Shown here: one piece after another, positions 1-49,852 of the stretch
Numbering within the stretch: the first letter of the stretch is position 1
How the letters are laid out: the number at the start of each line of letters is the position of its first letter
IMG/VR virus record: IMGVR_UViG_2913167280_000010
Location: 1-49,852 of that record
Direction: 5' to 3' (one strand)
Length of the DNA stretch: 49,852 nucleotides
Origin: a virus
Taxonomy: Duplodnaviria; Heunggongvirae; Uroviricota; Caudoviricetes
Made by a program: the position numbers and the translations under genes
Notes under the pieces: model-generated
Database searches by the model: none
What the model was told of the DNA's origin: nothing
What the model saw: only the letters and a program-made list of their open reading frames with translations

Positions 1-17846: not shown

Positions 17847-19184
17847 TCACGAAAGCTGCATTGTCACATTGATGTTAAAAACGATTTCGACAAATCCACG
17901 CATCGGCGTATAGGTGGCCGACAGGCCTGCATAACGCCCGATACCGTAATCATTCGGATTGGTGTTGATATACTGGTGGAAAGGCACTGCATCGACGACA
18001 GGCTGGCCGTTGACCAGGCCGTAAGATACGCCCGTATTGAACACCGCCTGCGCGACCTGCTGCAGACGGTCGATCCCGTCCTGGTTGTAGTAAAGCGGGT
18101 TAATTGGGTTATTGCTGCCGTTGATCACCGTGTTGGCGAGCTGCATATCGACATTAATCTGCACCCAGTCCACGGAATACCAGTACGTCATATCGTTACC
18201 GTCACTGGTAACGCCTTTCACCAGAATCGTGTTGGAAATTCCACCCTCAGCCCCCGTGTCGACATAGTTAATATTCTGCTTCGTCATCGTGGCCAGAATG
18301 GAATTTTTGCCCTTGTGGGCGTTTACCGCCTGTAGATAGCGAAATGCCATCGGCGGCACCTTGTTGATTTCTGAAGGTGATGCGGAAACATAGTTCCACA
18401 TTACGGCTGCTGCCGCGTTTGTCGCCGGGTACGTATCATCCGCCGTTGCAATAACCGACTTAATACCGGCATAAGGCGAAACGTAATTCGTGTCGTCCGG
18501 CGTTTTCGTCAGCACGAAGAAATACTGCATCGCTTCGTTGGCGGTGTGGAGTTTTGCCAGACTGATAAACCCTGCGTCACCATCCCACGACTGCGGCACC
18601 AGATACGCGTAAAAACGCAGGAGCGGATCTTCCATATAAGCTTTCAGTGCAGCGATTTCCTTACTGATTCCGCCTTTCTGTACTCCCAGTTCCAGCAGGT
18701 AAATCCCTACTGAATTTCCCTGGGCAAAAAACGTGTTTACTGCCGTCACCAGATTTTCACTGTCAGCAATAGAAAACTGCCCCAGCGTCACTGGAGAACC
18801 GGAAAGCTGAGAATCAGCAATCGTCCAGGTCAGTGTTTTTTCATCCGTGACAGTAGCAGTATATTCGCCATTCCACGCGTCGGGCGAACACCCGGAAACA
18901 ACAATTTTCACCTCAGAACTGTTTTCGCGTCGGATGTTGCTCCCTTCCGGAAGCGTCATCGTAACGGTGACGTTTGCCGCAGATTTTCCTGCGGCAGCCG
19001 CCGACAACGCAGCAATCGGATTTTTAACCAGATCGTTAATATCCTGATTGCTGGTGAGTAATACAGGCTTCCCCGGCTCATGAGTCGTGGAACCAAACGA
19101 GAGAACCGCAGACATCTGCTGCAAATTCGAGGGGATAGCCCCGATGGTCTGGGACACATTCACCGTGACGATATTAAATCCCAT
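17847..19184 (-). CDS. Tail sheath-like protein (445 aa)
   Basis: Large structural ORF directly upstream of the tube gene; sheath-tube-chaperone-tape measure order. Confidence 0.45.
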   Translation of the reverse strand: MGFNIVTVNVSQTIGAIPSNLQQMSAVLSFGSTTHEPGKPVLLTSNQDINDLVKNPIAALSAAAAGKSAANVTVTMTLPEGSNIRRENSSEVKIVVSGCSPDAWNGEYTATVTDEKTLTWTIADSQLSGSPVTLGQFSIADSENLVTAVNTFFAQGNSVGIYLLELGVQKGGISKEIAALKAYMEDPLLRFYAYLVPQSWDGDAGFISLAKLHTANEAMQYFFVLTKTPDDTNYVSPYAGIKSVIATADDTYPATNAAAAVMWNYVSASPSEINKVPPMAFRYLQAVNAHKGKNSILATMTKQNINYVDTGAEGGISNTILVKGVTSDGNDMTYWYSVDWVQINVDMQLANTVINGSNNPINPLYYNQDGIDRLQQVAQAVFNTGVSYGLVNGQPVVDAVPFHQYINTNPNDYGIGRYAGLSATYTPMRGFVEIVFNINVTMQLS

Positions 19185-20128
19185 TATTTAACCTCATATT
19201 TACAAATGACTTTTTCAATCAACTGCCGGGATATTTCCCGGGTGGTGCTCTGGTAGTAATTCACGTCAAAATCGACAATCTTTTTCTTCGCCAGAGCGTT
19301 GATTTCAACCTGTCCCGACTTTGCGTCCTGAACCACCGGAATATTGGTTACACCAAACTTTTCCTCCTCCAGCGCCCTGTTCACCACCGAGTCGACAAGA
19401 TCCAGCGCCATTTTGTTGCTGAATCCGTAAAGCGTCAGGCGAACCGAATCCTGGACGAGATGAAACCGCTCACCACCGAAAATAACGGGAGCCACCTGCA
19501 AAGGAATACTGTTGCGAACATCCACCGCGATATACGGAGGACGAAGGTTCTGCGGTACCAGGTAAGACGGATACACGGTCGCGGCATCTTTCATTTGCAG
19601 CCAGATCGGGATGCTGTTGGAGATGATCTGCTCGTCGCTGATATCCTCCTCGCAGTCGATAATCTGAGAGCGCATGGTTGGTAAAATCGCCATACCGCGA
19701 TAATGAAAAATACCCGACTGCTGATAACGGCTCTCCATTCGTGAAAAAGCGAACTGGACGCCGCCGTACTCACCGAGATAGATCGCATCGGGATTTTCTA
19801 CATTAAAATCATCAACCTGCTGGACAGGCGTGAAAATAATGTTGTTCACATCCTTCGAGACAGACTCGTCCTGAATCGCAATAACCTGACGATGCAGGCT
19901 GCCTTTGATTTTCAGACGGGTTGGTGACTCAATATTCAGGCGACACAGTTCATCGCAACTGATGATTTCCGCATTAACCCAATAGACAAAGCCATCCAGC
20001 GGCAGAACCTGCCGGACATAGAGCCTGAACGTGATTTCCTGGTCTGACGAGATGGTTTCAACTGCGGATTTAAGAACGGATGAGAGCTGCGAACTGTGCT
20101 GTTCGGCTAATTCCTCAAGACTCGGCAT
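19184..20128 (-). CDS. Phage structural protein (314 aa; head-tail joining region)
   Basis: Coupled ORF between capsid-side and sheath genes. Confidence 0.4.
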   Translation of the reverse strand: MPSLEELAEQHSSQLSSVLKSAVETISSDQEITFRLYVRQVLPLDGFVYWVNAEIISCDELCRLNIESPTRLKIKGSLHRQVIAIQDESVSKDVNNIIFTPVQQVDDFNVENPDAIYLGEYGGVQFAFSRMESRYQQSGIFHYRGMAILPTMRSQIIDCEEDISDEQIISNSIPIWLQMKDAATVYPSYLVPQNLRPPYIAVDVRNSIPLQVAPVIFGGERFHLVQDSVRLTLYGFSNKMALDLVDSVVNRALEEEKFGVTNIPVVQDAKSGQVEINALAKKKIVDFDVNYYQSTTREISRQLIEKVICKYEVK

Positions 20129-20570
20129 TGTTATCTATCCACGCTATAAAGCTGCCCTTAAACAGGCCGCCGTCTATGAATGACGGACGCCGCTCACCGG
20201 TATATTTGTCCTTAAGCCTGGAGTTAACGCCCAGTAGCGCGGCCTGAGTTGGCACAGGGTTTCCGTTAATCGTCATCCCGGCCATTTCTTCAGTTTCAAG
20301 AAAAATATGGAAAATCTTCTCAGTCCCTTCCAGAAAATGCTCGCCTGGTAGCGGAGCCTTATGCTTAAGGTGATTGACCAACTGGTACGCCAGTTCAGTA
20401 CCTGCCTCCTGGATAATCTCGTCCTTATGCATTTCCCAGAAGTGCGTAAAAATTTCGTAGCGCTCCTCGAGGTCACAGGCCACGTCGAACGTGGTTTTTC
20501 CCGGTTCGTCGCCGTAGTCATACGGCTGGTCAACAACACCAAAACAAAGTTTCATGGCGTGTACCCCCAT
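20115..20570 (-). CDS. Phage structural protein (151 aa)
   Basis: Coupled ORF in the head-tail connector region. Confidence 0.4.
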   Translation of the reverse strand: MGVHAMKLCFGVVDQPYDYGDEPGKTTFDVACDLEERYEIFTHFWEMHKDEIIQEAGTELAYQLVNHLKHKAPLPGEHFLEGTEKIFHIFLETEEMAGMTINGNPVPTQAALLGVNSRLKDKYTGERRPSFIDGGLFKGSFIAWIDNNAES

Positions 20571-20992
20571 ACCGTGCCCATCTGCATCAGCACCGCAACA
20601 ACCTGTCGCCCATACGGATCCTGTAACATCTGCAAATCCAGCAAAGACAGATTACTCAGCGCGTCGCTGATGGTGATCGAACCCGATGTTCCCTGGTCTG
20701 CTGCCGCGCTGACAAGCCCGGTAGCCAGTTTCCCAAGGTTGAGTTTTTTTCTCAGGTCGGCAAACCACGATCCGGGGGCGAAATTCAGGAGAAATGAGGC
20801 GGCAGCGTTATAAACCGTTCGCACATAGATGATGGGTAAACGCTCCAGCCCCTGATCGTGAGGGATTAGCTCCATCGCAGACTGAAAGCAACATTCCAGC
20901 GTCGGATCATCGTCAGCAATGGCGTGAACCGGTACTTTCATGTCGTCACGAACAAAGCGAATAAATCCCTCCAGTGACGGACGCAGGGTCAT
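20552..20992 (-). CDS. Phage structural protein (146 aa)
   Basis: Coupled ORF in the head-tail connector region. Confidence 0.4.
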   Translation of the reverse strand: MTLRPSLEGFIRFVRDDMKVPVHAIADDDPTLECCFQSAMELIPHDQGLERLPIIYVRTVYNAAASFLLNFAPGSWFADLRKKLNLGKLATGLVSAAADQGTSGSITISDALSNLSLLDLQMLQDPYGRQVVAVLMQMGTVWGYTP

Positions 20993-21477
20993 TATTTTTT
21001 AACCTTAATATTTCGCTTTGTGCTGGGCGGATTTTCCTGTTCGGTGTTGATCGCTTCCCCGGTGATTTCCATCTCAATACCGCCTGGTTGAGGTTTTTCG
21101 CCGCTCTGAATCACCGCCTGATCCACTGCGTTATTCAGCGATACGGCGCTGGCCGCGAGAATTTCCTCTGACATGGATTCCAGATTTTCCGTTTTCTGCT
21201 CCGCGCAATCCTCAATACGACCGACGCTCACAGGTTTATCGATGGAATAGCAGATACCGGAAAAATTCTTGTCCACCTTGTCACAACGCTGGAATCCGTA
21301 AGGCTCATGCTGTCGGATGATGTGGTCGATAATATCGGACTGATTTTCGATCATATGCTGACGTCCGGACGGAATTGTCACACCGAACGACTGCGTTTTT
21401 TCGGGGAGTTTGTAGTTGAACGTGTGCGGCTGACGTGAGCAGTTAGCGATGTAGAGCTTCATAAATTTTTCCCACAA
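20992..21477 (-). CDS. Phage structural protein (about 156-161 aa; start uncertain, TTG at 21477 or ATG at 21462)
   Basis: ORF following the major capsid gene. Confidence 0.35.
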   Translation of the reverse strand: MWEKFMKLYIANCSRQPHTFNYKLPEKTQSFGVTIPSGRQHMIENQSDIIDHIIRQHEPYGFQRCDKVDKNFSGICYSIDKPVSVGRIEDCAEQKTENLESMSEEILAASAVSLNNAVDQAVIQSGEKPQPGGIEMEITGEAINTEQENPPSTKRNIKVKK

Positions 21478-21519
21478 AAAAGGGGAGCATTTAGCTCCCC
21501 GCGTTATCAGGTTGAACGT

Positions 21520-22548
21520 TTATGCGTATTTGGCAGACAACAGGGTGATCCCCTCCGGGCGGAAGTTCCAGCCCGGCGTCGCGCGCATGGTATACAACGT
21601 GGTCAGGCCGCCATCCGGCATAGGGGACGGGATTTCCGTCGGCGCTGCCATGTCGCAGAACATCACGTTGACGGCCTGCTGGTTCGGTACCAGCGTGGAG
21701 AAAATATTGGTGTTAATGGCGTGACGCGCTTCCGGCACCTCAATCGTCGGGTTCGTAACGATGATCAGGTCATTACCACCAGCGCCCTTACCGATCAGCG
21801 TGTCGTCCTGGCAGAAAATGATGTCATCGCCTGTTGCCTTATCGGCGACGTCTTTAACCACCGTTCCCACCGTTCCGGTACCACCACCAGGACGCTGGTA
21901 ACTGGTCAGCTCAACAATTCCTGTCCACTCCAACGCCTTCATGAATCGCTGCGGACTCAGAATGACAGTCGTTAATGGCTGCCCCAGCAGCAACATGCGG
22001 GTTTTCTGGTCAGCAATCAGGCCAAGCATAAATTTAGCCATCTCGCCGGAATCCCAGGTGGTGTAAGAATCATTGCCTTTGCTGTCGTTGCCCAGATTCA
22101 GCGTCACTGCGTTCGGTGAGTTTGTGATCCCCTCGTTATTAGCTGCATTCACACCATACAGCAGCATATTACGCAGCATTTGAGCGTGTCCCTGGCGGTT
22201 AGCCAGGCGCAGGCCTTCAATCAGAGAATAGCCCCAGCGATCTGCTGCATCAGTATCGAGATAGCTGTATTGCGAGCGGGAAGAAATTCGGTAAGTCATC
22301 ATCCCGTCATAGCCGCCAGAAATACTGGAAGACGGCAACTGGCCCGGCAGAGACTGGCTGACCTGCGCCTGCGAGGTCATACGCAAATATTTCTGATAGA
22401 CCATCAAATCACTGGAACTGATTTTTACCGCTGGAGCACCGCCAGCCAGGACTTCAAACGCACCGGAAGCCATGCTCTGTTGCACGATCATTTCCGGCAG
22501 CACCATTGACGGCGACACAATAGTAGTCGCGGGAGTAAATGCGCTCAT
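21520..22548 (-). CDS. Major capsid protein (candidate)
   Basis: 342 aa; position after scaffold/decoration-like genes and before connector genes. Confidence 0.5.
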   Translation of the reverse strand: MSAFTPATTIVSPSMVLPEMIVQQSMASGAFEVLAGGAPAVKISSSDLMVYQKYLRMTSQAQVSQSLPGQLPSSSISGGYDGMMTYRISSRSQYSYLDTDAADRWGYSLIEGLRLANRQGHAQMLRNMLLYGVNAANNEGITNSPNAVTLNLGNDSKGNDSYTTWDSGEMAKFMLGLIADQKTRMLLLGQPLTTVILSPQRFMKALEWTGIVELTSYQRPGGGTGTVGTVVKDVADKATGDDIIFCQDDTLIGKGAGGNDLIIVTNPTIEVPEARHAINTNIFSTLVPNQQAVNVMFCDMAAPTEIPSPMPDGGLTTLYTMRATPGWNFRPEGITLLSAKYA

Positions 22549-22562
22549 TAATTAATATCCCC

Positions 22563-23180
22563 TTAAATTAAAAACAGGCCGCACGGCTTACCGATTTCCC
22601 AGACAACGTTACCGCCGTCCTCTTTTTTCACCGTCAGGTTTCCGTCAACTGAAACCATCAACAACTTAATATCCACTTTCGGATTAGCTCCAGGTGATCC
22701 CGAATAAACATCAACCATGTTTTTCGCCAGATCCCACACAAAACCACTGGCAGCAACGGTGTTATTGCCATCAGCCAGCGCAACAACTTCTGCACTGACA
22801 GGGAGAGGAATGCGGGCACCTGAACCAACGCGGTAATAGTGAATAAAGCCACCCGCGAGATATAACGGCACCGGATTATCCGGCGTGGTAATGCCATGAA
22901 ATGCCTGATTAAAGACAGTAAAGGCGTTACAGGCGTCCTTCGTGGCTTGTTTAATTACCGCGCCGTTAACGCTGTCTTTCGCGGGAGCAATGCACTCCAT
23001 AACTCCAACGCCACCCCATACCGGTTCAGTGATTTTGCTGTCCAGTCGACCGGAGCAAAGTTGCAGACGAATTGCCGGATCATCCTGCGCATCCCCCTGC
23101 ATCAGCCCACGGGATTCGACGTTAAAAAGGCCACCAAATGCTCCACGGTTTTTAAACGGATGAAAGTTAATATCAGCCAT
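22563..23180 (-). CDS. Head protein (205 aa; decoration/accessory candidate)
   Basis: ORF between the scaffold-like and capsid genes. Confidence 0.4.
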   Translation of the reverse strand: MADINFHPFKNRGAFGGLFNVESRGLMQGDAQDDPAIRLQLCSGRLDSKITEPVWGGVGVMECIAPAKDSVNGAVIKQATKDACNAFTVFNQAFHGITTPDNPVPLYLAGGFIHYYRVGSGARIPLPVSAEVVALADGNNTVAASGFVWDLAKNMVDVYSGSPGANPKVDIKLLMVSVDGNLTVKKEDGGNVVWEIGKPCGLFLI

Positions 23181-24495
23181 TGTTCAGGCTCCCTTGAGTG
23201 TTAATTTTTGCCAGACGACGCCCCGGAATTTTGAAAGCACTCAGCCAGACGTTCGGATCGCCCTGATATTCAGTAATGCGACGTCCGGCTTCATCGTTGC
23301 GGATACGTTTATGCAGTTGCCCCTGCGTACTCATCATTTCTTTTTCGATGGACTGACGGGCGGCACTGAAAATTGCGTCCTCAAGCACAGCCAGCGTTGC
23401 AGAATCCGCAATCGCGCGAATATTGACGTCCTTATGTGCCGGAGAGTGTTTCTGCATAGCGATTAGCGCACGCTTGCGGTAGTCCAGCGCATTTTCACCA
23501 GAAAACGGTGCTGGCGCGTTTTTACCGCAGGCACTGAATGCGGAGTCGGCTTTTGCCTGTGCTTCTGCCAGGGCAGAGTCATTGCGTTCTTTTTCTGCCT
23601 CCTCGTCAGCCTTACGCTGTTCTTCCGCTTCGGAATCAGCCTTTGCTTTCTCCTCAGCGTCTTTAGCTGCCGCCTCGTCAGCTTTGGCTTTTTCTTCCGC
23701 CTCCTTTGCCGCAGCTTCATCAGCTTTACGCTGTTTCTCTGCTGCTTCATCGGCTTTGGCCTTTTCTTCGGCCTCTTTTTTCGCCTGAGCTTCGGCGTCC
23801 GCCCGCGCTTTGTCCCGCTGTTCCAGTGAGTCCATGCGCGTAACGACACCATCGATTTTCTGATTAATGCCTTGCAGGGCATCGCTCACAACCCCCTGTA
23901 ACAGGGCCTGGAGTTCTTCTTTTTCCATCTCGATTTCACCTGTGTTTGTCACTTCAACCCCTGCGGGGATCCGGTCTTTATCCCACACGCCCAGCGAGCC
24001 GTGGTCTTTCGTCACCAGGGCGATGTGATCAACAAGGAAAGGAACGCCTTCGATTAAAAAATTGGTGTCACCTTCCTGTACTTCCACATTTCCTGATGTG
24101 CCGTTGAACACCACCGACGGGCTTGTCGAAACATCCCCCTCAGCGATTTCTTCAACAATGCTCTGGAGGTAAACGCGGCACACCGCCCATACCTCATCAC
24201 CCCGGATATACGGCAGCATGACGCTACCGACGATCCGCGATTTAAAATCCTCCTCCGTCAGAACTGCGTCGTCAGGATGGTTTGCGATAACCGGAAGGCC
24301 ATTGCATCGCCTTAAAAACTCCTCGTTCAGATAGAGCTTTGGATCACGCCAGACGTGCTCTTTCAGTCCGGCGCGATAGGCAAGCCCGGTTCCGGTTATT
24401 CGCAAATTCACCAGCCACATGTTGGAGAATTTCACCGGAGACGGTACGGTTCCGTCCCTGATGCGTTCTGCCACTTCAAGCTCGGTTAAACTCAC
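23173..24495 (-). CDS. Head scaffold/maturation protein with internal EEKAKADEAA tandem repeats
   Basis: 440 aa; GTG start with GGAGAAGGG RBS; central coiled region with about 11-aa repeats; position after the portal and morphogenesis genes. Confidence 0.45.
   Translation of the reverse strand: MSLTELEVAERIRDGTVPSPVKFSNMWLVNLRITGTGLAYRAGLKEHVWRDPKLYLNEEFLRRCNGLPVIANHPDDAVLTEEDFKSRIVGSVMLPYIRGDEVWAVCRVYLQSIVEEIAEGDVSTSPSVVFNGTSGNVEVQEGDTNFLIEGVPFLVDHIALVTKDHGSLGVWDKDRIPAGVEVTNTGEIEMEKEELQALLQGVVSDALQGINQKIDGVVTRMDSLEQRDKARADAEAQAKKEAEEKAKADEAAEKQRKADEAAAKEAEEKAKADEAAAKDAEEKAKADSEAEEQRKADEEAEKERNDSALAEAQAKADSAFSACGKNAPAPFSGENALDYRKRALIAMQKHSPAHKDVNIRAIADSATLAVLEDAIFSAARQSIEKEMMSTQGQLHKRIRNDEAGRRITEYQGDPNVWLSAFKIPGRRLAKINTQGSLNNG
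23580..23800. repeat. Imperfect tandem repeats (about 33 bp) inside the scaffold-like gene
   Basis: Repeated GCTTTGGCTTTTTCTTCCGCCTC-like units encoding EEKAKADEAA(A/E)K repeats. Confidence 0.6.
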
Positions 24496-25309
24496 GTTTG
24501 CCCTTCTCCGTTAAAAATTCGTCGGGTAGATTCTGAGGGGCGTAGATCGGCAGTGCATCGCAACTGCAATAAACCTCCTCCCCGGCAGCAGTGATTTCGT
24601 CATAAAAACCATATACGGGCTTAATCAGTCCCTGCTCCAGCGCCCACGAATCGCGGAGGAGATAAATTTTCTCGTCGCGCTCTTTGTGGTCCTGCCGGTA
24701 TTTGTAGCCCGGACGCCGCCAGTTCGAATGCCAGCGCAGAGCAATCGCACCACTCTGAACAGCCAGCAGATACTTAACGTTGCTTGCCAGCTTATGCCCC
24801 TGGTCAATTGCCACCCGGCGACTGATAAAATCCATATCCTTCACGGACTTCTGAAAACCGGACTTCACTTCCCGGCGATCAATTTCGCTCACCCCGTCAG
24901 GCGGAATGGACGTAACCCACCCCTGAAAACGCTGTATGGTTTTCTCGATGGCCTGTTCTCGGTTGAGTTTTATCAGGTTGGCACTGGCGAAAATTCGCCT
25001 GTCGAGTTCCTTGCGAAACTCAGGTTTCAGTTTTTCAACAGTGATTTTTTTAGGGCCGTCAGGAGGCTGATCCCGTAATGCCCCGCCGTCGATGACAAGA
25101 CGGCTGTAGATAGCGGTGAGGTGTTTTCTGGCTACGGTATCATCAGGGGTTTCTCGCTGAGCGGCTACACGGAGTTTCCGGCACCATTCGAGCAATGATT
25201 TTTCGCTATCCCACCCGTGATTTACGTAGTAGTTAACGGCATCCGTCAGAACCTCATACAGCGTCCTGAGCCGTTTCTTCTTCCTCACCGCCCGGCTGGA
25301 AATTGCCAT
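24476..25309 (-). CDS. Head morphogenesis/minor head protein (about 277 aa)
   Basis: Track ORF 24476..25447 trimmed to the ATG at 25309 with AGGAGA RBS; follows the portal gene. Confidence 0.4.
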   Translation of the reverse strand: MAISSRAVRKKKRLRTLYEVLTDAVNYYVNHGWDSEKSLLEWCRKLRVAAQRETPDDTVARKHLTAIYSRLVIDGGALRDQPPDGPKKITVEKLKPEFRKELDRRIFASANLIKLNREQAIEKTIQRFQGWVTSIPPDGVSEIDRREVKSGFQKSVKDMDFISRRVAIDQGHKLASNVKYLLAVQSGAIALRWHSNWRRPGYKYRQDHKERDEKIYLLRDSWALEQGLIKPVYGFYDEITAAGEEVYCSCDALPIYAPQNLPDEFLTEKGKREFNRA

Positions 25310-26690
25310 CAGGCGTCTCCTGCTTCGGTGGTTCATAATTCGCCAGCGCGTCCACATCAATGATGAGTGGAGCTTCGCCATAGGTTTGCGTGGCATTAAC
25401 AAGGCTTGCCAGCCATTCAGCGAGGGCGGCGCGGTTTTCAGGATCAACCTGTGGCGACACAGCAGAGAAAAGTGCTATCGCCTGTTGAATCACTTTACTG
25501 TCGCTTTCCCGGCGTTTGTCCGGCGACTCCTCAACCAGTTCCTGCCACGTCGCGGTAAATTCACGTCGCCACTGGTAAAACGTGGTTTTATAGTCGTCGG
25601 TTATGATGTCCGGGTAATCATTTTTCAGCGACTGATAAAATTCCTCGTTCCAGGCGATGTACTGCACCAGGCGTTCGAAATAATCCATCACAGGTTCAAT
25701 CTGCTGGCGTACACCATCGATATACTGGCTGATAGCTTTCGAGTCCTCCTTACCTTCACCGAATCCGTTACTGAACGCTTCTTCCTTGATAATAATGGCC
25801 GGAACGTCACTCCCGGCGGCAATATCAGCAATGATGTTGTCGCGGGATGTATTCAGCGCCCCGTCGATGTTTTGCAGGTTCAGTGAACTTACGTCTTCGT
25901 CTTTTCCAATACTCAACACGCCTTTATTTTTGGCGGCTTTCACGTTTTCCCTTTTACGCCCCGTGGCAGCAGCCATGATCCCGTCAATTTTCGAACCGTT
26001 CTGCACAACTTTAGCCACCAGTACGCCTGCCTTCTGGCTGACGAGATCATTCGCCTCCATCGTATTGATATAGGATTTCAGGGAATAAAGAACTCGCTGA
26101 AACACGCTTCGCCCGGTGAATCCGAACGATGAACTCTGAAACTCCAGATAAATCGGTGTGCCGTTGAAGATTTTCAGTGTGCGTGACGGATGCCAGTCTT
26201 TTCCGCCAATCTTCAGTTTTTTATTGGCTTCCTGGAAAAACGGGCTGTTGGGGTTCTGGTCAGTCACCATCGAACCGGAAGCGTTCAACGGGTCCCACGC
26301 GTTGATATACACGTCATCTTCTGTCAGTCCGAACGTCGGAAGCGGCTCACGACATGAAACACTGTCGGTGCCCACGCCGATCGCTGCGGCACCGTAGCAA
26401 CGAGACAGAAAAAACAGATTTTTAATCTTCTCGTTAACCTTCATACGTTCCCATACCTCCTGGAAACGCCGCACAACCCGCTCGTCAGGGTCTGTCTCCA
26501 CGTTGTACTGGCGCGGCTTACACATCGCCATCAGTATGGGTTTTTCGACAAGTTTCCCGCCCAACGGGTGGTACTGCCACAGCAGCTTACACAATTCATA
26601 GCCGATATCGGTTCCCGGCTGAATTTCTTCAGCCTCAAGAATACGCATCAGTGCCGAACCGAGGCCGCCAGTAATCTCGATCTCTGCCAT
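25254..26690 (-). CDS. Portal protein (candidate)
   Basis: About 478 aa, directly downstream of terL; acidic C-terminus. Confidence 0.55.
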   Translation of the reverse strand: MAEIEITGGLGSALMRILEAEEIQPGTDIGYELCKLLWQYHPLGGKLVEKPILMAMCKPRQYNVETDPDERVVRRFQEVWERMKVNEKIKNLFFLSRCYGAAAIGVGTDSVSCREPLPTFGLTEDDVYINAWDPLNASGSMVTDQNPNSPFFQEANKKLKIGGKDWHPSRTLKIFNGTPIYLEFQSSSFGFTGRSVFQRVLYSLKSYINTMEANDLVSQKAGVLVAKVVQNGSKIDGIMAAATGRKRENVKAAKNKGVLSIGKDEDVSSLNLQNIDGALNTSRDNIIADIAAGSDVPAIIIKEEAFSNGFGEGKEDSKAISQYIDGVRQQIEPVMDYFERLVQYIAWNEEFYQSLKNDYPDIITDDYKTTFYQWRREFTATWQELVEESPDKRRESDSKVIQQAIALFSAVSPQVDPENRAALAEWLASLVNATQTYGEAPLIIDVDALANYEPPKQETPDGNFQPGGEEEETAQDAV

Positions 26691-26708
26691 CAAAAATATC
26701 CTGATTTT

Positions 26709-28037
26709 TTACAACGCCGCGTAATTACCGTGCGCGATGATCAACCCATAGGTGTAACAATCGAAAAGGTCATCAGCACGTTTATGCGCATCTTTGTCTG
26801 CCAGGTGGAACCCGGCGATTTGTTTTATGAGGTGGTTTGCGGTGGTGCGTTTGAATGAAACGGTCTTGTCGTAAGCCTCCCGGACGATTTTGCACATCCC
26901 CTGATAGTGGTAGCTGGATGCCATCACCGCCCGTTCGTCTTTGCCCTTGCTGGTTAGTGCCGATTTAATCGGCGTCATATCCCAGCCTTCGGTTTCCGCC
27001 TTCTGGTTGAGAATTGCCCCCATCGCGGCGTCTTCCATAAAAATTCCCTGGCTGCCCAGACGCGGACGGCATAATTTCGCGAGGCGCTCGAGGTTGTCAT
27101 AAACGCCGGGGATATATTCAGGAAGCAATGACGCTTTAATTTGCGTCACATCCCAGTCAATAATCGTCAGTTTTGGCTCGTCCGAATACGTTGACTCATA
27201 AGCGAAATACACCACGCCAGTACCATCATTTTCGGTCCCGCCTTTCAGCGCCGTATCCATCACTGCGAAAATCATGTCGCAGTGCGGCGGCATCTCAATC
27301 GGCTGACCGTCCACCAGCAGCTTATCGACATCGAGTAACGCATCTTTGGACCAGTCCACGAACTCGGCAAGATATTCCTGCTGCCAGACACGCGGATCGG
27401 ATTTCTTCTCCGTTTCCTCCAGTTCTTCTTTCGGAATATACGGATTCGATGAAGTTGGCGCATGGTGCATGACAAATCCCAGGGATTCATCGTGGCATAT
27501 CGCGTAGAAAAAATTGCTCTCGTCGATACCGTTTGGTGTGGAAAATACCCACGCACAGCCGCGGTAATCGACAAGCGTCGGGCGTATCGCTCGGGGCCAG
27601 ATTTCCTCGAGCATTTCCGGCGATTTAGTGAATGCGGCCTCATCAATCAGCACAGCGTGATATTTACGCCCACGCCCGGCCAGTTTGTTATTGTCCGTTA
27701 CCCAAAAGTCGATGCGCCCCCCATTACGGAGAATGATGCGCTTTTCATTTTTTGACTGACTGAGGATCAGCGGTTGCAGAACGGCGCTAATTTCATCCCA
27801 GATTTCCTGGTACTGGCGGTATTGCGCGGTAAAAATCCCCACCCTACCCGCGATAAGTTGCCCGGTGGTAGGAACGGCAAATTTCCGCGTAGCGAAACTG
27901 GTAGCGATGTTCACCAGCATCACCGTTTTACCCCAGCGACGACCACAGCATACCGCGTGGAAGCGTTCCTCTATTGCCGCCGTCCATGCAGCTATTTGCC
28001 CCTCATGAGGTTTTGGGAGGTAGATTTCAATCGACAT
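26709..28037 (-). CDS. Terminase large subunit
   Basis: 442 aa; Walker A-like CCGRRWGKT near the N-terminus; overlaps the terS stop. Confidence 0.8.
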   Translation of the reverse strand: MSIEIYLPKPHEGQIAAWTAAIEERFHAVCCGRRWGKTVMLVNIATSFATRKFAVPTTGQLIAGRVGIFTAQYRQYQEIWDEISAVLQPLILSQSKNEKRIILRNGGRIDFWVTDNNKLAGRGRKYHAVLIDEAAFTKSPEMLEEIWPRAIRPTLVDYRGCAWVFSTPNGIDESNFFYAICHDESLGFVMHHAPTSSNPYIPKEELEETEKKSDPRVWQQEYLAEFVDWSKDALLDVDKLLVDGQPIEMPPHCDMIFAVMDTALKGGTENDGTGVVYFAYESTYSDEPKLTIIDWDVTQIKASLLPEYIPGVYDNLERLAKLCRPRLGSQGIFMEDAAMGAILNQKAETEGWDMTPIKSALTSKGKDERAVMASSYHYQGMCKIVREAYDKTVSFKRTTANHLIKQIAGFHLADKDAHKRADDLFDCYTYGLIIAHGNYAAL

Positions 28038-29118
28038 TATCCACTCCCGGCATCGGCAGAGAGTTGTGGATAATTATTTCGTTATTCTCACCACCCACGC
28101 CTTTTTTGAGGTTTTCAATCTCAGTGCGCAGCTTTTCGTTGCGAAGCCTCAGTCCTTCAAGCTCCAGATCATTGCGACTGTCAGTTGCACCACCAGCAGA
28201 ACTTCCTTTCGTCGCCATTATCAGCTTGATAAGTTCGCGCCGGGCGGCAGCCTTATCCTCCAGCAGGATCTCAACACCAAATTTCCCGAGCTTTGCCCCT
28301 GCATATAATTGTCGCGCATCCCCATCAAGCAGAGTGGTATCAGCCATATAAAGCTGTCCCGTTCCCTCACCGCAGCACTTCGGACAATCCGGATTGGGTA
28401 TGGCGTTATCAACAAAGCCAAGGCCTCCATATTCCGGCTCGGATTTGCCATCTCTGGAGGCCTGTGCCGCTGCCTTATCGAATTCTGCAATATCACGCCA
28501 CTGGTAGAGGTGATTCTCGCCCCAGCAATAACGGCAGTTAACACGGCGAAATTGTGCCAACTGATTGGGGTCGGCCTGGACAATGGCCATCAACTGACTC
28601 ACCAGTAAATCCAGGTCTGCGGTATAGCGTTTCTGGTACTGATTGCGGAACCATGAGATAGCCCGATAAACCTTAACATTTCTTAACAGACGTGAGGCTG
28701 CGGCACTTGCTACGTTTCCCGTTCCCTCGTAACCCGCTAGGCGGTATGCCTCGATGAGGTTTTTACCCTGCGCAACCAGCATGGCGAATTTTGCCTGCTG
28801 GTCAGAAATGCCGAATTCATCGGGACAGAATGAAATTTCCTCCACGTCGCCCTCATTCAGGCACGCATCGGATACTGACTTTTTTTTCTGAGATTTTCCG
28901 TTCCGCTTTTGCGCAGTCTGCGCAAATTTTTTCTGCGCACTTTTTTGCGCAGTTTTGCGCACTTCTGTCTGCGCATTTTTCGGAGGTTTTTTGATGTAAC
29001 GACGGGCTGTTGCGTAATTCAATCCCCTTGCTTCACACCATGCCACCGGAGATATACCGGAGCGGGTGTATTCAGCAATATACTCCTGCTGCAACGCCCC
29101 CCAGTCCGGTCTGCTCAT
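28027..29118 (-). CDS. Terminase small subunit (HTH plus terS core plus zinc ribbon)
   Basis: 363 aa; terS-type motif QQAKFAMLVAQGKNLIEAYRLAGYEG...ASRLL; CxxC...CxxC pairs; contains a TGCGCA array. Confidence 0.65.
   Translation of the reverse strand: MSRPDWGALQQEYIAEYTRSGISPVAWCEARGLNYATARRYIKKPPKNAQTEVRKTAQKSAQKKFAQTAQKRNGKSQKKKSVSDACLNEGDVEEISFCPDEFGISDQQAKFAMLVAQGKNLIEAYRLAGYEGTGNVASAAASRLLRNVKVYRAISWFRNQYQKRYTADLDLLVSQLMAIVQADPNQLAQFRRVNCRYCWGENHLYQWRDIAEFDKAAAQASRDGKSEPEYGGLGFVDNAIPNPDCPKCCGEGTGQLYMADTTLLDGDARQLYAGAKLGKFGVEILLEDKAAARRELIKLIMATKGSSAGGATDSRNDLELEGLRLRNEKLRTEIENLKKGVGGENNEIIIHNSLPMPGVDNVD
28910..28975. repeat. Array of six palindromic TGCGCA hexamers at 10-15 bp spacing inside terS (candidate pac or terS-binding site)
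   Basis: TGCGCA at about 28910, 28919, 28934, 28946, 28956 and 28970, each flanked by T-runs. Confidence 0.5.
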
Positions 29119-29121
29119 CAG

Positions 29122-29331
29122 TTAGTCCTGATTTTTATCCACCCTGAGTAGTTCGCGCAGGGCAAAGGCATCCCCTTTTCTGGCAAGCTTAAACAATGCC
29201 GCCCGTATCTCGGCTTCACCTTTCGCTCTGCCCTTACGGATGGACGTGTAAAAATTTGTCATTGCTTCCCGATTTTCTTTCAGTCGGTTCAGATCAACAT
29301 CCAGAACGTCAGCGATTTGTTGTGCAGTCAT
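29122..29331 (-). CDS. Small HTH-like protein (about 69 aa; start alternatively at 29373)
   Basis: ORF between the GT-A-like gene and terS; MTAQQIADVLDV... helix-turn-helix-like N-terminus. Confidence 0.4.
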   Translation of the reverse strand: MTAQQIADVLDVDLNRLKENREAMTNFYTSIRKGRAKGEAEIRAALFKLARKGDAFALRELLRVDKNQD

Positions 29332-30241
29332 CCGGCACGCTGCCAGAGACTCGACTTTCGAATACGGAATCATTTGTCACCCCCATTGATATGCAGGGTG
29401 TCTTCTTCCTGTATTTTTCGTGAAGGATTTTTACTGCAGCGTTGTTCCAGGTGACCTGATGGTGAATGCGTTTATGGCTGGCGCCCATCAGTGAGATTTT
29501 TACGCACGACGGCGCATGCATGACGGAGTAAAAACTTTTAACATAGGTTCCGGAATCCAGATACAGCTCGGTCATTCCGCCGCTGTTTTTCTGCGTCTGT
29601 TTCTGCCCTAACTGGACAGCACCGATCGTCATAAACAATTCACCACAGCGACCGAGATTCGTGTACGTATTCACATCCTCGTTAATGCGCCCCATGAATG
29701 AGAACGGTCGATCAACGGAACAGATAAAACTGTTCATTGCCTTGCGTTTCACCCACGAAGCATGGCCGCCATTGTCACCAAGAAAATCCCCGCCCTGCGA
29801 CATAGCGATGGAAAGCGCAGGTATTGATTCGTAATACGCCAGCATCTCAGAAAGGATCGCATCCAGTTTCCTTATCGGGAAATAGGCCTGGTCATAGTTG
29901 CGATCCACCCGAAACTGGAACTCGTGATAATCATCATCGAGCTGAATGAAGTATTTACACCCGACCAGTTTTACCAGGTCGAAACAGGCATTACGGGCGT
30001 AAAAAATTGAGCGGCGATCACCGAAATTATCGGCTTCGTCAAAACGACTGGCTATATCGGCTTTGGAAAACACCAGCACCTGTTCACCAAATTCAGCTAT
30101 GTACTGATGCCGTGTCTTATCTTCATCATCAACAACGATAAAAACTTTCCCGGTATAGCCAGCACGACGCAACGTCCGGTAAGTCAGAACTTTGTCCGGG
30201 CGCCCGTGAGTCAGAATAAAGGCGCAAAAATCATCACGCAT
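29309..30241 (-). CDS. GT-A-fold-like (DxD) putative glycosyl/nucleotidyl transferase, 310 aa
   Basis: Start ATG overlaps the ParB-like stop (ATGCGTGA) with GGAGG RBS; motifs CAFILTHGRP, KVFIVVDDED, FIQLDDDYHEF. Confidence 0.5.
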   Translation of the reverse strand: MRDDFCAFILTHGRPDKVLTYRTLRRAGYTGKVFIVVDDEDKTRHQYIAEFGEQVLVFSKADIASRFDEADNFGDRRSIFYARNACFDLVKLVGCKYFIQLDDDYHEFQFRVDRNYDQAYFPIRKLDAILSEMLAYYESIPALSIAMSQGGDFLGDNGGHASWVKRKAMNSFICSVDRPFSFMGRINEDVNTYTNLGRCGELFMTIGAVQLGQKQTQKNSGGMTELYLDSGTYVKSFYSVMHAPSCVKISLMGASHKRIHHQVTWNNAAVKILHEKYRKKTPCISMGVTNDSVFESRVSGSVPDDCTTNR

Positions 30242-31025
30242 ATTCCTCCTCCTCCCCGCCATGCATGATCTCCACCATGCGCTGCGTCATCCGGACAAAT
30301 CCATTTTCAATAGCCTGCTGATAATCAATGATCACCAGCGCCGACTCCTCAAAAAGGCTCTGAATTTCAGCGGGGGCGTGAGCGTAATAGTCCGCAATTC
30401 TGCTAAAATTAAACACCGTGTGACGTTCTGCCGCGCACAGGAGGAATTTTTCGATATCAGGCTCAAGGGACGCCGAACGTATCCGGCTGACCAGCTCCTG
30501 AGTTTTCGTATCGTCGTACAGTTCACTGATATCCGGTTTACCGCCCGACGGCTTATAAACAGGCGTATCAATTTTCGTCGTATACGGCTCCTCCTCATTT
30601 CCTGTACCGGGCAAAACATCCGTCAACAACTCATCAATTTCTGTCGGGCTGAAGCCTGTCAGGGAGACATCAAAATCAGCATTGATTAGGTCCGACAGCT
30701 CCATCCGTAACAGATCTTCATCCCAGCCAGCATTCATCGGCAGGCGATTATCTGCCAGGCGGTACGCCTTTTTCTGCTCATCCGTCAGGCCAGACAGAAC
30801 AATGACCGGAACAGAATCCATTTTGAGCATTTCAGCCGCCATAACACGACCGTGACCCGCAATAATTTCGCCCTTTTCGTCAATCAGCACCGGATTAGTC
30901 CAGCCGAATTGCTTTATGCTTTCTACCAGTTGTGCCACCTGTTCAGGGCTGTGTGTCCTGGCGTTGTGTGCATACGGAGACAGTTCTTGTAAAGGGCGAT
31001 AGACGATCTTCAATTTCTCGCTCAT
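30234..31025 (-). CDS. ParB-like nuclease domain protein (ParB/Srx fold), 263 aa
   Basis: N-terminal ParB-N-like region (VYRPLQELSPYAHNARTH...AGHGRVMAA); acidic C-terminus; upstream of terminase. Confidence 0.75.
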   Translation of the reverse strand: MSEKLKIVYRPLQELSPYAHNARTHSPEQVAQLVESIKQFGWTNPVLIDEKGEIIAGHGRVMAAEMLKMDSVPVIVLSGLTDEQKKAYRLADNRLPMNAGWDEDLLRMELSDLINADFDVSLTGFSPTEIDELLTDVLPGTGNEEEPYTTKIDTPVYKPSGGKPDISELYDDTKTQELVSRIRSASLEPDIEKFLLCAAERHTVFNFSRIADYYAHAPAEIQSLFEESALVIIDYQQAIENGFVRMTQRMVEIMHGGEEEEYA

Positions 31026-31428
31026 ACAGACTCGCTTTATGAATAAAAAAGCCCGCTATCGGCCAGTGCGCTGGGTGCGCGGCGGGTGCTGATAACGAGC
31101 TTTGACATTATCGCAGCCCCTCACACTGAAGGGCTGCTGTAATGCCTGTTACTCACGAATCAAACGAGCATGCTGACCACTCATTTCAATGCGTAAGTAT
31201 TGTGGCTTGCCGTCAATCAACGCGGTGATTAACTTGTCACCTGTAGGTTTCCACATAATTTTCTCCTGTTTTAATGCCCCTTGCCGCCGGGCAGTTGATC
31301 AAATTTCATCTTGATTCGGCAAGATTTAGAATGAATAAGATAAAATTGGCACACGCAGCAGAATTCCATGCTTTCAGGACGCTGGCGCACCCTTCATTTT
31401 CAGCAAAATATTCTGCTCTTACAGGCGA

Positions 31429-31611
31429 TCAGTTCTGCATACACTGCCGAACACCGTCGACAATTTCACAGACCTGAGAAGCTGTATCGAAAAGCTGGCG
31501 CGCCTTATCCAGGCTGACGCACCCCACCAGGAAAAAAGGCACCAGTATCGCTACCAGTGCCCATTTCACCGCCGTTCGCGGCATTCTGTGTGTCCAGTGT
31601 TTTCGCGTCAT
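31429..31611 (-). CDS. Small lipoprotein (60 aa; lipobox LVGC, 3 Cys in mature part)
   Basis: Signal plus lipobox; not proline-rich, so not a typical o-spanin. Confidence 0.5.
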   Translation of the reverse strand: MTRKHWTHRMPRTAVKWALVAILVPFFLVGCVSLDKARQLFDTASQVCEIVDGVRQCMQN

Positions 31612-31612
31612 G

Positions 31613-31765
31613 TCACCACCAACGCACAGCCCAAATCAGAACAGCGACCGCCACAAGGCGAATTGCAAAGGCCGCAGCCCTTGTCAAATCAAGGCTCGCG
31701 GGAGTTTCCACTTCAATACCTTTCATAATGGACAACCTCAAAAAGAATCTTTTATACTTTCCCAT
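31613..31765 (-). CDS. Small tail-anchored membrane protein (about 50 aa)
   Basis: ATG with GGAGA RBS; C-terminal hydrophobic helix (AAAFAIRLVAVAVLIWAVRWW); stop 1 nt before the lipoprotein start; below the ORF-track size cut-off. Confidence 0.3.
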   Translation of the reverse strand: MGKYKRFFLRLSIMKGIEVETPASLDLTRAAAFAIRLVAVAVLIWAVRWW

Positions 31766-31851
31766 GAGGATTTTCTCCGTACTCACTGTTCACAATTTCC
31801 TCACCTCATGCTGTTTTGCAACTTATTGTTCCTTTTCATGGCGTGAAAACT

Positions 31852-31890
31852 AAAAACCCCGGACTGTTCCAGCAGCCGGGGTTTTGTTTT
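31852..31890. terminator. Hairpin terminator downstream of the endolysin gene
   Basis: AAAAA-CCCCGGACTGTTCCAGCAGCCGGGG-TTTTGTTTT; near-identical to 11996..12036. Confidence 0.45.
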
Positions 31891-31892
31891 GC

Positions 31893-32276
31893 TTATCGTT
31901 TCAACTGAAAGTGAGGCCCGTCTTTCAGTGTTTTCCAGTCCCCGCCCCATTCGATGGCAGTTCCCAGCTCTGCGGCAGCCTGCTTAAATGCCTGCGCGAT
32001 TTTCTCGTACAGAGGCCAGTCCCATGACACCTGGCTGCCAATGTAGGCAACAACATCCACCGCATCACCGGTCAGGTGGCGGCTGTTCATGGTCTGGCTT
32101 TTCCCTTCCGCGACCAGCTGTTTCTGGCGATACTTACTGCGCAGGCCTTCCGTAATACCGAAATCAACCTCCGTCAGCTCCAGCGCACGGCGAACTACAG
32201 CAACCAGCTGTGGTTTGACTCCATCCAGATTTTTTTCACTGCGACGGCTGAATCTGAATTTACCCGACATATTCAC
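31893..32276 (-). CDS. Endolysin, peptidase M15-like (L-alanyl-D-glutamate peptidase type)
   Basis: 127 aa; SRHLTGDAVD zinc-binding-type motif and C-terminal DGPHFQ; follows two membrane-protein genes. Confidence 0.7.
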   Translation of the reverse strand: MNMSGKFRFSRRSEKNLDGVKPQLVAVVRRALELTEVDFGITEGLRSKYRQKQLVAEGKSQTMNSRHLTGDAVDVVAYIGSQVSWDWPLYEKIAQAFKQAAAELGTAIEWGGDWKTLKDGPHFQLKR

Positions 32277-32548
32277 CTCAACAATGGAAAGATTTTTGTG
32301 ACGTTCCCGCGTGCGCGTATCACCAGCACGCAGAACAGCAGATTAAAAAACACTTCAGGCCAGCCCGTTGCTAACGGGCGACCACACAGATAGCTGAGGG
32401 GCGCAAAGGCATACAGCAGCATCAGCAGCCAGGCCAGCCATGACATCAGCGGTTTATGTCTGGAATCACGGCGACGATAAAAAAAGAGCGTCAGCACGAT
32501 AACCGTGCATAACGCCACATTCAGCAATCCGGGAAGGCTACTTAACAT
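32273..32548 (-). CDS. Lysis-cassette membrane protein (holin/antiholin-like, about 91 aa)
   Basis: Track ORF trimmed to the ATG at 32548 with GGAGG RBS; multiple TM helices; overlaps the endolysin start. Confidence 0.45.
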   Translation of the reverse strand: MLSSLPGLLNVALCTVIVLTLFFYRRRDSRHKPLMSWLAWLLMLLYAFAPLSYLCGRPLATGWPEVFFNLLFCVLVIRARGNVTKIFPLLR

Positions 32549-32930
32549 TGCCGCCTCCTCCACCCCGCAGGCGGGAGAACAGGCCGGACACCAGCGATGC
32601 AATATCCTGCTGGTGGATGAACGAGAGAATCTTCACCGACACCACTGACACCAGTACTGCACACAATGCGTCGACAGGTGCACCGTCAAACTCTGTATGC
32701 TTTACCAGCCAGGATGCCAGAACCTCTGCGCCCAGCACGCCAATAATGAACGACACCAGAAAATGCGCTGCCACACGCCAGGCTGAAAGCGCCTGCGGCA
32801 TCGTTGCCACAAATAACGCCCCGGCAAACGCACCAAACACAATCCCGAAATCCGTTCCGGTAAACAGCCCGAATACCGTCGCCCCACCGAGCGCCGCAGC
32901 CGTGCCGGAACCGGACAAGGGTTCAGACAT
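32538..32930 (-). CDS. Holin-like membrane protein (about 130 aa)
   Basis: ATG at 32930 with AGGAGA RBS; Gly/Ala-rich TM helices; first gene of the lysis cassette. Confidence 0.5.
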   Translation of the reverse strand: MSEPLSGSGTAAALGGATVFGLFTGTDFGIVFGAFAGALFVATMPQALSAWRVAAHFLVSFIIGVLGAEVLASWLVKHTEFDGAPVDALCAVLVSVVSVKILSFIHQQDIASLVSGLFSRLRGGGGGNVK

Positions 32931-32946
32931 ACTTTTTTCTCCTGTA

Positions 32947-32972
32947 AATAAAAAAGGGCCACCAGCGGCCCG
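32947..32972 (-). terminator. Intrinsic terminator hairpin immediately upstream of the holin RBS
   Basis: Minus strand GGGCCGCUGGUGGCCC followed by UUUUUUAUUU. Confidence 0.4.
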
Positions 32973-33296
32973 TAAAAAACACCCCGTCAAAAACACCGGC
33001 ATCCGCAGATGCCCTTTGCGTGGCGTTATTTGATGCGCACCAGATGTGGCGCAAAGAAATGAAATAAGACTTATCGGAAATTAAGGTTAATTTGAGGATT
33101 TAAACCACTTCTGAAGCTTAGTAGTATGAACATGTCCCCGGAAGGGGGCCAATACTTATTATTCTTCATGGACTTTGTCCCGCGGTCTTAATCCGACGAC
33201 CGCGCTACTTTTCACCCTCTCGCAAATTGCTATCCAAAGGACGTTGTCCCACGAGTATTCCTGGATGCTCGTGTCTTTTTTGTCTTGAGAAAGGAA

Positions 33297-33323
33297 TAAA
33301 AAAAACCGCCAGATATGGCGGTT
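33297..33323 (-). terminator. Intrinsic terminator in the Q-to-lysis intergenic region
   Basis: Minus strand ACCGCCAUAUCUGGCGGU followed by U8. Confidence 0.45.
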
Positions 33324-33687
33324 GGTCAATGCAAGGGATGAATTTTTTAATTGTTATTAAACCGAGGCGTCGGGTGCCTCCCGAAGTATTCCGTGTTGTA
33401 TGGATACTGTGGTTTCCCGCTAAACCGACTCTTTAAACCCCCCTCGCACTGAGGAGCGCCTCTGTGGTGCGATTTACAACACCAGAATGATGCATCACCG
33501 ACCCTGCCAGGAAATACAAAATCTCCACCGATAATGCACCATTCTGCTGCCGTAAAAAAATCAGCACTGAGGCTACACCCGGCCTCAAATCATAGCCAGA
33601 GAACAGAATGCTTTTTCAAAACAACCTGCTCTCACGTAATAAAAAAATACGCCAGTGCCGCAATACAATAAGGCTTGTTTCAAATGC

Positions 33688-33762
<75 letters not shown>

Positions 33763-33765
33763 ATA

Positions 33766-33841
<76 letters not shown>

Positions 33842-34080
33842 ATTGGTTCTTCAGGGGAGCGATATCACCGAGCAAAGAAGAGTTCCCCCTCAGAACCGTT
33901 TTCGATGATACGATTTAATATTCCAATCGCAACAACACTTTGCGTCAAGTTATGTAAATTTATTTATATGTTTTTATTTTATGTGAATAATTCACTTTCA
34001 CTTAAAATATACATGACAATATATAAACAAATTTATTTTGAAGGAGATTATTAAATGTCGTTTCTTATATAACACCGCAG

Positions 34081-34109
34081 AAACAACAAAACCCGCTCGA
34101 TGGCGGGTT
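34081..34109 (-). terminator. tR'-like terminator about 100 nt downstream of Q
   Basis: Minus strand AACCCGCCAUCGAGCGGGUU followed by a U-rich tract; lies where lambdoid tR' is expected. Confidence 0.4.
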
Positions 34110-34205
34110 CTATTAAAGTTCAATTGCGCTTGATTCGCCTCGCGATACAGCTTTGCGAAGCGTACCGAAATTGAAGCAGTTTGTGGCTCATTTTGCAATG
34201 ATTTT

Positions 34206-34742
34206 TTAAGCATAATCGAACGCTTCTCTCATAGGTGAATACAAAATGAACTCAGCAACACGCAACCACTGATCAACACGACGTCGGCATGTAATCAACG
34301 CCCACTCTGGGTACTGTTCGTTTAATAACTCTGCCATCCTTCTCTTACTCATCCCTCGCCCTACATAACGCTGACTCAGGACATTTAGTAGTCCTGGATG
34401 ATCCGCCAGAACTTCACCTATAACACTATCAATTTTTAGTGCCTCTGCATCAGTGCAGTGAGTTAACCAGCTTTTTTGCTTTCCTTCGATCATCTCACGC
34501 AAAAATGCTTCCAACTCTGGTTTATCAATTCCCGCTTTTTTCAATCTGCGCAGGGCTTCATTGATGGCTGTTTTTGTCATTTTTTGGGATGCCAGCAACT
34601 GGTTAAACATATTCCCTGACCTGCCGCCGCCAATATACGACCAGCGCCCCCACATACGTAGTTTTCCCTGAATCCAGACACTTTCCAGCGTGGTGAGACG
34701 AAGGTGTTCTCCGCTTTTTCCTGTATTCGTTGGGTAAATCAT
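34206..34742 (-). CDS. Late-gene antiterminator Q
   Basis: Track ORF trimmed to the ATG at 34742 with AGGAGGG RBS; position upstream of the pR'/tR' region, tRNAs and lysis genes. Confidence 0.65.
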   Translation of the reverse strand: MIYPTNTGKSGEHLRLTTLESVWIQGKLRMWGRWSYIGGGRSGNMFNQLLASQKMTKTAINEALRRLKKAGIDKPELEAFLREMIEGKQKSWLTHCTDAEALKIDSVIGEVLADHPGLLNVLSQRYVGRGMSKRRMAELLNEQYPEWALITCRRRVDQWLRVAEFILYSPMREAFDYA

Positions 34743-35029
34743 AAATATCCCTCCTTTCTCCAGATTTCTTGTGTGCGAAAAACACCTTCTGCATGCATCA
34801 GGCGTAATTCTTCTTTGGTGTAATCGCTGGTTTTTACCCGCCCGTCGATTAAATCGTGGCACGAGCTACAGGCAATCGCTGCCTGCATATCGTGTGGCTT
34901 TATCGCTGTTCCGCACGTTCCCGCCAGTCGGTAATGCGCCAGCACAGACGTTTCCGGATCGTGATTGCAGTAGCCAGGAATTCTGACAGTGCACATCTGC
35001 CCCCGCGCCGCTTTACGTAAGTCCACCAT
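34739..35029 (-). CDS. YbcO-like small putative nuclease (DUF1364-like), 96 aa
   Basis: Cys-rich pattern (C..C...C..C) and nin-region position directly upstream of Q. Confidence 0.55.
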   Translation of the reverse strand: MVDLRKAARGQMCTVRIPGYCNHDPETSVLAHYRLAGTCGTAIKPHDMQAAIACSSCHDLIDGRVKTSDYTKEELRLMHAEGVFRTQEIWRKEGYL

Positions 35030-35628
35030 TACGCAAACTCCAGCAGCTGCGCGGCCACATTTTCGACCTGTTCCGGAGAGGAAAATTTACGGAACAGGAT
35101 CCAGTTCCACAGCACATTCAGTACAGATTTATAAACCTGCTGAAACTCGGTTTCGTCCATATTCGCAAACGCGATGGATTTCGCCCTGCGCCCGCGGCTA
35201 CCGTCCGGATAAATATGCTCGGTGTAAAATCCGGCCTGAATGGTTACCCACTCGCGGAAAGCCTCAAACGACTTTAGCAATGCCGTATCCCGGGTTCTGC
35301 GTGTCGCAACTGTATTCAGATATTGCTCTGCGGCATCACTCAGGGCTGGCGTATGTTCCCGGCCTACCGATTCACACAGGTAATCAACGAAACCGGACAC
35401 CAGTTTTCGTTCGCGAGGCGTGATCGCCCCACCGACCGGAGTCCAGTAATCGAATCCGAGCTGCAGGAGTTTGAAAAAACGCTTGTGGAATGCGTAGTTA
35501 CGAACACGCTTAAAGTCTGCGTGTATCCACTCACCTATTTTGATTTGATGCAGAAAATCGCAACTCTCCGGCGTCGCCGGGAGAAGTAATCCGGAAGAGG
35601 TTTGTTTGACCAGTTGTATATGCGCCAT
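35029..35628 (-). CDS. Nin-region protein (DUF1367-like candidate)
   Basis: About 200 aa ORF upstream of the ybcO-like gene. Confidence 0.4.
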   Translation of the reverse strand: MAHIQLVKQTSSGLLLPATPESCDFLHQIKIGEWIHADFKRVRNYAFHKRFFKLLQLGFDYWTPVGGAITPRERKLVSGFVDYLCESVGREHTPALSDAAEQYLNTVATRRTRDTALLKSFEAFREWVTIQAGFYTEHIYPDGSRGRRAKSIAFANMDETEFQQVYKSVLNVLWNWILFRKFSSPEQVENVAAQLLEFA

Positions 35629-35696
35629 TGCTATCTCCAATGGCGCTGTAGGTTGCCAGTTGTTCAGGCTGGCTTACGAATTATAACTCATTCCCG

Positions 35697-35870
35697 AACC
35701 ACCTTGAAACCGAGCCTTTCCAGGTATTCAATGAATGCTTCGATAGATAAAATCACATGATCATCAGGAATTAACGTAGTGTAGATAACGTCTCCATTCT
35801 CAACGCGCACAGCATAGAGGCCATTTTCACTAAAAATTTCACGTAATTCTTCGATTTTCATCAACAGAAT
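35697..35870 (-). CDS. Hypothetical small protein (57 aa)
   Basis: ATG with GGAAGGA upstream; between the hok terminator and nin genes; below the ORF-track cut-off. Confidence 0.3.
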
Positions 35871-36039
35871 CCTTCCAGATAAATAGCACTCCCCTGTTCG
35901 GGGGCCATCCCTCTTCTCCCTGCGCGCTACTTAAGAATTTTTGATTCTATGTTGACCCATTATCTGTTCAATACACCCGCGATGCCTTTACAAGCAACCG
36001 TGCTGACGCAATCAAAAAGATCAAACCCACTAAAAATAA

Positions 36040-36066
36040 ACAACAAAAAACCCGCCGAAGCGGGTT
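36040..36066 (-). terminator. Intrinsic terminator downstream of hok
   Basis: Minus strand AACCCGCUUCGGCGGGUU followed by UUUUUUGUUGUUU. Confidence 0.45.
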
Positions 36067-36134
36067 AAGTGCGGGTGCGTTGAGGATGCCTGACACATCA
36101 GAGGTGGCGAGGGATTTCTCCCCCGCCGGGTCTC

Positions 36135-36290
36135 TTACTCCTCAGATTCGTAAGCTGTGAAGACAGCGACCTCCGTCTGACCGGTTCGGATTCGTACCTC
36201 GCAGAGGTCTTTCCTCGTTACCAGTGCCGTCACTATGACGGTTAAACAGATGACGATCAGGGCGATTAACATCGCCTTTTGCTGCTTCAT
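36135..36290 (-). CDS. hok: Hok/Gef-family type I toxin (51 aa)
   Basis: MKQQKAMLIALIVICLTVIVTALVTRKDLCEVRIRTGQTEVAVFTAYESEE, the canonical Hok/Gef TM-plus-periplasmic pattern. Confidence 0.85.
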   Translation of the reverse strand: MKQQKAMLIALIVICLTVIVTALVTRKDLCEVRIRTGQTEVAVFTAYESEE

Positions 36291-36347
36291 AGCCTGCTTC
36301 TCCTTGACCTTTCGGTCCGTAAGAGGCAATCTATATGTGACGAGCAT
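36135..36347 (-). CDS. mok: Mok-like in-frame upstream extension of hok (70 codons)
   Basis: N-terminal extension MLVTYRLPLTDRKVKEKQA precedes the Hok sequence in frame, as in chromosomal mok/hok loci. Confidence 0.55.
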   Translation of the reverse strand: MLVTYRLPLTDRKVKEKQAMKQQKAMLIALIVICLTVIVTALVTRKDLCEVRIRTGQTEVAVFTAYESEE

Positions 36348-36390
36348 ATAGGGGCCTCACTTCGATTTATAGTCGGGTGGGGCTTTTCTC
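36300..36390 (+). ncRNA. Sok-like antisense RNA (approximate, predicted only from locus architecture)
   Basis: Antisense to the mok start/leader where Sok is encoded in hok/sok systems; boundaries not resolved. Confidence 0.2.
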
Positions 36391-36809
36391 TATCTGCCTT
36401 TGGTAGCATGCCCGAGGCAGATAGCCTCAAGCACCCGCAGCAATTCTACTTAACTCCCATAACCTCGCCAATATGAAATCAATCAGAAAGGTGATTCATA
36501 AGAACGATAACAAGACAATAAATTGCCATTACTGCCGCAACAGCCAGCGCACATTTCAGAACCAGCACGATAACCTCCCAGATTTGACGTACACGCGCAT
36601 GATTCAATATGTAGCAACCTATTTCTTGCTTCAATATAAAATCAGGTATTGTTGTATAACTATTTAACTAACTCCCTATCCCCACATCTCAGGCGCTCAA
36701 CGTCTGTGTACGGGGCGTTTTTTAATACCTTACCCCCAGCGGCGAATCGAATACACCACCAGCGCCACCGCCATTGCGATTCCTACCGTGGTGAATGCCT
36801 CAGGCCAGG

Positions 36810-37337
36810 TCATTGATTCACCTCCTGCGGTGGTTCCGGTAGCGGCATCCAGTGAGTTGAGCTCTCTACTTCGACGCCGTCTTTGTCCACAAAAGCCATC
36901 TTATTCCCGCCACGAGTGGGGCAAAAAACCTTATCCCAGGAACCGGGGAATACATTCCCGAGATCATCGCAAAGAATCACATCGCAGTATTCCGCAGGAA
37001 CTGCATCACTACAGCTTATCCAGCCATCTGGAGCTACCGGCGCTGGTTGGGCTGTATAAAGCGGTGTTATATCTGCCCGAAAGTCACATATTTCATGCAG
37101 TCGCCCCCACCGTTCGGCTTCTGCTTTGTCAGAATACATAGTGGTGAACGTATTATATTCATTGTCAATTTGCGTGAAGGTTGCCTTCCACGCCACTGGT
37201 TCTGCTTCCAGCGATGCCAGTGCAATTTTGAATAACTCACCCTCTACCTGTGCCATCCCTGAATTTGGGTGGCATTTCGCAATCGCTATTTTTAATTTAG
37301 CTTCTTCGATTAATTGTTCTTTGGTTAATTCAGTCAT
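36810..37337 (-). CDS. DUF551-like phage protein
   Basis: Track ORF trimmed to the ATG at 37337 (MTELTKEQ) with AAGGA RBS; C-terminal W...PLPEPP pattern typical of DUF551. Confidence 0.5.
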   Translation of the reverse strand: MTELTKEQLIEEAKLKIAIAKCHPNSGMAQVEGELFKIALASLEAEPVAWKATFTQIDNEYNTFTTMYSDKAEAERWGRLHEICDFRADITPLYTAQPAPVAPDGWISCSDAVPAEYCDVILCDDLGNVFPGSWDKVFCPTRGGNKMAFVDKDGVEVESSTHWMPLPEPPQEVNQ

Positions 37338-37338
37338 T

Positions 37339-37557
37339 TCAGTTTTCCTTATACGGATTAATTTTATTGTGTAGTGCGTTGAACGACGCCCATACCACGT
37401 CGTTATACAATTCAATAACTGGCTCAATTATTTTCCCGATTATCCAGACAAAAATTAGCGGGGATATCGGTATCATCAACACGATAAACAGAATGAGAAA
37501 CAAAAATTCTGTCACTCTACTTTTTCGCGGATACTCTTTTCTGAATAATGTAGTCAT
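37339..37557 (-). CDS. Small membrane protein (72 aa)
   Basis: Hydrophobic core FLFLILFIVLMIPISPLIFVWIIG; stop abuts the next gene start. Confidence 0.4.
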   Translation of the reverse strand: MTTLFRKEYPRKSRVTEFLFLILFIVLMIPISPLIFVWIIGKIIEPVIELYNDVVWASFNALHNKINPYKEN

Positions 37558-37684
37558 TTCTTACCGCCCTTTCGGGCGGCCTCCTGATGATTTGAGGGTG
37601 CAGGAATCCCTCCGGTTAAGGATTTAATAAAAATCACTTCTGATTTAAATTTTCAGTGTTTTGTTGTCAGGTGGTTTATCGCCT

Positions 37685-37996
37685 TTATGTTTCAGCCTTA
37701 TTTCTCAGCCATACACAAACAGGGCCGTCTTCGGTGTCATGTATTGAACCAATAAACCAACCATCGCCCTCTGGTCGTTCCGGTTCCCATGCAGAAATAT
37801 CAGCATCACACGCATCAAGGTCAGCACATCCTTCGTCTCTGAAGCAGAGGACGTATTGAAGATTATTTTCCTCCATCCAGGCGTTAAACTCTTCCGTTGA
37901 AATATATTCCCTACCATCACAGAATTTTTCATATTCAGGATGCGTCCAGCAGCCATATTCATCACGTATTACTGGAATTTCTTCAATTGCGTTCAT
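37685..37996 (-). CDS. Hypothetical nin-region protein (103 aa)
   Basis: Acidic small ORF with coupled neighbours. Confidence 0.5.
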   Translation of the reverse strand: MNAIEEIPVIRDEYGCWTHPEYEKFCDGREYISTEEFNAWMEENNLQYVLCFRDEGCADLDACDADISAWEPERPEGDGWFIGSIHDTEDGPVCVWLRNKAET

Positions 37997-38291
37997 CAGT
38001 TATCACTCCTAATGCTTTGTTAATTGCAGAATGAGCCATTGCGAATTCATCAGTTTTTCTGTCAGCAACACGAACCACCGCTTGCAGGGCTTCAAGTAAT
38101 TCTGGTGCTGCTGCTAAAAGCTGAAAATTAGCTTTCTGCATCTGCCAGTCATTGTTGTATTTTGTCACCTTAGCAATTGCCTTATCGCGTTCGCCATCCA
38201 CTACCCAGCAATTAGCTGAACCGTGGAAACTTACATGCCATGGACCTGGTGTTCCTTTAAATTTCATGCCATGATTTTTTGTATTGCTCAC
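37983..38291 (-). CDS. Hypothetical nin-region protein (102 aa)
   Basis: ORF overlapping the next gene start by 14 nt. Confidence 0.5.
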
Positions 38292-39033
38292 TGGTTACCT
38301 CCTGGCAAAGCTGGGCGAAAATATCCCGGTGCTTGTTCAGCTCTCGCAGCGCGGCGCAGACACGCTCCCACTTCTGGACATGACTTTTCGCCCGACGCAG
38401 TTCGCGGTTTGCCATATGCAGCGATGGTAAAATCAGGTCATCCGCGCGCGTTTCAGTAAACGATGGCAACGATTGCACAATGTCCGCCACAGTTTCTGTT
38501 TTAATATCTTCCTGCGTCGCCGCTTCCAGGGCTGGTAAAATGGCCTCTGCAGGCTGAAGCTGGGATTTACCGCTGGTTTCGACCTCGGAAGTGTTTTCTG
38601 GCTGCACCAGCAAATTATCGCCCGGTATGCAGTAACGAAATTTACCGTTCTGGTTTACGCGAATCAGACGACCTTTGCTGATTGCCATTGCCAGCGTTGA
38701 AGCCACTTTGCGGGATGTGGTACCGAACAGCGTAGCCAGTTCATCCGCCGTTTGTGGTCCACGTTGCTCAATCGTCGCTTTTAAATCGCTCTCCGAAATT
38801 TTCGCTACTGTTGCCATGGTGGTTTCTTCCGGCAGCTCTGCCGGCGCTAGCTGTTCCTGCTGAACGTTGTTATCAGCCACGCGCCAGGTGTATACGCTTT
38901 TATCAACGAAGCCAGCCTTTTTCAGTTCCCACAGCTCGTTCAGCACTTCTTCTCGACTGATATCAAGTCGCGTAGCCAGTTCTACCGACGTGGCTTTTCC
39001 CATCGCTTTCAGTGCGTCAAAAACGGTCTCCAT
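38257..39033 (-). CDS. Winged-helix-like protein downstream of the DnaC-like gene (YdaW-like position)
   Basis: Track ORF trimmed to the ATG at 39033 ([11 protein letters not shown]) with GGGAGGAAA RBS. Confidence 0.5.
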
Positions 39034-39055
39034 TAAAATTTCCTCCCGGTAAAAA

Positions 39056-39802
39056 TTACTTCTCAATACCTGGCTGACCAACATTCGGGCGCCAGCTCTC
39101 CCAGTTAAAATTCACCCAGCGCCCGCCGTTCATGGTCATGCGATCCATAATCCGCTCGCCGAGCAATGTTTTCATGGCCTCATAGTTCAGGTTTGTCAGC
39201 ATCCCCACGCTGCGCATCGACGCTGTCCGGCGATCAACAATCTGATGCAGTACCACCTGCTCGTTTTTCGTCTCGCGCTGAATGCCAATTTCATCAAGAA
39301 CCAGCAGATCCACTTCGCACAGTTCCCGCAAAAATTTTTCGCCTGATTGCCCGTCGTCATAGCTGGCGTGTAGAGCACTCATGACATCAGCCACGGTAAC
39401 CACAATCACTGTCTTGCCATCTTTCAGCAGGCGATTCCCGATAGCCGCCGCCAGATGGTTTTTTCCGGTACCAGGTTTTCCGCTGAACGCAAAATTTGTA
39501 CACCCGGTCATCAGTTCATCAGCGATAGATTTCGCCTGGCTCAACGCGTATCGCTGACCGTCGTTCTGCACCTGGTAATTCGCAAACGAGCATTTACGGT
39601 GCAACGGCTGGATGCCTGAGCGATTCAGAATTTTTTCCACCCGCAATTGGCGATTCAGGCGGTTGATCTCCTCGCTACGTTTCTGGCCTTCAGCAAGTTG
39701 CCACTCGCGCCACTCCGCTACCGTTCTGAATGGCGCGGTTACATGTGGCGGGGCCAGCCTGCGGATACGTTCAAGAACGCCGCCTGTCGCAATATTTTTC
39801 AT
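39056..39802 (-). CDS. DnaC/IstB-like replication ATPase (YdaV-like)
   Basis: 248 aa; Walker [13 protein letters not shown] and Walker B LLVLDEIG. Confidence 0.8.
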
Positions 39803-39808
39803 GATCAG

Positions 39809-40615
39809 TTACCCCCTGAAGCCTGGCGGGATCGCACTATCCGGTAACGAGACGGTGTTAACCTGTCGGAGTAACGTCTCAGGTCGAACACCTTTCGGCG
39901 CGAACAAGCCCTGGTATTCATTGGCGATGCTGTGTCGAATCACCTGCTCAGGTGAAAAACCCTGCTGGCGGAATTTTTCCAGCTCCCGTATCGCCCCGTT
40001 AGCGCCCTGCTCCGTTCGAATCGGTTTACGCAATGCCTGGCGAAATTCAACCCACTCACGCCAAAGCGAGACAGAAATCCAGTTCGGCAAAGCAATATCC
40101 AGAGGGTCAAACTTTTTGACACCTCGATTTCCCCGGGGGGGATTTAGGGGGGGATCTGTTTTTAGATCTTTATCTGTATCTTTATTAGTTGCCTTTGTGT
40201 TGACATCATGTTCAAACACCACTTCAACATCTGTTTGAACACCTGTTAAATTTCTCTCTTGTTTTGTTTGAACATCTGCTTCCTTTCTGCTTCTTCTGGC
40301 CTGAACAGATGCTTTTCCTGCGGCTGATTTTTTGGTTAATTTTTCCCTGACTGATGCCAGATCTTCCTCAATCCGAAGATGCACCCATTCCTCGCCGTTA
40401 TCGCAAAAAAACTCCCGCAAGGATGGTTCAACATCAGCCCATCGCTCGTTAGTCAGACGGGCAATTTTTGCCAGCCTGTTTTTGGGTATTGGCTTTCCTG
40501 TTTGCCAGTAATTGAACATCAGCAACAAATACGCACCGTGCTCCTCTGCTGACAAATGCATGGTGTCAGCCAGGTAATCAGCTATGTACAGTTGCATATA
40601 TGGTAATGCGGCCAT
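39809..40615 (-). CDS. Replication initiation protein (O-like / YdaU-like)
   Basis: Track ORF trimmed to the ATG at 40615 (MAALPYMQLYIADYL...); immediately upstream of the DnaC-like gene. Confidence 0.65.
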   Translation of the reverse strand: MAALPYMQLYIADYLADTMHLSAEEHGAYLLLMFNYWQTGKPIPKNRLAKIARLTNERWADVEPSLREFFCDNGEEWVHLRIEEDLASVREKLTKKSAAGKASVQARRSRKEADVQTKQERNLTGVQTDVEVVFEHDVNTKATNKDTDKDLKTDPPLNPPRGNRGVKKFDPLDIALPNWISVSLWREWVEFRQALRKPIRTEQGANGAIRELEKFRQQGFSPEQVIRHSIANEYQGLFAPKGVRPETLLRQVNTVSLPDSAIPPGFRG

Positions 40616-40694
40616 AATTGCCTCATCTGGTGCCGAACCTTCCTCCGGATATAATCTGTGATTCCCCAATCAACAGAACCCAAGGAGGTTCGAC

Positions 40695-41150
40695 ATGTCT
40701 TTAATGGCTGTTTGCCAAAAAATTAAAAATCACATGCGCACTGTGTACAAAATTAACCAGCACGACCTCGACATGATTAACCTGGTAACATGCAGAGCTA
40801 TAGTTCTCACCCGCTTCCATCTGATTCTTGCAAATCACTCACGGGATTCTCTCCTGAGCCCCAGTAGCTATGATTCGCTGGCGAGATTGCTATACCAGGC
40901 AAGTGAAAAACGTATTACTGATCCCTTATCTGTTTCCCCTGTCCTTGCTCTTCACATTCTGGAAGACGCTCTCTATGACCCCCGTCAGGAATGCGACTAT
41001 CAATTTCTTGAAGCTGAGAAATCAATGAGAGAATGGTTCGTTGAATATCGAGAACGGCAGCAAAAGTTACCCTCAGAGTATTCAGAACTTCCGCAACTTC
41101 GCTGGAGTGACCTTCCGAACGAATTATTTGCTCTGACCCCAGAAAATTAA
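40695..41150 (+). CDS. Hypothetical 151-aa protein encoded antisense within the replication operon
   Basis: Perfect Shine-Dalgarno AAGGAGGT 5 nt before the ATG; divergent from the O-like gene start; stable hairpin 27 nt after the stop; no family recognised. Confidence 0.55.
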   Translation: MSLMAVCQKIKNHMRTVYKINQHDLDMINLVTCRAIVLTRFHLILANHSRDSLLSPSSYDSLARLLYQASEKRITDPLSVSPVLALHILEDALYDPRQECDYQFLEAEKSMREWFVEYRERQQKLPSEYSELPQLRWSDLPNELFALTPEN

Positions 41151-41176
41151 TTCTTGGGGATAAATCGTCCATAACT

Positions 41177-41200
41177 GAGCGCAGGCTAAGTTCTGCGCTC
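41177..41200. other. Perfect 8-bp stem hairpin downstream of the plus-strand ORF
   Basis: GAGCGCAG-GCTAAGTT-CTGCGCTC; no U-tract on either strand. Confidence 0.4.
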
Positions 41201-41347
41201 TGAAGCTTCCGAACCGAAGTTTCTGTACCCCAACCCGCAATTTCTGCATTTTTTGCAAGTTTCAGGATCCAGTCTCGTAGTTCGCCGGGAGTAAGATTTC
41301 CAGCATTGATAAACGGTTTGATTTTCATTGTTAGTTACCCTATCCAC

Positions 41348-41770
41348 TTAATGAACAATGACAGAATCGTCGGAAGACCCGCCGCCGCTGAAATGCGCTT
41401 TCTGGTAAACGGCCTGGACTGCATCATCATGCGCATCAATTGCCGTACTCAACGCTTCCTGCGCCGCCAGTAATGCACGGCGTTCCAAGGTATCGAAGAT
41501 GCAGAGTCGGTGACGCAGCTCGCGCGGAAGGATTGCCAGAATTGCAGGGATCAGTTTCTGAATTTTTTCCCTTTGCGCTTCCGTTTCACCTTTTAACCAA
41601 CGGTGATAGATGTTCTGCTGATTATTCCAGTCCTTGCCTGGTACCAGGGGCAATTCGCCGCCCCCCTGGCGCAGATATTCTTCAGTAATTGCGTTAGCGA
41701 CCCACGCCTGCCCTTTTTCAGCGGCTAGGGCTAACAACACTGATTCGATGTGCTCATGCCTGATTTTCAT
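41348..41770 (-). CDS. YdaT-like protein (140 aa; second gene of the cro-side operon)
   Basis: Size and position match Rac ydaT directly after the cro/ydaS-like gene. Confidence 0.55.
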   Translation of the reverse strand: MKIRHEHIESVLLALAAEKGQAWVANAITEEYLRQGGGELPLVPGKDWNNQQNIYHRWLKGETEAQREKIQKLIPAILAILPRELRHRLCIFDTLERRALLAAQEALSTAIDAHDDAVQAVYQKAHFSGGGSSDDSVIVH

Positions 41771-42029
41771 GAATCAACTCCTGTGCATTTTGTGTGTTAG
41801 CCTTACATCCAACAGGTAAACCATCGGTCGGATTCGGGTAGATATCAGGCCGGAGTTCATGAGGTGTAACCTCGAAATTCGTAGCCTCTGCGATACGCAA
41901 TACCTTTTCAGGACTTAACTGACTACGTCCAGTAGCAACGAGGCTAATCATTGATTGCGAACAACCAGCCAGCGCGGCCAAACAAGACTGTCGTACACGA
42001 TTTTTTTTCAAATATTCATCTAATGTCAT
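41754..42029 (-). CDS. Cro/YdaS-like HTH regulator
   Basis: Track ORF trimmed to the ATG at 42029; HTH segment QSCLAALAGCSQSMISLVATGR; divergent from the repressor gene. Confidence 0.6.
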   Translation of the reverse strand: MTLDEYLKKNRVRQSCLAALAGCSQSMISLVATGRSQLSPEKVLRIAEATNFEVTPHELRPDIYPNPTDGLPVGCKANTQNAQELIHENQA

Positions 42030-42057
42030 AAGGGTCACCTTAGTAATGTTTACCAAA

Positions 42058-42086
42058 ATATTAACTATACTAATTTAAATGATCAA
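42058..42086 (-). promoter_or_regulatory. pR-like early promoter for the cro-side operon
   Basis: Minus strand TTGATC -35, 17-nt spacer, TAATAT -10, about 20 nt upstream of the cro-like RBS. Confidence 0.35.
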
Positions 42087-42133
42087 TACTTATATCAGTT
42101 TGAGATTATGAGCTGTGTTCATAAGATGGTTGT

Positions 42134-42598
42134 ATGAGAAGAAAACGCGAAGAAATCGCATCGCCAGAAGCTACGCAGCGTCTACGCGGAATCTGGGATG
42201 CAAAAAAAAGAGAGCTCAAACTGACTCAGGAGCTTGCTGCCGAGCTAATGGGCTTTGAGACGCAATCTACGGTTAGCCACTATCTCAACGGAAAGGCTCC
42301 ACTTAACACTGATGCGGCATTAAAATTCGCAGTATTGCTAAGAGTTAAGCCTGAAGACTTGAGGCCTGATTTAGCTGATCTGATGAATTACGTACGTTCC
42401 TCTGGAACTTATGACGAAAGTTTCGAAGGCGAAGGGTGGCGGATGGTTAACAAGCAACAAGCTGATTTACTGGATCTTTTTGATATCCTCCCCGAATCAG
42501 AAAAAGCAAAACTAATCGAAAGGCTTAAAGGCCAGAATGAACTCTACAAAGAAGCGTTTGAAAATATGCTGGCAGCTCAGAAACGCATGAAGAAATAG
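42134..42598 (+). CDS. RacR/CI-like prophage repressor (XRE-type HTH)
   Basis: 154 aa; HTH LTQELAAELMGFETQSTVSHYLNG; divergent from the cro-like gene; own terminator. Confidence 0.7.
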   Translation: MRRKREEIASPEATQRLRGIWDAKKRELKLTQELAAELMGFETQSTVSHYLNGKAPLNTDAALKFAVLLRVKPEDLRPDLADLMNYVRSSGTYDESFEGEGWRMVNKQQADLLDLFDILPESEKAKLIERLKGQNELYKEAFENMLAAQKRMKK

Positions 42599-42617
42599 CT
42601 CCCACCACCTCGTAACT

Positions 42618-42643
42618 AAACCGCCATCCCTGGCGGTTTTTTT
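42618..42643 (+). terminator. Intrinsic terminator after the repressor gene
   Basis: AAACCGCCATCCCTGGCGGTTT followed by TTTTT. Confidence 0.5.
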
Positions 42644-42717
42644 GTCCCCTCCGCCCCCATCACCTTACTTTTTTATCAAAAAAAACACTAAAATTTTCAT
42701 TAGGATAGTACATTTTT

Positions 42718-42768
42718 ATCAACAAAATGCATATTTGTGTTGATCATCAATATGAACATAACTAATAT
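42718..42768 (+). promoter_or_regulatory. pL-like early promoter with overlapping operator-like palindrome
   Basis: Imperfect palindrome ATCAACAAA-ATGCAT-ATTTGTGTTGAT overlapping TTGATC -35; 17-nt spacer; TAATAT -10; upstream of the ydaG-like gene. Confidence 0.35.
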
Positions 42769-42834
42769 TATTACAGAAGCAGCACGGCGCTGTAGGTTTT
42801 AGTTCCGCCACCCGGCGTTAAGGGGAGAGATAAG

Positions 42835-42969
42835 ATGGTGCATTACGAAGTAGTTCAGTATTTGATGGATTGTTGCGGTATCACTTACAACCAGGCTGTG
42901 CAGGCTCTACGCAGCAACGACTGGGATCTCTGGCAGGCAGAAGCCTCTATCCGCAACAACAAGATGTGA
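42835..42969 (+). CDS. Small protein (44 aa; YdaG-like position)
   Basis: ATG ORF MVHYEVVQYLMDCCGITYNQAVQALRSNDWDLWQAEASIRNNKM; first gene after the pL-like promoter. Confidence 0.45.
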   Translation: MVHYEVVQYLMDCCGITYNQAVQALRSNDWDLWQAEASIRNNKM

Positions 42970-42980
42970 GGGTTCCCAAA

Positions 42981-43133
42981 ATGCAAAAAATCGACCTCGG
43001 CAACAACGATTCCCTAGTGTGTGGCGTGTTCCCCAACCAGGATGGAACGTTCACCGCCATGACTTATACCAAAAGCAAGACATTCAAAACTGAAACGGGC
43101 GCACGTCGCTGGCTTGCCAGAAATACTTGCTAA
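42981..43133 (+). CDS. Small protein (50 aa; YdaF-like position)
   Basis: ATG inside track ORF 42870..43133 (MQKIDLGNNDS...). Confidence 0.45.
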   Translation: MQKIDLGNNDSLVCGVFPNQDGTFTAMTYTKSKTFKTETGARRWLARNTC

Positions 43134-43556
43134 TCCATTATTTGGATTAATTCAATATTCTCGCTGTAGGGGTATAGCCGAGGCCACCAAAGCCCGGAGG
43201 TGGTGAAATAAAACCGGGCACAACACGAAGGCGCACTTCCTATATTCATAAAGAGTCGGTCTTGTCTGTTAAATTTAAATGGTGGGAGTGCGCCTCCGGT
43301 TGTGAATAACAACACAGCTGTGTGTAGTCCTGGCGGCATCAGTTTTTTCTTGAAGTTCGACTGATGTCCGCCCTTTTTAAAGTGAATTTTGTGATGCGGT
43401 GAATGCGGCTAAGCGCACGCGGCACAGTTAAAAGTCATGTTAGTCCTTATTGGTTTGGGTGGGAAAGCCGACTGTAATTGTTAACTGGTTGCAGTCACCT
43501 GGAGGCACCAGGCACCGCATCAACAAAGTTCATTTGTAAAAATGGAGATAATTATG

Positions 43557-43775
43557 ATTGCACATCACTTCGGAACTGATGAAATACCACGTCAGTGTGT
43601 GACTCCTGGTGACTATGTTCTTCATGAAGGCCGGACATATATTGCCTCGGCAAACAATATTAAAAAGCGAAAACTTTATATTCGTAACCTGACCACAAAA
43701 ACATGCATTACTGACTGCATGATTAAAGTCTTCCTCGGTCGTGATGGTTTACCTGTAAAGGCGGAGTCATGGTGA
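43557..43775 (+). CDS. Kil-like small protein (72 aa)
   Basis: ATG with GGAGA RBS inside track ORF 43542..43775; size and position match Rac kilR. Confidence 0.45.
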
Positions 43776-43945
43776 TGACTAAGAAAATAAAATGTGCTTA
43801 CCACCTTTGCAATAAAGAAATTGAAGAAAGCAAAAGTATTAAAAGACCACTTCATTTCATGCGTGGAGTTATCCCAACGACGGAAATGAAAAAATATTGT
43901 AGTGAAAATTGTGCCGAAAAAGACCAGATGGCACACGAACTTTAA
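43775..43945 (+). CDS. Small zinc-ribbon protein (56 aa; YdaE-like)
   Basis: [18 protein letters not shown]...YCSENCAEKDQMAHEL with two Cys pairs; start overlaps the kil stop; coordinates reconciled to the ORF-track frame. Confidence 0.45.
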   Translation: MTKKIKCAYHLCNKEIEESKSIKRPLHFMRGVIPTTEMKKYCSENCAEKDQMAHEL

Positions 43946-44019
43946 TTAACTGACTATTCGAAACTGAATTTATGCCAGCAATGGCAGGGATTCGCTCAAC
44001 CTTAATTAAGGAGAAAAAC

Positions 44020-44265
44020 ATGAACACCAATTATGAAGCCACTGTTGCAACTACTGATAACATTGTTCACGAGGTTTACCTGGAAGGAAAGCATATTGGC
44101 TACGTAATTAAAACAGAAAATAAAGAAACCCCATTCACTGTGGTTGATATCGACGGTCTATCAGGAAACTTTAAAACTCTTGTTGAAGGTGCCACAAAAA
44201 TGTGCCTGGTTTACATCGGAAATAATCTGCCCGCAGAAAAAAAGCCGAATTTCTGGCAACTCTGA
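44020..44265 (+). CDS. RacC-like small protein
   Basis: ATG with AAGGAGAA RBS inside track ORF 43972..44265; directly upstream of recE. Confidence 0.45.
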   Translation: MNTNYEATVATTDNIVHEVYLEGKHIGYVIKTENKETPFTVVDIDGLSGNFKTLVEGATKMCLVYIGNNLPAEKKPNFWQL

Positions 44266-44393
44266 TTGCAATGAAATTAAAAGGTGAAATCTGAAAAAAA
44301 GAAAGCCTGCACAGTGTGCAGGCCTGAGTGAAGAACCTGGGACATTTATTCATCACTCGCAGTAATTTTAATCTGAGTTGAGGTTAAAAAACA

Positions 44394-49852: not shown

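Follow-up and report, generated by a model that had tools for sequence, protein, structure and literature searches.

What does a run of near-identical Ala/Glu/Lys-rich peptides do in the middle of a phage head gene, and what kind of protein carries it? In the window analysed here, that is, the complete 49,852-nt stretch of a caudoviral genome, the repeats highlighted by an earlier sequence-only reading (23580-23800) correspond to residues 232-306 of a 440-aa protein encoded on the minus strand (23173..24495), by a gene that begins with GTG and shares 20 nt with the Mu-F-like gene upstream of it. The protein matches Pfam DUF2213 (PF09979) over residues 46-163 with a score of 25.6 bits (E=1.4e-5), above the gathering cut-off of 22, and belongs with PHROG 6216 (E=1.6e-205), with weak matches to the 'head maturation protease' PHROGs. 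The repeats had been assigned to a scaffold-like head protein, and the neighbourhood bears this out, the minus-strand gene order being portal, Mu-F-like, DUF2213 gene, a 205-aa protein and major capsid protein. Position between the portal and capsid genes and long modelled helices, here at residues 192-244 and 274-322, are both features expected of a phage scaffold, and the ORF list holds no further helical scaffold candidate in the portal-to-capsid interval apart from the DUF2213 protein. The 440-aa product can be read as a capsid maturation protease joined to a scaffold, and the scaffold probably also has a nested gene of its own. Overall, we put at roughly 60% the probability that the repeat belongs to the linker in the middle of a polyprotein for prophage head assembly, which would combine a protease, a nested scaffold and a single-helix tether in which turnover of repeat units is tolerated. 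Two other ORFs cross the repeat, one on the minus strand (23463-23882; 139 aa, Lys/Arg-rich) and one on the plus strand (23582-23788; 68 aa, Ser/Ala-rich), and both were dismissed as by-products of the repetitive GAA/GCN/AAA codons, the conserved frame over the repeat being that of DUF2213.

The N-terminal domain (about residues 1-180; 23956..24495, minus strand) has the fold of the T4 gp21/herpes assemblin type of protease, and its matches in BFVD are prohead proteases. Among 78 homologues, His73 and Ser125, the latter within an invariant Thr124-Ser125-Pro126 motif, are invariant and Asp156-His157 is conserved in at least 90%, giving the order His...Ser...His; judged by conservation and order, His73, Ser125 and His157 would be the catalytic residues, and the DUF2213 domain would be an active protease. 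PMC4498786 describes a Ser-His-His triad for the herpes enzyme, with which this order can be compared. At the sequence level the relationship is remote: searches of the PDB with the protease-domain profile and with the single sequence returned nothing meaningful and no match to any solved protease, and identity to the T4 gp21-type proteases (T4, phiKZ gp175, SPN3US gp245) is only 9%. Unlike the DUF2213 protein, these enzymes lack a fused long scaffold portion bearing charged repeats. A PDB search with the whole-family profile retrieved NUDIX proteins alone, through an N-terminal extension present in other family members, and was set aside.

The protein also goes under a different identification. 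Relatives in phages Rac-SA53 and vB_Apl-pPE4 are named in GenBank as TolA, which would make the protein a TolA-like envelope component, and the NCBIfam model tolA_full does match residues 228-325 with E=3e-7, because the composition of the tract resembles that of TolA domain II. However, the scores of the TolA models stay far below their cut-offs (30 bits against 59.45 and 23.3 bits against 213), the matched span is confined to the low-complexity tract (residues 226-325), and Pfam finds no TolA domain. The DUF2213 protein lacks both the membrane anchor and the C-terminal domain of TolA, its gene sits within the head module, and its N-domain has a prohead protease fold. We therefore rejected this identification, to which practically no credence can be given.

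Dissection of the tract confirmed the EEKAKADEAA-type repeats. Residues 239-300 (23596..23781, minus strand) contain a 10-aa core five times, namely EEKAKADEAA, EKQRKADEAA, EEKAKADEAA, EEKAKADSEA and EEQRKADEEA, with the consensus E-E-[KQ]-[AR]-K-A-D-[ES]-[AE]-A. Three of the five are preceded by a 4-aa spacer (KKEA, AKEA or AKDA), which yields 14-aa units (A) besides the 10-aa units (B), arranged along the protein in the order A-B-A-A-B: A1 (23740-23781), B1 (23710-23739), A2 (23668-23709), A3 (23626-23667) and B2 (23596-23625), all on the minus strand. The successive KAD motifs are accordingly 10, 14, 14 and 10 aa apart. Amino-acid autocorrelation over residues 232-306 peaks at lags 10 (0.40), 14 (0.43), 24 (0.53) and 38 (0.62); composition-preserving shuffles had a mean maximum of 0.35, and none of 5000 reached the observed value. 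At the DNA level, the observed autocorrelation was reached in one of 3000 codon shuffles. The period of about 33 bp initially proposed did not hold, since a lag of 33 nt gives an identity of 0.39, below the 0.53 seen for lags of both 30 and 42 nt and the 0.61 seen for 72 and 114 nt; with three of the cores carrying the 4-aa spacer, the true periods are 30 and 42 nt, set by the 10- and 14-aa units.

Only at the level of the peptide is there a repeat. Tandem Repeats Finder (TRF) detects just a weak array (42 bp, 2.2 copies, 74%), the units are 62-79% identical in pairwise DNA comparisons, and codons differ at 58% of the positions at which two units share an amino acid, a value close to the 55% expected if codons were chosen independently. 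The synonymous codons are thus fully randomised, as they also are between the units of four other alleles, and a recent tandem duplication or slippage array was rejected because synonymous sites between the units are saturated. Identical 10-aa peptides combined with fully randomised codons show purifying selection on the exact unit sequence. Such selection exceeds the need of a mere spacer, and it counts against the tether reading that we otherwise prefer.

The physical nature of the tract was approached through its composition and charge pattern. The charged Ala/Glu/Lys/Asp segment as a whole spans residues 226-322 (23530..23820, minus strand) with a net charge of -10, and its repeat core (residues 239-300) comprises 34% Ala, 37% Glu+Asp and 24% Lys+Arg, with not a single Leu, Ile, Val, Met, Phe, Trp or Tyr. 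At i/i+4 there are 28 pairs of opposite charge where 13 would be expected (about +4 sd in each direction), and 5 pairs of like charge where 13.4 would be. ER/K-type single alpha-helices are defined by a high density of opposite-charge pairs at i/i+4 together with the lack of a hydrophobic seam, and the same very high Glu/Lys/Ala content, missing seam and excess of i/i+4 pairs characterise TolA domain II. Since a hydrophobic heptad seam is missing and the salt-bridge pairs are enriched, the tract is most likely a highly charged, alpha-helical or semi-flexible tether of the single-alpha-helix type rather than a canonical coiled coil, and would act as a spacer.

The segment had been described as coiled. 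As a canonical coiled coil of two or three strands, it would oligomerise the scaffold. Elongated helical dimers are common among phage scaffolds, packing as 'alacoils' is possible for Ala-rich helices, two heptads fit the 14-aa unit exactly, and AlphaFold2 draws long helices here. Against these considerations stand the absence of Leu, Ile, Val, Met and Phe from residues 239-300, a flat occupancy of the heptad positions by apolar residues (4, 5, 7, 2, 7, 6, 4 of 13-14) and the lack of spectral power at a period of 3.5 residues (apolar power 0.35 in the tract, with a dominant period of 2, compared with a peak of 1.57 at a period of 3.67 in the preceding helix). Moreover, any heptad register is displaced by 3-4 positions both by the 10-aa unit and by the indels seen in nature, whose lengths (10, 24 and 25 aa) are not multiples of 7. 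Periodicity and indel lengths thus both speak against a canonical coiled coil, which we discarded as very improbable.

Another view would have the tract as an intrinsically disordered polyampholyte for which only charge and length matter, the repeats being neutral by-products of slippage. AlphaFold2 models the tract as mostly helical with low confidence (block-mean pLDDT 44-56 over residues 231-280), which leaves even the helical state of the predicted tether uncertain, and this low confidence would suit a disordered chain, as would the free variation in the number and type of units, the wide length range among distant homologues and the different linker, acidic and rich in Glu/Ala/Gly/Gln, of the counterpart in phage PB1. 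Yet the Ala/Glu/Lys content strongly favours helix, the i/i+4 salt-bridge pairs are twice as many as expected, an Asp-specific motif is kept family-wide, and saturated codons in identical peptides signify the opposite of neutrality and of recent slippage. Disorder of this kind appears quite improbable to us.

To what extent does the tract vary in nature? The suggestion that copy number differs between related phages proved correct for close relatives: E. coli prophage alleles of 440, 430, 416 and 415 aa are 98.2-99.0% identical outside the tract, and every indel among them lies within it. Among the full-length E. coli alleles listed, 41 are of 440 aa, 11 of 430 aa and one each of 416 and 415 aa. 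The natural deletions take out 30 nt (B1), 72 nt (from A2 as far as the beginning of B2) or 75 nt, and each is flanked by unit microhomology. IMG/VR loci contribute alleles with A-B-B-B-B or B-only arrays between flanks that are 86-97% identical. Diversity among the homologues came from a search of representative sequences and from the IMG/VR loci; the first homologue search had yielded only proteins of at least 98% identity, all of 440 aa. Tract length ranges from 82 to 110 aa in relatives of at least 55% identity, with a single outlier of 162 aa at 55%, and the stretch from the protease to the C-terminal domain, 144 aa in the query, measures 107-338 aa in more distant relatives. Variable unit number is ordinary for such linkers, and the fact that prophages which are otherwise nearly identical carry tracts of different length speaks for tolerance and not for a strong effect on procapsid assembly, which the sequence-only reading had thought might be affected. 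As for conservation, on which the sequence-only reading had made its proposal depend, the answer is divided: units and copy number are not conserved past about 60% identity, whereas the family as a whole does keep a charged tract in which the motif [KR]xD[AS] recurs.

Between the protease domain and the tract lies a putative second translation start. The ATG of Met190 (23926..23928, minus strand) is preceded, 7 nt upstream, by a Shine-Dalgarno-like AGGTGA (23936..23941, minus strand). In the alignment, the query and all 30 non-redundant relatives have an ATG at this place, and AGGTGA or GAGGTG is kept before it in 28 of the 30, down to 40% identity, while the residues encoded across this site differ between relatives (T-G-E/D versus P-E-V). 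Of 475 in-frame internal ATGs, 44 have such a 5-mer, and about 28 of these are at the Met190 site, compared with roughly 16 of 445 elsewhere. Judged by this conservation, residues 190-440 are probably also made separately, as a nested in-frame scaffold of 251 aa, from an internal ribosome-binding site.

This product would begin with an amphipathic helix (residues 192-225; 23821..23922, minus strand) that contains 35% LIVMFWY, shows its apolar periodicity maximum at 3.6-3.8 residues and ends in R-M-D-S-L-E, RMDxxE being present in the family consensus. It sits inside the modelled helix 192-244 (pLDDT 66-88) and, by analogy with an interior helix of Pa193 gp24, is a candidate oligomerisation or capsid-contact helix. 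At its far end, the tract terminates with the last K-A-D copy in the boundary motif A-Q-A-K-A-D-S-A-F (residues 312-320; 23536..23562, minus strand), which is nearly invariant family-wide (consensus ADAQARADSVxxAFG; pLDDT >90), with Q313, A316 and D317 conserved in at least 90% of 78 sequences. A conserved globular domain of helices and a beta-hairpin follows (residues 330-440; 23176..23508, minus strand), modelled with block-mean pLDDT 85-98 over residues 331-430; its conserved columns include E334, Y339, R340, R342 and S351, among others, and it is presumed to be the capsid- or portal-binding end of the scaffold.

The closest arrangement that we recognised is that of the Pbunaviruses of Pseudomonas, in which PB1 gp22, equivalent to Pa193 gp24, was taken as the counterpart on the basis of the shared Pfam domain and synteny. 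PB1 gp22, annotated as a head maturation protease, also contains DUF2213 (E=5.5e-29), and the gene order is the same: portal, Mu-F-like, DUF2213 protein, a protein of approximately 205-211 aa and major capsid protein. The Pbunavirus proteins are somewhat longer (465-478 aa versus 440 aa here) and likewise have a charged low-complexity middle followed by a helical C-terminal part; directly past the protease domain of PB1 gp22, Met182 has GAGGG 7 nt upstream, analogous to Met190. The similarity has its bounds, however. BLAST detected no homology to PB1 gp22 and hhalign gave a probability of 4%, the PB1 linker, in contrast to the tract here, is devoid of [KR]xD[ASE] and of KAD repeats, and the neighbouring 205-aa protein shows no similarity to the PB1 cement protein. 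Cryo-EM has located Pa193 gp24 inside the capsid vertices, where it was named a putative scaffold and its residues 286-326 form a pentameric helix-turn-helix (PMC11456595); Pa193 gp24 and PB1 gp22 match at the EMSGE turn and at five of the six named residues of the interior helix. This analogy lends indirect support to the DUF2213 protein being a phage scaffold in the procapsid interior.

For the polyprotein that we favour, we envisage the following course. An N-terminal serine protease of the DUF2213 type, a short amphipathic helix, a 97-residue tract with five units and a C-terminal domain would be made as one chain, and a nested scaffold starting at Met190 would share its C-terminus with the protease, in the manner of lambda C/Nu3 and herpes UL26/UL26.5. 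The herpes genes are nested in frame, and the scaffold made from the shorter one shares the 3' end, an arrangement for which the conserved start is the indication here; herpesviruses use a separate promoter for the nested product, whereas here it would arise by internal translation initiation on one mRNA. Lambda C is a protease of the ClpP/S49 type and not of the assemblin fold. The overlap of C and Nu3 goes back to Shaw & Murialdo 1980, as cited in PMC8508860. Inside the procapsid, the tether would space the oligomerising helix and the protease apart from the C-terminal domain; recombination between similar unit sequences would gain, lose and exchange units, and the phage would tolerate the resulting changes of 10-25 residues in the tract.

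The identity of the repeated motif raises a further possibility. In the tracts of 145 diverse homologues, [KR]xD[AS] occurs 668 times against 110 expected, a six-fold excess, whereas the version with Glu is depleted (44 against 113 expected) even though Asp and Glu are equally abundant; [KR].D (i+2) is two-fold enriched and [KR]..D (i+3) is not. Charged single alpha-helices favour Glu, and the units here differ from ER/K helices in placing Asp at a fixed position. The preference for Asp, a poor helix former, over Glu is not explained by the stability of a single alpha-helix and is the second observation that counts against the tether. It would be accounted for if the K-A-D units, and [KR]-x-D-[AS] in the family at large, were the sites that the fused DUF2213 protease recognises and cleaves, with Lys/Arg at P3, Asp at P1 and Ala/Ser/Glu at P1'. 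After assembly, the linker would be chopped into peptides of 10-14 residues able to exit the capsid, and cuts at the near-invariant R-A-D233-A and K-A-D317-S would free the C-terminal domain.

Besides the Asp-specific excess, several features agree with such processing. The consensus is centred on Asp (K-A-[RK]-[AK]-D-A-E-E-K), the copies at the two boundaries hardly vary (D233 and D317 are kept in at least 90%), and the motif occurs 11 times in the DUF2213 protein compared with 0-1 times in each of ten neighbouring head-module proteins. Selection on every cleavage site would also explain why the unit peptides are kept while their codons are scrambled. T4 gp21, the closest in fold, and its phiKZ/SPN3US relatives recognise a P3-x-Glu motif and cut behind its acidic residue; they also cleave their own C-termini and use multiple sites that generate small, clearable fragments (PMC5694885). 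On the other hand, four of the five core units in the window read K-A-D-E rather than K-A-D-A/S, the basic-Asp-small-acidic pattern resembles helix C-cap/N-cap junctions, the motif is absent altogether from PB1-type DUF2213 proteins, and the major capsid protein contains no such site, so that an independent substrate does not confirm the specificity. We regard cleavage at these sites as a possible but doubtful explanation. If true, prohead proteases would gain a new specificity, for cutting next to Asp, and the linker would be a built-in self-destruct cassette in which the number of units determines how small the scaffold pieces are. The Asp-specific motif offers a concrete, testable guess at the cleavage specificity of the DUF2213 protease group.

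As a low-complexity linker within a phage assembly protein, the repeat alone is ordinary and of modest interest, and our search of the DUF2213 literature retrieved no functional study of it. Nature does provide alleles distinguished by unit number alone (5, 4 or 3), a ready series for relating linker length to capsid assembly. There is additional value for annotation, as the prophage gene is widespread and bears mixed labels: it is carried by 87 of 5426 complete E. coli genomes, RefSeq has the same 1323-nt CDS in E. coli genomes and calls the E. coli copies 'DUF2213 domain-containing protein', and public records name it TolA, NUDIX hydrolase, glycosyl transferase or DUF2213.

The repeats at 23580-23800 fall in residues 232-306 of a 440-aa protein encoded by a minus-strand ORF (23173..24495, GTG start), which across this region reads ...AKKEAEEKAKADEAAEKQRKADEAAAKEAEEKAKADEAAAKDAEEKAKADSEAEEQRKADEEAEKERND.... 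With the units dissected on K-A-D as the anchor, a 10-aa core, E-E-[KQ]-[AR]-K-A-D-[ES]-[AE]-A, occurs five times over residues 239-300 (window 23596-23781); a 4-aa spacer precedes three of the five, resulting in 14-aa (A) and 10-aa (B) units in the order A-B-A-A-B. The amino-acid autocorrelation peaks at lags 10, 14, 24 and 38, and its maximum was reached by none of 5000 composition-preserving shuffles; the DNA-level maximum was reached by 1 of 3000 codon shuffles. The tandem repeats that the sequence-only reading described in this head protein are thus confirmed, but the proposed period of ~33 bp must be corrected: DNA identity is 0.53 at lags of 30 and 42 nt versus 0.39, with no peak, at 33, giving periods of 30 and 42 nt (mean 36). 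TRF reported a weak 42-nt array of 2.2 copies. Two further ORFs over the repeat, on the minus strand at 23463-23882 (139 aa, Lys/Arg-rich) and on the plus strand at 23582-23788 (68 aa, Ser/Ala-rich), arise from the repetitiveness of the GAA/GCN/AAA codons and are not genes.

The repeat resides in the peptide and not in the DNA. The units are 62-79% identical at the DNA level, and at positions with the same amino acid their codons differ in 58% of cases, compared with 55% for independent draws from the codon usage of the gene. This codon scrambling also holds in four other alleles; in allele L028, from a related locus, the identical peptide EEQRKADEAA occurs in four units with different codons throughout. 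Orthologous alleles show few synonymous differences, with pS of 0.07-0.33 in the N-domain versus ~1.0 between units of one allele (Nei-Gojobori, unreliable here). The duplications are therefore old, with selection holding the peptide sequence.

Pfam places DUF2213 over residues 46-163, and PHROGs yielded family 6216 (unknown function) along with weak 'head maturation protease' matches. The same-strand neighbours, all on the minus strand, encode the portal (25254-26693), a Mu-F-like head morphogenesis protein (24476-25447), a 205-aa protein (22563-23180) and a major-capsid-like protein (21520-22548). Residues 1-160 (pLDDT 90-98) and 331-430 (85-98) are confidently predicted in an AlphaFold2 model based on 78 homologues, which has long helices at 192-244 and 274-322 and low confidence (44-56) over 231-280; a Foldseek search against viral models retrieved DUF2213 proteins and prohead proteases. 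The homologues share an invariant His73 and Thr124-Ser125-Pro126, with Asp156-His157 at least 90% conserved, which gives the same His...Ser...His order as in the herpes triad (PMC4498786). Because sequence-level searches of the PDB with the protease-domain profile and the single sequence gave no meaningful match, the assignment of His73, Ser125 and His157 as the active site is putative. The protein is not TolA, and its primary identity is best read as a protease-scaffold fusion; the TolA label of GenBank relatives arises from the charged tract alone, with scores well below the curated cut-offs. Depending on the phage record, these relatives (H63-H76) name the gene TolA protein, NUDIX hydrolase, glycosyl transferase or hypothetical protein, and none labels it protease or scaffold. 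Most family members (protein relatives P0128-P0269) are extended at the N terminus by a NUDIX hydrolase domain of ~120-180 aa, which is missing from the window protein (start at 24495); PDB profile matches for the family are all NUDIX, and the alignment between the PHROG 6216 profile and the window protein begins only at position 114. In Burkholderia cenocepacia, DUF2213 was put forward by a Tn-seq study as an 'essential domain of unknown function' (PMC8770471). The prohead protease fold suggests that the gene in question would be a prophage head gene, in which case its apparent essentiality might have to be explained differently.

Downstream of the protease domain, the gene contains an ATG (Met190, 23926-23928, minus strand) preceded, with a 7-nt spacer, by AGGTGA (23936-23941). 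Each of 30 non-redundant relatives (pairwise identity <90%, identity to the query as low as 40%) has an ATG at this site, and 28 of them have a 5-7-nt Shine-Dalgarno match 6-7 nt upstream. The motif is kept despite differing residues, T-G-E/D being encoded as ACA GGT GAN and P-E-V as CCT GAG GTG, whereas only 44 of 475 internal ATGs in these genes carry such a motif (~16/445 without the Met190 site). The conserved ATG and AGGTGA probably mark an in-frame scaffold gene nested within this one, as in lambda C/Nu3 and herpes UL26/UL26.5, its product here being predicted from sequence. The gene order is identical in phage PB1, whose gp22, annotated as head maturation protease, is a DUF2213 protein (E=5.5e-29) with an analogous Met182 and GAGGG 7 nt upstream. 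Its orthologue in phage Pa193, gp24, agrees with it at the EMSGE turn and in five of six named interior-helix residues; cryo-EM revealed gp24 as a pentameric helix-turn-helix below the capsid five-fold vertices, considered by the authors to be a scaffold remnant (PMC11456595). The gene following gp22 encodes the cement protein gp23 (PF22758), in the position occupied in the window by the Gly/Val-rich 205-aa protein, between the protease-scaffold and capsid genes. The latter protein has no Pfam or NCBIfam match and no detectable similarity to gp23, and could represent a separate family of cement or decoration proteins.

The repeat segment itself does not resemble a coiled coil, as the 'coiled' of the sequence-only reading would imply: Leu, Ile, Val, Met, Phe, Trp and Tyr are all absent from residues 239-300, and the apolar residues, with Ala counted among them, are spread evenly over the heptad positions and lack a 3.5-residue periodicity. 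A clear apolar periodicity of 3.6-3.8 marks the helix before it (186-225). Opposite-charge i/i+4 pairs in the tract number 28 versus 13 expected, and like-charge pairs 5 versus 13.4, a pattern that fits a charged single alpha-helix or semi-flexible helical tether. The broader reading, of a scaffold-like protein of the head whose charged repeats vary in copy number, was right. Of 5426 complete E. coli genomes, 87 carry the gene, in every case chromosomally, and the listed full-length copies comprise coding sequences of 1323 nt (440 aa, 41 copies), 1293 nt (430 aa, 11), 1251 nt (416 aa, one) and 1248 nt (415 aa, one). All length differences are in frame and within the tract, microhomology between units borders every indel, e.g. 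AAAGC[CT]GATGAAGC, and outside the tract the alleles are 98.2-99.0% identical. IMG/VR alleles with A-B-B-B-B architecture are 96-97% identical in the flanks, and a pure B array occurs in one IMG/VR allele (86% identity); because their units are codon-scrambled too, exchange between diverged alleles seems a likelier origin for them than recent slippage. The tract spans 82-110 aa in relatives of at least 55% identity, except for one 162-aa outlier at 55%. Among 145 representatives with 35-50% identity, the stretch separating the N-terminal from the C-terminal domain ranges from 107 to 338 aa (median 168) and is always Lys/Ala/Asp/Glu-rich, with different units. Indels of 10, 24 and 25 residues keep neither heptad nor helical phase, which argues for a tolerant tether.

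In the same 145 tracts, [KR]-x-D-[AS] occurs 668 times versus 110 expected from composition and [KR]-x-E-[AS] is depleted (44 versus 113), despite equal frequencies of Asp and Glu. The Asp-centred consensus, K-A-[RK]-[AK]-D-A-E-E-K, is present in a median of five copies per tract, the boundary copies R-A-D233-A and K-A-D317-S being nearly invariant, and among the head and neighbouring genes of the window the motif is almost confined to the DUF2213 protein. It fits helix C-cap/N-cap junctions, giving a segmented helix, and it also fits cleavage sites for the fused protease, a reading of low probability. In favour of the latter, the nearest fold relatives, of the T4 gp21 fold, cut after the acidic residue of a P3-x-Glu motif and auto-cleave their own C-termini (PMC5694885). 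The finding adds a better-described member to a kind already known and is modest in interest; two leads deserve experiment, namely the conserved nested start and the Asp-specific motif.

Elsewhere in the window, the palindromic hexamer TGCGCA occurs six times in ~70 bp (28907-28980), inside a minus-strand ORF (28027-29118) just upstream of a large terminase-like ORF (26709-28037); the cluster could be a pac-type packaging recognition site in a small-terminase gene. In 'Actinobacillus phage vB_Apl-pPE4' (PP818812.1, locus L002), deposited with Actinobacillus pleuropneumoniae as host, the gene (6001-7323) shares 98% identity with that of E. coli prophages, and the head-module genes flanking it are in the same order as in phage Rac-SA53; the Actinobacillus assignment looks doubtful. 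In Rac-SA53 (locus L001), the heat-labile enterotoxin IIa genes eltIIaA and eltIIaB (11938-13078) lie just upstream of the head-module terminase genes.

What the first reader, a model, noticed from the sequence alone, without database searches (positions are those of the whole stretch)
28910..28975. Array of six palindromic TGCGCA hexamers inside terS: candidate pac or terminase recognition site
Within about 65 bp of the terS coding region the self-complementary hexamer TGCGCA occurs six times, with spacings of about 10 to 15 bp (roughly one helical turn) and T-runs between copies. Headful phages of the P22 and SPP1 types place pac inside terS. The repeats force an AQK/AQT-rich protein segment, suggesting the DNA signal constrains the protein.
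Basis: seen in the sequence. Interest (0 to 1): 0.4.

Follow-up and report, generated by a model that had tools for sequence, protein, structure and literature searches.

The report
Candidate packaging signal inside terS
Six copies of TGCGCA inside the small-terminase gene of a Rac-type E. coli prophage are a conserved DNA signal, most likely the site this protein's own N-terminal DNA-binding domain grips to start genome packaging, as in phage P1.

Summary
TGCGCA occurs six times in window 28910-28975, which chance does not explain (scan P about 1e-7). It lies in the minus-strand terS gene (28027-29118), in the segment after an N-terminal helix-turn-helix (HTH) domain.

It is a DNA-level signal, not a by-product of the protein:
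- Copies sit in all three reading frames across homologues.
- Synonymous-codon randomisation gives 0.3-0.9 copies where 3-6 are observed, in 34 species-level homologues.
- Third-codon positions inside hexamers are 97% conserved, against 71-76% nearby.

The motif tracks the HTH, not the terminase backbone. Recognition helix A-R-R-Y/H goes with TGCGCA (39 distinct sequences). A-K-R-Y goes with TGCGAA (4). More divergent HTHs have their own repeats.

The HTH is homologous to the N-terminus of the phage P1/D6 PacA family. P1's proven pac site is 4+3 TGATCA hexamers at the equivalent place in pacA.

Best reading (about 0.65): the array is the multivalent docking site for TerS HTH domains that starts headful packaging. 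It works like P1 pac, but has no GATC/Dam sites, no IHF consensus and only one cluster.

No virion ends or binding data exist. I class it as a new variant of a known kind, of moderate interest.

The parts
28910..28975 (.). Array of six TGCGCA hexamers (starts 28910, 28919, 28934, 28946, 28956, 28970). Proposed multivalent TerS-HTH docking site, the recognition part of pac.
   Evidence: positions and statistics. DNA-level constraint; conservation in homologues.
28027..29118 (-). terS, small terminase subunit, 363 aa.
   Evidence: Pfam Terminase_2 and PHROG 51. PGAP annotation 'terminase small subunit' in matching E. coli genomes, including the 99%-identical one.
28984..29118 (-). N-terminal HTH domain of TerS (aa 1-45). 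Recognition helix is around Y35-K44 (YATARRYIKK). Homologous to the N-terminus of the P1/D6 PacA family.
   Evidence: reciprocal PHROG 1711/51 hits. D6 PacA 34% identity over aa 1-74, E 3e-8; alignment, and transposase-type HTH hits; pLDDT 75-81, three helices.
28819..28983 (-). Lys/Ala/Gln-rich linker (about aa 46-100). Its coding DNA carries the array. Variable in length among homologues.
   Evidence: indels in the alignment; pLDDT below 50 for aa 49-94, from a shallow-alignment model.
28186..28800 (-). Terminase_2 core of TerS (aa 107-311), with a four-cysteine insertion (C195, C198, C245, C248).
28769..28774 (.). Isolated seventh TGCGCA at gene nt 345. It is at the distance where Klebsiella/Enterobacter-type genes have a second cluster of 2-3 copies. 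It is not conserved within the Rac type.
26709..28037 (-). terL, large terminase subunit, 442 aa. The presumed nuclease/motor recruited by TerS.

Best explanation
**Claim.** The six TGCGCA hexamers are the sequence-specific docking sites for the N-terminal HTH domains of the TerS protein encoded by the same gene. Together they form the recognition element of this Rac-type phage's packaging (pac) site.

**Proposed mechanism** (inferred unless marked otherwise):
1. TerS oligomerises through its Terminase_2 core. It then presents several PacA-like HTH domains on long, Lys-rich flexible linkers.
2. Each HTH reads one hexamer. Because the motif is a 6-bp palindrome, orientation does not matter. Many weak contacts add up to high avidity for a cluster that is essentially unique in phage and host DNA.
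3. The bound TerS recruits TerL through its C-terminal tail. TerL cuts nearby and headful packaging starts.

**Why the site sits there.** It lies in the DNA that encodes the tolerant linker, about 15-90 bp downstream of the HTH codons. Reader and site are therefore inherited together as a compact specificity cassette.

**Shown here:**
- the array is real;
- it is under DNA-level purifying selection;
- it is linked to, and co-varies with, the HTH;
- the HTH is homologous to the PacA family.

**Inferred, not shown:** binding, oligomer geometry, cleavage position, headful mode.
For: 1. **Not chance.** Scan P is about 1e-7, and the six clustered copies account for the excess over the ~20 TGCGCA expected in the window.

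2. **DNA-level selection.**
   - In 34 of 35 homologues from different species, nt 120-240 hold 3-6 copies. Synonymous recoding gives 0.3-0.9 (P <= 0.002 each). The rest of the gene shows no excess.
   - 112 of 119 linker Ala-Gln dipeptides are encoded T-GCG-CA, against 48 of 134 elsewhere (Fisher 4e-24).
   - The 160 copies fall in frames 117/32/11.
   - Gln-to-His changes keep the hexamer intact.
   - In 20 species, third-codon positions inside hexamers are 97% conserved. The figure is 76% in the HTH and 71% in the non-hexamer linker.

3. **Conservation at low protein identity.** Klebsiella phages at 38% TerS identity carry six copies at the same place, in three frames.

4. **The motif follows the HTH, not the backbone.**
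   - TGCGCA also follows the same HTH in GER2 and Aeromonas phage phiARM81mr (PHROG 370 cores).
   - TGCGAA follows the A-K-R-Y variant in Yersinia phages (PHROG 51), RothC (PHROG 370) and PSTCR3 (PHROG 32222).
   - 39 distinct A-R-R-Y/H sequences average 4.9 TGCGCA and 0.0 TGCGAA (a single stray copy, in L096). Four A-K-R-Y sequences average 0 and 6.2.
   - More divergent HTHs carry their own repeats: GTGGAAAC, GGGGCAAAA, GCGAACC, ATCGCGAA, and GATCAT in 933W.

5. **Homology to a proven system.**
   - The TerS N-terminus hits the P1 PacA family: PHROG 1711 at E 1e-4. P1 PacA itself scores 4e-202 against that family.
   - D6 PacA hits PHROG 51 at E 8e-5.
   - Direct BLASTP against D6 PacA gives 34% identity, E 3e-8.
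   - P1's experimentally defined pac is 4+3 TGATCA/G hexamers at pacA nt 194-233 and 324-352, flanking the annotated cuts (PMC10028697).

6. **Motif-only scan.** In viral contigs, 59 of 81 TGCGCA arrays, and 44 of 48 with five or more copies, lie within 450 nt of such an HTH.

7. **The N-terminal domain is an HTH.** It resembles transposase-type HTHs. It is a confident three-helix unit followed by a low-confidence linker.
Against: - There is no experimental datum for this phage family: no mapped virion ends, no binding assay (literature).
- Similarity to P1 PacA itself is weak (E 0.08). The link rests on D6 PacA and on profile hits.
- TerL is unrelated to PacB at sequence level.
- No IHF consensus lies within several hundred bp.
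- The hexamers lack GATC, so the P1 regulatory logic cannot apply.
- The window type has one cluster, not two.
- D6 PacA has the HTH but no detectable array in its linker.
- The homologues are phylogenetically related, so the counts overstate the number of independent events. The four A-K-R-Y cases may stem from one ancestral change.
- The structural model is poor overall (mean pLDDT 47).
Confidence: 0.65

Rival explanations
1. **TerS autoregulatory operator.** The array binds the TerS HTH but serves to control terS/terL expression, or to titrate TerS. It is not the packaging initiation site, which lies elsewhere.
For: All the HTH-motif co-variation evidence shows only a reader-site relationship, not packaging. 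The site is inside the transcribed late operon.
Against: In the homologous P1 system, the equivalent hexamers are the pac site (PMC10028697). No promoter-like site is nearby. Six to eight sites is more than an operator usually needs.
Confidence: 0.07
2. **RNA or single-strand structure.** The palindromic copies pair with one another in the mRNA (translation or stability control). Alternatively, on the + strand they form hairpin + T-run terminators that block antisense transcription.
For: The 111-nt RNA folds at -36.5 kcal/mol, z = -5.4. Three terminator-like hairpin + T-run sites lie on the + strand within the array.
Against: - The exact hexamer is conserved rather than co-varying.
- Homologous arrays made of non-palindromic direct repeats do not fold better than shuffles (z = -0.7 to -2.0).
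- The proven P1 pac DNA site gives the same kind of z-score (-4.5), so the folding is a by-product of repeated palindromes.
- No + strand genes nearby need a terminator.
Confidence: 0.08
3. **Protein-level repeat or duplication remnant.** Selection acts on an Ala-Gln-Lys-rich peptide, or the array is a recent tandem duplication. The DNA identity is then incidental.
For: Tandem Repeats Finder detects weak periodicity of 12, 24 and 36 bp. Five of the six copies encode x-A-Q.
Against: - Copies occur in three frames and encode AQ, (V/L/M)R(T/K) or CA(E).
- Synonymous randomisation predicts fewer than one copy.
- Silent positions inside hexamers are 97% conserved across genera.
- Gln-to-His changes preserve the hexamer.
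Confidence: 0.05
4. **Site for another DNA-binding protein.** Candidates are the neighbouring ParB/Srx-like protein (30234-31025), the 83-aa HTH-like ORF (29122-29373), or a host factor.
For: A ParB-family protein and a small PHROG 309 protein are encoded just upstream. ParB proteins bind clustered palindromic sites (established knowledge).
Against: The array occurs with the TerS HTH in phages that have different upstream genes: Klebsiella, Yersinia, Aeromonas, GER2 and PHB10. The motif changes with the TerS recognition helix.
Confidence: 0.08

Closest known systems
Phage P1 pac site (HEX4/HEX3 TGATCA/G hexamers inside pacA, recognised by the PacA/PacB pacase)
   Same: - Clustered copies of a palindromic hexamer, with irregular 7-15 bp spacing.
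- Located inside the small-subunit gene, shortly after the codons of an N-terminal HTH that is homologous to the one here, via the D6 PacA/PHROG 1711 family.
- The array overlaps a poorly conserved, charged segment of the protein.
   Different: - The hexamer is TGCGCA, not TGATCA. It has no GATC, so Dam-methylation control is impossible.
- One cluster of six plus a lone copy, instead of 4+3 flanking the cut.
- No IHF consensus.
- The TerS core is Terminase_2 with a Cys4 insertion, not PacA-like.
- TerL is unrelated to PacB.
- Cleavage has not been mapped.
SPP1/SF6 pac (pacL-pacC-pacR) with a G1P small terminase
   Same: The TerS core belongs to the same Pfam family (Terminase_2). There are multiple TerS contact points at the start of, or inside, the terS gene. 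A-tracts lie between the contacts (PMC9611059; established knowledge).
   Different: The SPP1 boxes are longer and not a repeated hexamer. G1P has no additional PacA-like N-terminal HTH. Specific binding in that system is disputed (PMC9611059).
P22 pac (single 22-bp asymmetric sequence inside gene 3)
   Same: A packaging signal embedded in the terS coding sequence of a lambdoid, headful phage (PMC9611059).
   Different: P22 has a single asymmetric site with no repeats. P22 gp3 is an unrelated TerS fold family. No HTH-motif co-variation is known there.
Lambda cosB (R1-R3 sites for the gpNu1 winged HTH, plus IHF site I1)
   Same: Several short repeats are read by the N-terminal HTH of the small subunit, adjacent to the terminase genes (established knowledge; PMC4669245 for the lambda-like cos layout).
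   Different: cosB lies upstream of Nu1, not inside it. It has three sites and an IHF bend, and gives cohesive-end cutting at cosN. The HTH family is different.

Membership tests
P1-type pac site | Lies inside the gene for the small (recognition) terminase subunit | tested here: met
   The array is at terS nt 144-209. The P1 hexamers are at pacA nt 194-352.
P1-type pac site | Multiple copies of one hexanucleotide | tested here: met
   Six exact TGCGCA copies. Homologues carry 3-8.
P1-type pac site | Two hexamer clusters (4 + 3) flanking the cleavage point | tested here: not met
   The window has one cluster plus a lone copy 135 bp away. Klebsiella/Enterobacter-type homologues do have a second cluster of 2-3 copies at nt 348-398.
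P1-type pac site | Each hexamer contains GATC, so cleavage is regulated by Dam methylation | tested here: not met
   TGCGCA has no GATC and no Dcm site (sequence). The related 933W TerS linker does carry GATCAT x4.
P1-type pac site | IHF binding site next to the cut | tested here: not met
   No WATCARNNNNTTR match with one mismatch or fewer between 28351 and 29944.
P1-type pac site | Recognition subunit homologous to PacA | tested here: inconclusive
   Only the N-terminal ~75 aa are homologous: PHROG 1711 at E 1e-4; D6 PacA at E 3e-8; P1 PacA itself at E 0.08. The rest of the protein is Terminase_2.
P1-type pac site | Site-specific double-strand cleavage by the terminase at the site, followed by headful packaging | not testable with these tools
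   Needs virion-end mapping. No published data were found.
Terminase_2 (SPP1 G1P-like) small terminase | Pfam PF03592 match above the gathering score | tested here: met
   37.9 bits against a cut-off of 26.1, over aa 107-311. There is also a weak hit to the solved Pam5 small terminase, E 0.019.
P22-type pac | A single asymmetric ~22-bp site, with a gp3-family TerS | tested here: not met
   The element is a repeated palindromic hexamer. The TerS is Terminase_2/PHROG 51, not P22 gp3-like.
Lambda-type cosB | R sites upstream of the small-subunit gene plus an IHF site, with cohesive ends | tested here: not met
   The site is intragenic and no IHF consensus is present. The type of end was not testable.

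The most novel reading that the evidence does not exclude
A portable 'reader plus site' packaging-specificity cassette exists. It is about 200 bp that encodes a PacA-like HTH, followed at once by an array of its own cognate 6-8 bp motif. The cassette has been shuffled among at least four small-terminase families (PHROG 51, 370, 32222, 1711) in Enterobacterales and Aeromonas phages. P1 pac is one special case.

Specificity follows a simple recognition code: Arg39 to Lys in the recognition helix goes with TGCGCA to TGCGAA. If true, pac specificity could be predicted from sequence and reprogrammed.
Probability: 0.45. Interest if true: 0.65.

Novelty: new variant of a known kind. Interest (0 to 1): 0.5.

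Why it matters
How pac-type small terminases pick out viral DNA is still unclear. For P22, Sf6, SPP1 and others, specific binding has been hard to show in vitro (review PMC9611059). This family offers a legible case:
- a short exact motif in many copies;
- a small separate HTH domain;
- natural specificity variants that differ by one residue and one base.

That makes direct tests straightforward: EMSA, recoding, specificity swaps.

The prophage type is common. It is present in 893 of 5,426 complete E. coli genomes. Knowing its pac signal therefore matters for three things:
- predicting generalised or lateral transduction start points;
- building packaging-competent phagemids;
- annotating pac sites in silico in Klebsiella, Enterobacter, Yersinia, Aeromonas and Stx-phage relatives.

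Tried and rejected
- **IHF site near the array**, as in P1: none with one mismatch or fewer between 28351 and 29944.
- **RNA structure as the selected feature**: rejected. Non-palindromic homologous arrays do not fold (z = -0.7 to -2.0), and P1 pac gives a similar z-score.
- **Antisense terminators**: the pattern matches on the + strand are a by-product of palindrome + Lys-codon A-runs. There are no + strand genes to terminate.
- **TerL homology to P1 PacB**: none. No solved TerL relative was found.
- **Literature**: searches for TGCGCA + terminase, for pac sites of Rac/933W-type phages, and for the phages related by TerL found nothing relevant.
- **Structure prediction**: only near-identical homologues were available. 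The model is poor (mean pLDDT 47) and I used it only for the per-region confidence pattern. No fold search was run on it.
- **Stand-alone arrays** (for example in satellites). In the motif-only scan of viral contigs, the 22 arrays without a nearby HTH fell into three groups:
  - twelve are only 3-copy matches, most of which I did not inspect;
  - among the ten I inspected, several are simple tandem repeats in unrelated genes or non-coding DNA;
  - the rest are one iteron-like array in a replication-type gene, one non-coding array, one GC-rich repeat at a contig end, and one truncated terS.
- **D6 PacA**: it has the HTH but no array in its linker. Three AATGATC copies lie further downstream.
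- **Motif-agnostic test** (best 6-mer cluster against synonymous recoding). It is significant for most variants. It is only marginal for GER2 (0.07), 933W (0.09), L072 (0.48, three 11-mers) and P1 itself (0.05). This shows the test is conservative.

Full report
**1. The observation**

TGCGCA starts at window positions 28910, 28919, 28934, 28946, 28956 and 28970.
- Spacings are 9, 15, 12, 10 and 14 bp.
- The rest of the 49.9-kb window holds 22 copies, close to the 20 expected from shuffles.
- Six or more copies in 66 bp has a Poisson probability of 2e-12 per position, about 1e-7 for the window.
- No other hexamer, apart from homopolymer runs (at most 4 copies), clusters like this in the window.

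**2. Context**

The array is inside the minus-strand ORF 28027-29118 (363 aa). This ORF matches Pfam Terminase_2 (aa 107-311) and PHROG 51 'terminase small subunit' at E 6e-67.
- terL follows at 26709-28037.
- Upstream on the same strand lie an 83-aa ORF (PHROG 309), a TAGT-family glycosyltransferase, and a ParB/Srx-like protein.
- The window is an intact Rac-family lambdoid prophage carrying recET, kilR, ydaSTUV and ynaK.
- The 501-bp region around the array is present in 893 of 5,426 complete E. coli genomes.

On the coding strand the array reads AAT GCG CAG ACA GAA GTG CGC AAA ACT GCG CAA AAA AGT GCG CAG AAA AAA TTT GCG CAG ACT GCG CAA. Five copies are NNT-GCG-CAR (x-Ala-Gln). One is GTG-CGC-AAA, in another frame. 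The array corresponds to aa 48-70, just after an N-terminal domain (aa 1-45).

**3. A DNA signal, not a protein repeat**

*Conservation at low identity.* Klebsiella phages whose TerS is only 38% identical carry six TGCGCA at the same place. There the copies are read in all three frames: ACT GCG CAA, CTG CGC ACT, AAG TGC GCA.

*Species-level set.* I collected one homologue per species from a genome collection, covering Escherichia, Shigella, Serratia, Buttiauxella, Pantoea, Yokenella, Enterobacter, Citrobacter, Providencia, Leclercia, Raoultella, Lelliottia and others.
- Every terS with this N-terminal domain has 3-6 copies at nt ~138-209.
- Keeping each protein fixed and redrawing codons from the genes' own usage gives 0.3-0.9 copies. 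That yields P <= 0.002 in 34 of 35 genes.
- The remainder of the gene shows no excess.

*Codon choice.*
- 112 of 119 Ala-Gln dipeptides in the linker are encoded T-GCG-CA, against 48 of 134 elsewhere (Fisher 4e-24).
- The 160 hexamers are split 117/32/11 among the three frames.
- Several Gln-to-His substitutions keep the hexamer intact.

*Silent sites.* In 20 collinear genes from different species, third-codon positions inside hexamers are 97% conserved. The figure is 76% in the well-conserved HTH and 71% in the linker between hexamers.

*Caveat.* These sequences are related by descent, so the P values overstate independence.

**4. The motif follows the N-terminal HTH**

TerS homologues that lack this N-terminal domain have no array. 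Homologues with a divergent N-terminal HTH have a different short repeat at the same place:

| Loci | Repeat |
|---|---|
| L091/L093 | GTGGAAAC x3 plus an inverted copy |
| L092/L094 | GGGGCAAAA x3-4 plus an inverted copy |
| L117/L118 | GCGAACC, 2 + 2 inverted |
| L072 | AAAAATCGCGAA x3 |
| Yersinia phages and L081 | TGCGAAT x5-6 |

The same N-terminal domain also sits on otherwise unrelated TerS backbones, and the motif goes with it:

| Phage | TerS backbone | Repeat |
|---|---|---|
| GER2 | PHROG 370 | TGCGCA x5 |
| phiARM81mr (Aeromonas) | PHROG 370 | TGCGCA x7 |
| RothC | PHROG 370 | TGCGAA x6 |
| PSTCR3 | PHROG 32222 | TGCGAA x8 |
| 933W | PHROG 370 | (C/T)GATCAT x4 |

Across all loci held, I counted 46 distinct N-terminal sequences.
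- The 39 with helix A-R-R-Y/H average 4.9 TGCGCA and 0.0 TGCGAA (a single stray copy, in L096).
- The four with A-K-R-Y average zero TGCGCA and 6.2 TGCGAA.

So one Arg-to-Lys change in the presumed recognition helix accompanies a C-to-A change at hexamer position 5. This could stem from a single ancestral event that later spread onto three backbones.

A motif-only scan of viral contigs for three closely spaced TGCGCA found 81 arrays. Of these, 59 lie within 450 nt of such an HTH. Among arrays with five or more copies, the figure is 44 of 48. Of the 22 arrays without a nearby HTH, I inspected ten: they are simple tandem repeats, an iteron-like array, other repeat arrays, or a truncated terS. 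The other twelve are mostly 3-copy matches that I did not examine.

**5. What the N-terminal domain is**

A profile of 16 diverse N-termini aligns cleanly, P1 PacA included.
- The profile hits the N-terminal HTH of the IS21-family transposase structures 8q4d and 8b4h (E 0.007).
- Individual members hit Pfam HTH_23, HTH_29, HTH_Tnp_1 and HTH_50.
- An AlphaFold2 model built on a shallow alignment is poor overall (mean pLDDT 47). It still gives aa 1-45 as three helices at pLDDT 75-81, aa 49-94 below 50, and aa 100-160 at 70-88.
- This fits a folded HTH, a flexible linker, and then the Terminase_2 core. The linker also varies in length among homologues.

**6. Link to phage P1**

*Protein homology.*
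- The window TerS hits PHROG 1711 at E 1e-4 (aa 6-81). P1 PacA scores 4e-202 against that family.
- D6 PacA reciprocally hits PHROG 51 at E 8e-5.
- D6 PacA aligns directly with the window TerS at 34% identity over aa 1-74, E 3e-8.
- P1 PacA itself aligns only weakly (E 0.08, the 'LNxxTARRY' segment).

*Site layout.*
- In P1, the annotated pac cuts lie at pacA nt ~276-285.
- TGATCA sits at nt 194, 201, 213 and 228, and TGATC(A/G) at 324, 336 and 347, after an HTH that ends near nt 126.
- These hexamers are the experimentally defined pac elements. Synonymous recoding of them reduces P1 packaging (PMC10028697, citing Sternberg & Coulby 1987 and Skorupski et al. 1994).
- The layout here is parallel: the HTH ends at nt 132 and the hexamers span nt 144-209.
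- Klebsiella/Enterobacter-type genes also have a second cluster of 2-3 copies at nt 348-398, in excess over synonymous expectation. That resembles P1's bipartite design.
- The window has only one copy there (28769), and it is not conserved among Rac-type genes.

**7. Differences from P1**

- There is no GATC in the hexamer, so no Dam control is possible.
- No IHF consensus lies nearby.
- The TerS core is Terminase_2 with a four-cysteine insertion.
- TerL is unrelated to PacB. Its relatives are PdC23, Chronis, RothC/D and Yersinia phages, and I found no end-mapping data for any of them.

I therefore do not file the element as a member of the P1 pac type. It works like one.

**8. Rivals**

- *RNA structure.* The RNA of the array folds well (z = -5.4). 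P1 pac does too (-4.5). Homologous non-palindromic arrays do not (-0.7 to -2.0). Pairing is therefore a by-product of repeated palindromes.
- *Antisense terminators.* Hairpin + T-run patterns on the + strand have the same origin.
- *Protein repeat or duplication remnant.* Tandem Repeats Finder sees weak 12/24/36-bp periodicity. The frame, codon and silent-site data in section 3 argue against this reading.
- *Another binding protein.* ParB or the 83-aa ORF is unlikely, because arrays occur in phages with different upstream genes.
- *Autoregulatory operator.* This cannot be excluded with these tools.

**9. Verdict**

The most likely function is multivalent recognition of phage DNA by the TerS N-terminal HTH domains to start packaging (confidence about 0.65). 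Binding, the cut position and the headful mode remain to be shown.

The element is a new variant of a known kind. The broader pattern, an HTH plus cognate-array cassette shared by four TerS families, is the more interesting lead. It gives a tractable system for the unresolved question of how pac-type small terminases read DNA (PMC9611059).

Noticed in passing
window 29309-31025 (- strand): A TET-associated-glycosyltransferase-family protein (Pfam TAGT E 4e-34; PGAP 'GREB1-related') and a ParB/Srx N-terminal-domain protein (ynaK-like, 263 aa) sit directly upstream of terS. No TET or methyltransferase gene was seen in the part of the window that I examined. This may be a DNA-modification or other late function. 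The ParB gene is disrupted in the 99%-identical E. coli genome.
   Followed up: partly
window 29122-29373 (- strand): An 83-aa ORF between the glycosyltransferase and terS matches part of PHROG 309 'terminase small subunit' (E 1e-21, profile positions 145-218 of 319). It is annotated as a 69-aa hypothetical protein in relatives. It could be an accessory packaging or DNA-binding protein.
   Followed up: no
window 28375-28536 (TerS aa 195-248): The Terminase_2 core carries an insertion with four invariant cysteines (CRYCWG ... CPKCCGEG) across homologues at 35-95% identity. This is a putative zinc ribbon inside a small terminase.
   Followed up: no
window ~28234 (TerS aa ~295): There is a mosaic joint inside terS. 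Upstream of it, the window is 92% identical to the vB_EcoS-666R9 type. Downstream, the TerS C-terminal tail and terL are replaced. The tail type (…IIIHNSLPMPG versus …ININVVDA) goes with the TerL type in other phages, which fits a tail that docks TerL.
   Followed up: partly
L003, L101, L106, L110 and others, terS nt 348-398: Klebsiella/Enterobacter-type terS genes have a second cluster of 2-3 TGCGCA about 150 bp downstream of the first, in two frames. It is in excess over synonymous expectation (P 0.001-0.02). The bipartite layout is reminiscent of P1 HEX4/HEX3.
   Followed up: partly
L136 1341-1390 (phage 933W terS nt 141-190): The Stx phage 933W TerS has the same N-terminal HTH family, followed by four (C/T)GATCAT repeats at a 12-bp period that encode IDHEIDHKTDHEIDHD. 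Each contains a Dam GATC site, as in P1 pac. It is only marginally significant in the motif-agnostic test (P 0.09).
   Followed up: partly
L002, L081, L137, L140 versus all TGCGCA-type loci: There is a single-residue/single-base co-variation. Recognition helix A-R-R-Y/H goes with TGCGCA, and A-K-R-Y goes with TGCGAA (often as the TGCGAATTCGCA palindrome), with almost no overlap (one stray TGCGAA in an A-R-R-H locus, L096).
   Followed up: yes
PP818812.1 (hits H12, H163): A record named Actinobacillus phage vB_Apl-pPE4 carries a terL 99% identical to this E. coli Rac-type prophage, and terS DNA 92.6% identical. The host assignment or purity of that record looks doubtful.
   Followed up: no
L167 ~10434-10540: An unrelated viral contig has about seven T(T)GCGC(A) repeats inside a replication-type HTH protein gene. 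It looks like an iteron or origin array rather than a pac site.
   Followed up: no
window 33688-33841 (- strand): tRNA-Gly(TCC) and tRNA-Thr(TGT) genes lie in the late-regulatory region of the prophage.
   Followed up: no

What the first reader, a model, noticed from the sequence alone, without database searches (positions are those of the whole stretch)
29309..31025. Translationally coupled ParB-like plus GT-A-like gene pair immediately upstream of terS
The ParB/Srx-fold protein (30234..31025) ends in ...EEEYA and its stop overlaps the start of a 310-aa protein (ATGCGTGA). The second protein has a hydrophobic strand CAFILTHGRP, an acidic KVFIVVDDED and a FIQLDDDYHEF DxD-like motif, which suggests a GT-A-type nucleotide-sugar transferase fold. 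ParB-like genes next to terminase are known with PAPS-reductase-like partners (IbrA/IbrB) or fused to methyltransferases. I cannot match a ParB-like plus GT-A-like pairing to a characterised system. It could be a DNA base-modification or anti-restriction module, or a regulator.
Basis: partly seen in the sequence, partly recalled or inferred. Interest (0 to 1): 0.6.

Follow-up and report, generated by a model that had tools for sequence, protein, structure and literature searches.

The report
Phage ParB-adaptor plus TAGT glycosyltransferase pair
Two overlapping late genes of a Rac-like E. coli prophage encode a ParB-type adaptor and a glycosyltransferase of the family that sugar-coats phage DNA; the two always travel together in viruses of bacteria and archaea, but without any enzyme that makes the usual hydroxymethyl acceptor, so what they glycosylate is open and easy to test.

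Summary
On the minus strand, a 263-aa ParB/Srx protein (31025..30234, PGAP name ynaK) overlaps by 8 nt (ATGCGTGA) a 310-aa protein (30241..29309). The 310-aa protein is a GT-A glycosyltransferase of Pfam TAGT (PF20691) and phrog_842, the same families as phage T6 beta-glucosyl-HMC-alpha-glucosyltransferase.

The pair opens the packaging part of the late operon of a Rac-type prophage. Near-complete copies occur in 857 of 5426 complete E. coli genomes.

The same two-gene module occurs across bacterial phyla and in an archaeal virus:
- In 53 of 55 species-level loci the partner gene lies directly upstream; across 56 scored pairs, 45 overlap by 8 or 11 nt.
- No third gene is conserved, and no TET/JBP or hydroxymethylase appears.
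- The constant part of the partner is a disordered Y[TS]xKIxxPxY motif plus an acidic helical C-terminal domain.
- Some phages keep only that part, in replication modules. One protein fuses TAGT and the ParB partner.

Best reading (about 50%): a ParB-adaptor-dependent DNA glycosyltransferase acting before packaging, with an unknown, non-canonical acceptor. The families are known, but this system has no experimental characterisation that I could find. It is a new variant of a known kind, with moderately high interest.

The parts
30234..31025 (-). ParB/Srx-type partner protein (YnaK-like), 263 aa. It has an NTP-binding domain, a helical segment, a disordered linker and an acidic helical C-terminal domain.
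   Evidence: Pfam ParB_N 9.8e-7, above the cut-off; phrog_620 1.8e-90. Foldseek to Noc, ParB, PadC and KorB. PGAP names it ynaK / ParB/Srx family. pI 4.55, net charge -23.
30606..31025 (-). ParB NTP-binding domain plus helical segment (aa 1-140). It has GHGR in place of GERR, and N93 in the position of the ENxQR box.
   Evidence: HMMER alignment to Noc/ParB structures: IIAGhGR against IIAGERR, laDN against liEN. The same module matches phrog_498 'DNA methyltransferase' at 1.5e-51 and PADLOC MTase_II at 8.2e-39. It occurs in 449 phage records, mostly fused to methylases.
30555..30584 (-). Conserved linker motif YTTKIDTPVY (aa 148-157; consensus Y-[TS]-x-K-[IVT]-x-x-P-x-Y) within a disordered stretch.
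   Evidence: Invariant columns Y148, T149, K151, P155 and Y157. pLDDT is below 50 over aa 136-164. The motif is found in 47 of 56 partners across phyla, including the short partners that lack the ParB domain.
30237..30500 (-). Acidic helical C-terminal domain (aa 176-263). Together with the linker it is the part of the partner that is always kept.
   Evidence: tblastn of aa 141-263 hits only phages that also carry this TAGT, always directly upstream of it. phmmer finds 1194 representatives at 50% identity, almost always with the match C-terminal. It is fused with TAGT in P0363.
30234..30241 (-). 8-nt stop/start overlap (ATGCGTGA) implying translational coupling.
   Evidence: Read directly from the sequence. 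45 of 56 diverse pairs overlap by 8 or 11 nt.
29309..30241 (-). TAGT-family GT-A glycosyltransferase ('GREB1-related protein'), 310 aa.
29930..29938 (-). DDD (DxD-type) metal/nucleotide-sugar motif, D102-D104.
   Evidence: Invariant in 26 homologues. Also invariant in an alignment with T6 ggt, haloarchaeal, Vibrio and Lachnospiraceae members.
29675..29680 (-). E188-D189 of the NEDVNTY motif, the second catalytic signature of DNA-type GT-A enzymes.
   Evidence: Invariant. It corresponds to the R...DDD...ED[Y/F] signature described for phage 5hmC glycosyltransferases and the base-J glucosyltransferase (bioRxiv 10.1101/2023.12.21.572611).
29122..29373 (-). 83-aa ORF with a terS-like segment, between the glycosyltransferase and the 363-aa terS. 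This is context, not part of the conserved pair.
   Evidence: phrog_309 1.3e-21. It is present at position +1 only in the Enterobacterales loci (cluster 7, 7 loci).
26709..29118 (-). terS (29118..28027) and terL (28037..26709), the packaging genes directly downstream (context).
   Evidence: Pfam Terminase_2 3.5e-9 and phrog_51 6.4e-67 for terS; Terminase_6N and phrog_2 for terL.

Best explanation
The two genes form a self-contained, two-component phage modification module.

**Enzyme.** The 310-aa protein is an active GT-A glycosyltransferase of the TAGT family, the family of phage and kinetoplastid DNA-base sugar transferases.

**Adaptor.** The ParB-like protein is its dedicated adaptor or activator. 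Its conserved linker motif plus acidic C-terminal domain holds the enzyme. Its ParB NTP-binding domain is the same module that phages fuse to DNA methyltransferases. By inference it couples the enzyme to double-stranded phage DNA, as ParB does for the ParB-dependent thymine dioxygenases.

**Timing.** The pair is made from the Q-dependent late operon just before terminase. It would therefore add sugar to replicated phage DNA shortly before or during packaging, shielding the DNA from restriction or other nucleases in the next host.

**Acceptor.** No enzyme that makes 5-hydroxymethyl-pyrimidines accompanies the pair. The acceptor must therefore differ from that of all characterised TAGTs and is unknown.

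**Shown:** family membership, fold, catalytic motifs, obligate pairing, translational coupling, purifying selection, and absence of a conserved third gene.

**Inferred:** physical interaction, DNA as substrate, timing, and the protective role.
For: 1. **Family.** Pfam TAGT 3.5e-34 and phrog_842 2.5e-102. T6 ggt, a characterised DNA glucosyltransferase, falls in the same Pfam and PHROG and shares the invariant DDD and ED residues. The GT-A fold is confirmed.
2. **Obligate pairing.** The partner lies directly upstream in 53 of 55 species-level loci from many phyla. It does the same in HK97-like, lambda-like, T7-like and SPP1-like packaging modules and in a haloarchaeal virus. 45 of 56 overlaps are 8 or 11 nt.
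3. **Reciprocity.** The linker plus C-terminal domain is found only in TAGT-bearing phages, directly upstream of the TAGT gene.
4. **Fusion.** P0363 carries TAGT, the ParB domain, the linker motif and the C-terminal domain in one chain.
5. **No third partner.** No other neighbour family occurs in more than 15 of 58 loci. The recurrent ones are terminases, portals and replication genes. No Tet_JBP or thymidylate-synthase-like family recurs. None is present in this prophage or in the complete genomes of phages c5 and phi jlb1.
6. **DNA context.**
   - Short-adaptor versions sit between DNA polymerase A and a sliding clamp (L119), or among SSB, primase and helicase genes (Vibrio phage pv27).
   - The ParB N-domain is mostly fused to DNA methylases in 449 phage records (PADLOC MTase_II 8e-39).
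   - The TAGT family is basic (median pI 8.8, aa 231-290 carry +8), whereas the partner is very acidic.
7. **Precedent.** Phage ParB proteins with the same NBD, disordered linker and CTD architecture, and no DNA-binding domain, are required for a thymine dioxygenase to act on dsDNA (PMC13229309).
8. **Selection and late-operon position**.
Against: - Every characterised TAGT-family DNA enzyme transfers sugar to a hydroxyl of 5hmC, 5hmU or an attached glucose. Canonical DNA offers no such hydroxyl, and no hydroxymethylating enzyme is present.
- One family member, GREB1, glycosylates a protein (PMC7968844).
- The partner lacks a recognisable DNA-binding domain and is strongly acidic.
- The catalytic Glu of the ParB GERR box is replaced by His.
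- In the dioxygenase system, NTP-site mutations had no effect, so the ParB mechanism is itself unclear.
- No complex could be modelled here.
- The AF2 model of the enzyme's C-terminal third and of the partner's C-terminal domain is of low confidence.
- I found no report of modified DNA for any phage carrying the pair.
Confidence: 0.5

Rival explanations
1. Protein glycosylation. The glycosyltransferase O-glycosylates the partner itself, at the invariant Ser/Thr or Tyr of the Y[TS]xKIxxPxY linker motif, or another phage or host protein. GREB1 does this for ER-alpha, and glycogenin does it on its own tyrosine. The ParB-like protein would then be substrate or primer rather than DNA adaptor.
For: - The most conserved element of the partner is a disordered peptide. 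Its second position is always Ser or Thr and it is flanked by two invariant Tyr.
- This pattern fits an acceptor site as well as a docking motif.
- GREB1, of the same family, is a protein O-GlcNAc transferase.
- Canonical DNA has no known acceptor hydroxyl.
Against: - There is no obvious reason for viruses of bacteria and archaea to conserve a self-glycosylating pair at replication and packaging modules.
- The ParB N-domain is otherwise attached to DNA-modifying enzymes.
- The motif's prolines and hydrophobic positions are typical of docking peptides.
Confidence: 0.17
2. Small-molecule or RNA target. The enzyme glycosylates a nucleotide, a signalling molecule or an RNA, for example as a counter-defence. 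The ParB/Srx domain would bind the nucleotide.
For: - ParB/Srx folds bind CTP, ATP or GTP, and some are small-molecule enzymes such as Srx and SerK (PMC12704722; Foldseek hits).
- No DNA acceptor is evident.
Against: - Adaptors lacking the ParB domain still pair with the enzyme, so nucleotide binding by ParB is not essential to the pair.
- The gene context is DNA replication or packaging, not known anti-defence islands.
- PADLOC gives no hit for the enzyme.
Confidence: 0.1
3. Classical TAGT role with the acceptor supplied in trans. The enzyme glycosylates 5hmC or 5hmU made by an unlinked phage or host gene, or adds a second sugar to an existing glycosyl base.
For: - Family precedent: T2/T6 ggt acts on glucosyl-5hmC, and phage GT-A enzymes act on 5hmC.
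- A few loci carry C5-methylases upstream (cluster 19, 5 loci).
Against: - No TET/JBP, dCMP/dUMP hydroxymethylase or alpha/beta-GT occurs in this whole prophage.
- None occurs in the complete genomes of phages c5 and phi jlb1.
- None recurs among neighbours of 58 diverse loci.
- From general knowledge, E. coli DNA contains no hydroxymethyl-pyrimidines.
Confidence: 0.06
4. Packaging or partition accessory or regulator. The ParB-like protein acts in pac/cos recognition, prophage maintenance or transcription control. The glycosyltransferase would be an unrelated moron, for example acting on the cell envelope.
For: - The pair lies directly upstream of terS in most temperate phages.
- Older annotations call the protein 'partitioning protein' or 'transcriptional regulator'.
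Against: - The strict co-occurrence, conserved overlap and a natural fusion argue that the two act together.
- There is no ParA partner, no HTH domain and no membrane segments.
- The pair moves between unrelated terminase types and into replication modules.
Confidence: 0.07

Closest known systems
ParB-dependent phage thymine dioxygenases (5mYOX176/ParB176; O'Toole et al., PNAS 2026, PMC13229309)
   Same: - A phage ParB homologue with an NTP-binding domain, a roughly 50-aa disordered linker and a C-terminal domain, but no DNA-binding domain.
- It is encoded next to a DNA-modifying enzyme, is specific for its cognate enzyme and is needed for action on dsDNA.
- The genes are often near terminase.
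   Different: - The enzyme here is a GT-A glycosyltransferase, not an Fe/2OG dioxygenase, and no dioxygenase is present.
- Here the linker motif plus C-terminal domain can exist without the ParB domain.
Phage T2/T6 beta-glucosyl-HMC-alpha-glucosyltransferase (ggt) and the 5hmC-specific GT-A enzymes of metaviromes (Pyle et al. 2024)
   Same: - Same Pfam (PF20691) and same PHROG (842).
- GT-A fold.
- Invariant DDD and ED catalytic residues.
   Different: - Those enzymes work without a ParB partner, on 5hmC or glucosyl-5hmC made by a hydroxymethylase or by MT plus TET.
- The window enzyme belongs to a distinct, tightly conserved subfamily. It has extra conserved segments (DEADNFGDRR, SQGGD, RKAMN, GGMTELYLDSGTYVKSFY, RIHH) and no source of hydroxymethyl bases.
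- Identity to T6 ggt is only 15%.
ParB-N::DNA methyltransferase fusions of phages and prophages (phrog_498; PADLOC MTase_II profile)
   Same: - The first 140 residues are closely similar (1.5e-51 and 8e-39).
- They have the same genomic niche in temperate phages.
- The logic is the same: a ParB module joined to a DNA-modifying enzyme.
   Different: - There the effector is covalently fused and is a methylase.
- Here the effector is a separate, translationally coupled glycosyltransferase, held (by inference) through a dedicated motif and C-terminal domain.
Base-J glucosyltransferase (JGT) and animal GREB1
   Same: Same TAGT-type GT-A superfamily. The R...DDD...ED signature is as described and PMC7968844.
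   Different: - JGT needs JBP-made 5hmU.
- GREB1 is a large multidomain protein that O-GlcNAcylates a protein.
- Neither has a ParB partner.
   Same: A ParB-like protein paired with an enzyme in prophages.
   Different: - The enzyme partner is of an unrelated fold.
- No homology was tested or claimed.
- It is only an analogy of organisation, recalled from memory.

Membership tests
TAGT (PF20691, TET-associated glycosyltransferase / GREB1-related) | Profile match above the curated threshold | tested here: met
   119 bits against a cut-off of 27.5, E 3.5e-34, covering profile positions 4-205 of 205. phrog_842 2.5e-102.
TAGT (PF20691) | GT-A (nucleotide-diphospho-sugar transferase) fold | tested here: met
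TAGT (PF20691) | Catalytic R...DDD...ED signature shared with DNA-base glycosyltransferases | tested here: met
   R14, D102-D104 and E188-D189 are invariant in the subfamily. DDD and ED are also invariant with T6 ggt. R14 has no aligned counterpart in T6 ggt.
TAGT (PF20691) | Genomic association with TET/JBP, or with another enzyme that makes hydroxymethyl-pyrimidines | tested here: not met
   None in the window or sister prophages. None recurs in 58 diverse loci. None in the complete genomes of phages c5 and phi jlb1.
TAGT (PF20691) | Sugar transfer to 5hmC, 5hmU or glucosyl-5hmC in DNA | not testable with these tools
   Requires biochemistry or nucleoside mass spectrometry.
ParB/Srx N-terminal domain (PF02195) | Profile match and fold | tested here: met
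   29.2 bits against a cut-off of 26.3. Foldseek E 1.5e-6 to Noc, ParB, PadC and KorB. HMMER hits to ParB/Noc structures.
Canonical partition ParB (TIGR00180-type CTPase clamp) | GERR box with catalytic Glu; phosphate-binding Arg and Asn | tested here: inconclusive
   R60 and N93 are conserved, but Glu is replaced by the nearly invariant H58 (GHGR). TIGR00180 scores 38.8 bits, below its cut-off of 58.45.
Canonical partition ParB | Central HTH DNA-binding domain, parS site and ParA partner | tested here: not met
   No HTH family is detected. Residues 101-263 are strongly acidic. No ParA is annotated in sister prophages. No parS-like repeats occur near the genes.
ParB-dependent phage DNA-modification systems (5mYOX/ParB type) | ParB with NBD, disordered linker and CTD, no DNA-binding domain, encoded next to its cognate DNA-modifying enzyme | tested here: met
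   Architecture. Adjacency and co-occurrence.
ParB-dependent phage DNA-modification systems (5mYOX/ParB type) | The cognate enzyme is a 5-methylpyrimidine dioxygenase | tested here: not met
   The cognate enzyme is a TAGT glycosyltransferase.
ParB-dependent phage DNA-modification systems (5mYOX/ParB type) | The enzyme requires ParB for activity on dsDNA | not testable with these tools
   Requires co-expression or an in vitro assay.
IbrA/IbrB-type pairs | PAPS-reductase-like partner next to the ParB-like gene | tested here: not met
   The neighbour is TAGT, and no PAPS-reductase family hit was found.

The most novel reading that the evidence does not exclude
The pair is an adaptor-dependent enzyme that attaches a sugar directly to canonical, non-hydroxymethylated DNA, on a base nitrogen or oxygen, the backbone or a DNA end. 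That would be a kind of DNA modification not yet described. It would be made by temperate phages of most bacterial phyla and of haloarchaea, and by prophages in about one in six sequenced E. coli genomes. A new short docking module (Y[TS]xKIxxPxY plus an acidic helical domain) would deliver the enzyme.
Probability: 0.25. Interest if true: 0.9.

Novelty: new variant of a known kind. Interest (0 to 1): 0.62.

Why it matters
**An unsolved class of phage enzymes.** Solitary TAGT glycosyltransferases are numerous in phages. A 2026 survey counted 288 of 753 GT-bearing phage genomes with a TAGT homologue but no alpha- or beta-glucosyltransferase, and their function is still undefined (PMC13216743).

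**What this analysis adds.** A large, coherent subgroup of these enzymes is not solitary at all.
- It is locked to a ParB-type adaptor.
- It needs no hydroxymethylating enzyme.
- It sits at the replication or packaging step.

**If the target is DNA:**
- The chemistry must be new.
- The system would extend the recently discovered principle that phages use ParB proteins to drive DNA-modifying enzymes.
- It could explain restriction or defence evasion by common temperate phages.

**If the target is the partner protein,** it would be a new viral protein-glycosylation system.

**Testability.** Either way the system is directly testable in E. coli. Intact copies sit in inducible-looking Rac-type prophages of ordinary strains, including E. 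coli W-lineage genomes among the near-complete matches.

Tried and rejected
- **Sequence search of the PDB** with the TAGT profile found nothing.
- **hhalign of the shallow TAGT alignment against the single T6 ggt sequence** gave no signal. The relationship was shown instead through shared Pfam and PHROG membership and a multiple alignment.
- **The afdb50 fold library was unavailable**, so the reported structural similarity of phage GT-A enzymes to JGT could not be re-tested here.
- **Iyer et al. 2013**, which named TAGT, could not be opened. What I say about it rests on citations and on memory.
- **Supplementary sequences of ParB176 were not held**, so homology of its C-terminal domain to this one is untested.
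- **Literature searches** for ynaK, HHTV-2 DNA modification, accessory-gene screens and the family names found no experimental work on the pair.
- **PADLOC** has no model for the enzyme.
- **A search for parS-like repeats** around the genes found nothing convincing.
- **NCBIfam** gave only sub-threshold ParB hits.
- **The IMG/VR scan** returned mostly near-identical E. coli relatives. Diversity came from the species-level genome scan instead.
- **A hidden third partner was considered and rejected.** Neighbours were clustered and 238 non-redundant neighbours were scanned with Pfam. Families hit by a single neighbour were only partly listed, so a rare TET/JBP cannot be excluded.
Full report
**What is there**

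On the minus strand the window carries the late region of a Rac-type lambdoid prophage. The right end has intR, xisR, recET and kilR relatives, and sister copies sit next to ttcA. Reading in the direction of transcription, the order is:
- a Q-like antiterminator (34862..34206);
- tRNA-Thr and tRNA-Gly (33841..33688);
- holins and an M15 endolysin (32276..31893);
- the two genes of the finding;
- an 83-aa terS-like ORF;
- terS, terL and the portal gene.

The first gene of the finding (31025..30234) encodes 263 aa ending GGEEEEYA. The second (30241..29309) encodes 310 aa starting MRDDFCAFILTHGRP. Stop and start overlap as ATGCGTGA. The exception is the small ORF (29373..29122) that lies between the second gene and the 363-aa terS.

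**Identity of the two proteins**

The 310-aa protein:
- It is a full-length match to Pfam TAGT, the TET-associated glycosyltransferase family (3.5e-34), and to phrog_842 (2.5e-102). Current RefSeq annotation calls it 'GREB1-related protein'.
- Phage T6 beta-glucosyl-HMC-alpha-glucosyltransferase is an enzyme of known activity. It falls in the same Pfam family and the same PHROG. In a multiple alignment it shares Y47, R83, D102-D104 and E188-D189 with the window protein.

The 263-aa protein:
- It has a ParB/Srx N-terminal domain (Pfam above threshold; phrog_620 1.8e-90; Foldseek to Noc, ParB, PadC and KorB).
- Aligned to ParB and Noc structures, its GHGR corresponds to GERR. The phosphate-binding Arg (R60) and the Asn of the third box (N93) are kept. 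The Glu needed for CTP hydrolysis is a nearly invariant His.
- After a helical segment comes a stretch predicted to be disordered (aa 136-164). It carries an almost invariant peptide, YTTKIDTPVY. An acidic helical C-terminal domain follows.
- RefSeq names the gene ynaK. The K-12 ynaK is the truncated remnant of this gene.

**How common and how conserved**

- Near-complete copies of the 2.4-kb region occur in 857 of 5426 complete E. coli genomes, and partial copies in 1653.
- Of 80 related viral contigs, 73 keep both genes full length.
- Against orthologues from other genera, dN is 0.14-0.36 while dS is saturated, which indicates purifying selection.

**The pair is a module**

- Homologues with 60-65% identity, from unrelated phages, have the same ParB-like gene directly upstream and a terminase downstream. 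The terminases are of different types: HK97-like TerL, lambda GpA, Terminase_3 and T7-like.
- A scan of one genome per species returned 55 loci. They come from Proteobacteria, Bacteroidota, Firmicutes, Acidobacteriota, Actinobacteria, Saccharibacteria and an archaeon.
- A profile of the window's partner protein finds a homologue ending at the start of the glycosyltransferase gene in 53 of them. The other two are truncated by a contig end or by gene decay.
- In 45 of 56 pairs the overlap is 8 or 11 nt.
- When all neighbouring genes are clustered, only these two families are universal. The next most frequent family is in 15 of 58 loci. The recurrent families are terminases, portals, SSB, VRR-NUC, DnaB and methylases.
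- Pfam scans of 238 non-redundant neighbours showed no TET/JBP or thymidylate-synthase-like family among those hit more than once.
- This prophage has none either. Nor do the complete genomes of Lactobacillus phages c5 and phi jlb1. In c5 the pair is ORF1-ORF2, 90 nt from the cos end.

**Which part of the partner matters**

- The N-terminal 137 residues alone hit 449 phage records, and most of the listed matches are annotated as DNA methyltransferases. They match a methyltransferase PHROG and a PADLOC methyltransferase profile very strongly.
- In contrast, the linker plus C-terminal domain hits only 28 phage records. All 28 also have this glycosyltransferase, and the hit is always directly upstream of it.
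- Several phages have a partner of only 131-153 aa, consisting of the linker motif and the C-terminal domain without any ParB domain.
  - In a Lachnospiraceae prophage this short partner and the enzyme lie between DNA polymerase A and a sliding-clamp gene.
  - In 190-kb Vibrio phages they lie among SSB, exonuclease, primase and helicase genes.
- An exhaustive search with the linker plus C-terminal domain found 1194 representatives at 50% identity. Nearly all have the match at the C-terminus of 250-300-aa proteins.
- One representative, P0363 (534 aa), has a TAGT domain, a ParB domain, the linker motif and the C-terminal domain in a single chain.
- Together with the conserved translational coupling, this supports the two proteins acting as one unit. 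The motif and C-terminal domain are the likely contact. The contact itself is inferred, not shown.

**Mechanism**

The closest characterised system is the ParB-dependent thymine dioxygenase of phages.
- There a ParB homologue has the same three-part architecture and no DNA-binding domain.
- It is specific for its cognate enzyme and is needed only on double-stranded DNA.
- The authors suggest it stabilises the enzyme on DNA like a clamp (PMC13229309).

By analogy, I propose that the window's pair is an adaptor-dependent DNA glycosyltransferase made late, just before packaging. Supporting points:
- All characterised phage TAGT-family enzymes act on DNA bases.
- The ParB N-domain is otherwise attached to DNA methylases.
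- The pair sits at replication and packaging genes.
- One locus has a TAGT fused to a SAM-methyltransferase domain.
- The enzyme family is basic (median pI 8.8, with a +8 C-terminal segment), while the partner is very acidic (pI 4.5, charge -23).

The difficulty is the acceptor. Known family members glycosylate the hydroxyl of 5hmC, 5hmU or an attached glucose, and nothing here can make those. Three possibilities follow: a different position on canonical DNA is used, which would be new chemistry; the target is not DNA; or an unlinked source of hydroxymethyl bases exists, which is unlikely.

The subfamily has conserved segments absent from T6 ggt (DEADNFGDRR, SQGGD, RKAMN, GGMTELYLDSGTYVKSFY, RIHH). 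These are consistent with a different acceptor site.

**Rivals**

- The most serious rival is protein glycosylation. The second position of the linker motif is always Ser or Thr and is flanked by invariant tyrosines. That pattern fits an acceptor as well as a docking peptide. GREB1, of the same family, glycosylates a protein.
- Small-molecule or RNA targets, and a pure packaging or regulatory role for the ParB-like protein, are less likely. The reasons are the ParB-less adaptors, the fusion and the mobility of the pair between unrelated packaging systems.

My estimates are about 0.5 for DNA glycosylation of some kind, about half of which would be modification of canonical DNA. I give 0.17 for protein glycosylation. 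The remainder is spread over the other rivals.

**Comparison with what is known, and novelty**

- Both families are named and annotated.
- The association of ParB with phage DNA-modification genes has been noted before.
- Solitary TAGTs have been flagged as of undefined function.
- I found no experimental work on this pair. I also found no description of its obligate pairing, of the motif plus C-terminal-domain adaptor, of the ParB-less variants or of the fusion.

I therefore rate it a new variant of a known kind. The novelty lies in the adaptor, the absence of a hydroxymethylating step and the unknown acceptor, not in the folds. It is attractive because it is abundant in E. coli and can be tested with a two-gene plasmid and nucleoside mass spectrometry.

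**Limits**

- No complex model could be made.
- The models of the enzyme's C-terminal third and of the partner's C-terminal domain are of low confidence.
- Gene calls in the comparative loci are my own simple ORF calls.
- Rare single occurrences of TET/JBP near some loci cannot be excluded.
- The fusion protein is a single metagenomic representative.

Noticed in passing
window 28910-28975 (inside the 5' part of terS, minus-strand gene 29118..28027): Six copies of the palindrome TGCGCA lie within 66 nt, against 28 in the whole 49.8-kb window (about 0.045 expected per 80 nt). This is a candidate pac / terS-binding site about 330 nt downstream of the glycosyltransferase stop.
   Followed up: partly
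window 29122-29373 (-): An 83-aa ORF between the glycosyltransferase and the 363-aa terS matches a terminase-small-subunit PHROG (phrog_309, 1.3e-21). It overlaps the glycosyltransferase 3' end by 65 nt. The Escherichia glycosyltransferase has a C-terminal extension of about 20 aa, absent in other genera, that covers this overlap.
   Followed up: partly
window 25254-26693 (-); L001 16355-17791: RefSeq annotates the 479-aa protein in the portal position as 'anti-CBASS protein Acb1 family protein' in a sister prophage. That is an odd name for a protein of this size and position. I did not check it.
   Followed up: no
window 33688-33841 (-): tRNA-Gly(tcc) and tRNA-Thr(tgt) lie between the Q-like antiterminator gene and the holins, at the head of the late operon.
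   Followed up: no
L133 2614-6161 (Hyphomonadaceae MAG): The gene order is ParB-like, then a 564-aa TAGT fused to a SAM-methyltransferase domain, then a second TAGT. This suggests further decoration of the product in some lineages.
   Followed up: partly
L112 2970-5117; L119 7306-11962: In L112, two TAGT paralogues flank a 134-aa adaptor that lacks the ParB domain. In L119 the order is DNA polymerase A, short adaptor, TAGT, sliding clamp.
   Followed up: partly
P0363 (metagenomic protein, 534 aa): A single chain carries TAGT, the ParB N-domain, the linker motif and the C-terminal domain. I did not examine its genomic context.
   Followed up: partly
L100 10875-11447: A second, 190-aa ParB_N protein is encoded directly after the glycosyltransferase in a Faecousia MAG.
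   Followed up: no
E. coli K-12 ynaK (remnant of the ParB-like gene; not in this window): In a 2026 overexpression screen the truncated K-12 ynaK raised the MICs of six antibiotics 3- to 6-fold (PMC12924614). The mechanism is unknown, and its relevance to the intact gene is unknown.
   Followed up: no
L001 1144-2304 (sister prophage, tail region): A gene annotated 'type I restriction endonuclease' sits among baseplate and tail genes of the sister prophage. I did not check whether the window has the same insert near 9127-10365.
   Followed up: no

Follow-up and report, generated by a model that had tools for sequence, protein, structure and literature searches.

A Conserved Small Lipoprotein Takes the Spanin Position in Prophage Lysis Cassettes, with a Facultative Membrane Protein beside It

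We find that the two small genes closing the lysis cassette of a tailed-phage genome (IMG/VR record IMGVR_UViG_2913167280_000010, analyzed over its full 49,852 nucleotides and called the window below) are independent components and not an obligate pair. The distal gene encodes a 60-aa lipoprotein precursor that stands where homologous endolysins elsewhere are followed by spanins, and the proximal gene encodes a 50-aa tail-anchored membrane protein that comes and goes between related loci. Our best explanation, in which our confidence is about evenly balanced, is that the cassette carries an orphan outer-membrane lysis lipopeptide in the spanin slot together with a facultative small membrane protein.

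Organization of the Lysis Cassette

The cassette forms the 3' end of the late operon, on the minus strand, in the order holin, holin, M15 endolysin, hairpin, membrane-protein gene, lipoprotein gene. The first holin-like gene (32538..32930) encodes a Phage_holin_8 protein of 130 aa from an ATG at 32930 (PF16931, E = 2.2e-22; phrog_198, holin), and the second (32273..32548) a Phage_holin_3_7 protein of 91 aa with three transmembrane (TM) segments (PF05449, E = 3.5e-22; phrog_217, holin). The mechanical open reading frames (ORFs) of these genes reach 33002 and 32602, respectively, and the lengths of 130 and 91 aa are those annotated in relatives. The endolysin (31893..32270, 125 aa) is of the M15 L-alanyl-D-glutamate peptidase type (Peptidase_M15_4, E = 1.6e-12; phrog_465, E = 3.4e-75). 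Seven nucleotides past its end at 31893 begins a G+C-rich hairpin, AAAACCCCGG...CCGGGGTTTT (31853..31885), which is flanked by an A-run and a T-run in the manner of a bidirectional intrinsic terminator and folds at -22.3 kcal/mol (z = -4.35), a stability reached by none of 200 shuffled sequences. The membrane-protein gene (31613..31765) starts with an ATG at 31765 that has a GGAGA 8 nt upstream, and its TGA stop (31613-31615) is separated by a single nucleotide from the ATG at 31611 of the lipoprotein gene (31429..31611), the last gene of the cassette. The original prediction of two small genes lying 1 nt apart behind the endolysin and a hairpin is thus borne out in its coordinates and features.

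Both ORFs are under purifying selection in their own frames, with dN/dS values of 0.22 over 67 lipoprotein alleles and 0.08 over 15 membrane-protein alleles against 0.9-5.9 in shifted frames, and therefore both are real genes. Neither protein has a match in Pfam (E <= 1), NCBIfam (E <= 10), or PADLOC, and a profile search of the PDB returned only noise (E >= 0.09). Their PHROGs matches are confined to families of unknown function, namely phrog_7528 (E = 5.6e-38) for the lipoprotein and phrog_4493 (E = 1.8e-23) and phrog_1115 for the membrane protein. We found no experimental work on either family in the literature.

The lipoprotein agrees with its first description in length, lipobox, mature length, and number of cysteines. 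A long basic n-region (residues 1-16), conserved in the family, precedes the h-region and the lipobox L-V-G-C, in which the cysteine predicted to be acylated is Cys31 (31519-31521); 30 residues remain after cleavage, and the stop lies at 31429. The mature part, which contains three cysteines counting Cys31, is predicted to be helical. Cys31, C48, and C57 are invariant, with C-x8-C or C-x9-C spacing across the family, and residue +2 is Val in the window and V, A, T, G, or S in all family members, never Asp. AlphaFold2 returns a single helix at low confidence (pLDDT 67), with a moderate amphipathic moment (muH 0.45-0.62) and an a/d heptad pattern. The mature part carries a net charge of -1 (-2 to +3 over the family) and is thus not cationic; no known membrane-lytic motif was found in it, and its C-terminus (...VRQCMQN) has no hydrophobic segment. 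A Tat-type signal was considered and rejected, as some members carry P-R-R at the relevant position and others RT or RK. By eye, and without statistics, the mature part has a few identities with the N-terminus of Lpp, on which we do not rely.

The Lipoprotein in Place of Spanins

No Rz/Rz1 pair is evident in the window, as had been predicted. A six-frame lipobox scan recovered this lipoprotein and two others at 1014-3114, which were identified as cdtA/cdtC, and tblastn with eight i-/o-spanin pairs from relatives gave no significant match in the window. A search from -2.5 to +2.2 kb at 80 loci revealed neither a second lipobox ORF nor a recurrent ORF with an N-terminal TM segment, and the same search at four divergent loci found no i-spanin candidate beside the lipoprotein. 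Homologous M15 endolysins are directly followed by a canonical i-/o-spanin pair in Yersinia, Buttiauxella, Serratia, Providencia, Xenorhabdus, and Brevundimonas; in Erwinia one extra membrane-protein ORF lies between the endolysin and the pair, and in Citrobacter braakii the M15 endolysin is followed by a member of the 60-aa lipoprotein family. Since homologous endolysins elsewhere carry i-/o-spanin pairs there, the lipoprotein takes the spanin position.

This position would also be expected if the lipoprotein were the o-spanin of a true two-component spanin whose inner-membrane subunit, be it the small membrane protein, a holin-like protein, a distant phage gene, or a host protein, had gone unrecognized. 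Judged by its sequence, the lipoprotein has the lipobox, the outer-membrane sorting signal without Asp at +2, and the periplasmic cysteines (C48 and C57) of an o-spanin; it occupies the appropriate place in the cassette, and in the sampled E. coli loci it always accompanies the holin_8/holin_3_7 pair. We nevertheless consider this explanation unlikely. No i-spanin gene adjoins, overlaps, or is embedded in the lipoprotein gene; minimal cassettes consisting of holin_3_1, M15 endolysin, and lipoprotein encode no further membrane protein; and 30 periplasmic residues lacking a partner cannot cross the periplasm. The small membrane protein was rejected as an i-spanin: an i-spanin has an N-terminal TM domain followed by a periplasmic, usually coiled-coil, domain and co-occurs obligately with its o-spanin, whereas here the hydrophobic segment spans residues about 30-47 of 50, only RWW lies beyond it, and the gene is facultative and occurs also beside complete Rz/Rz1. 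The holins were rejected as partners as well, given that they have only short loops and that the lipoprotein keeps 93% conservation next to holins of 33-38% identity or of a different family.

The two-component reading has nonetheless entered the spanin catalogue. A copy of the lipoprotein in phage phiP27, 93% identical to that in the window, was listed in silico as a "separated" o-spanin with 30 periplasmic residues, 83% of them helical, and the pairing proposed there gave 62 periplasmic residues combined, fewer than in any other system (Kongari et al. 2018; PMC6139136). However, the i-spanin assigned to phiP27 begins with TTG and lies on the strand opposite a 90-aa ORF that itself matches a PHROG family (E = 5e-20); this i-spanin ORF is present in only 3 of 185 sequences. 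By these signs it is probably a spurious antisense ORF, and the shortest known "two-component spanin" would accordingly call for a database correction, as its i-spanin subunit probably does not correspond to a gene. The comparison with catalogued spanins that had been recommended for this pair thus leads to a relative already entered as an o-spanin. The suggestion of a non-canonical spanin holds for the lipoprotein only, in view of its slot and the phiP27 entry, and not for the two genes as a spanin pair; that neither gene resembles a classical spanin was correctly foreseen from the C-terminal TM segment and from the lipoprotein not being rich in proline.

A Mobile Hairpin and Membrane-Protein Module

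The membrane protein (MGKYKRFFLRLSIMKGIEVETPASLDLTRAAAFAIRLVAVAVLIWAVRWW) consists of a basic N-terminus, a strongly conserved acidic middle, and a C-terminal TM segment ending in RWW, with the invariant pattern F-A-I-R...W..RWW; codons 14-29 have a dN/dS of 0.01 compared with 0.08 for the gene overall. Its predicted length, topology, and GGAGA ribosome-binding site are confirmed, with the refinement that the 50-aa form starts with GTG in most relatives and that an internal ATG at 31726, with a GAGG 9 nt upstream, gives a 37-aa form chosen in the majority of annotations. The two forms differ by an N-terminal extension with a charge of +4.

The gene is a facultative, separately mobile add-on between the endolysin and the occupant of the spanin slot. 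Among the 80 related IMG/VR loci it is absent at 35 of the 77 lipoprotein loci that could be scored, and the divergent cassettes of the lipoprotein family are likewise without it. Conversely, in lysozyme-type cassettes (L004 and L174-176) the hairpin and the membrane-protein gene directly precede a complete Rz/Rz1 pair and there is no lipoprotein. The hairpin is the 5' end of this module: it is kept after three unrelated endolysin types, and in the lysozyme-type copies its inner-stem sequence differs while the pairing is maintained. The 3' end of the module reads TGGTGGTGAyATG, in which the ATG is the start of either Rz or the lipoprotein. Because the same TGAnATG precedes both, the 1-nt spacing between stop and start is a trait of the 3' junction of the module. 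The original prediction had treated the two genes as a functional pair, whether as a two-component spanin, a superinfection-exclusion system, or a toxin/immunity system, and this finds no support, given the absence of the membrane-protein gene from so many lipoprotein loci and its presence with Rz/Rz1 where there is no lipoprotein.

The last of these, a toxin/immunity or type I toxin-antitoxin-like module in which a membrane peptide toxin is countered by a protective lipoprotein or an antisense RNA, can be weighed at the same junction and appears very improbable. The membrane peptide is of the size of small hydrophobic toxins, and a promoter-like site on the opposite strand (31729-31758) faces the bidirectional hairpin. 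This is, however, the sole promoter-like match, fewer than the 2.2 per region expected by chance, and no coding-strand promoter for the two small genes was found after the hairpin. Furthermore, components of such a module would be co-inherited, whereas these genes occur independently; both are part of the late operon, where they have Shine-Dalgarno sites and are coupled stop to start, and neither has a PADLOC hit.

The membrane protein can be compared with small lysis factors outside the holin/endolysin/spanin triad, such as Lcc6 of LambdaSo and releasin (gp25) of Mu, which are likewise tiny, single-pass, lysis-linked inner-membrane proteins. Lcc6 differs in having an N-terminal TM segment and in being encoded away from the cassette, whereas the protein described here is tail-anchored, facultative, and associated with a terminator-like hairpin, and there is no homology between them. 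By analogy with Lcc6, the most likely role of the membrane protein is that of an accessory inner-membrane factor modulating lysis. A broader version of this idea holds that the lipoprotein, the membrane protein, or both regulate lysis, as antiholin-like proteins, as timing factors of the releasin/Lcc6 kind, or by restraining the endolysin, and that the cassette has no dedicated outer-membrane disruptor. In its favor are the existence of single-TM factors acting at the holin level, the possible dual starts of the membrane protein (50 and 37 aa), reminiscent of S107/S105, and the existence of phages without spanins. As applied to the membrane protein, this idea forms part of our best explanation; as an account of the cassette as a whole we think it has little probability, since the lipoprotein is found beside unrelated endolysins (M15 and GH108) and holins, which makes a regulator of a specific phage partner unlikely, and since a lipopeptide sorted to the outer membrane would be badly placed to control an inner-membrane holin.

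Distribution and Neighbors of the Lipoprotein Family

An exhaustive profile search of 1.84 billion representatives placed the lipoprotein family in 24 clusters (50% identity), all in Enterobacteriaceae; a word-indexed homologue search returned only relatives of at least 70% identity, all unnamed. The carriers are widespread E. coli and Salmonella prophage lysis cassettes, including those of phages carrying Stx2e, Stx2k, and CDT. Such narrowness is unusual for an essential lysis function, yet spanin families are also numerous and narrow.

The lipoprotein ORF is intact at all 80 IMG/VR loci, and in every member examined it is the gene immediately after the endolysin. Of the 33 M15 loci devoid of the membrane-protein gene, 29 have the lipoprotein start 14 nt past the endolysin stop, and at one locus (L092) the lipoprotein start overlaps the stop of a GH108 endolysin. 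Divergent members likewise follow an M15, GH108, or M15-like endolysin directly, as do P0171, P0173, P0177, and P0184, whose cassettes contain Phage_holin_3_1 or the holin_8/holin_3_7 pair. The divergent carriers comprise lambdoid (Q), Mu-like (GemA/Mor/Portal_Mu), and baseplate-bearing phages, and across the family the packaging and structural modules beside the cassettes vary (Nu1/GpA, HNH/Terminase_4, DUF1441, Mu-like, and baseplate-bearing). Beside holins of only 33-38% identity the lipoprotein keeps 93% identity, which points to a host target of the lipoprotein rather than a phage partner. At one locus (L175) the lipoprotein gene has decayed to a pseudogene, with three in-frame stops, next to an intact Rz/Rz1 cassette; this fits redundancy, although as a single case it carries little weight.

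Small disulfide-bearing lipoproteins that mask receptors are known from other phages, namely Llp of T5 and Cor of phi80 and N15, and the bor gene of lambda is found shortly downstream of Rz. The lipoprotein could by the same token be a moron-type accessory, either a Cor/Llp-like receptor-masking or superinfection-exclusion protein or a Bor-like host-fitness factor, and the junction between endolysin and lipoprotein is indeed an insertion hot spot that has received KilA-N, gp52, and L31-type inserts. Several observations speak against this, and we regard it as improbable. Proteins of the Cor/Llp type are linked to tail or receptor-binding modules and expressed in the lysogen or early, and a receptor blocker would be expected to accompany the tail genes, whereas the lipoprotein keeps to lysis modules in phages whose packaging and structural modules are unrelated. 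In many loci its translation is coupled to that of the endolysin, and no promoter-like site was found upstream of it in that arrangement. Moreover, it is retained when other morons insert next door, and it has no match in PADLOC, Pfam, or NCBIfam.

Comparison with Known Lysis Systems

The lipoprotein resembles Rz1-type o-spanins as a small lipoprotein at the end of a lysis cassette with a lipobox, no Asp at +2, and periplasmic cysteines, and it differs from them in having no conserved i-spanin partner. Lambda Rz1 has 10 prolines in 40 aa, whereas the mature lipoprotein of 30 aa is proline-free and predicted to be helical, and, unlike a two-component spanin complex, it is too short to span the periplasm. 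With unimolecular spanins such as T1 gp11 it shares the presence of one gene in the spanin slot and an N-terminal lipoprotein signal; it has neither the C-terminal TM domain nor the long beta-rich periplasmic domain of those proteins.

Disruptin, gp28 of the spanin-lacking phage phiKT, offers a parallel as a short, helical, amphipathic peptide for which disruption of the outer membrane without bridging of the periplasm has been proposed. Disruptin has no signal sequence and leaves the cytoplasm through the holin lesion. The lipoprotein, by contrast, is predicted to be Sec/Lol-targeted and lipid-anchored, is near-neutral with conserved cysteines, and has no sequence similarity to disruptin, which is described as a cationic antimicrobial peptide (bioRxiv 10.1101/515445).

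The colicin lysis proteins or bacteriocin release proteins (BRPs; PF02402, Lysis_col) are also tiny lipoproteins, with mature parts of about 28-33 aa and a lipobox of the form L-x-G/A-C, and their expression makes the envelope leaky. The BRP signal peptide has a functional role, beside which the long conserved n-region of the lipoprotein signal is suggestive. The mature BRPs, however, have no cysteine and are not helical, and they act through activation of OmpLA with neither holin nor endolysin; the PF02402 profile has no match to the lipoprotein at E <= 1.

Proposed Mechanism and Significance

We propose that the lipoprotein would be made together with the endolysin through translational coupling and would be exported and lipidated via Sec, Lgt, and LspA. 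Because residue +2 is Val and not Asp, Lol is predicted to sort it to the inner leaflet of the outer membrane, where the 30-residue amphipathic helix may build up, probably oligomerized or stapled via the two invariant cysteines. After the holin has fired and the endolysin has removed the peptidoglycan, the lipopeptide would weaken or rupture the outer membrane. Having no partner and only some 30 residues in the periplasm, it would act on the outer membrane alone, with no fusion of inner and outer membranes. The hairpin and membrane-protein module, for its part, would insert between the endolysin and whichever gene fills the spanin slot. From location to mode of action, this is what we infer for the lipoprotein. 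In its most specific form, the hypothesis is that a stand-alone disruptor, a lipid-anchored, disulfide-stapled helix of 30 residues delivered by Lol, has displaced genes of the Rz/Rz1 type and achieves lysis with neither an inner-membrane partner nor membrane fusion. This form is tentative, and we hold it rather doubtful as it stands. Against an outer-membrane role more generally, the mature part is non-cationic and only moderately amphipathic, damage to the outer membrane before holin triggering would need to be avoided, and the cassette could simply lack an outer-membrane disruptor, with the lipoprotein doing something else.

How phages breach the outer membrane has been settled for spanins and one disruptin alone, and roughly 13-15% of the phages that infect Gram-negative hosts lack a recognized solution. 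The lower figure corresponds to the 91 of 677 surveyed genomes with no identified spanin, about 13% (PMC6139136), and the higher, about 15%, is given in a preprint (bioRxiv 10.1101/515445). If correct, the stand-alone disruptor would represent another mechanistic class next to disruptin and the two-component and unimolecular spanins. The lipoprotein family is a directly testable candidate because inducible carriers exist in phiP27 and phiSTEC1575-Stx2k. Should the lipoprotein prove dispensable, what remains would be two small conserved genes, without a known function, at a site prone to moron insertion. Should a lipopeptide of 30 residues suffice, it would define a minimal principle for weakening the outer membrane, could be used as an outer-membrane-permeabilizing tool, and would bear on the release of toxin and virions by Stx2e, Stx2k, and CDT prophages.

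The Lysis Region and Its Two Small Genes

The window holds a Rac-type lambdoid prophage at ttcA (intR, xisR, recET, and kilR), whose lysis module matches those of the Stx2e phage phiP27 and phiSTEC1575-Stx2k. Every gene of the lysis region lies on the minus strand. Family profiles identify a Phage_holin_8 protein (32538-32930), a Phage_holin_3_7 holin with three transmembrane (TM) segments (32273-32548), and an endolysin, an M15 L-Ala-D-Glu peptidase (31893-32270). Seven nucleotides past the endolysin stands a hairpin, AAAACCCCGG...CCGGGGTTTT (31853-31885; -22.3 kcal/mol, z = -4.35 vs. shuffles). The TM gene (31613-31765, minus strand) has its ATG at 31765 and a GGAGA 8 nt ahead of it, and the lipoprotein gene (31429-31611, minus strand) begins 1 nt past its TGA. 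The TM protein, MGKYKRFFLRLSIMKGIEVETPASLDLTRAAAFAIRLVAVAVLIWAVRWW, has a basic N-terminus and its sole hydrophobic segment at the extreme C-terminus; the lipoprotein, MTRKHWTHRMPRTAVKWALVAILVPFFLVGC followed by VSLDKARQLFDTASQVCEIVDGVRQCMQN, has the lipobox LVGC and a mature part of 30 residues with three cysteines. The original prediction had described both genes exactly to the nucleotide, including coordinates, GGAGA, 1-nt spacing, LVGC, and the three cysteines.

Both open reading frames (ORFs) are genes. Nei-Gojobori dN/dS across alleles from related loci is 0.22 for the lipoprotein (67 distinct alleles) and 0.08 for the TM gene (15 alleles) in the annotated frames, and 0.9-5.9 in the two shifted frames. 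All three parts of the lipoprotein are constrained (n-region 0.33, h-region and lipobox 0.23, mature part 0.15). In the strongly constrained but facultative TM protein, constraint is not confined to the membrane segment and is tightest in the middle segment MKGIEVETPASLDLTR (dN/dS 0.01, pS 0.44). The positive-inside rule makes this protein tail-anchored, with an N-terminal half of +5/-3, then the TM segment, then RWW. Most databases carry a 37-aa form from an internal ATG at 31726, which differs from the 50-aa form in lacking a strongly basic extension; however, the upstream frame is open, and a Shine-Dalgarno sequence with a GTG/ATG start is kept even in the most divergent copies. Both may serve as starts.

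Other elements of the region were also noted. A terminator-like hairpin (31537-31562, minus strand; 11 pairs including G-U, then a T-run) lies within the lipoprotein signal-peptide coding region, is also found in Escherichia coli HBUT-L (L005, 2659-2684), and could be either a chance product of repeated CTGGT codons or an attenuating structure. A sigma-70-like site (31729-31758, plus strand; TGGACA-18-TATACT, 10/12), antisense to the 5' part of the TM gene and facing the bidirectional hairpin, would yield an antisense RNA of ~100-130 nt; it is not significant, since 1 match was found versus 2.2 expected by chance. Downstream of the lipoprotein is a conserved 35-aa ORF (31149-31256, minus strand; phrog_8025, E 1e-22) that recurs in this position in relatives such as HBUT-L. 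It is followed by a hairpin, GCAGCCCCTCACACTGAAGGGCTGC, at about 31114-31138 (within 31114-31256, minus strand), which recurs in HBUT-L and phiP27. Between the lysis and packaging genes, the window and its relatives encode a ParB/Srx-like protein (30234-31025) and a GREB1-related/TAGT-like protein. The closest relative (L177, homologous to about 25.7-31.0 kb of the window) has an anti-CBASS Acb1-family protein among its terminase-adjoining genes. One prophage end carries a complete cdtA-cdtB-cdtC operon (1014-3114, minus strand; CDtoxinA domains, E 4e-52 and 1e-35; Exo_endo_phos for cdtB). These toxin genes look like added cargo, because the two closest structural-module relatives looked at match the window only from about 3.4 kb onward.

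The TM Gene and the Lipoprotein Gene Are Not a Pair

The original prediction regarded the two genes as a possible functional pair, namely a non-canonical spanin, an exclusion pair, or a toxin/immunity pair. We retrieved two sets of 80 IMG/VR loci, one by searching with the lipoprotein and one with the TM protein, and located the cassette proteins in each. The lipoprotein ORF is intact in 80/80 loci of its own set, and the two genes occur independently, which leaves a functional pair, be it a two-component spanin, an exclusion pair, or a toxin/immunity pair, unsupported. Fifteen loci of this set resemble the window (M15 endolysin, TM gene, lipoprotein), and 33 have holin_8, holin_3_7, M15, and lipoprotein without the TM gene. 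In 29 of these 33, as in HBUT-L, the lipoprotein ATG lies 14 nt past the endolysin stop. A GH108 muramidase replaces M15 in 27 loci with the TM gene and in 2 without it; in one TM-less GH108 locus, L092, the lipoprotein ATG overlaps the endolysin stop. We consider a toxin-antitoxin module highly improbable.

Conversely, the module of hairpin and TM gene precedes a complete Rz/Rz1 in lysozyme-type lambdoid cassettes without an intact lipoprotein gene (L004, L174-L176). Alignment of the module from five contexts places its 5' start at the hairpin and its 3' end at TGGTGGTGAyATG, the terminal ATG of which opens Rz or the lipoprotein, depending on context; in lysozyme-type copies the inner hairpin stem differs in sequence but retains pairing. 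Thus, the 1-nt stop/start spacing reflects docking onto the next gene rather than a dedicated partnership, and we reject it as evidence of one. The TM protein is one of a family of small membrane proteins that enter the endolysin/spanin junction together with a terminator-like hairpin. In a further variant of this slot, the hairpin is followed by a 60-aa relative of the TM protein whose C-terminal membrane segment differs, by a second TM protein of 44 aa, and then by the lipoprotein. Our best guess, held with low confidence and by analogy with LambdaSo Lcc6, is that the TM protein may be an accessory factor of the inner membrane that influences lysis.

As L044 (3590-3996) and L004 (2505-3130, minus strand) show, the endolysin-to-spanin/lipoprotein slot can house small hydrophobic proteins in tandem, two or three of them behind the same hairpin, among which are the 60-aa relative and the 44-aa protein. 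In L175, a lipoprotein gene copy with three in-frame stops (3420-3602) lies ~750 nt downstream of an intact lysozyme, TM, and Rz/Rz1 cassette; it retains the GTGGTGATATG junction and may be a decaying redundant gene.

The Lipoprotein Occupies the Spanin Slot

The prediction that no Rz/Rz1 is evident holds. Scanning all six frames of the window permissively for lipoboxes returned only the lipoprotein gene and cdtA/cdtC, and eight i-/o-spanin pairs from relatives gave zero significant matches to the window. Within -2.5/+2.2 kb, neither a second lipobox ORF nor a recurrent ORF with an N-terminal TM segment was found in the 80 loci or in four divergent loci. It is unlikely, in our judgment, that the lipoprotein works with an unrecognised partner. 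A regulatory role, in a cassette without any outer-membrane disruptor, also seems improbable.

A scan of one genome per GTDB species for M15 endolysin homologues gave 27 loci, of which we inspected 24. Immediately 3' of the endolysin, those of Yersinia, Buttiauxella, Serratia, Providencia, Xenorhabdus, and Brevundimonas carry a canonical i-spanin (126-197 aa, with an N-terminal TM) and, overlapping it or embedded in it, an o-spanin (75-116 aa). In Erwinia one extra membrane-protein ORF stands ahead of the spanin genes, and in Citrobacter braakii the 60-aa lipoprotein occupies the spanin slot. Given these loci and the alternation of Rz and lipoprotein behind the TM module, the lipoprotein is a clean positional replacement of the spanins. 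The anatomy bears out the earlier view that these are not classical spanins; the accompanying idea of a non-canonical spanin gains from the spanin slot for the lipoprotein and is not supported for the pair.

A published survey lists phiP27 as having a "separated" two-component spanin and notes that its 62 periplasmic residues make it the shortest of all (Kongari et al. 2018, PMC6139136). By its supplementary coordinates, the o-spanin is a copy of the present lipoprotein (a 51-aa start variant with 30 periplasmic residues and 83% helix), and the i-spanin is a 64-aa TTG ORF (PMC6139136). We reject the latter (record 20348-20542; L002, 3332-3526): it lies antisense inside a 90-aa ORF that has its own PHROG family (E 5e-20), itself matches no PHROG, and is not conserved, being present in only 3/185 sequences compared, two of which are phiP27 itself. 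This ORF is almost certainly not a gene, and the lipoprotein is therefore an orphan. It is a lipoprotein of the spanin slot, predicted to reach the outer membrane and lacking an inner-membrane subunit, that had been catalogued wrongly as one half of a two-component spanin. GenBank records treat it as hypothetical, omit it, or place it in the wrong frame; in phiP27 (NC_003356), CDS L32 (P27p32) runs in the wrong frame across the gene (L002, 3013-3244). We found no experimental study of these genes in the literature.

Conservation and Proposed Role of the Lipoprotein

A word-indexed search found relatives only in Escherichia/Salmonella, at >=70% identity and all named "hypothetical," and an exhaustive profile search, run against 1.84 billion cluster representatives, returned 24 lipoprotein clusters only. 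The family pattern is C-x2-[LF]-[DE]-K-A-R-x-[LW]-[FL]-x3-A-x2-[VM]-C-x8/9-C, with three invariant cysteines. In the divergent members, the n-region is always long and basic, the lipobox never has Asp at +2, and the mature part runs to about 30 residues. The mature part shows an a/d heptad pattern with an 18-residue hydrophobic moment of 0.45-0.62, and AF2 models the lipoprotein as a single continuous helix at low confidence. The n-region (residues 1-16; 31564-31611) stands out for its length and strong basicity (RKHWTHRMPRTAVKW), is conserved, and may matter for processing kinetics or have its own function. P-R-R-x-x-K appears in some divergent n-regions, with the twin arginine not conserved. 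The "Actinobacillus phage vB_Apl-pPE4" (L003, PP818812.1) has ~92% DNA identity to the E. coli prophage lysis region, with the lipoprotein gene unannotated, which is unexpected in a phage assigned to Actinobacillus pleuropneumoniae.

Every placeable divergent lipoprotein lies directly behind an endolysin (gap 0-7 nt, or overlapping), M15 or GH108, in cassettes with a lambda-S-type holin (Phage_holin_3_1) or with holin_8/holin_3_7, and in phages that are lambdoid (Q antiterminator), Mu-like (GemA, Mor, Mu portal), or baseplate-bearing. Between L092 and the window, the holins are 33-38% identical and the lipoproteins 93%. Since its sequence is kept while holins and endolysins are swapped, the lipoprotein most likely acts on a host structure. 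Its gene ends the lysis operon, is often translationally coupled to the endolysin, and showed no promoter-like site of its own. This coupling, and linkage to lysis rather than tail modules, speak against an accessory lipoprotein of the Cor/Llp/Bor kind, to which we assign little probability.

We give about an even chance to the hypothesis that the lipoprotein is a lysis factor for the outer-membrane step; the stronger version, in which it needs no partner and works otherwise than as a spanin, is possible but rather doubtful. Carrying predicted outer-membrane lipoprotein signals, it would build up, as a helical lipopeptide linked by disulfides, in the inner leaflet of the outer membrane and, once peptidoglycan is degraded, would make the outer membrane fail. 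Membrane fusion is not the proposed mechanism, because the protein is too short to span the periplasm. The nearest functional analogy is the disruptin phiKT gp28, and colicin lysis proteins are analogous in size and lipidation; neither is homologous. If this hypothesis is true, the lipoprotein would represent a new way for phages to accomplish the outer-membrane step of lysis.

Follow-up and report, generated by a model that had tools for sequence, protein, structure and literature searches.

In lambdoid prophages, the interval between the antiterminator gene Q and the holin gene is the site of Shiga toxin and other cargo. Hfq-dependent small RNAs, among them STnc100, PasA-D and AsxR, also lie in this interval and link prophages to host regulation. 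We know of no demonstrated function for STnc100. This RNA is located 75 nt downstream of stx2 (PMC12370729). In EDL933, it is expressed from 11 copies, as confirmed by Northern blotting, and the family accumulates as an RNA of approximately 200 nt (PMC5331693). The enteropathogenic strain E2348/69 carries two divergent STnc100-like RNAs, PasD1 and PasD2, that fall below the Rfam threshold (41.4 and 37.7 bits) and occupy the late strand of the Q-to-holin interval (Pearl Mizrahi 2021; Zhu, Shabalina and Storz 2026). PasA and PasC are found on the opposite strand, between an esterase gene and the lysis cassette (PMC8550237 table S6; bioRxiv 10.64898/2026.05.13.724894). In prophage PP4 of this strain, an Esr41-like element is convergent with PasD1, and in PP2, PasA faces PasD2 across the esterase gene.

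The locus described here is the corresponding interval of a Rac-type prophage, positions 32947-33687 (the segment) of a 49,852-nt stretch of phage DNA that was analysed at full length (the window). The segment is probably a mosaic cassette of non-coding transcription units in the Q-to-lysis "moron" region of lambdoid prophages. Directly observed are its layout, its conservation, the strand specificity of its structure, its similarity to STnc100 and its shared slot architecture.

Layout of the interval

The late strand is the minus strand of the window, and the Q-to-lysis order is read on minus. A lambdoid late-operon layout is present, with the Q antiterminator gene (PHROG label "anti-termination protein Q-like") upstream and, on the same strand, a lysis cassette downstream, in which the first holin is followed by a second holin and an M15 endolysin (Table 1). 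As the initial annotation had noted, there is no credible minus-strand ORF between 32947 and 33687. The longest late-strand frames are 56, 51, 43, 34, 32 and 32 aa, most of them starting at TTG or GTG, and the sole frame of at least 60 aa merely extends the holin frame in the 5ʹ direction to an ATG at 33002, crossing two terminators. A promoter scan at a threshold of 9/12 consensus positions called no sigma-70-like site inside the segment. No convincing sigma-70 site (pR') was found between Q and the hairpin at 34110-34080, which the terminator scan left unflagged despite its 7-bp stem and U-rich tail; outside the tRNA genes, the late strand has a single promoter-like site, at 33932-33905. A 776-nt stretch folds at z = -5.26.

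Table 1. Features of the Q-to-holin interval and its flanks, in window coordinates.
Feature	Position	Strand	Detail
Q-like gene	34742-34206	-	Pfam DUF1133, 338 bits; Phage_antitermQ, 29.9 bits
Hairpin with U-rich tail	34110-34080	-	7-bp stem and UUUUGUUGUUU visible in sequence
tRNA-Thr(UGU)	33841-33766	-	
tRNA-Gly(UCC)	33762-33688	-	
tRNA-Gly 3ʹ trailer domain	33554..33687	-	long-range stem 33659-33651 with 33569-33563 enclosing small hairpins, then U7 33560-33554
T1, branched terminator-like end of tRNA unit	U7 at 33560-33554	-	inner hairpin 33588-33567 flagged by terminator scan
Long RNA hairpin, about 31 bp	33473..33556	-	many conserved G·U pairs; fold energy and strand test
STnc100-family core (predicted)	33358..33469	-	closing stem GAGGCG/CGCCUC; hairpin loop AGUGCGA; long irregular hairpin; motif GGGAGGCACCCG
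A/U-rich single-stranded linker plus T2, 3ʹ end of STnc100-like RNA	33296..33357	-	fold z = -3.07
T2, strong intrinsic terminator	stem 33323-33304, U8 at 33305-33298	-	8-bp stem with 5 G-C pairs, then U run
Second module, mini-hairpin plus terminator hairpin 33250-33273	33239..33283	+	10-bp stem in scan; tail UCUUUUUUGU
Candidate antisense small RNA, short form, about 80 nt	33133..33212	+	5ʹ hairpin 33134-33149; mini-hairpin 33170-33180; terminator hairpin 33181-33204
Candidate promoter	33099..33127	+	-35 TTTAAA 33099-33104; 17-nt spacer; -10 TAGTAT 33122-33127
T3, compound hairpin	32974..33031	-	inner stem 33013-32998; CACC/GGUG closure; U6 32979-32974
T4, GGGCC-GCUGGU-GGCCC plus U6	32947..32971 (stem 32971-32956, U6 32955-32950)	-	7 nt upstream of holin AGGAG
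Holin (Phage_holin_8)	ATG at 32930	-	Shine-Dalgarno AGGAG 32943-32939

A predicted distant STnc100-like RNA on the late strand

The late-strand element of approximately 175 nt that ends at 33323-33298 is a predicted distant member of the STnc100 family. Like STnc100 (RF02076; a prophage sRNA of Salmonella and E. coli), it lies on the late strand in the Q-to-lysis slot, falls in the size range of about 170-200 nt and ends in an intrinsic terminator. The two also share the closing stem, a first hairpin with a GUGCG loop, the motif GGGAGGCACCCG and the overall helix layout. Unlike STnc100, the element has no BLAST similarity to the family, its middle helices differ in sequence, and its core follows tRNA genes and a conserved 31-bp hairpin. 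The Rfam STnc100 model matches full length at the orthologous place in the window (20.8 bits) and in the relatives L014, L002 and L001 (27.3, 22.9 and 21.7 bits), all short of the gathering threshold of 47 bits, whereas genuine STnc100 scores 123.6 bits. Rfam searches of the segment at E ≤ 10 and of the whole window at gathering thresholds returned only tRNAs, sok and RalA, the remaining matches being weak.

The initial annotation had suggested that the segment might hold a small RNA, and the covariance-model scan that it proposed points to this distant STnc100-family RNA, through covariation and a reciprocal model match. A covariance model built from the core, with the terminator left out (R1), finds the genuine STnc100 of E2348/69 (L017 694-810, 27.6 bits, E = 1e-4), and its next unrelated match has E > 1; L017 had been fetched for another reason and was not chosen by the 17-nt motif. 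Aligned end to end, the R1 element and genuine STnc100 keep all four helices by different base pairs and have in common the GUGCG loop of Pa and the position of GGGAGGCACCCG beside the 3ʹ strand of the closing stem. R1 also finds intermediates in L058 (64.5 and 44.7 bits) and about 23 copies in IMG/VR at about 25-30 bits, although the IMG/VR matches arise partly by construction because these loci were selected for a 17-nt motif that is also in the model. Within the core, 99% of cells are paired and four pairs are changed on both sides (alignment A5), which none of 500 shuffles reaches, a control that is not itself a probability. Upstream of T2, the A/U-rich linker, single-stranded at 33357-33324, is a possible seed or Hfq site.

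PasD1 and PasD2 resemble the element in being divergent, late-strand STnc100-like RNAs. For the comparison with the Pas RNAs, PMC8550237 table S6 supplied the coordinates and NC_011601 the sequences. Searched with blastn-short, PasD and the element gave chance matches of 10-15 nt only, R1 found nothing at E ≤ 10 in the PasD loci L016 and L018, and the PasD seed CUUGUGAG is absent from the element. Genuine STnc100 and PasD of E2348/69 both lie downstream of a DUF3927 gene and lack the 31-bp hairpin. PasA, PasC and the Esr41-like element showed no sequence or structural similarity to the opposite-strand unit described below.

The tRNA-Gly trailer and the 31-bp hairpin

Between tRNA-Gly and the STnc100-like core are two further structures. 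The trailer domain folds at z = -3.28, and its closing helix is 99.3% paired across 51 distinct sequences (RNAalifold), one pair occurring as GC:38 / AU:6 / GU:4. The hairpin that follows has a fold energy of -42.5 kcal/mol (z = -7.47) on the late strand versus -17.3 kcal/mol on the other strand, and four of its pairs are altered on both sides. For block A, taken over all structure, 97.9% of cells are paired on the late strand versus 79.0% on the opposite strand. Because the hairpin is rich in G·U pairs (rounded z = -7.5), it probably acts as late-strand RNA. A DNA palindrome or protein-binding site was rejected as an explanation for this long inverted repeat, as at least seven conserved G·U pairs become C·A mismatches on the other strand. 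The hairpin is always directly upstream of the STnc100-like core, and the hairpin-plus-core unit occurs twice in L058 with differing flanks. The hairpin may serve in RNase III processing or in stabilisation. Both this hairpin and the opposite-strand terminators had been overlooked in the initial annotation.

A candidate RNA on the opposite strand

A second, putative small RNA lies on the plus strand. Its candidate promoter matches 8/12 consensus positions and was not called by the promoter scan; the hexamers are near-invariant among 59 sequences (alignment A4), while the spacer and initial transcribed bases vary. After its 5ʹ hairpin, the short form has a conserved A/U-rich single strand at 33150-33169, and a U-rich tail follows hairpin 33181-33204, reaching U7-8 in a second sequence class of relatives (e.g., L005 and L011). 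Seven pairs are changed on both sides. Strand preference is modest, with 96.6% of cells paired on the plus strand versus 92.4% on the late strand and fold z = -2.85 versus -1.43; in the L012-type haplotype, pairing is better on the late strand. The U-tailed terminators of the unit occur on the plus strand only. The second module, back-to-back with T2, is the predicted end of a long form of about 150 nt. Its terminator hairpin shows compensatory changes between haplotype classes (AU:34 / GC:25; GC:35 / AU:13 / GU:11) and keeps its U run in all.

PasA, PasC and the Esr41-like element of PP4 are small RNAs opposite the late genes and upstream of the lysis cassette. The candidate RNA (33133-33283, +) stands against the STnc100-like element (33469-33296, -) as in PP4 and PP2. 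The candidate has this geometry, its own terminators and covariation, and its promoter is weak (8/12). Unlike PasA and PasC, the putatively transcribed unit contains its mini-hairpin-plus-terminator module twice, in tandem.

Stacked terminators and possible late-strand gating

The segment contains five terminator-like sites compared with 1.2 ± 1.1 in its dinucleotide shuffles. These sites are G+C-rich hairpins followed by U runs, as in intrinsic terminators, and are kept in relatives. The two minus-strand terminators proposed earlier (33297..33323 and 32947..32972) are both present, and the scan adds 33588-33567 (-), 33013-32998 (-) and 33250-33273 (+). In 28 sequences, the T2 stem is kept and its loop varies; the T3 alignment (43 sequences) shows G·U pairs on the late strand. 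T3 and T4 belong to a pre-holin block of approximately 85 nt that precedes two unrelated holin types and is also found downstream of stx2e in phage P27.

The idea that Q gates lysis rests on general knowledge of Q antitermination. The stacking of terminators ahead of the holin, as first described, holds in the window and is conserved in relatives, and for this reason Q-dependent gating of the lysis genes is a reasonable inference. As in the lambda Q/tR' paradigm, intrinsic terminators separate Q from the late genes downstream of it. Unlike lambda, the locus packs four of them into 0.74 kb of the late strand and has two more on the opposite strand, all predicted from sequence.

Distribution, modularity and cargo

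Of 5426 complete E. coli genomes, 408 (about 7.5%) carry the segment, 215 of them at coverage of at least 80%, with 77-99% identity and always on the chromosome. One carrier is E. coli SC418 (NZ_LR778147), at 98.9% identity, and genomic copies number about 540. Most E. coli copies are at least 90% identical. More than 110 viral contigs also carry it. Among species-representative genomes, the one credible match is in Escherichia ruysiae, and six matches in non-enterobacterial MAGs are at about chance level. The segment travels with the tRNA-Thr/tRNA-Gly pair, whereas the gene upstream of the tRNAs may be a DUF1133 Q, a lambda-type Q or a DNA methyltransferase, and a Phage_holin_8 or an EssD/RrrD cassette follows downstream. 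Block boundaries fall at about 33470, 33212 and 33030. The segment is built as a mosaic, its non-coding modules recombining whatever the Q type or the holin type. K-12 DLP12 (nmpC/IpeX region) was set aside as a relative, sharing only the hairpin AACCCGCC.TCGAGCGGGTTTT. No literature was found on the segment or on the LT-II prophage spacer.

That the interval is a cargo site, as the initial annotation had proposed by analogy with Stx phages, agrees with its relatives: in P27, stx2e is located between the tRNAs and the T3/T4 block, and other relatives carry TerB plus DUF3927 there. The slot thus resembles that of P27 stx2e and 933W-type stx2 in lying between tRNAs and holin. Unlike these, it holds neither a toxin gene nor any other protein gene, and tblastn found no remnant of one. 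In LT-II prophages that share the segment, the toxin genes follow the holins or the endolysin and so lie outside the slot.

Alternative explanations

The interval might instead be a passive spacer with real terminators and otherwise no RNA function, conserved through recent kinship and block exchange by recombination. Its narrow range, with E. ruysiae the sole credible match among species representatives, is consistent with this, as are the high identity of most copies, the uncalled internal promoter and the low z of the E2 core (only -1.95). Covariation also reduces to few haplotype classes; independent covariation events are few because only a handful of such classes exist within one genus. 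However, helices are kept by changes on both sides across haplotypes that are 20-25% divergent, the G·U asymmetry points to RNA-level selection on a defined strand, the core and genuine STnc100 correspond in every helix, and hairpin and core recur together between different flanks in L058. A passive spacer is therefore improbable. The initial annotation had named a conserved spacer in related phages among the findings that would refute an RNA here. The segment is literally such a spacer, but its conservation is accompanied by strand-specific RNA structure, and therefore RNA function is not refuted.

A second alternative is a purely cis-acting leader of the late mRNA, in which the hairpins serve as RNase III/RNase E processing and stability signals of a polycistron of tRNAs and late genes rather than as independent small RNAs. 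The 31-bp hairpin would be an ideal RNase III substrate between the tRNAs and late genes, no internal promoter for the late-strand elements is evident, and PasD2 is listed as 3ʹ-UTR-derived, i.e., from an upstream transcript. Against this, the STnc100-like core ends in a strong U8 terminator in the manner of free sRNAs, its family accumulates as an RNA of about 200 nt (PMC5331693), and terminators on the opposite strand are of no use to the late mRNA. A leader and nothing more is unlikely, although this explanation overlaps with the cassette of non-coding units and is compatible with it.

A decayed cargo gene or an existing small protein gene is very improbable: the "hypothetical proteins" that RefSeq/GenBank records of relatives annotate here (late strand, 87 and 103 aa; opposite strand, 41 and 105 aa) start at GTG 33567, cross intrinsic terminators, end in unrelated C-termini and lose frame by 1-2-nt indels in a T run, and the best-preserved small ORF (32 aa, late strand, 33169-33071), open in 33 of 38 distinct sequences, varies without bias by codon position (15/11/15), has no Shine-Dalgarno sequence, starts within hairpin structure and carries a frameshift in five sequences. 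An ORF-conservation scan of both strands with a codon-position test did not support small proteins. The earlier description of the slot as "empty", with a possible lost cargo gene, is not supported in either part. The segment holds the structured modules described above, and tblastn with 14 cargo proteins of relatives (among them TerB, DUF3927, esterase, Stx2e, LT-IIb, IraM and MazF) left no trace of such a gene (best E = 0.04). Several records mis-annotate the segment as "hypothetical proteins".

A model for the cassette

From these features we infer how the cassette of non-coding units may be transcribed, processed, bound by Hfq and gated. Along the late strand, the tRNA-Gly trailer domain ending at the U7 of T1 is followed by the 31-bp hairpin and the predicted STnc100-like RNA ending at T2. 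Convergent with these, a putative small-RNA-like unit on the opposite strand runs into T2 with terminators of its own, and T3 and T4 in tandem abut the holin ribosome-binding site. In a lysogen, transcription not modified by Q, coming from a promoter upstream of the tRNAs or from leakage past the hairpin at 34110-34080, would yield the tRNAs and the hairpin-STnc100-like RNA, of about 260 nt with the hairpin included, and would be stopped up to four times ahead of the lysis genes. Once the prophage is induced, RNA polymerase modified by Q would read through all of these sites. The 31-bp hairpin could then be an RNase III site that parts the tRNA/sRNA portion from the late mRNA, and the antisense RNA, fully complementary to the late-mRNA leader, could damp leaky expression of the lysis genes.

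It is conceivable, if doubtful, that the hairpin-STnc100-like unit is a tRNA-operon sRNA freed by RNase III and that the convergent antisense RNA acts as a "safety catch" on the late-mRNA leader, which together with the four terminators silences holin in lysogens and sets the timing of lysis. If true, RNA alone would provide a layer of control in the slot that Stx phages use for toxin genes.

Significance

The locus presents the Q-to-holin cargo architecture cut down to its non-coding parts. New here are a predicted divergent STnc100 subfamily, which escapes detection at present Rfam thresholds, a 31-bp hairpin that is conserved and linked to tRNAs, and a candidate antisense RNA. If these RNAs are expressed, the prophage sRNA repertoire would extend to commensal and ETEC-type Rac-like prophages, and the locus would offer a simple test system for the role of STnc100-type RNAs.

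Coding capacity and overall structure of the segment

As the initial annotation had stated, the segment between tRNA-Gly and the holin gene (33687-32947) carries no credible open reading frame (ORF) on the late strand, which is the minus strand of the window. The longest ORFs within it reach at most 56 aa, and the sole longer frame is the holin frame extended 5ʹ across two terminators. A 32-aa late-strand ORF (33169-33071), which lacks a Shine-Dalgarno sequence, is uninterrupted in 33 of the 38 distinct sequences and frameshifted in five, and its variable sites are distributed 15/11/15 over the codon positions. The "hypothetical proteins" that relatives have annotated over the segment begin at the GTG corresponding to 33567 and are read through intrinsic terminators; their C-termini are unrelated, and 1-2-nt indels in the T run break the frame in other relatives. 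Among database proteins, WP_001741616.1, WP_000904532.1, WP_001298832.1 and URC09393.1 (relatives' loci L006 2619-2930, L007 2619-2879, L009 3120-3380, L004 3115-3240 and L002 4690-5007) are the noncoding segment translated through its terminators and are probably spurious.

A tblastn search for cargo traces with 14 proteins from relatives, including TerB, DUF3927, esterase, Stx2e, LT-IIb, IraM and MazF, gave a best E value of 0.04. Given the broken frames, the lack of codon-position bias in the 32-aa ORF and this negative search, the segment was rejected as a gene or gene remnant. Nor is the "empty" slot or "lost cargo gene" first suggested supported; the segment is conserved and modular. Both terminators named at the outset (33297..33323 and 32947..32972) lie exactly there, and the scan added three others, of which two are late-strand sites and the third belongs to the + strand. 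Five terminator-like sites in the segment compare with 1.2 ± 1.1 in shuffles, and the fold of a 776-nt stretch has z = -5.26. The pre-holin pair T3 and T4 (33031-32947) is kept across 43 distinct sequences, with late-strand G·U pairs present.

Features of the locus (late, minus strand of the window; T2 to T4, late-strand terminators)
Feature	Position	Strand	Remarks
DUF1367 and YbcO/DUF1364 genes		late	upstream of Q-like gene
Q-like antiterminator	34742-34206	late	Pfam DUF1133, 338 bits; Phage_antitermQ, 29.9 bits; PHROG "anti-termination protein Q-like"
tR'-like hairpin	34110-34080	late	7-bp stem, U-rich tail; downstream of Q
tRNA-Thr	33841-33766	late	
tRNA-Gly	33762-33688	late	followed by segment
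~31-bp hairpin	33556-33473	late	directly after tRNA trailer; 51 distinct sequences
T2	33323-33298	late	
T3	33031-32974	late	33031 side of pre-holin pair; compound hairpin, CACC/GGUG closing, then U6
T4	32971-32947	late	GGGCC-N6-GGCCC and U6; ends 7 nt before holin Shine-Dalgarno
Phage_holin_8 holin	ATG 32930	late	after segment; then Phage_holin_3_7 holin, then M15 endolysin
Block A	33687 to ~33470		
Block B	~33470 to 33213		
Block C	33212 to 33030		
Block D	33035 to 32947		
RalA antitoxin RNA	48118-48296	minus	225 bits, over Rfam threshold
sok RNA	36288-36436	minus	110 bits, over Rfam threshold

A predicted STnc100-like RNA on the late strand

When the segment was searched against all Rfam families, the sole non-tRNA lead was a full-length match to the prophage small RNA (sRNA) STnc100, ending at the terminator (20.8 bits, E = 0.033). 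Orthologous places in relatives score 27.3 (L014), 22.9 (L002) and 21.7 bits (L001), all, like the window, below the gathering threshold of 47. In EPEC E2348/69, the same model gives 123.6 bits for a genuine STnc100, 41.4 for PasD2 and 37.7 for PasD1. STnc100 is expressed from 11 copies in EDL933, one of them Northern-confirmed (PMC5331693), and in Stx2 phages is located 75 nt downstream of stx2 (PMC12370729). EPEC PasD, itself sub-threshold, has been tied to STnc100 by structure (bioRxiv 10.64898/2026.05.13.724894).

An alignment of 18 distinct cores with the terminator left out (A5) supports four helices, 99% paired, with four pairs changed on both sides, a score reached by 0 of 500 shuffles. 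The closing stem shows a C-G/U-A change, and a double change from G-C to U-A favours a long-range CGGG/CCCG pairing. In the reciprocal test, a covariance model built from A5 (R1) retrieved the genuine STnc100 of L017, a locus that had been fetched for PasC, at 27.6 bits (E = 1e-4; next unrelated match, E > 1). This alignment runs end to end, with all helices kept by different base pairs, and the segment core has a GUGCG loop in common with genuine STnc100, as well as the GGGAGGCACCCG motif. R1 also finds intermediates in the viral locus L058 (64.5 and 44.7 bits) and about 23 further STnc100 copies in IMG/VR at about 25-30 bits, the latter partly by construction because the loci had been picked for the shared motif. 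PasD gave no match with R1. The covariance-model scan proposed earlier has yielded a sub-threshold full-length match and a reciprocal one. From these comparisons we conclude that the predicted late-strand RNA at 33469-33296 is a divergent STnc100 subfamily missed by current thresholds. It has the same fold, slot, strand and terminator as STnc100 but falls below the formal Rfam threshold, and, unlike genuine STnc100 and PasD, its core is preceded by a long hairpin.

In L058 (2560-3640; IMGVR_UViG_2734482785_000011), two units of long hairpin, STnc100-like core and terminator flank an A+T-rich promoter-like region and a tRNA-Thr/tRNA-Gly pair, one on each side, and the terminator of the upstream unit stands where the window has its tR'-like hairpin. 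At least 120 viral contigs (IMG/VR loci L019-L138) contain GGGAGGCACCCGNCNCC, a 17-nt motif found in STnc100-type RNAs, with up to four copies in some phages, spaced 250-490 nt (L029 2330-3268, four; L024, L039, L061 and L082, two each). Its invariance suggests a sequence-specific function.

The tRNA trailer and long hairpin

In 51 distinct sequences, 33659-33651 pairs with 33569-33563 to form a long-range stem of 9 bp that closes the tRNA-Gly trailer, after which U7 at 33560-33554 makes a branched terminator-like end (T1). For the adjoining hairpin, the late-strand folding energy is -42.5 kcal/mol (z = -7.47), versus only -17.3 kcal/mol for the other strand. For the block-A structure as a whole, 97.9% of cells are paired on the late strand versus 79.0% on the opposite strand, an excess that arises because many hairpin pairs are conserved G·U, and nine pairs have changes on both sides. 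This asymmetry rules out reading the hairpin as a palindrome in the DNA or as an RNA of the + strand. The tRNA-linked hairpin is previously undescribed.

A unit on the opposite strand

Directly downstream of T2, the terminator scan placed a hairpin at 33250-33273 followed by UCUUUUUUGU, assigned to the + strand because an A run precedes the hairpin on the late strand. Another terminator hairpin of the + strand lies at 33181-33204; some relatives, L005 and L011 among them, form a second sequence class in which it carries U7-8. The unit (about 33133-33283) has five helices, with 96.6% of cells paired on the + strand versus 92.4% on the late strand, and seven pairs changed on both sides among 59 distinct sequences, changes that represent few haplotype classes. 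In the short form fold z is -2.85 (+) versus -1.43, and in the long form it is -2.30 (+) versus -0.58; the strand tests favour + only modestly. Upstream, the hexamers of TTTAAA-17 nt-TAGTAT (33099-33127) are near-invariant in 59 sequences, and the spacer and initially transcribed bases are variable; the promoter scan made no call there, with 8 of 12 consensus positions matched. The geometry is that of E2348/69, which has PasD on its late strand, with PasA, PasC and an Esr41-like element encoded opposite, upstream of the lysis cassette; no sequence similarity to the E2348/69 Pas sRNAs was found. We tentatively regard the + strand unit as a candidate antisense small RNA, holding this at slightly under even confidence.

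In E2348/69 prophage PP4, the Esr41-like element (L018 3113-3202, minus strand; a weak match, 32 bits versus a threshold of 102) is on the opposite strand with PasD1 and the holin on either side, a further convergent sRNA pair.

Distribution and the cargo slot

Of 5426 complete E. coli genomes, 408 contain the segment (coverage at least 80% in 215), at 77-99% identity and always in the chromosome. Two deposited phages carry it, vB_EcoS-683R6 and the LT-IIb prophage SerU, the latter with the whole tRNA-spacer-holin module in duplicate. Three signature motifs derived from the segment have more than 110 matching IMG/VR contigs apiece, and among one-genome-per-species representatives Escherichia ruysiae is the sole credible match. 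Upstream of the tRNA pair and segment stands a DUF1133 Q, a lambda-type Q or a DNA methyltransferase; downstream is a Phage_holin_8 cassette or an unrelated EssD/RrrD cassette. Local BLAST defines four blocks (A to D), found in differing combinations. TerB and DUF3927 genes of some relatives are inserted between blocks C and D, and in phage P27 block D lies downstream of stx2e and ORF L27, immediately upstream of the holin. The interval is therefore a cargo slot, in keeping with the original view of Q-to-S as a toxin/cargo site.

LT-II enterotoxin prophages also carry the segment (L001, KU052038, 1110-4400; L012 4053-5198). The toxin genes lie outside the tRNA-to-holin slot both in SerU-LTIIb, after the endolysin, and in JNE23-001, where they have the second holin on one side and the endolysin on the other and the A subunit is a pseudogene.

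Prophage context and proposed working

Because RalA and sok exceed their Rfam thresholds, the prophage is Rac-type lambdoid. In relatives, sok neighbours a hokD-like gene. A weak isrK-like match (36045-36126, minus strand; 30.5 bits versus a threshold of 50) has hok/sok upstream and the DUF1367-YbcO-Q genes downstream; in Salmonella Gifsy-1, an anti-Q protein is under IsrK control. Downstream of Q, the hairpin AACCCGCC(A/G)TCGAGCGGGTTTT (34088-34109) recurs in K-12 DLP12 (L289 5755-5776), about 125 nt upstream of essD; the terminator scan made no call for the window copy despite its 7-bp stem and U-rich tail. An A+T-rich island (33850-34070, minus strand) lies between the tR'-like hairpin and tRNA-Thr. 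Apart from the tRNA genes themselves, the promoter scan found a single promoter-like site on the late strand, TTGCGA-16-TATCAT (33932-33905) in this island, with a conserved TTGAC(G/T) 32 nt ahead of its -10. This site is a candidate pR' or separate tRNA promoter.

Beyond the anatomy, conservation, strand-specific structure, STnc100 relation and shared slot architecture demonstrated here, the working we propose builds on what is established for Q antitermination and for prophage sRNAs of the Hfq type. Polymerase without Q modification in the lysogen, initiating upstream of the tRNAs (candidate promoter 33932-33905) or leaking past the 34110-34080 hairpin, would make the tRNAs and the hairpin-STnc100-like RNA and would stop at T1, T2, T3 and T4, ahead of the lysis genes. 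After induction, Q-modified polymerase would read through. For the 31-bp hairpin, a role as an RNase III site is plausible, and the candidate antisense RNA might dampen the effect of leaky late transcripts. Of the initial interpretation, the small RNA and Q gating are supported as predicted functions; emptiness and gene loss are not.

To a specialist, the locus is plausible rather than surprising: a prophage Q-to-S small-RNA and terminator cassette of a kind already known. What is added is an STnc100 subfamily missed by thresholds, an undescribed tRNA-linked hairpin and a candidate antisense RNA.

What the first reader, a model, noticed from the sequence alone, without database searches (positions are those of the whole stretch)
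40695..41328. Gene inserted antisense inside the replication operon, with a perfect Shine-Dalgarno and a downstream 8-bp hairpin
Between the ydaT-like and O-like genes there is about 650 bp not expected from the Rac gene order, which I recall as having no gene here. The plus-strand ORF 40695..41150 (151 aa) has AAGGAGGT 5 nt before its ATG and is followed by a perfect hairpin (GAGCGCAG-N8-CTGCGCTC). A competing minus-strand ORF (40915..41328, 137 aa) overlaps it by about 236 bp, has only a weak RBS and would have to encode through the perfect palindrome. The position mirrors where lambda carries the antisense oop RNA, but here it appears to be protein-coding. This is a candidate moron, such as an exclusion or defence gene or a replication regulator.
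Basis: partly seen in the sequence, partly recalled or inferred. Interest (0 to 1): 0.6.

Follow-up and report, generated by a model that had tools for sequence, protein, structure and literature searches.

The report
Two prophage genes sharing one DNA stretch
The antisense 151-codon gene is real, and so is its supposed rival on the other strand: the two genes converge and share about 78 codons of DNA, an arrangement kept in distantly related prophages and missed by standard annotation.

Summary
Relative to K-12 Rac (ydaT and ydaU 12 bp apart), the window carries 713 extra bases (40634-41346). They hold:
- a plus-strand ORF (40695-41150, 151 aa, AAGGAGGT 5 nt before ATG);
- a perfect 8-bp hairpin (41177-41200);
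- a minus-strand ORF (41328-40915, 137 aa) overlapping the plus ORF by 236 nt.

The either/or reading is wrong: both are genes.
- Both ORFs persist in every lineage found, down to about 25-36% protein identity.
- Each non-overlapping half shows a coding signature in its own frame.
- In the overlap, synonymous sites are abnormally conserved.
- Only the minus ORF frame stays stop-free there and is more conserved than the other alternative frames.

The remotely related ECs1072 family (E. coli O157:H7) has the same unannotated overlap.

The plus gene has a highly conserved 70-nt promoter-like leader. That leader also heads at least ten unrelated cargo genes at the same prophage position.

The pair always lies in the early lytic operon, with the plus gene reading against it. 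I infer a lysogen-expressed accessory gene and a lytic-operon gene that antagonise each other by convergent transcription. Both proteins are all-helical with unknown biochemical function. No expression data were available.

The parts
40634..41346 (.). 713-bp module absent from K-12 Rac, lying between ydaT (41770..41348, minus) and ydaU (ATG at 40615, minus)
   Evidence: K-12 Rac homology stops at window 41347 (ydaT side) and resumes at 40633 (ydaU side). In K-12, ydaT and ydaU are 12 bp apart.
40627..40655 (+). Putative sigma-70 promoter of the plus gene: -35-like CTGGTG (40627-40632), a 17-nt spacer, and -10 TATAAT (40650-40655). The inferred transcription start is near 40662.
   Evidence: The element is conserved in all 14 lineages aligned (A8). 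They carry TTGGTG/CTGGTG plus TATAAT/TATCCT/TATTCT. Where the hexamer is weaker (TAGCCT, TACTCT, TAGCTT) a TG extended -10 is present. The window's own -35 was too weak for the consensus scan. This is an inference, not a mapped start.
40633..40694 (.). Conserved leader with nested inverted repeats. CCGAACCTTCC (40633-40643) is complementary to GGAGGTTCG (40684-40692), which includes the SD. There is an inner repeat, CTGTGATT / AATCAACAG. A local GAACC-N6-GGTTC hairpin holds the SD.
   Evidence: Of the outer-stem cells, 94% pair across 14 sequences, but there is no formal covariation. The inner stem shows some covariation on the minus strand. There is no Rfam match.
40682..40689 (+). Shine-Dalgarno AAGGAGGT, 5 nt before the ATG of the plus gene
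   Evidence: Read from the sequence. (A/G)GGAGGTTCGAC-ATG is nearly invariant in all lineages.
40695..41150 (+). Plus gene, 151 aa, all-helical, with the C-terminal motif LPELxWxDLPxELF. It is not annotated by PGAP in E. coli genomes.
   Evidence: Full-length homologues reach down to 50% identity, and down to 23-36% by profile search, which gave 23 clusters. In the plus-only half the plus frame has the lowest deep pN/pS of six frames, 0.44. The AF2 model has pLDDT 64.
40915..41150 (.). 236-nt dual-coding overlap. It covers plus codons 74-151 and minus codons 60-137. Plus pos1 = minus pos1, plus pos2 = minus pos3, plus pos3 = minus pos2.
   Evidence: Identical residues keep the same codon at 0.59 (plus frame) and 0.70 (minus frame) in the overlap, against 0.37 and 0.31 outside it. 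The minus ORF frame has 0 stops and z = 4.06, while the other alternative frames have 2.6-5.1 stops and z = 1.3-1.8. P(open | plus protein) is 0.017-0.135 per lineage.
40915..41328 (-). Minus gene, 137 aa, in the early lytic operon. The predicted fold is a three-helix coiled coil (helices 14-31, 35-63, 75-112) with a disordered tail. PGAP annotates it as a hypothetical protein (WP_000695003.1 family, phrog_37051).
   Evidence: pN/pS is 0.17 in the minus-only part, best of six frames. Variable sites number 3/4/11 at codon positions 1/2/3. Homologous ORFs of 110-149 aa occur in all lineages, with strong SDs in L007, L032, L045/46 and L056. AF2 result.
41177..41200 (.). Perfect 8-bp hairpin GAGCGCAG-N8-CTGCGCTC, inside minus codons 43-51 (QSAELSLRS). 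A second hairpin follows at 41202-41223.
   Evidence: There is no T-tract on either strand. The hairpin is kept in the window group, L004, L006, L007 and L008, but lost in L032, L034, L039 and L040, where the SAExSLR-type amino-acid motif is largely kept through other codons.

Best explanation
The 713-bp insert is a two-gene convergent cassette in which both strands encode protein.

The minus gene (137 aa) is part of the early lytic operon: cro-like ydaS, then CII-like ydaT, then orf137, then the replication genes. The plus gene (151 aa) has its own conserved promoter-like element and a canonical SD. It reads against that operon, in the direction of the repressor gene. Their 3' halves occupy the same 236 nt, so about 78 codons are read on both strands. 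Both readings are under selection.

Inferred mechanism:
- In a lysogen the early promoter is repressed, and only the plus gene is expressed, as a moron-like accessory gene.
- After induction or infection, transcription of the early operon runs head-on into plus-gene transcription, and the two mRNAs are complementary over at least 450 nt.
- Each unit therefore damps the other by transcriptional interference and sense-antisense RNA pairing. This is the oop/cII principle with a protein-coding antisense partner.

The biochemical roles of the two small all-helical proteins are unknown.

Sub-confidences: both are genes, about 0.9. Both frames in the overlap are selected, about 0.8. Mutually antagonistic expression, about 0.5. 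The plus gene is a lysogen-expressed accessory, exclusion or defence gene, about 0.3.
For: ORFs and their retention
- 13 lineages keep a plus ORF of 151-157 aa and a minus ORF of 110-149 aa in the same phase, overlapping by 158-272 nt.

Coding signal outside the overlap
- Divergence by codon position is about 0.42/0.30/0.52 in the plus-only part in the plus frame.
- It is 0.47/0.37/0.60 in the minus-only part in the minus frame.
- pN/pS is 0.17 for the minus frame in the minus-only part, and 0.44-0.53 for the plus frame in the plus-only part.

Signal inside the overlap, between remote groups
- Synonymous sites are saturated outside the overlap (pS 0.77-0.78) but not inside it (0.625 and 0.475).
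- The same-codon fraction is 0.59 and 0.70 inside, against 0.37 and 0.31 outside.
- Minus-frame similarity exceeds a synonymous-resampling null by z = 2.4-6.2, mean 4.05.
- Only that frame does so (z = 4.06, against 1.3-1.8 for the others), and only that frame lacks stops.
- Multiplying P(open for 77 codons) over one representative of each of four remote groups (0.135 x 0.017 x 0.031 x 0.030) gives about 2e-6.

Sister family
- The ECs1072 family (hhalign probability 93.9%) shows the same overlap of 88-106 codons, with P(open) 0.0007-0.1.

Signals and context
- The leader, promoter-like element and SD are conserved.
- The context is always the early operon after a cro, cox or CII-like gene.
- The plus ORF stays intact in two IS-flanked remnants, whereas the minus ORF is truncated in L039 and chimeric in L008.
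- ECs1072 transcript was detected and growth-phase regulated in O157 Sakai cultures (PMC2241611).
Against: - There are no transcript, start-site or translation data for this cassette.
- The window's -35 is poor (CTGGTG), and the promoter was not called by the consensus scan.
- There is no intrinsic terminator after either gene.
- In moderately diverged lineages the extra minus-frame conservation is weak (mean z = 1.35), and conventional pN/pS for the minus frame in the overlap is about 1. That measure is biased when the other frame is dominant.
- The last 25 or so minus residues vary in length and are predicted disordered.
- Neither protein matches any family, defence model or fold of known function.
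- The structure models are of mediocre confidence: pLDDT 64 and 68.
Confidence: 0.6

Rival explanations
1. Both genes are real, but the overlapping tail of the minus protein is functionless. It is translated only because the frame has no stop. The frame is kept open for a non-protein reason, for example to keep ribosomes on the early mRNA and avoid Rho-dependent polarity on the replication genes.
For: The plus frame dominates the substitution pattern in the overlap: 0.24/0.245/0.40 at plus positions 1/2/3. The extreme minus C-terminus varies in length and is predicted disordered. L039 ends at 110 aa and L006 is 8 codons shorter. In moderately diverged lineages the minus similarity is only weakly above null.
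Against: Between remote groups, minus residues 60-112 are conserved well above the null, and specifically in that frame. In L004 versus L047 the minus identity (26/52) exceeds the plus identity (22/52). AF2 places a confident helix at 75-112 packed on helix 35-63, with pLDDT 76-90. About 220 nt of untranslated RNA still follow the minus stop before the next gene, so polarity is not avoided anyway.
Confidence: 0.2
2. Only the plus gene is real. The minus ORF is a shadow ORF that annotation pipelines picked up.
For: In the window the plus gene has a perfect SD while the minus ORF has a weak one. The protein database holds only close (>=85%) copies of the minus ORF. The plus frame dominates in the overlap.
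Against: The 59 minus-only codons have pN/pS 0.17, the best of six frames, and variable sites of 3/4/11 by codon position. A homologous minus ORF exists in every lineage, often with a strong GGAGG SD. The missing database entries are explained by gene callers rejecting overlaps. The frame-specific conservation and absence of stops also argue against a shadow ORF.
Confidence: 0.07
3. Only the minus gene is real (the RefSeq/PGAP view in E. coli). The plus ORF is a chance antisense ORF.
For: PGAP annotates only the minus ORF in all E. coli genomes inspected. Among close relatives the plus-only half shows little codon-position bias, 15/13/18 variable sites, with pN/pS 0.53.
Against: The plus ORF is retained at 150-157 aa (145 aa in L140) down to 23-36% identity, with a conserved C-terminal motif and 23 database clusters. 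The SD and ATG are invariant and the upstream element is conserved. In deep comparisons the plus frame has the lowest pN/pS in both its halves, 0.44 and 0.41. It is remotely homologous to the curated ECs1072 family. It stays intact in IS-flanked remnants.
Confidence: 0.03

Closest known systems
ECs1072 family phage-associated protein (NCBIfam NF033230), as in E. coli O157:H7 prophages next to ydaS/ydaT
   Same: It has the same size (151-157 aa) and sits at the same place and in the same antisense orientation after ydaT. It has a near-identical 70-nt leader (about 93% identity). It is remotely homologous (hhalign probability 93.9%, E = 1.5e-7). It has the same kind of unannotated overlapping minus ORF: 169 aa with a 317-nt overlap in L160.
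   Different: The window protein does not hit the model (no match at E <= 1). A remote family-A member scores 15.6 bits against a cut-off of 70. The C-terminal motifs differ: LPELxWxDLPxELF versus LPPCSExEWD. ECs1072 is itself uncharacterised; only one held paper mentions it, in an array table.
Lambda oop RNA / cII (antisense control at the cII-O junction)
   Same: An antisense transcript starts next to the first replication gene and covers the 3' part of the preceding early gene. It is oriented like the repressor gene. This is a positional and mechanistic analogy; the lambda facts are from established knowledge, not tested here.
   Different: oop is a 77-nt non-coding RNA with an intrinsic terminator. 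Here the antisense unit encodes a conserved 151-aa protein, overlaps 236 nt of coding sequence, and has no T-tract terminator. No Rfam family matches.
Antiparallel overlapping genes reported in bacteria (for example the EHEC overlapping genes ano, laoB and asa, and the two long overlapping genes of Pseudomonas aeruginosa)
   Same: Protein-coding ORFs on opposite strands share more than 90 nt, and one partner is missed by annotation (titles and abstracts listed: PMC5960689, PMC5810103, PMC6294744, PMC8850804, PMC9927249).
   Different: Those cases are mostly embedded and, where the abstracts say so, evolutionarily young (originated by overprinting, or 'evolutionarily novel'). They were found through expression data. 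Here two independently anchored genes converge tail to tail. The arrangement is kept across a superfamily down to about 25% identity. The evidence is comparative, not expression-based.
Prophage morons (autonomous accessory genes inserted between conserved phage genes)
   Same: It is extra DNA relative to a close relative, K-12 Rac. The plus gene has its own promoter-like element. The same slot holds interchangeable cargo, including a BssS-family gene.
   Different: There is no flanking terminator. The insert carries a second gene that belongs to the phage's own early operon and is dual-coded with the cargo.

Membership tests
ECs1072 family (NCBIfam NF033230) | The whole-protein score reaches the curated cut-off of 70 bits | tested here: not met
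   The window protein has no match at E <= 1. L047 (family A) scores 15.6 bits. The O157 protein scores 105.7 bits.
ECs1072 family (NCBIfam NF033230) | Detectable homology at profile level (superfamily relation) | tested here: met
   hhalign of A6 against A9 gives probability 93.9%, E = 1.5e-7, over 101 columns.
Antiparallel overlapping (dual-coding) gene pair | Two ORFs on opposite strands share a long stretch (>90 nt) | tested here: met
   The overlap is 236 nt in the window and 158-272 nt in 12 other lineages.
Antiparallel overlapping (dual-coding) gene pair | Each ORF is independently shown to be coding outside the overlap | tested here: met
   pN/pS and codon-position patterns fit the ORF's own frame in each non-overlapping half. 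Each ORF has an SD.
Antiparallel overlapping (dual-coding) gene pair | There is excess constraint on synonymous sites in the overlap, and frame-specific conservation of the second frame | tested here: met
   The same-codon fraction is 0.59 and 0.70 inside the overlap against 0.37 and 0.31 outside. The frame control gives z = 4.06 against 1.3-1.8, and 0 stops against 2.6-5.1.
Antiparallel overlapping (dual-coding) gene pair | Both products are transcribed and translated | not testable with these tools
   No expression data are held. Only an array signal for the sister gene ECs1072 exists (PMC2241611).
Moron | It is present in one phage genome and absent at the same junction of a close relative | tested here: met
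   K-12 Rac lacks window 40634-41346. Only 22 of 5426 E. coli genomes carry this cassette.
Moron | It has its own promoter and terminator | tested here: inconclusive
   A conserved -35/-10-like element with compensating TG motifs is present, but it was not called by the scan. The hairpin lacks a T-tract and is not universal.
Moron | It is expressed from the repressed prophage | not testable with these tools
   Inferred only from orientation, from the intact plus ORF in IS-flanked remnants, and from the ECs1072 array signal.
oop-type antisense RNA | A short non-coding RNA ending at an intrinsic terminator | tested here: not met
   It carries a 456-nt conserved ORF with an SD. No terminator-like site follows it. 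There is no Rfam hit.
Type I toxin-antitoxin (hok/sok-like) | A small hydrophobic toxin peptide with an antisense RNA | tested here: not met
   Both products are 137-151 aa and read as soluble helical proteins, with no hydrophobic span evident in the sequence. There is no Rfam or Pfam match.
Known anti-phage defence systems (PADLOC) | A significant match to a defence-system protein model | tested here: not met
   Only weak hits were found (E = 0.014-0.039, 11-12 bits), too weak to count as matches.

The most novel reading that the evidence does not exclude
The overlap is an ancient, functionally coupled design. On this reading, a lysogen-expressed effector (plus gene) and a lytic-operon partner (minus gene) are physically interlocked by about 78 dual-coded codons, so that they are inherited together and expressed mutually exclusively. 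It would be a protein-coding elaboration of the oop/cII principle. The conserved 70-nt leader would mark a hypervariable accessory-gene slot of enterobacterial prophages, present in roughly a tenth of complete E. coli genomes, O157:H7 included.
Probability: 0.3. Interest if true: 0.8.

Novelty: new variant of a known kind. Interest (0 to 1): 0.68.

Why it matters
Long antiparallel overlaps between protein-coding genes are rare in bacteria and phages, and their reality is disputed. One held preprint title concludes that long antiparallel ORFs are unlikely to encode essential proteins (10.1101/724807, listed). Annotation pipelines forbid such overlaps. RefSeq keeps only the minus ORF here and only the plus ORF at the ECs1072 locus.

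This locus gives a case supported by deep comparative evidence rather than by expression noise. A sister case sits in E. coli O157:H7, for which expression data could probably be found and examined directly.

The work also uncovers a conserved promoter-leader that heads interchangeable cargo genes. That slot lies between the lysis-lysogeny regulators and the replication genes and has not been described as variable in the papers I could search. Finally, the arrangement places an unstudied antisense transcription unit inside the well-studied ydaS/ydaT (Cro/CII-like) switch region.

Tried and rejected
- Family libraries. Pfam, NCBIfam, PHROGs and PADLOC gave nothing for the plus protein. The minus protein hit only phrog_37051, of unknown function.
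- Solved structures. Profile searches of PDB sequences gave nothing credible.
- RNA families. Rfam at a permissive threshold gave only chance-level hits.
- RNA structure in the leader. The complementarity is real (94% of cells paired), but there is no covariation, so it is neither supported nor refuted.
- Hairpin as terminator. I rejected this as a general feature because it has no T-tract and is lost in about half of the lineages.
- YdaT operator in the leader. The near-match TGATT-N4-AATCAA has the wrong spacing, and lineages without ydaT lack it. I did not pursue it.
- Conventional pN/pS for the minus frame in the overlap (1.05). I set this aside as uninformative, because plus wobble positions are minus second positions.
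- Collections. The GTDB representative genomes gave a single locus. The phage isolate collection gave a single record.
- CII-dependent promoter. I considered that the plus promoter might be a CII-dependent establishment promoter like pE or pRE. This is not favoured, because the same leader occurs with unrelated CII types and in P2-like prophages.

Full report
**What is in the window**

Reading the region and listing ORFs confirms every sequence fact in the finding.
- The minus strand carries the early operon of a Rac-like prophage. It runs from a YdaS/Cro-like gene (42056..41754) through a YdaT/CII-like gene (41770..41348) and a DUF1376/YdaU replication gene to a DnaC-like gene (Pfam).
- The YdaU gene probably starts at ATG 40615, as annotated in relatives, and not at the TTG listed at 40669.
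- Between ydaT and ydaU lie the plus ORF 40695-41150 (151 aa, AAGGAGGT-TCGAC-ATG) and the minus ORF 41328..40915 (137 aa). They overlap by 236 nt.
- The perfect hairpin is at 41177-41200.
- In K-12 Rac, ydaT and ydaU are 12 bp apart. BLAST places the extra DNA at window 40634-41346, 713 bp.

**How annotation treats the region**

Only 22 of 5426 complete E. coli genomes carry the whole cassette. In the two inspected, PGAP annotates only the minus ORF as a hypothetical protein. One phage record annotates both ORFs. Metagenome and other gene callers mostly recorded the plus ORF. It has full-length 151-aa homologues down to 50% identity, whereas the minus ORF has only entries of 85% identity or more. 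Taken alone, that would favour the plus ORF. It is an artefact of gene callers refusing overlaps.

**Both ORFs are retained everywhere**

I fetched the DNA of divergent homologues from several sources:
- Serratia, Salmonella and a P2-like Salmonella prophage;
- Trabulsiella;
- IMG/VR and metagenome contigs;
- additional database loci.

Every lineage also has a minus ORF in the same phase, homologous at 41-47% identity.

A profile search of 1.84 billion representative proteins found only 23 clusters of the plus family. They are 148-162 aa and share the C-terminal motif LPELxWxDLPxELF. Loci of those remote members are 23-36% identical to the window protein. They again carry a homologous minus ORF of 125-149 aa that overlaps by 194-272 nt. 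In several lineages the minus ORF has a strong GGAGG SD, although the window's is weak.

**Selection tests outside the overlap**

Each half evolves as coding sequence in its own frame.
- Between moderately diverged lineages, differences per codon position are about 0.42/0.30/0.52 in the plus-only part.
- They are 0.47/0.37/0.60 in the minus-only part.
- Among 20 close variants, the minus-only part has pN/pS 0.17 in the minus frame. That is the best of six frames; the others range from 0.61 to 8.7.
- In the same close set, variable sites in the minus-only part number 3/4/11 at positions 1/2/3.
- The plus-only part has pN/pS 0.53 among close variants and 0.44 in deep comparisons, where it is the best of six frames.
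- The N-terminal half of the plus protein is therefore fast-evolving, but it is coding.

**Selection tests inside the overlap**

Plus wobble positions are minus second positions, so ordinary pN/pS for the minus frame is meaningless there. I used four other tests.
1. Stop avoidance. Given each lineage's plus protein and family codon usage, the probability that the minus frame stays open for 77 codons is 0.017-0.135. Multiplying one representative of each of four remote groups gives about 2e-6. In the same frame, the N-terminal half of the plus gene carries 1-7 stops, as expected.
2. Synonymous constraint. Between remote groups, synonymous sites are saturated outside the overlap (pS 0.77 and 0.78). 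Identical residues share a codon 37% and 31% of the time there. Inside the overlap, pS is 0.625 (plus frame) and 0.475 (minus frame), and codon sharing rises to 59% and 70%.
3. Minus-frame similarity. It exceeds a null in which synonymous codons are resampled by z = 2.4-6.2, mean 4.05. In L004 versus L047 the minus identity (26/52) exceeds the plus identity (22/52).
4. Frame control. The same statistic gives z = 1.3-1.8 for the four other alternative frames, which carry 2.6-5.1 stops per sequence. The minus ORF frame gives z = 4.06 with 0 stops.

Among moderately diverged lineages the excess is weak (mean z = 1.35). The plus frame is the dominant constraint there. The last 25 or so minus residues vary in length.

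**A sister family with the same design**

The leader motif (described below) led to a second plus-gene family of 151-157 aa. NCBI names it the "ECs1072 family phage-associated protein" (NF033230).
- It sits after ydaT in O157:H7 prophages, next to the paaR2-paaA2-parE2 / ydaS-ydaT switch. That switch has been studied without mention of this gene (PMC8630535).
- It is remotely homologous to the window's family (hhalign probability 93.9%).
- It also has an unannotated minus ORF: 169 aa with a 317-nt overlap in L160.
- The openness of that minus frame has probability 0.0007-0.1 given the plus protein.
- Its N-terminal motif (SPHIWRGGLSDVELAEWL) resembles that of orf137 (KPFINAGNLTPGELRDWI).

The dual-coded arrangement is therefore a trait of a superfamily, not an accident of one prophage.

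**The leader**

The 70 nt before the plus ATG are more conserved than either protein (A8). They contain, in order:
- TTGGTG or CTGGTG;
- the spacer CCGAACCTTCC;
- a TAnnnT hexamer, which is TATAAT at 40650-40655 in the window;
- about 20 variable nt;
- GAACC-(A/G)AGGAGGTTCGAC-ATG.

Lineages with weaker hexamers carry a TG extended -10. I read this element as a sigma-70 promoter with a start near 40662. That is an inference, and the window's -35 failed the scan.

The spacer is complementary to the SD region, and 94% of cells pair. There is no covariation, however, so an RNA or operator role is open. Rfam has nothing.

The exact motif GGTGCCGAACC-N35-55-GGAGGTTCGACATG occurs in 96 IMG/VR contigs. 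It stands in front of at least ten unrelated ORF types:
- family A, the window's family;
- the ECs1072 family;
- a 97-99-aa family;
- a BssS-family gene;
- an 83-aa gene, and others.

About 500 of 5426 E. coli genomes carry the leader at 90% identity or more. Other Rac-like prophages hold a non-overlapping convergent pair at the same slot, with an identical leader: an 83-aa plus gene and a 98-aa minus gene.

**Context**

In every locus examined, the minus gene lies in the early lytic operon and the plus gene points toward the repressor gene.
- The minus gene comes directly after a cro-like gene (L004-L006, L046, L047), after ydaT (the window and O157), or in the cox operon of P2-like prophages (L007, L056).
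- It is often followed by a 186-CII-like (CP76) gene or by replication genes.

Two IS-flanked remnants keep the plus ORF intact. In them the minus ORF is truncated (L039, 110 aa) or chimeric (L008, 254 aa). This fits a host-retained, autonomously expressed plus gene, but there are only two cases.

**The proteins**

- AF2 models the plus protein as all-helical, with pLDDT 64.
- It models the minus protein as helices 14-31, 35-63 and 75-112 plus a disordered tail, with pLDDT 68 overall and up to 90 in the helices. The third helix is encoded entirely within the overlap.
- No family, defence model or solved structure matches.

**Interpretation**

Shown:
- There are two conserved genes.
- About 78 codons are dual-coded and selected in both frames.
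- The leader is conserved and portable.
- The orientation within early operons is fixed.

Inferred:
- The plus gene is expressed from its own promoter in lysogens.
- The early operon and the plus unit antagonise each other by head-on transcription and extensive mRNA complementarity. This is the oop/cII principle, except that the antisense partner encodes a protein.

Unknown: what either protein does.

It may at most be a local RNA-stability element. It encodes the conserved SAExSLR motif of orf137, lacks a T-tract, and is lost where other codons are used.

**Verdict**

It is wrong in treating the minus ORF as a rival. The real feature is more interesting than the one proposed: a deeply conserved antiparallel dual-coding gene pair that annotation halves in different ways in different genomes, placed in a previously undescribed variable slot of enterobacterial prophages. 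All evidence is comparative, and expression data would be decisive.

Noticed in passing
window 40628-40697; loci L062-L157: The 70-nt leader is a portable head. The exact motif GGTGCCGAACC-N35-55-GGAGGTTCGACATG is found in 96 IMG/VR contigs in front of at least ten unrelated ORF types, including a BssS-family gene (PF13991) and a 97-99-aa family. About 500 of 5426 complete E. coli genomes carry it.
   Followed up: partly
L160 (NZ_CP038412.1, E. coli O157:H7) 2575-3223: The annotated ECs1072-family gene (2575-3030, plus) is overlapped for 317 nt by an unannotated minus ORF (3223..2714, 169 aa from the ATG). The probability of openness given the plus protein is about 0.001. Published work on this switch region does not mention either gene.
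   Followed up: partly
L158 2596-3144, L159 2584-3132: Other Rac-like prophages carry a different convergent pair at the same ydaT/ydaU slot, behind an identical leader: an 83-aa plus gene and a 98-aa minus gene. They abut tail to tail without overlap.
   Followed up: partly
window 40615-40669: The mechanical ORF list starts the YdaU-like gene at TTG 40669. That start would run through the conserved leader. Relatives are annotated from the ATG that corresponds to 40615, giving 268 aa.
   Followed up: yes
window 40661-40675: The leader contains TGATTCCCCAATCAA. It resembles the published YdaT box TTGATT-N6-AATCAA (PMC9986795, PMC11879457) but has a 4-nt spacer. Lineages without ydaT have a different sequence there.
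   Followed up: no
L008 (Trabulsiella guamensis) 1466-2492: An IS21 lies upstream of the plus gene. The minus frame here is a 254-aa chimeric ORF: an unrelated N-terminal part is fused, near the hairpin, to the family's C-terminal part. The leader shows two compensating changes in the SD/anti-SD repeat, offset by a 1-nt bulge.
   Followed up: partly
L039 430-1060: This copy is flanked by IS fragments. The plus ORF is intact at 151 aa. The minus ORF stops early at 110 aa, just at the end of the predicted third helix.
   Followed up: no
L003 (PP818812.1, 'Actinobacillus phage vB_Apl-pPE4'): The only phage-isolate record with this cassette is 97-98% identical in protein to the E. coli version. 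It has Rac-like neighbours (ydaT, kil, exodeoxyribonuclease VIII), so the stated Actinobacillus host looks doubtful.
   Followed up: no
protein P0005 (E. coli, NCBI): One variant of the plus protein has a run of about 13 residues that looks like a compensated double frameshift (SSVFRTSATSLRVIF in place of SSEYSELPQLRWSDL). It falls within the conserved C-terminal motif.
   Followed up: no
window 40695-40914 (plus-only half): Among close E. coli/Salmonella variants, the N-terminal half of the plus protein changes fast. There are 46 variable sites in 219 nt with almost no codon-position bias, and pN/pS is 0.53. This could be relaxed or diversifying selection.
   Followed up: no

Follow-up and report, generated by a model that had tools for sequence, protein, structure and literature searches.

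Between the ydaF-like gene and kilR of a Rac-like prophage lies a segment of about 420 bp without an evident gene, at the place where, according to the initial annotation, the Rac gene order would put the superinfection-exclusion gene sieB. The question raised by this locus is whether the segment stands in for sieB and, if it does not, what it encodes. The window analysed here, i.e. the whole stretch of DNA, comprises 49,852 nucleotides of a virus of the class Caudoviricetes (IMG/VR record IMGVR_UViG_2913167280_000010, positions 1 to 49,852). The gene order of its Rac-like prophage is racR-like, ydaG-like, ydaF-like, the gap, kilR, ydaE-like, racC-like and recE, with the following landmarks:

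42134-42598: racR-like repressor gene
42835-42969: ydaG-like gene, with a UBA-like domain
42981-43133: ydaF-like gene, ending with TAA at 43131-43133; DUF1391 match in the family scan (E 3e-28)
43554-43775, + strand: kilR, matching phrog_294 'Kil protein' (E 1.6e-36) and named kilR in matching genomes
44394-47066: recE

The product of kilR is an inhibitor of cell division and elongation, and kilR is the gene served by the leader described below. The list of open reading frames shows only short frames and no credible gene in positions 43134-43553, in agreement with the initial annotation; the largest is an antisense frame of 69 amino acids (43130-43339) with no match in Pfam or PHROG. PGAP-annotated genomes, one K-12 strain included, carry no annotated feature between ydaF and kilR, and an Rfam scan at gathering thresholds reported no family in 43134-43553. 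The segment itself is widespread: among 5426 complete genomes of Escherichia coli searched with megablast, 4436 have a partial or better match and 1754 a match with at least 80% coverage. The region upstream of kilR in K-12 and in many other E. coli genomes shares 96.7-98% identity with it.

In the Rac prophage of K-12 the order is ydaF, sieB on the opposite strand, the same segment of about 400 bp, and kilR, and positions 43159-43556 of the window share 96.7% identity with K-12 (megablast). Because K-12 has both sieB and the segment, the latter is the normal upstream region of kilR and no substitute for sieB; the proposal that it fills the sieB slot is thus abandoned. The reported absence of sieB was confirmed, since a tblastn search of the window with K-12 SieB gave nothing significant (best E 6.3, elsewhere), and a sieB remnant or a relocated sieB was rejected on the same search. 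What is specific to the arrangement without sieB is confined to 24 bases and the last codons of ydaF, where the C-terminus reads ...RWLARNTC in the window versus ...RWLEKHTVS in K-12:

43134-43157, no strand assigned: sieB-less junction; from about 43158 onwards the sequence is again homologous to K-12 Rac

Of the 5426 complete E. coli genomes, 355 have this junction, as does the induced phage vB_EcoS-683R6; in sister phages of the latter, vB_EcoS-666R9 among others, sieB is present. Lack of sieB is therefore a common module polymorphism and has no bearing on the cassette described here. All the repeats quoted in the initial annotation are present in the sequence, i.e. AATCCA-TTATT-TGGATT, CCGGAGG, CCTCCGG, GGCGCACT and AGTGCGCC, and they fare differently. 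The inverted repeat AATCCA-TTATT-TGGATT lies at 43132-43148, overlaps the stop codon of ydaF and is restricted to the sieB-less junction; with 6 bp it is at chance level, about 0.6 such repeats being expected per 420 bp by a rough estimate.

The segment is very probably a Rac-type 'dicF locus', namely a non-coding cassette on the + strand which consists of the small RNA KilS followed by a folded leader of kilR. In all likelihood this cassette belongs to the repressor-side early operon racR - ydaG - ydaF - cassette - kilR - ydaE - racC - recE. Its features are, in order:

43160-43182, + strand: small hairpin CUCGCUGUAG-GGGU-AUAGCCGAG, present in the minimum-free-energy and centroid folds and conserved in K-12 Rac
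43192-43219, + strand: small hairpin GCCCGG...CCGGGC, present in the fold and holding the CCGGAGG block (43194-43200)
43219-43304, + strand: long 20-bp hairpin with 5' arm 43219-43240 and 3' arm 43284-43304
43267-43275, + strand: extended -10-like element TGtTAAATT, located 7 nt before the mapped KilS 5' end
43282-43378, + strand: KilS small RNA, ortholog of E. coli K-12 kilS (b4833)
43379-43553, + strand: structured multi-stem leader of kilR, about 175 nt, with an Rfam STnc100 match below threshold
43381-43401 with 43513-43534, + strand: closing stem P1 of the leader, 21 bp
43405-43420, + strand: leader stem P2, 5 bp
43470-43496, + strand: leader stem P4, 11 bp, with compensatory changes in six pairs
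43498-43512, + strand: leader stem P5, CCUGG-AGGCA-CCAGG, with an invariant loop
43544-43547, + strand: Shine-Dalgarno sequence GGAG of kilR

The strongest of these features, the terminator hairpin with its U-run (43332-43378) and the leader (43379-43553), were absent from the initial annotation.

The identity of the central RNA is given by the curated record of MG1655, in which the ncRNA kilS (b4833) is annotated between kilR and sieB. Positions 43282-43378 align to all 98 nt of K-12 kilS with five substitutions and a deletion of 1 nt, giving a length of 97 nt in the window, and in both genomes the 3' end lies 176 nt upstream of the ATG of kilR on the same strand as kilR. Full-length orthology, strand, distance to kilR, terminator and the seed GCUGUGUGUAGUC (43317-43329) are shared with the K-12 gene, from which the present copy differs by the changes just named and by its location in a prophage without sieB. 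For K-12, RIL-seq (Hfq) data led to the prediction of KilS, which a northern blot confirmed (PMC8175672; Bar et al. 2021), its 5' end being approximated from RNA-seq coverage; it accumulates as RNA and is bound by Hfq in that strain (PMC8175672). The same report describes KilS as derived from the 5' UTR of kilR, states from published TSS data that it 'can be transcribed from an independent promoter', and names yncL as its RIL-seq partner (PMC8175672).

The terminator of KilS is a hairpin of the DicF type at 43332-43372, followed by U5 at 43374-43378. This hairpin and GCUGUGU are conserved in 10 variants, with three covarying pairs in the hairpin. A simple terminator scan did not flag it, as that scan allows loops of up to 8 nt and the loop of KilS is longer. 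The extended -10-like element at 43267-43275, the core of which (GTTAAATTT) is nearly invariant in 21 diverged variants, is a candidate promoter of KilS by sequence and position; a consensus promoter scan of the segment did not list it. The only promoter-like site on the + strand in that scan is a weak one at 43114-43141.

The conserved single-stranded seed of KilS, UGUGUGUAGU, is complementary to ACUAUACACA at positions -38 to -26 of the 5' UTR of yncL, for which the chance expectation is about 0.05 by a rough estimate. Computed in windows of 20 x 24 nt, the KilS-yncL duplex has an energy of -17.2 kcal/mol for the copy in the window versus -18.7 kcal/mol for K-12. Four of the five substitutions relative to K-12 cluster in a small 5' hairpin just 5' of the seed, and because of them the present KilS does not have the additional CAUUG-GCAAUG pairing with yncL seen for K-12. 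In unrestricted RNAduplex runs of the small RNAs against ftsZ and yncL the full-length duplexes were no better than shuffles.

Folding energies compared with dinucleotide shuffles gave z = -4.07 for 43134-43380, -5.40 for KilS (43282-43378) and -3.61 for 43379-43570. Since folding of the - strand is likewise better than in shuffles (z = -3.84), energy alone cannot assign the strand. The hairpin at 43192-43219 reads GCCUG...CAGGC in variant L076 and CCCUGAAAAGUCAGGG at the same place in Qin-type copies, i.e. the hairpin is retained while its sequence changes. The long hairpin, the loop of which carries the nearly invariant GUUAAAUUU, has an 18-bp consensus stem across 21 variants (RNAalifold) with 97.9% of cells paired. 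Four of its pairs show compensatory changes, e.g. A-U to G-C and G-C to U-A, the pairing is lost when the partners are slid against each other, and the covariation score of 0.184 compares with 0.110 in shuffles, none of 500 of which reached it; as the sequences are related mosaics whose alignments also served to derive the structures, such shuffle controls overstate significance, here and for the leader. Of the complementary blocks proposed in the initial annotation, one pair thus stands: GGCGCACT (43230-43237) and AGTGCGCC (43287-43294) form the core of this covarying, conserved stem. The other pair falls, since CCTCCGG (43293-43299) pairs with ACGAAGG within the long stem and not with CCGGAGG, and CCGGAGG/CCTCCGG is no conserved pairing.

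By analogy with the Qin prophage the long hairpin is a probable substrate of RNase III. The 190-nt DicF species of Qin has an RNase III-dependent 5' end (bioRxiv 10.1101/2023.04.14.536235); counting 190 nt back from the 3' end of DicF would place this cut, by arithmetic on the fragment length and not by statement of that paper, in the homolog of the 3' arm of the long hairpin.

This comparison leads to the kinship of the locus with dicF. A permissive Rfam scan of the segment gave two adjacent matches on the + strand, DicF (RF00039) at 43319-43373 with 39.3 bits (E 2.7e-6; gathering score of 48 not reached) and STnc100 at 43375-43561 with 37.4 bits (E 8.4e-6; full model length; gathering score of 47 not reached). 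The same pair of matches occurs in K-12 Qin at the true dicF, with 76.7 bits for DicF and 34.4 bits for STnc100, and K-12 kilS itself scores 39.1 bits on the DicF model. Comparison of the gap with the ydfC-dicB spacer of K-12 shows a common terminator stem, GGCGG.AUCAG...CUG..CCGCCC-UUUUU, and about 175 shared nucleotides downstream of it, nearly identical at the ends and variable in the middle; the leader shares about 80% identity with the dicF-dicB spacer of Qin. Both loci have the same architecture, with a DUF1391 gene, a long putative RNase III hairpin, a small RNA with a GGCGG...CCGCCC-U5 terminator, the same leader and then a division-inhibitor gene. They differ in that Qin has about 110 additional nucleotides between hairpin and small RNA, and in that the downstream gene is here kil and not dicB. 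On sequence grounds the segment is the Rac counterpart of the ydfC-dicF-dicB spacer of Qin.

KilS differs from DicF in its 5' seed, that of DicF being UUUCUGGUGACGUUU, and its terminator loop is without ACUCCG, which in DicF pairs with the ribosome-binding site of ftsZ. Among the windowed duplexes with ftsZ, the best ones of KilS leave the ribosome-binding site uncovered; for DicF, the duplex ranked second (formed by its nt 25-44) spans positions -22 to 0. Because the curated score and the ftsZ-complementary sequence both fail, KilS is not filed as DicF and, judged by its sequence, is best described as a DicF paralog with a different seed. For DicF, the paralog in Qin, no internal promoter was found (bioRxiv 10.1101/2023.04.14.536235).

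A scan of IMG/VR for the best-conserved hairpin of the leader, together with phage records, delivered 36 distinct loci with a DicF-type terminator. They have either the DicF seed class (UUUCUGGUGACGUUU) or the KilS seed class (..UGCUGUGUGUAGUC..) with one common terminator, and the unit of terminator plus leader stands before kil, dicB or other genes. The combinations observed include:

DicF with dicB: Qin; phage Tritos, in which the RNA is annotated as DicF
DicF with kil: phage Evi
KilS with kil: Rac, the window, and an N-bearing Stx1c phage
KilS-like RNA without leader: phage GER2

In 14 variants of 43379-43556 the leader has a consensus of four helices with 97.4% of cells paired, and the part between P2 and P4 is variable. 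Nine pairs show compensatory changes, compared with 2.4 in shuffles, and none of 500 shuffles reached nine. G-U pairs are frequent (UG 13, UG 12 and GU 13 in P4; GU 11 in P1); read on the - strand they would become A-C mismatches, and the RNA is thereby assigned to the + strand. A wider IMG/VR set comprises 123 segments in which GUGAA precedes the leader hairpin by 72-110 nt, and in it the five positions beside GGUG/CACC covary, e.g. UA 26 and CG 17 at one, GC 36 and AU 20 at another. The paired fraction in this set is 0.692, the best of 1000 permutations being 0.621, and P1 covaries across 65 distinct IMG/VR stems. In the leader hairpin of the IMG/VR loci only the combinations U..A or G..C occur, though the search pattern allowed any base. 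The folded RNA suggested in the initial annotation is accordingly borne out by conserved helices with covariation, and the RNA consists of the known small RNA KilS and a leader akin to that of dicB and to STnc100. The spacer occurs without sieB in the 355 genomes and in vB_EcoS-683R6, as noted above, and its structure is conserved.

STnc100 (RF02076), with PasD and EcOnc27, comprises prophage RNAs of Salmonella and pathogenic E. coli. The features of the family, GGUGAAU, the closing stem surrounding it and the CACCNGGAGGCACCNGGCACC hairpin, are all present in the leader, and the hairpin CACC-NGGAGGCACCN-GGCACC is common to both. The leader differs from STnc100 by its much longer closing stem of 21 bp and by its fixed position, directly after the terminator of a small RNA and 33-38 nt before kil or dicB, whereas STnc100 proper lies e.g. 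downstream of stx2B. Throughout the kil/dicB subfamily, 33-38 nt separate the end of the element from the start codon. Of the 139 loci with the motif, about half have no ORF start within 200 nt downstream, so that the wider family is heterogeneous; among its members are the STnc100 copies described downstream of stx2B and, in the tRNA-ban operon of phage P7, a copy located 38 nt before terB.

The closing stem P1 is of interest because of a published cut. The 3' end of a 72-nt DicF form of Qin is made by RNase III (PMC9438474). Arithmetic on fragment lengths, in which 19 nt are added to the 53-nt form of DicF and the end falls at ...AAAGUGAAUUUUGU, maps this 3' end into the middle of the 5' strand of P1, and the 5' strand around ...AAAGUGAAUUUUGU is identical in the window, where the position corresponds to about 43392. 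By analogy, placement of the RNase III cut in P1 fits a 21-bp duplex as substrate. Duplexes of at least 20 bp, nearly perfect and located between cistrons of early operons, are RNase III signals in the N leader of lambda and at the intercistronic sites of T7, where the cut sets the mRNA downstream free from the RNA upstream. The duplexes of the present locus resemble these in length and position; cleavage here is argued from the Qin paralog only.

From these observations the following course of expression may be proposed. Transcripts would enter from the racR-side promoter and normally be stopped at t_rac; it is reported that this Rho/NusG terminator, located inside racR, accounts for most of the silencing of kil, whose expression depends on read-through of transcripts from the racR promoter (PMC4150792). 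The segment was also considered as the site of the Rho-dependent silencer of kilR, and this was rejected because t_rac is located upstream of it, inside racR (PMC4150792). Transcripts that pass t_rac would fold into the 20-bp hairpin at 43219-43304 and, by homology to Qin, be cut there by RNase III. KilS would arise either from its own extended -10 promoter or from RNase III processing, and would end at the DicF-type intrinsic terminator, whose hairpin and U-tail could double as an Hfq-binding module; in Qin, DicF is made by termination together with RNase III and RNase E cuts. Complementarity and the published RIL-seq data suggest that KilS pairs in trans via the seed GCUGUGUGUAGUC, e.g. with the 5' UTR of yncL. 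The terminator of KilS would at the same time be a second barrier before the toxic kilR, and polymerases reading through it would transcribe the multi-stem leader of about 175 nt. The 21-bp closing stem of this leader, shown to be an RNase III site in the Qin paralog, would be the second such site here. Cleavage in P1 would then separate the KilS-containing RNA from a kilR mRNA starting about 30 nt before the start codon.

Four other readings of the segment or of its parts were weighed against this one. That the leader is a free-standing, trans-acting small RNA of the STnc100/PasD/EcOnc27 type, located upstream of kilR by chance, is unlikely. The leader does match STnc100, copies of which in Stx phages overlap the Hfq-bound small RNA EcOnc27 (PMC12711010), and the motif-bearing loci without a nearby downstream ORF start point in the same direction. 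The score, however, remains below the family threshold, the distance to the start codon is constant in the kil/dicB subfamily, and no terminator that would end the leader lies ahead of the gene; the leader stands directly after the KilS/DicF terminator and is thus reached only by read-through, and in Qin RNase III cuts it within the RNA of the operon. A free-standing RNA from the leader would be compatible with the main explanation if the processed fragment were stable. Highly improbable is the view that the segment has no RNA function and is a leftover at the DNA level, such as an old sieB promoter region or a recombination joint, the copies of which are merely recent. The region does border a mosaic junction; the start codon of K-12 sieB is 45 bp from the segment, so that the left end of the segment probably overlaps with the promoter of sieB on the - strand; identity exceeds 95% among most E. 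coli copies; and stable folding is seen for the - strand too (z = -3.84). Yet copies with 20-35% divergence keep the helices via compensatory changes and G-U changes specific to the + strand, the K-12 ortholog gives a detected, Hfq-bound RNA (PMC8175672), processing of the Qin paralog at the corresponding helices is known from experiment, and the promoter scan found no sigma-70-like promoter on the - strand of the segment.

The nut-like site suggested in the initial annotation, here extended to a nut-like or put-like antitermination site for the entry of RNA polymerase into kilR and recE, has very little probability left. The position in the early-left operon with several hairpins would suit it, as would the KilS intrinsic terminator, which must be passed for kilR expression, and Qin-type and N-bearing relatives have a slightly boxB-like hairpin CCCUGAAAAG(U/C)CAGGG at the equivalent of 43192-43219. 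Inside 43134-43556, however, no boxA-like sequence was found (consensus CGCUCUUUA, up to one mismatch), and the hairpin at 43192-43219 has in the window a loop of 16 nt and no GNRA-like pentaloop; a boxB-type 5-bp stem with a GAAAA-type loop does not occur in the window copy of the segment. Between racR and kilR there is no N-like gene, only the ydaG-like and ydaF-like genes (ORF list, Pfam, PHROG). As for a put site, HK022, the paradigm phage for put, has no P5 motif CACCNGGAGGCACCNGGCAC near pL or pR with up to four mismatches, and in this comparison of sequence motifs the whole HK022 genome has one match at that level, in a tail gene. Moreover, the most conserved structure lies downstream of the terminator that would have to be overcome. 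Hardly credible at all is a small protein encoded by the 69-aa antisense ORF and replacing SieB. The frame is open in all Rac-type copies (63-69 codons), but of about nine nucleotide differences from K-12 most change an amino acid, the C-terminus varies with the junction, distant variants cut the frame to 22-52 unrelated residues or fuse another gene to it, and the ORF, for which the Pfam and PHROG searches gave no match, overlaps covarying RNA helices.

The reading as a cassette of KilS and kilR leader is therefore retained, and the feature is an ordinary and already known one, namely the ortholog of an annotated and experimentally detected small RNA in a common prophage variant. What appears as an annotation gap, blank in PGAP and at the gathering thresholds of Rfam, holds a real small RNA gene and a structured leader, and about one complete E. 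coli genome in three has this cassette as the gate to a toxic inhibitor of cell division. The gain is a modest one and consists in the link among three separately named RNAs, KilS, DicF and STnc100, with no new kind of system. Testable predictions follow from the link, both for the silencing of kilR and for the biogenesis of KilS, which would involve an internal promoter as well as two RNase III sites. The explicit statement that KilS and DicF are paralogs sharing one shuffled cassette may be unpublished, as may be the membership of the kil/dicB leader in an STnc100 superfamily by structure, with a closing stem that coincides with a published RNase III site. The work of Faubladier and Bouche from 1994 and of Conter et al. 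from 1996 may already describe a dicF-like sequence of Rac. The KilS paper (PMC8175672) makes no mention of DicF, and the DicF paper makes none of Rac.

A broader reading is offered only tentatively. It holds that the leader belongs to a large, covariation-supported superfamily of phage RNAs, with more than 120 IMG/VR contigs and including STnc100 and PasD-like RNAs, and at the same time that KilS and DicF are paralogs on one exchangeable cassette. If the former is true, the core GGUGAAU...GGAGGCACC would have a specific function in cis beyond that of an RNase III site. The exchangeable cassette, if it exists as such, would combine an RNase III hairpin and a replaceable seed with a terminator and a leader common to all its versions. 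It would then be shuffled by lambdoid prophages before different division inhibitors, kil and dicB, and the targets of its small RNAs would evolve by replacement of the seed on a fixed scaffold for biogenesis.

The small RNA KilS and the structured leader of kilR that follows it are separable modules, judging from phage GER2 (L131), in which a KilS-class sRNA (positions 1546-1605) with the same seed and terminator is followed after 20 nt by an unrelated ORF, the leader being absent. The leader resembles the Rfam family STnc100, and its hairpin motif CACCNGGAGGCACCNGGCAC occurs two to three times within 250-700 bp in six IMG/VR contigs (L017, L030, L031, L033, L051 and L060), which suggests tandem copies of an STnc100-like element. 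In the Qin-like prophage of E. coli E30 (L003) the related dicB leader, which lies downstream of DicF, is broken (positions 2499-2973), and the order thereafter is a truncated dicB start, isrK together with C4 antisense RNA, and an intact dicB. Both isrK (69 bits) and the C4 antisense RNA (78 bits) fall within a gene annotated as a Rha-family regulator (2734-3588), and the arrangement resembles an insertion of an immunity-I-type cassette into the dicB leader.

Matches of 79-84% to the E. coli kil/dicB leader were also found in Aeromonas phage AP1 (MT713136.1) and Actinobacillus phage vB_Apl-pPE4 (PP818812.1), whose hosts on record are non-enterobacterial; in the latter the matching stretch carries a Kil protein annotation. 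Contamination or chimeric assembly may be the cause of both matches.

Immediately 5' of the long stem that precedes KilS, the Qin-type and N-bearing relatives (L005, L020, L128 and other Qin-type loci) carry a CCCUGAAAAG(U/C)CAGGG hairpin, the GAAAAG loop of which is faintly reminiscent of boxB. The homologous position in the window, 43192-43219, is occupied by another hairpin instead, GCCCGG-16 nt-CCGGGC. Further upstream, the final six codons of ydaF differ between the window (...RWLARNTC, 43100-43133) and E. coli K-12 (...RWLEKHTVS, L002 1930-1970), a divergence that places the boundary of the sieB module within the 3' end of ydaF. Among the flanking proteins, the YdaG-like protein (44 aa; window 42835-42969) matches the UBA-like domain PF14555 with an E-value of 4e-5, barely above the cut-off, and the YdaE-like protein (window 43775-43945) matches the Rtr1/RPAP2 zinc-finger family PF04181 (E-value 5e-8).

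Elsewhere in the window the following RNA genes were detected with Rfam at gathering level:

33691-33841, minus strand, two tRNA genes side by side
36288-36436, minus strand, sok antitoxin RNA (110 bits)
48118-48296, minus strand, RalA antitoxin sRNA (225 bits)

The presence of RalA, sok and the tRNA pair is consistent with a Rac-like prophage bearing extra morons.
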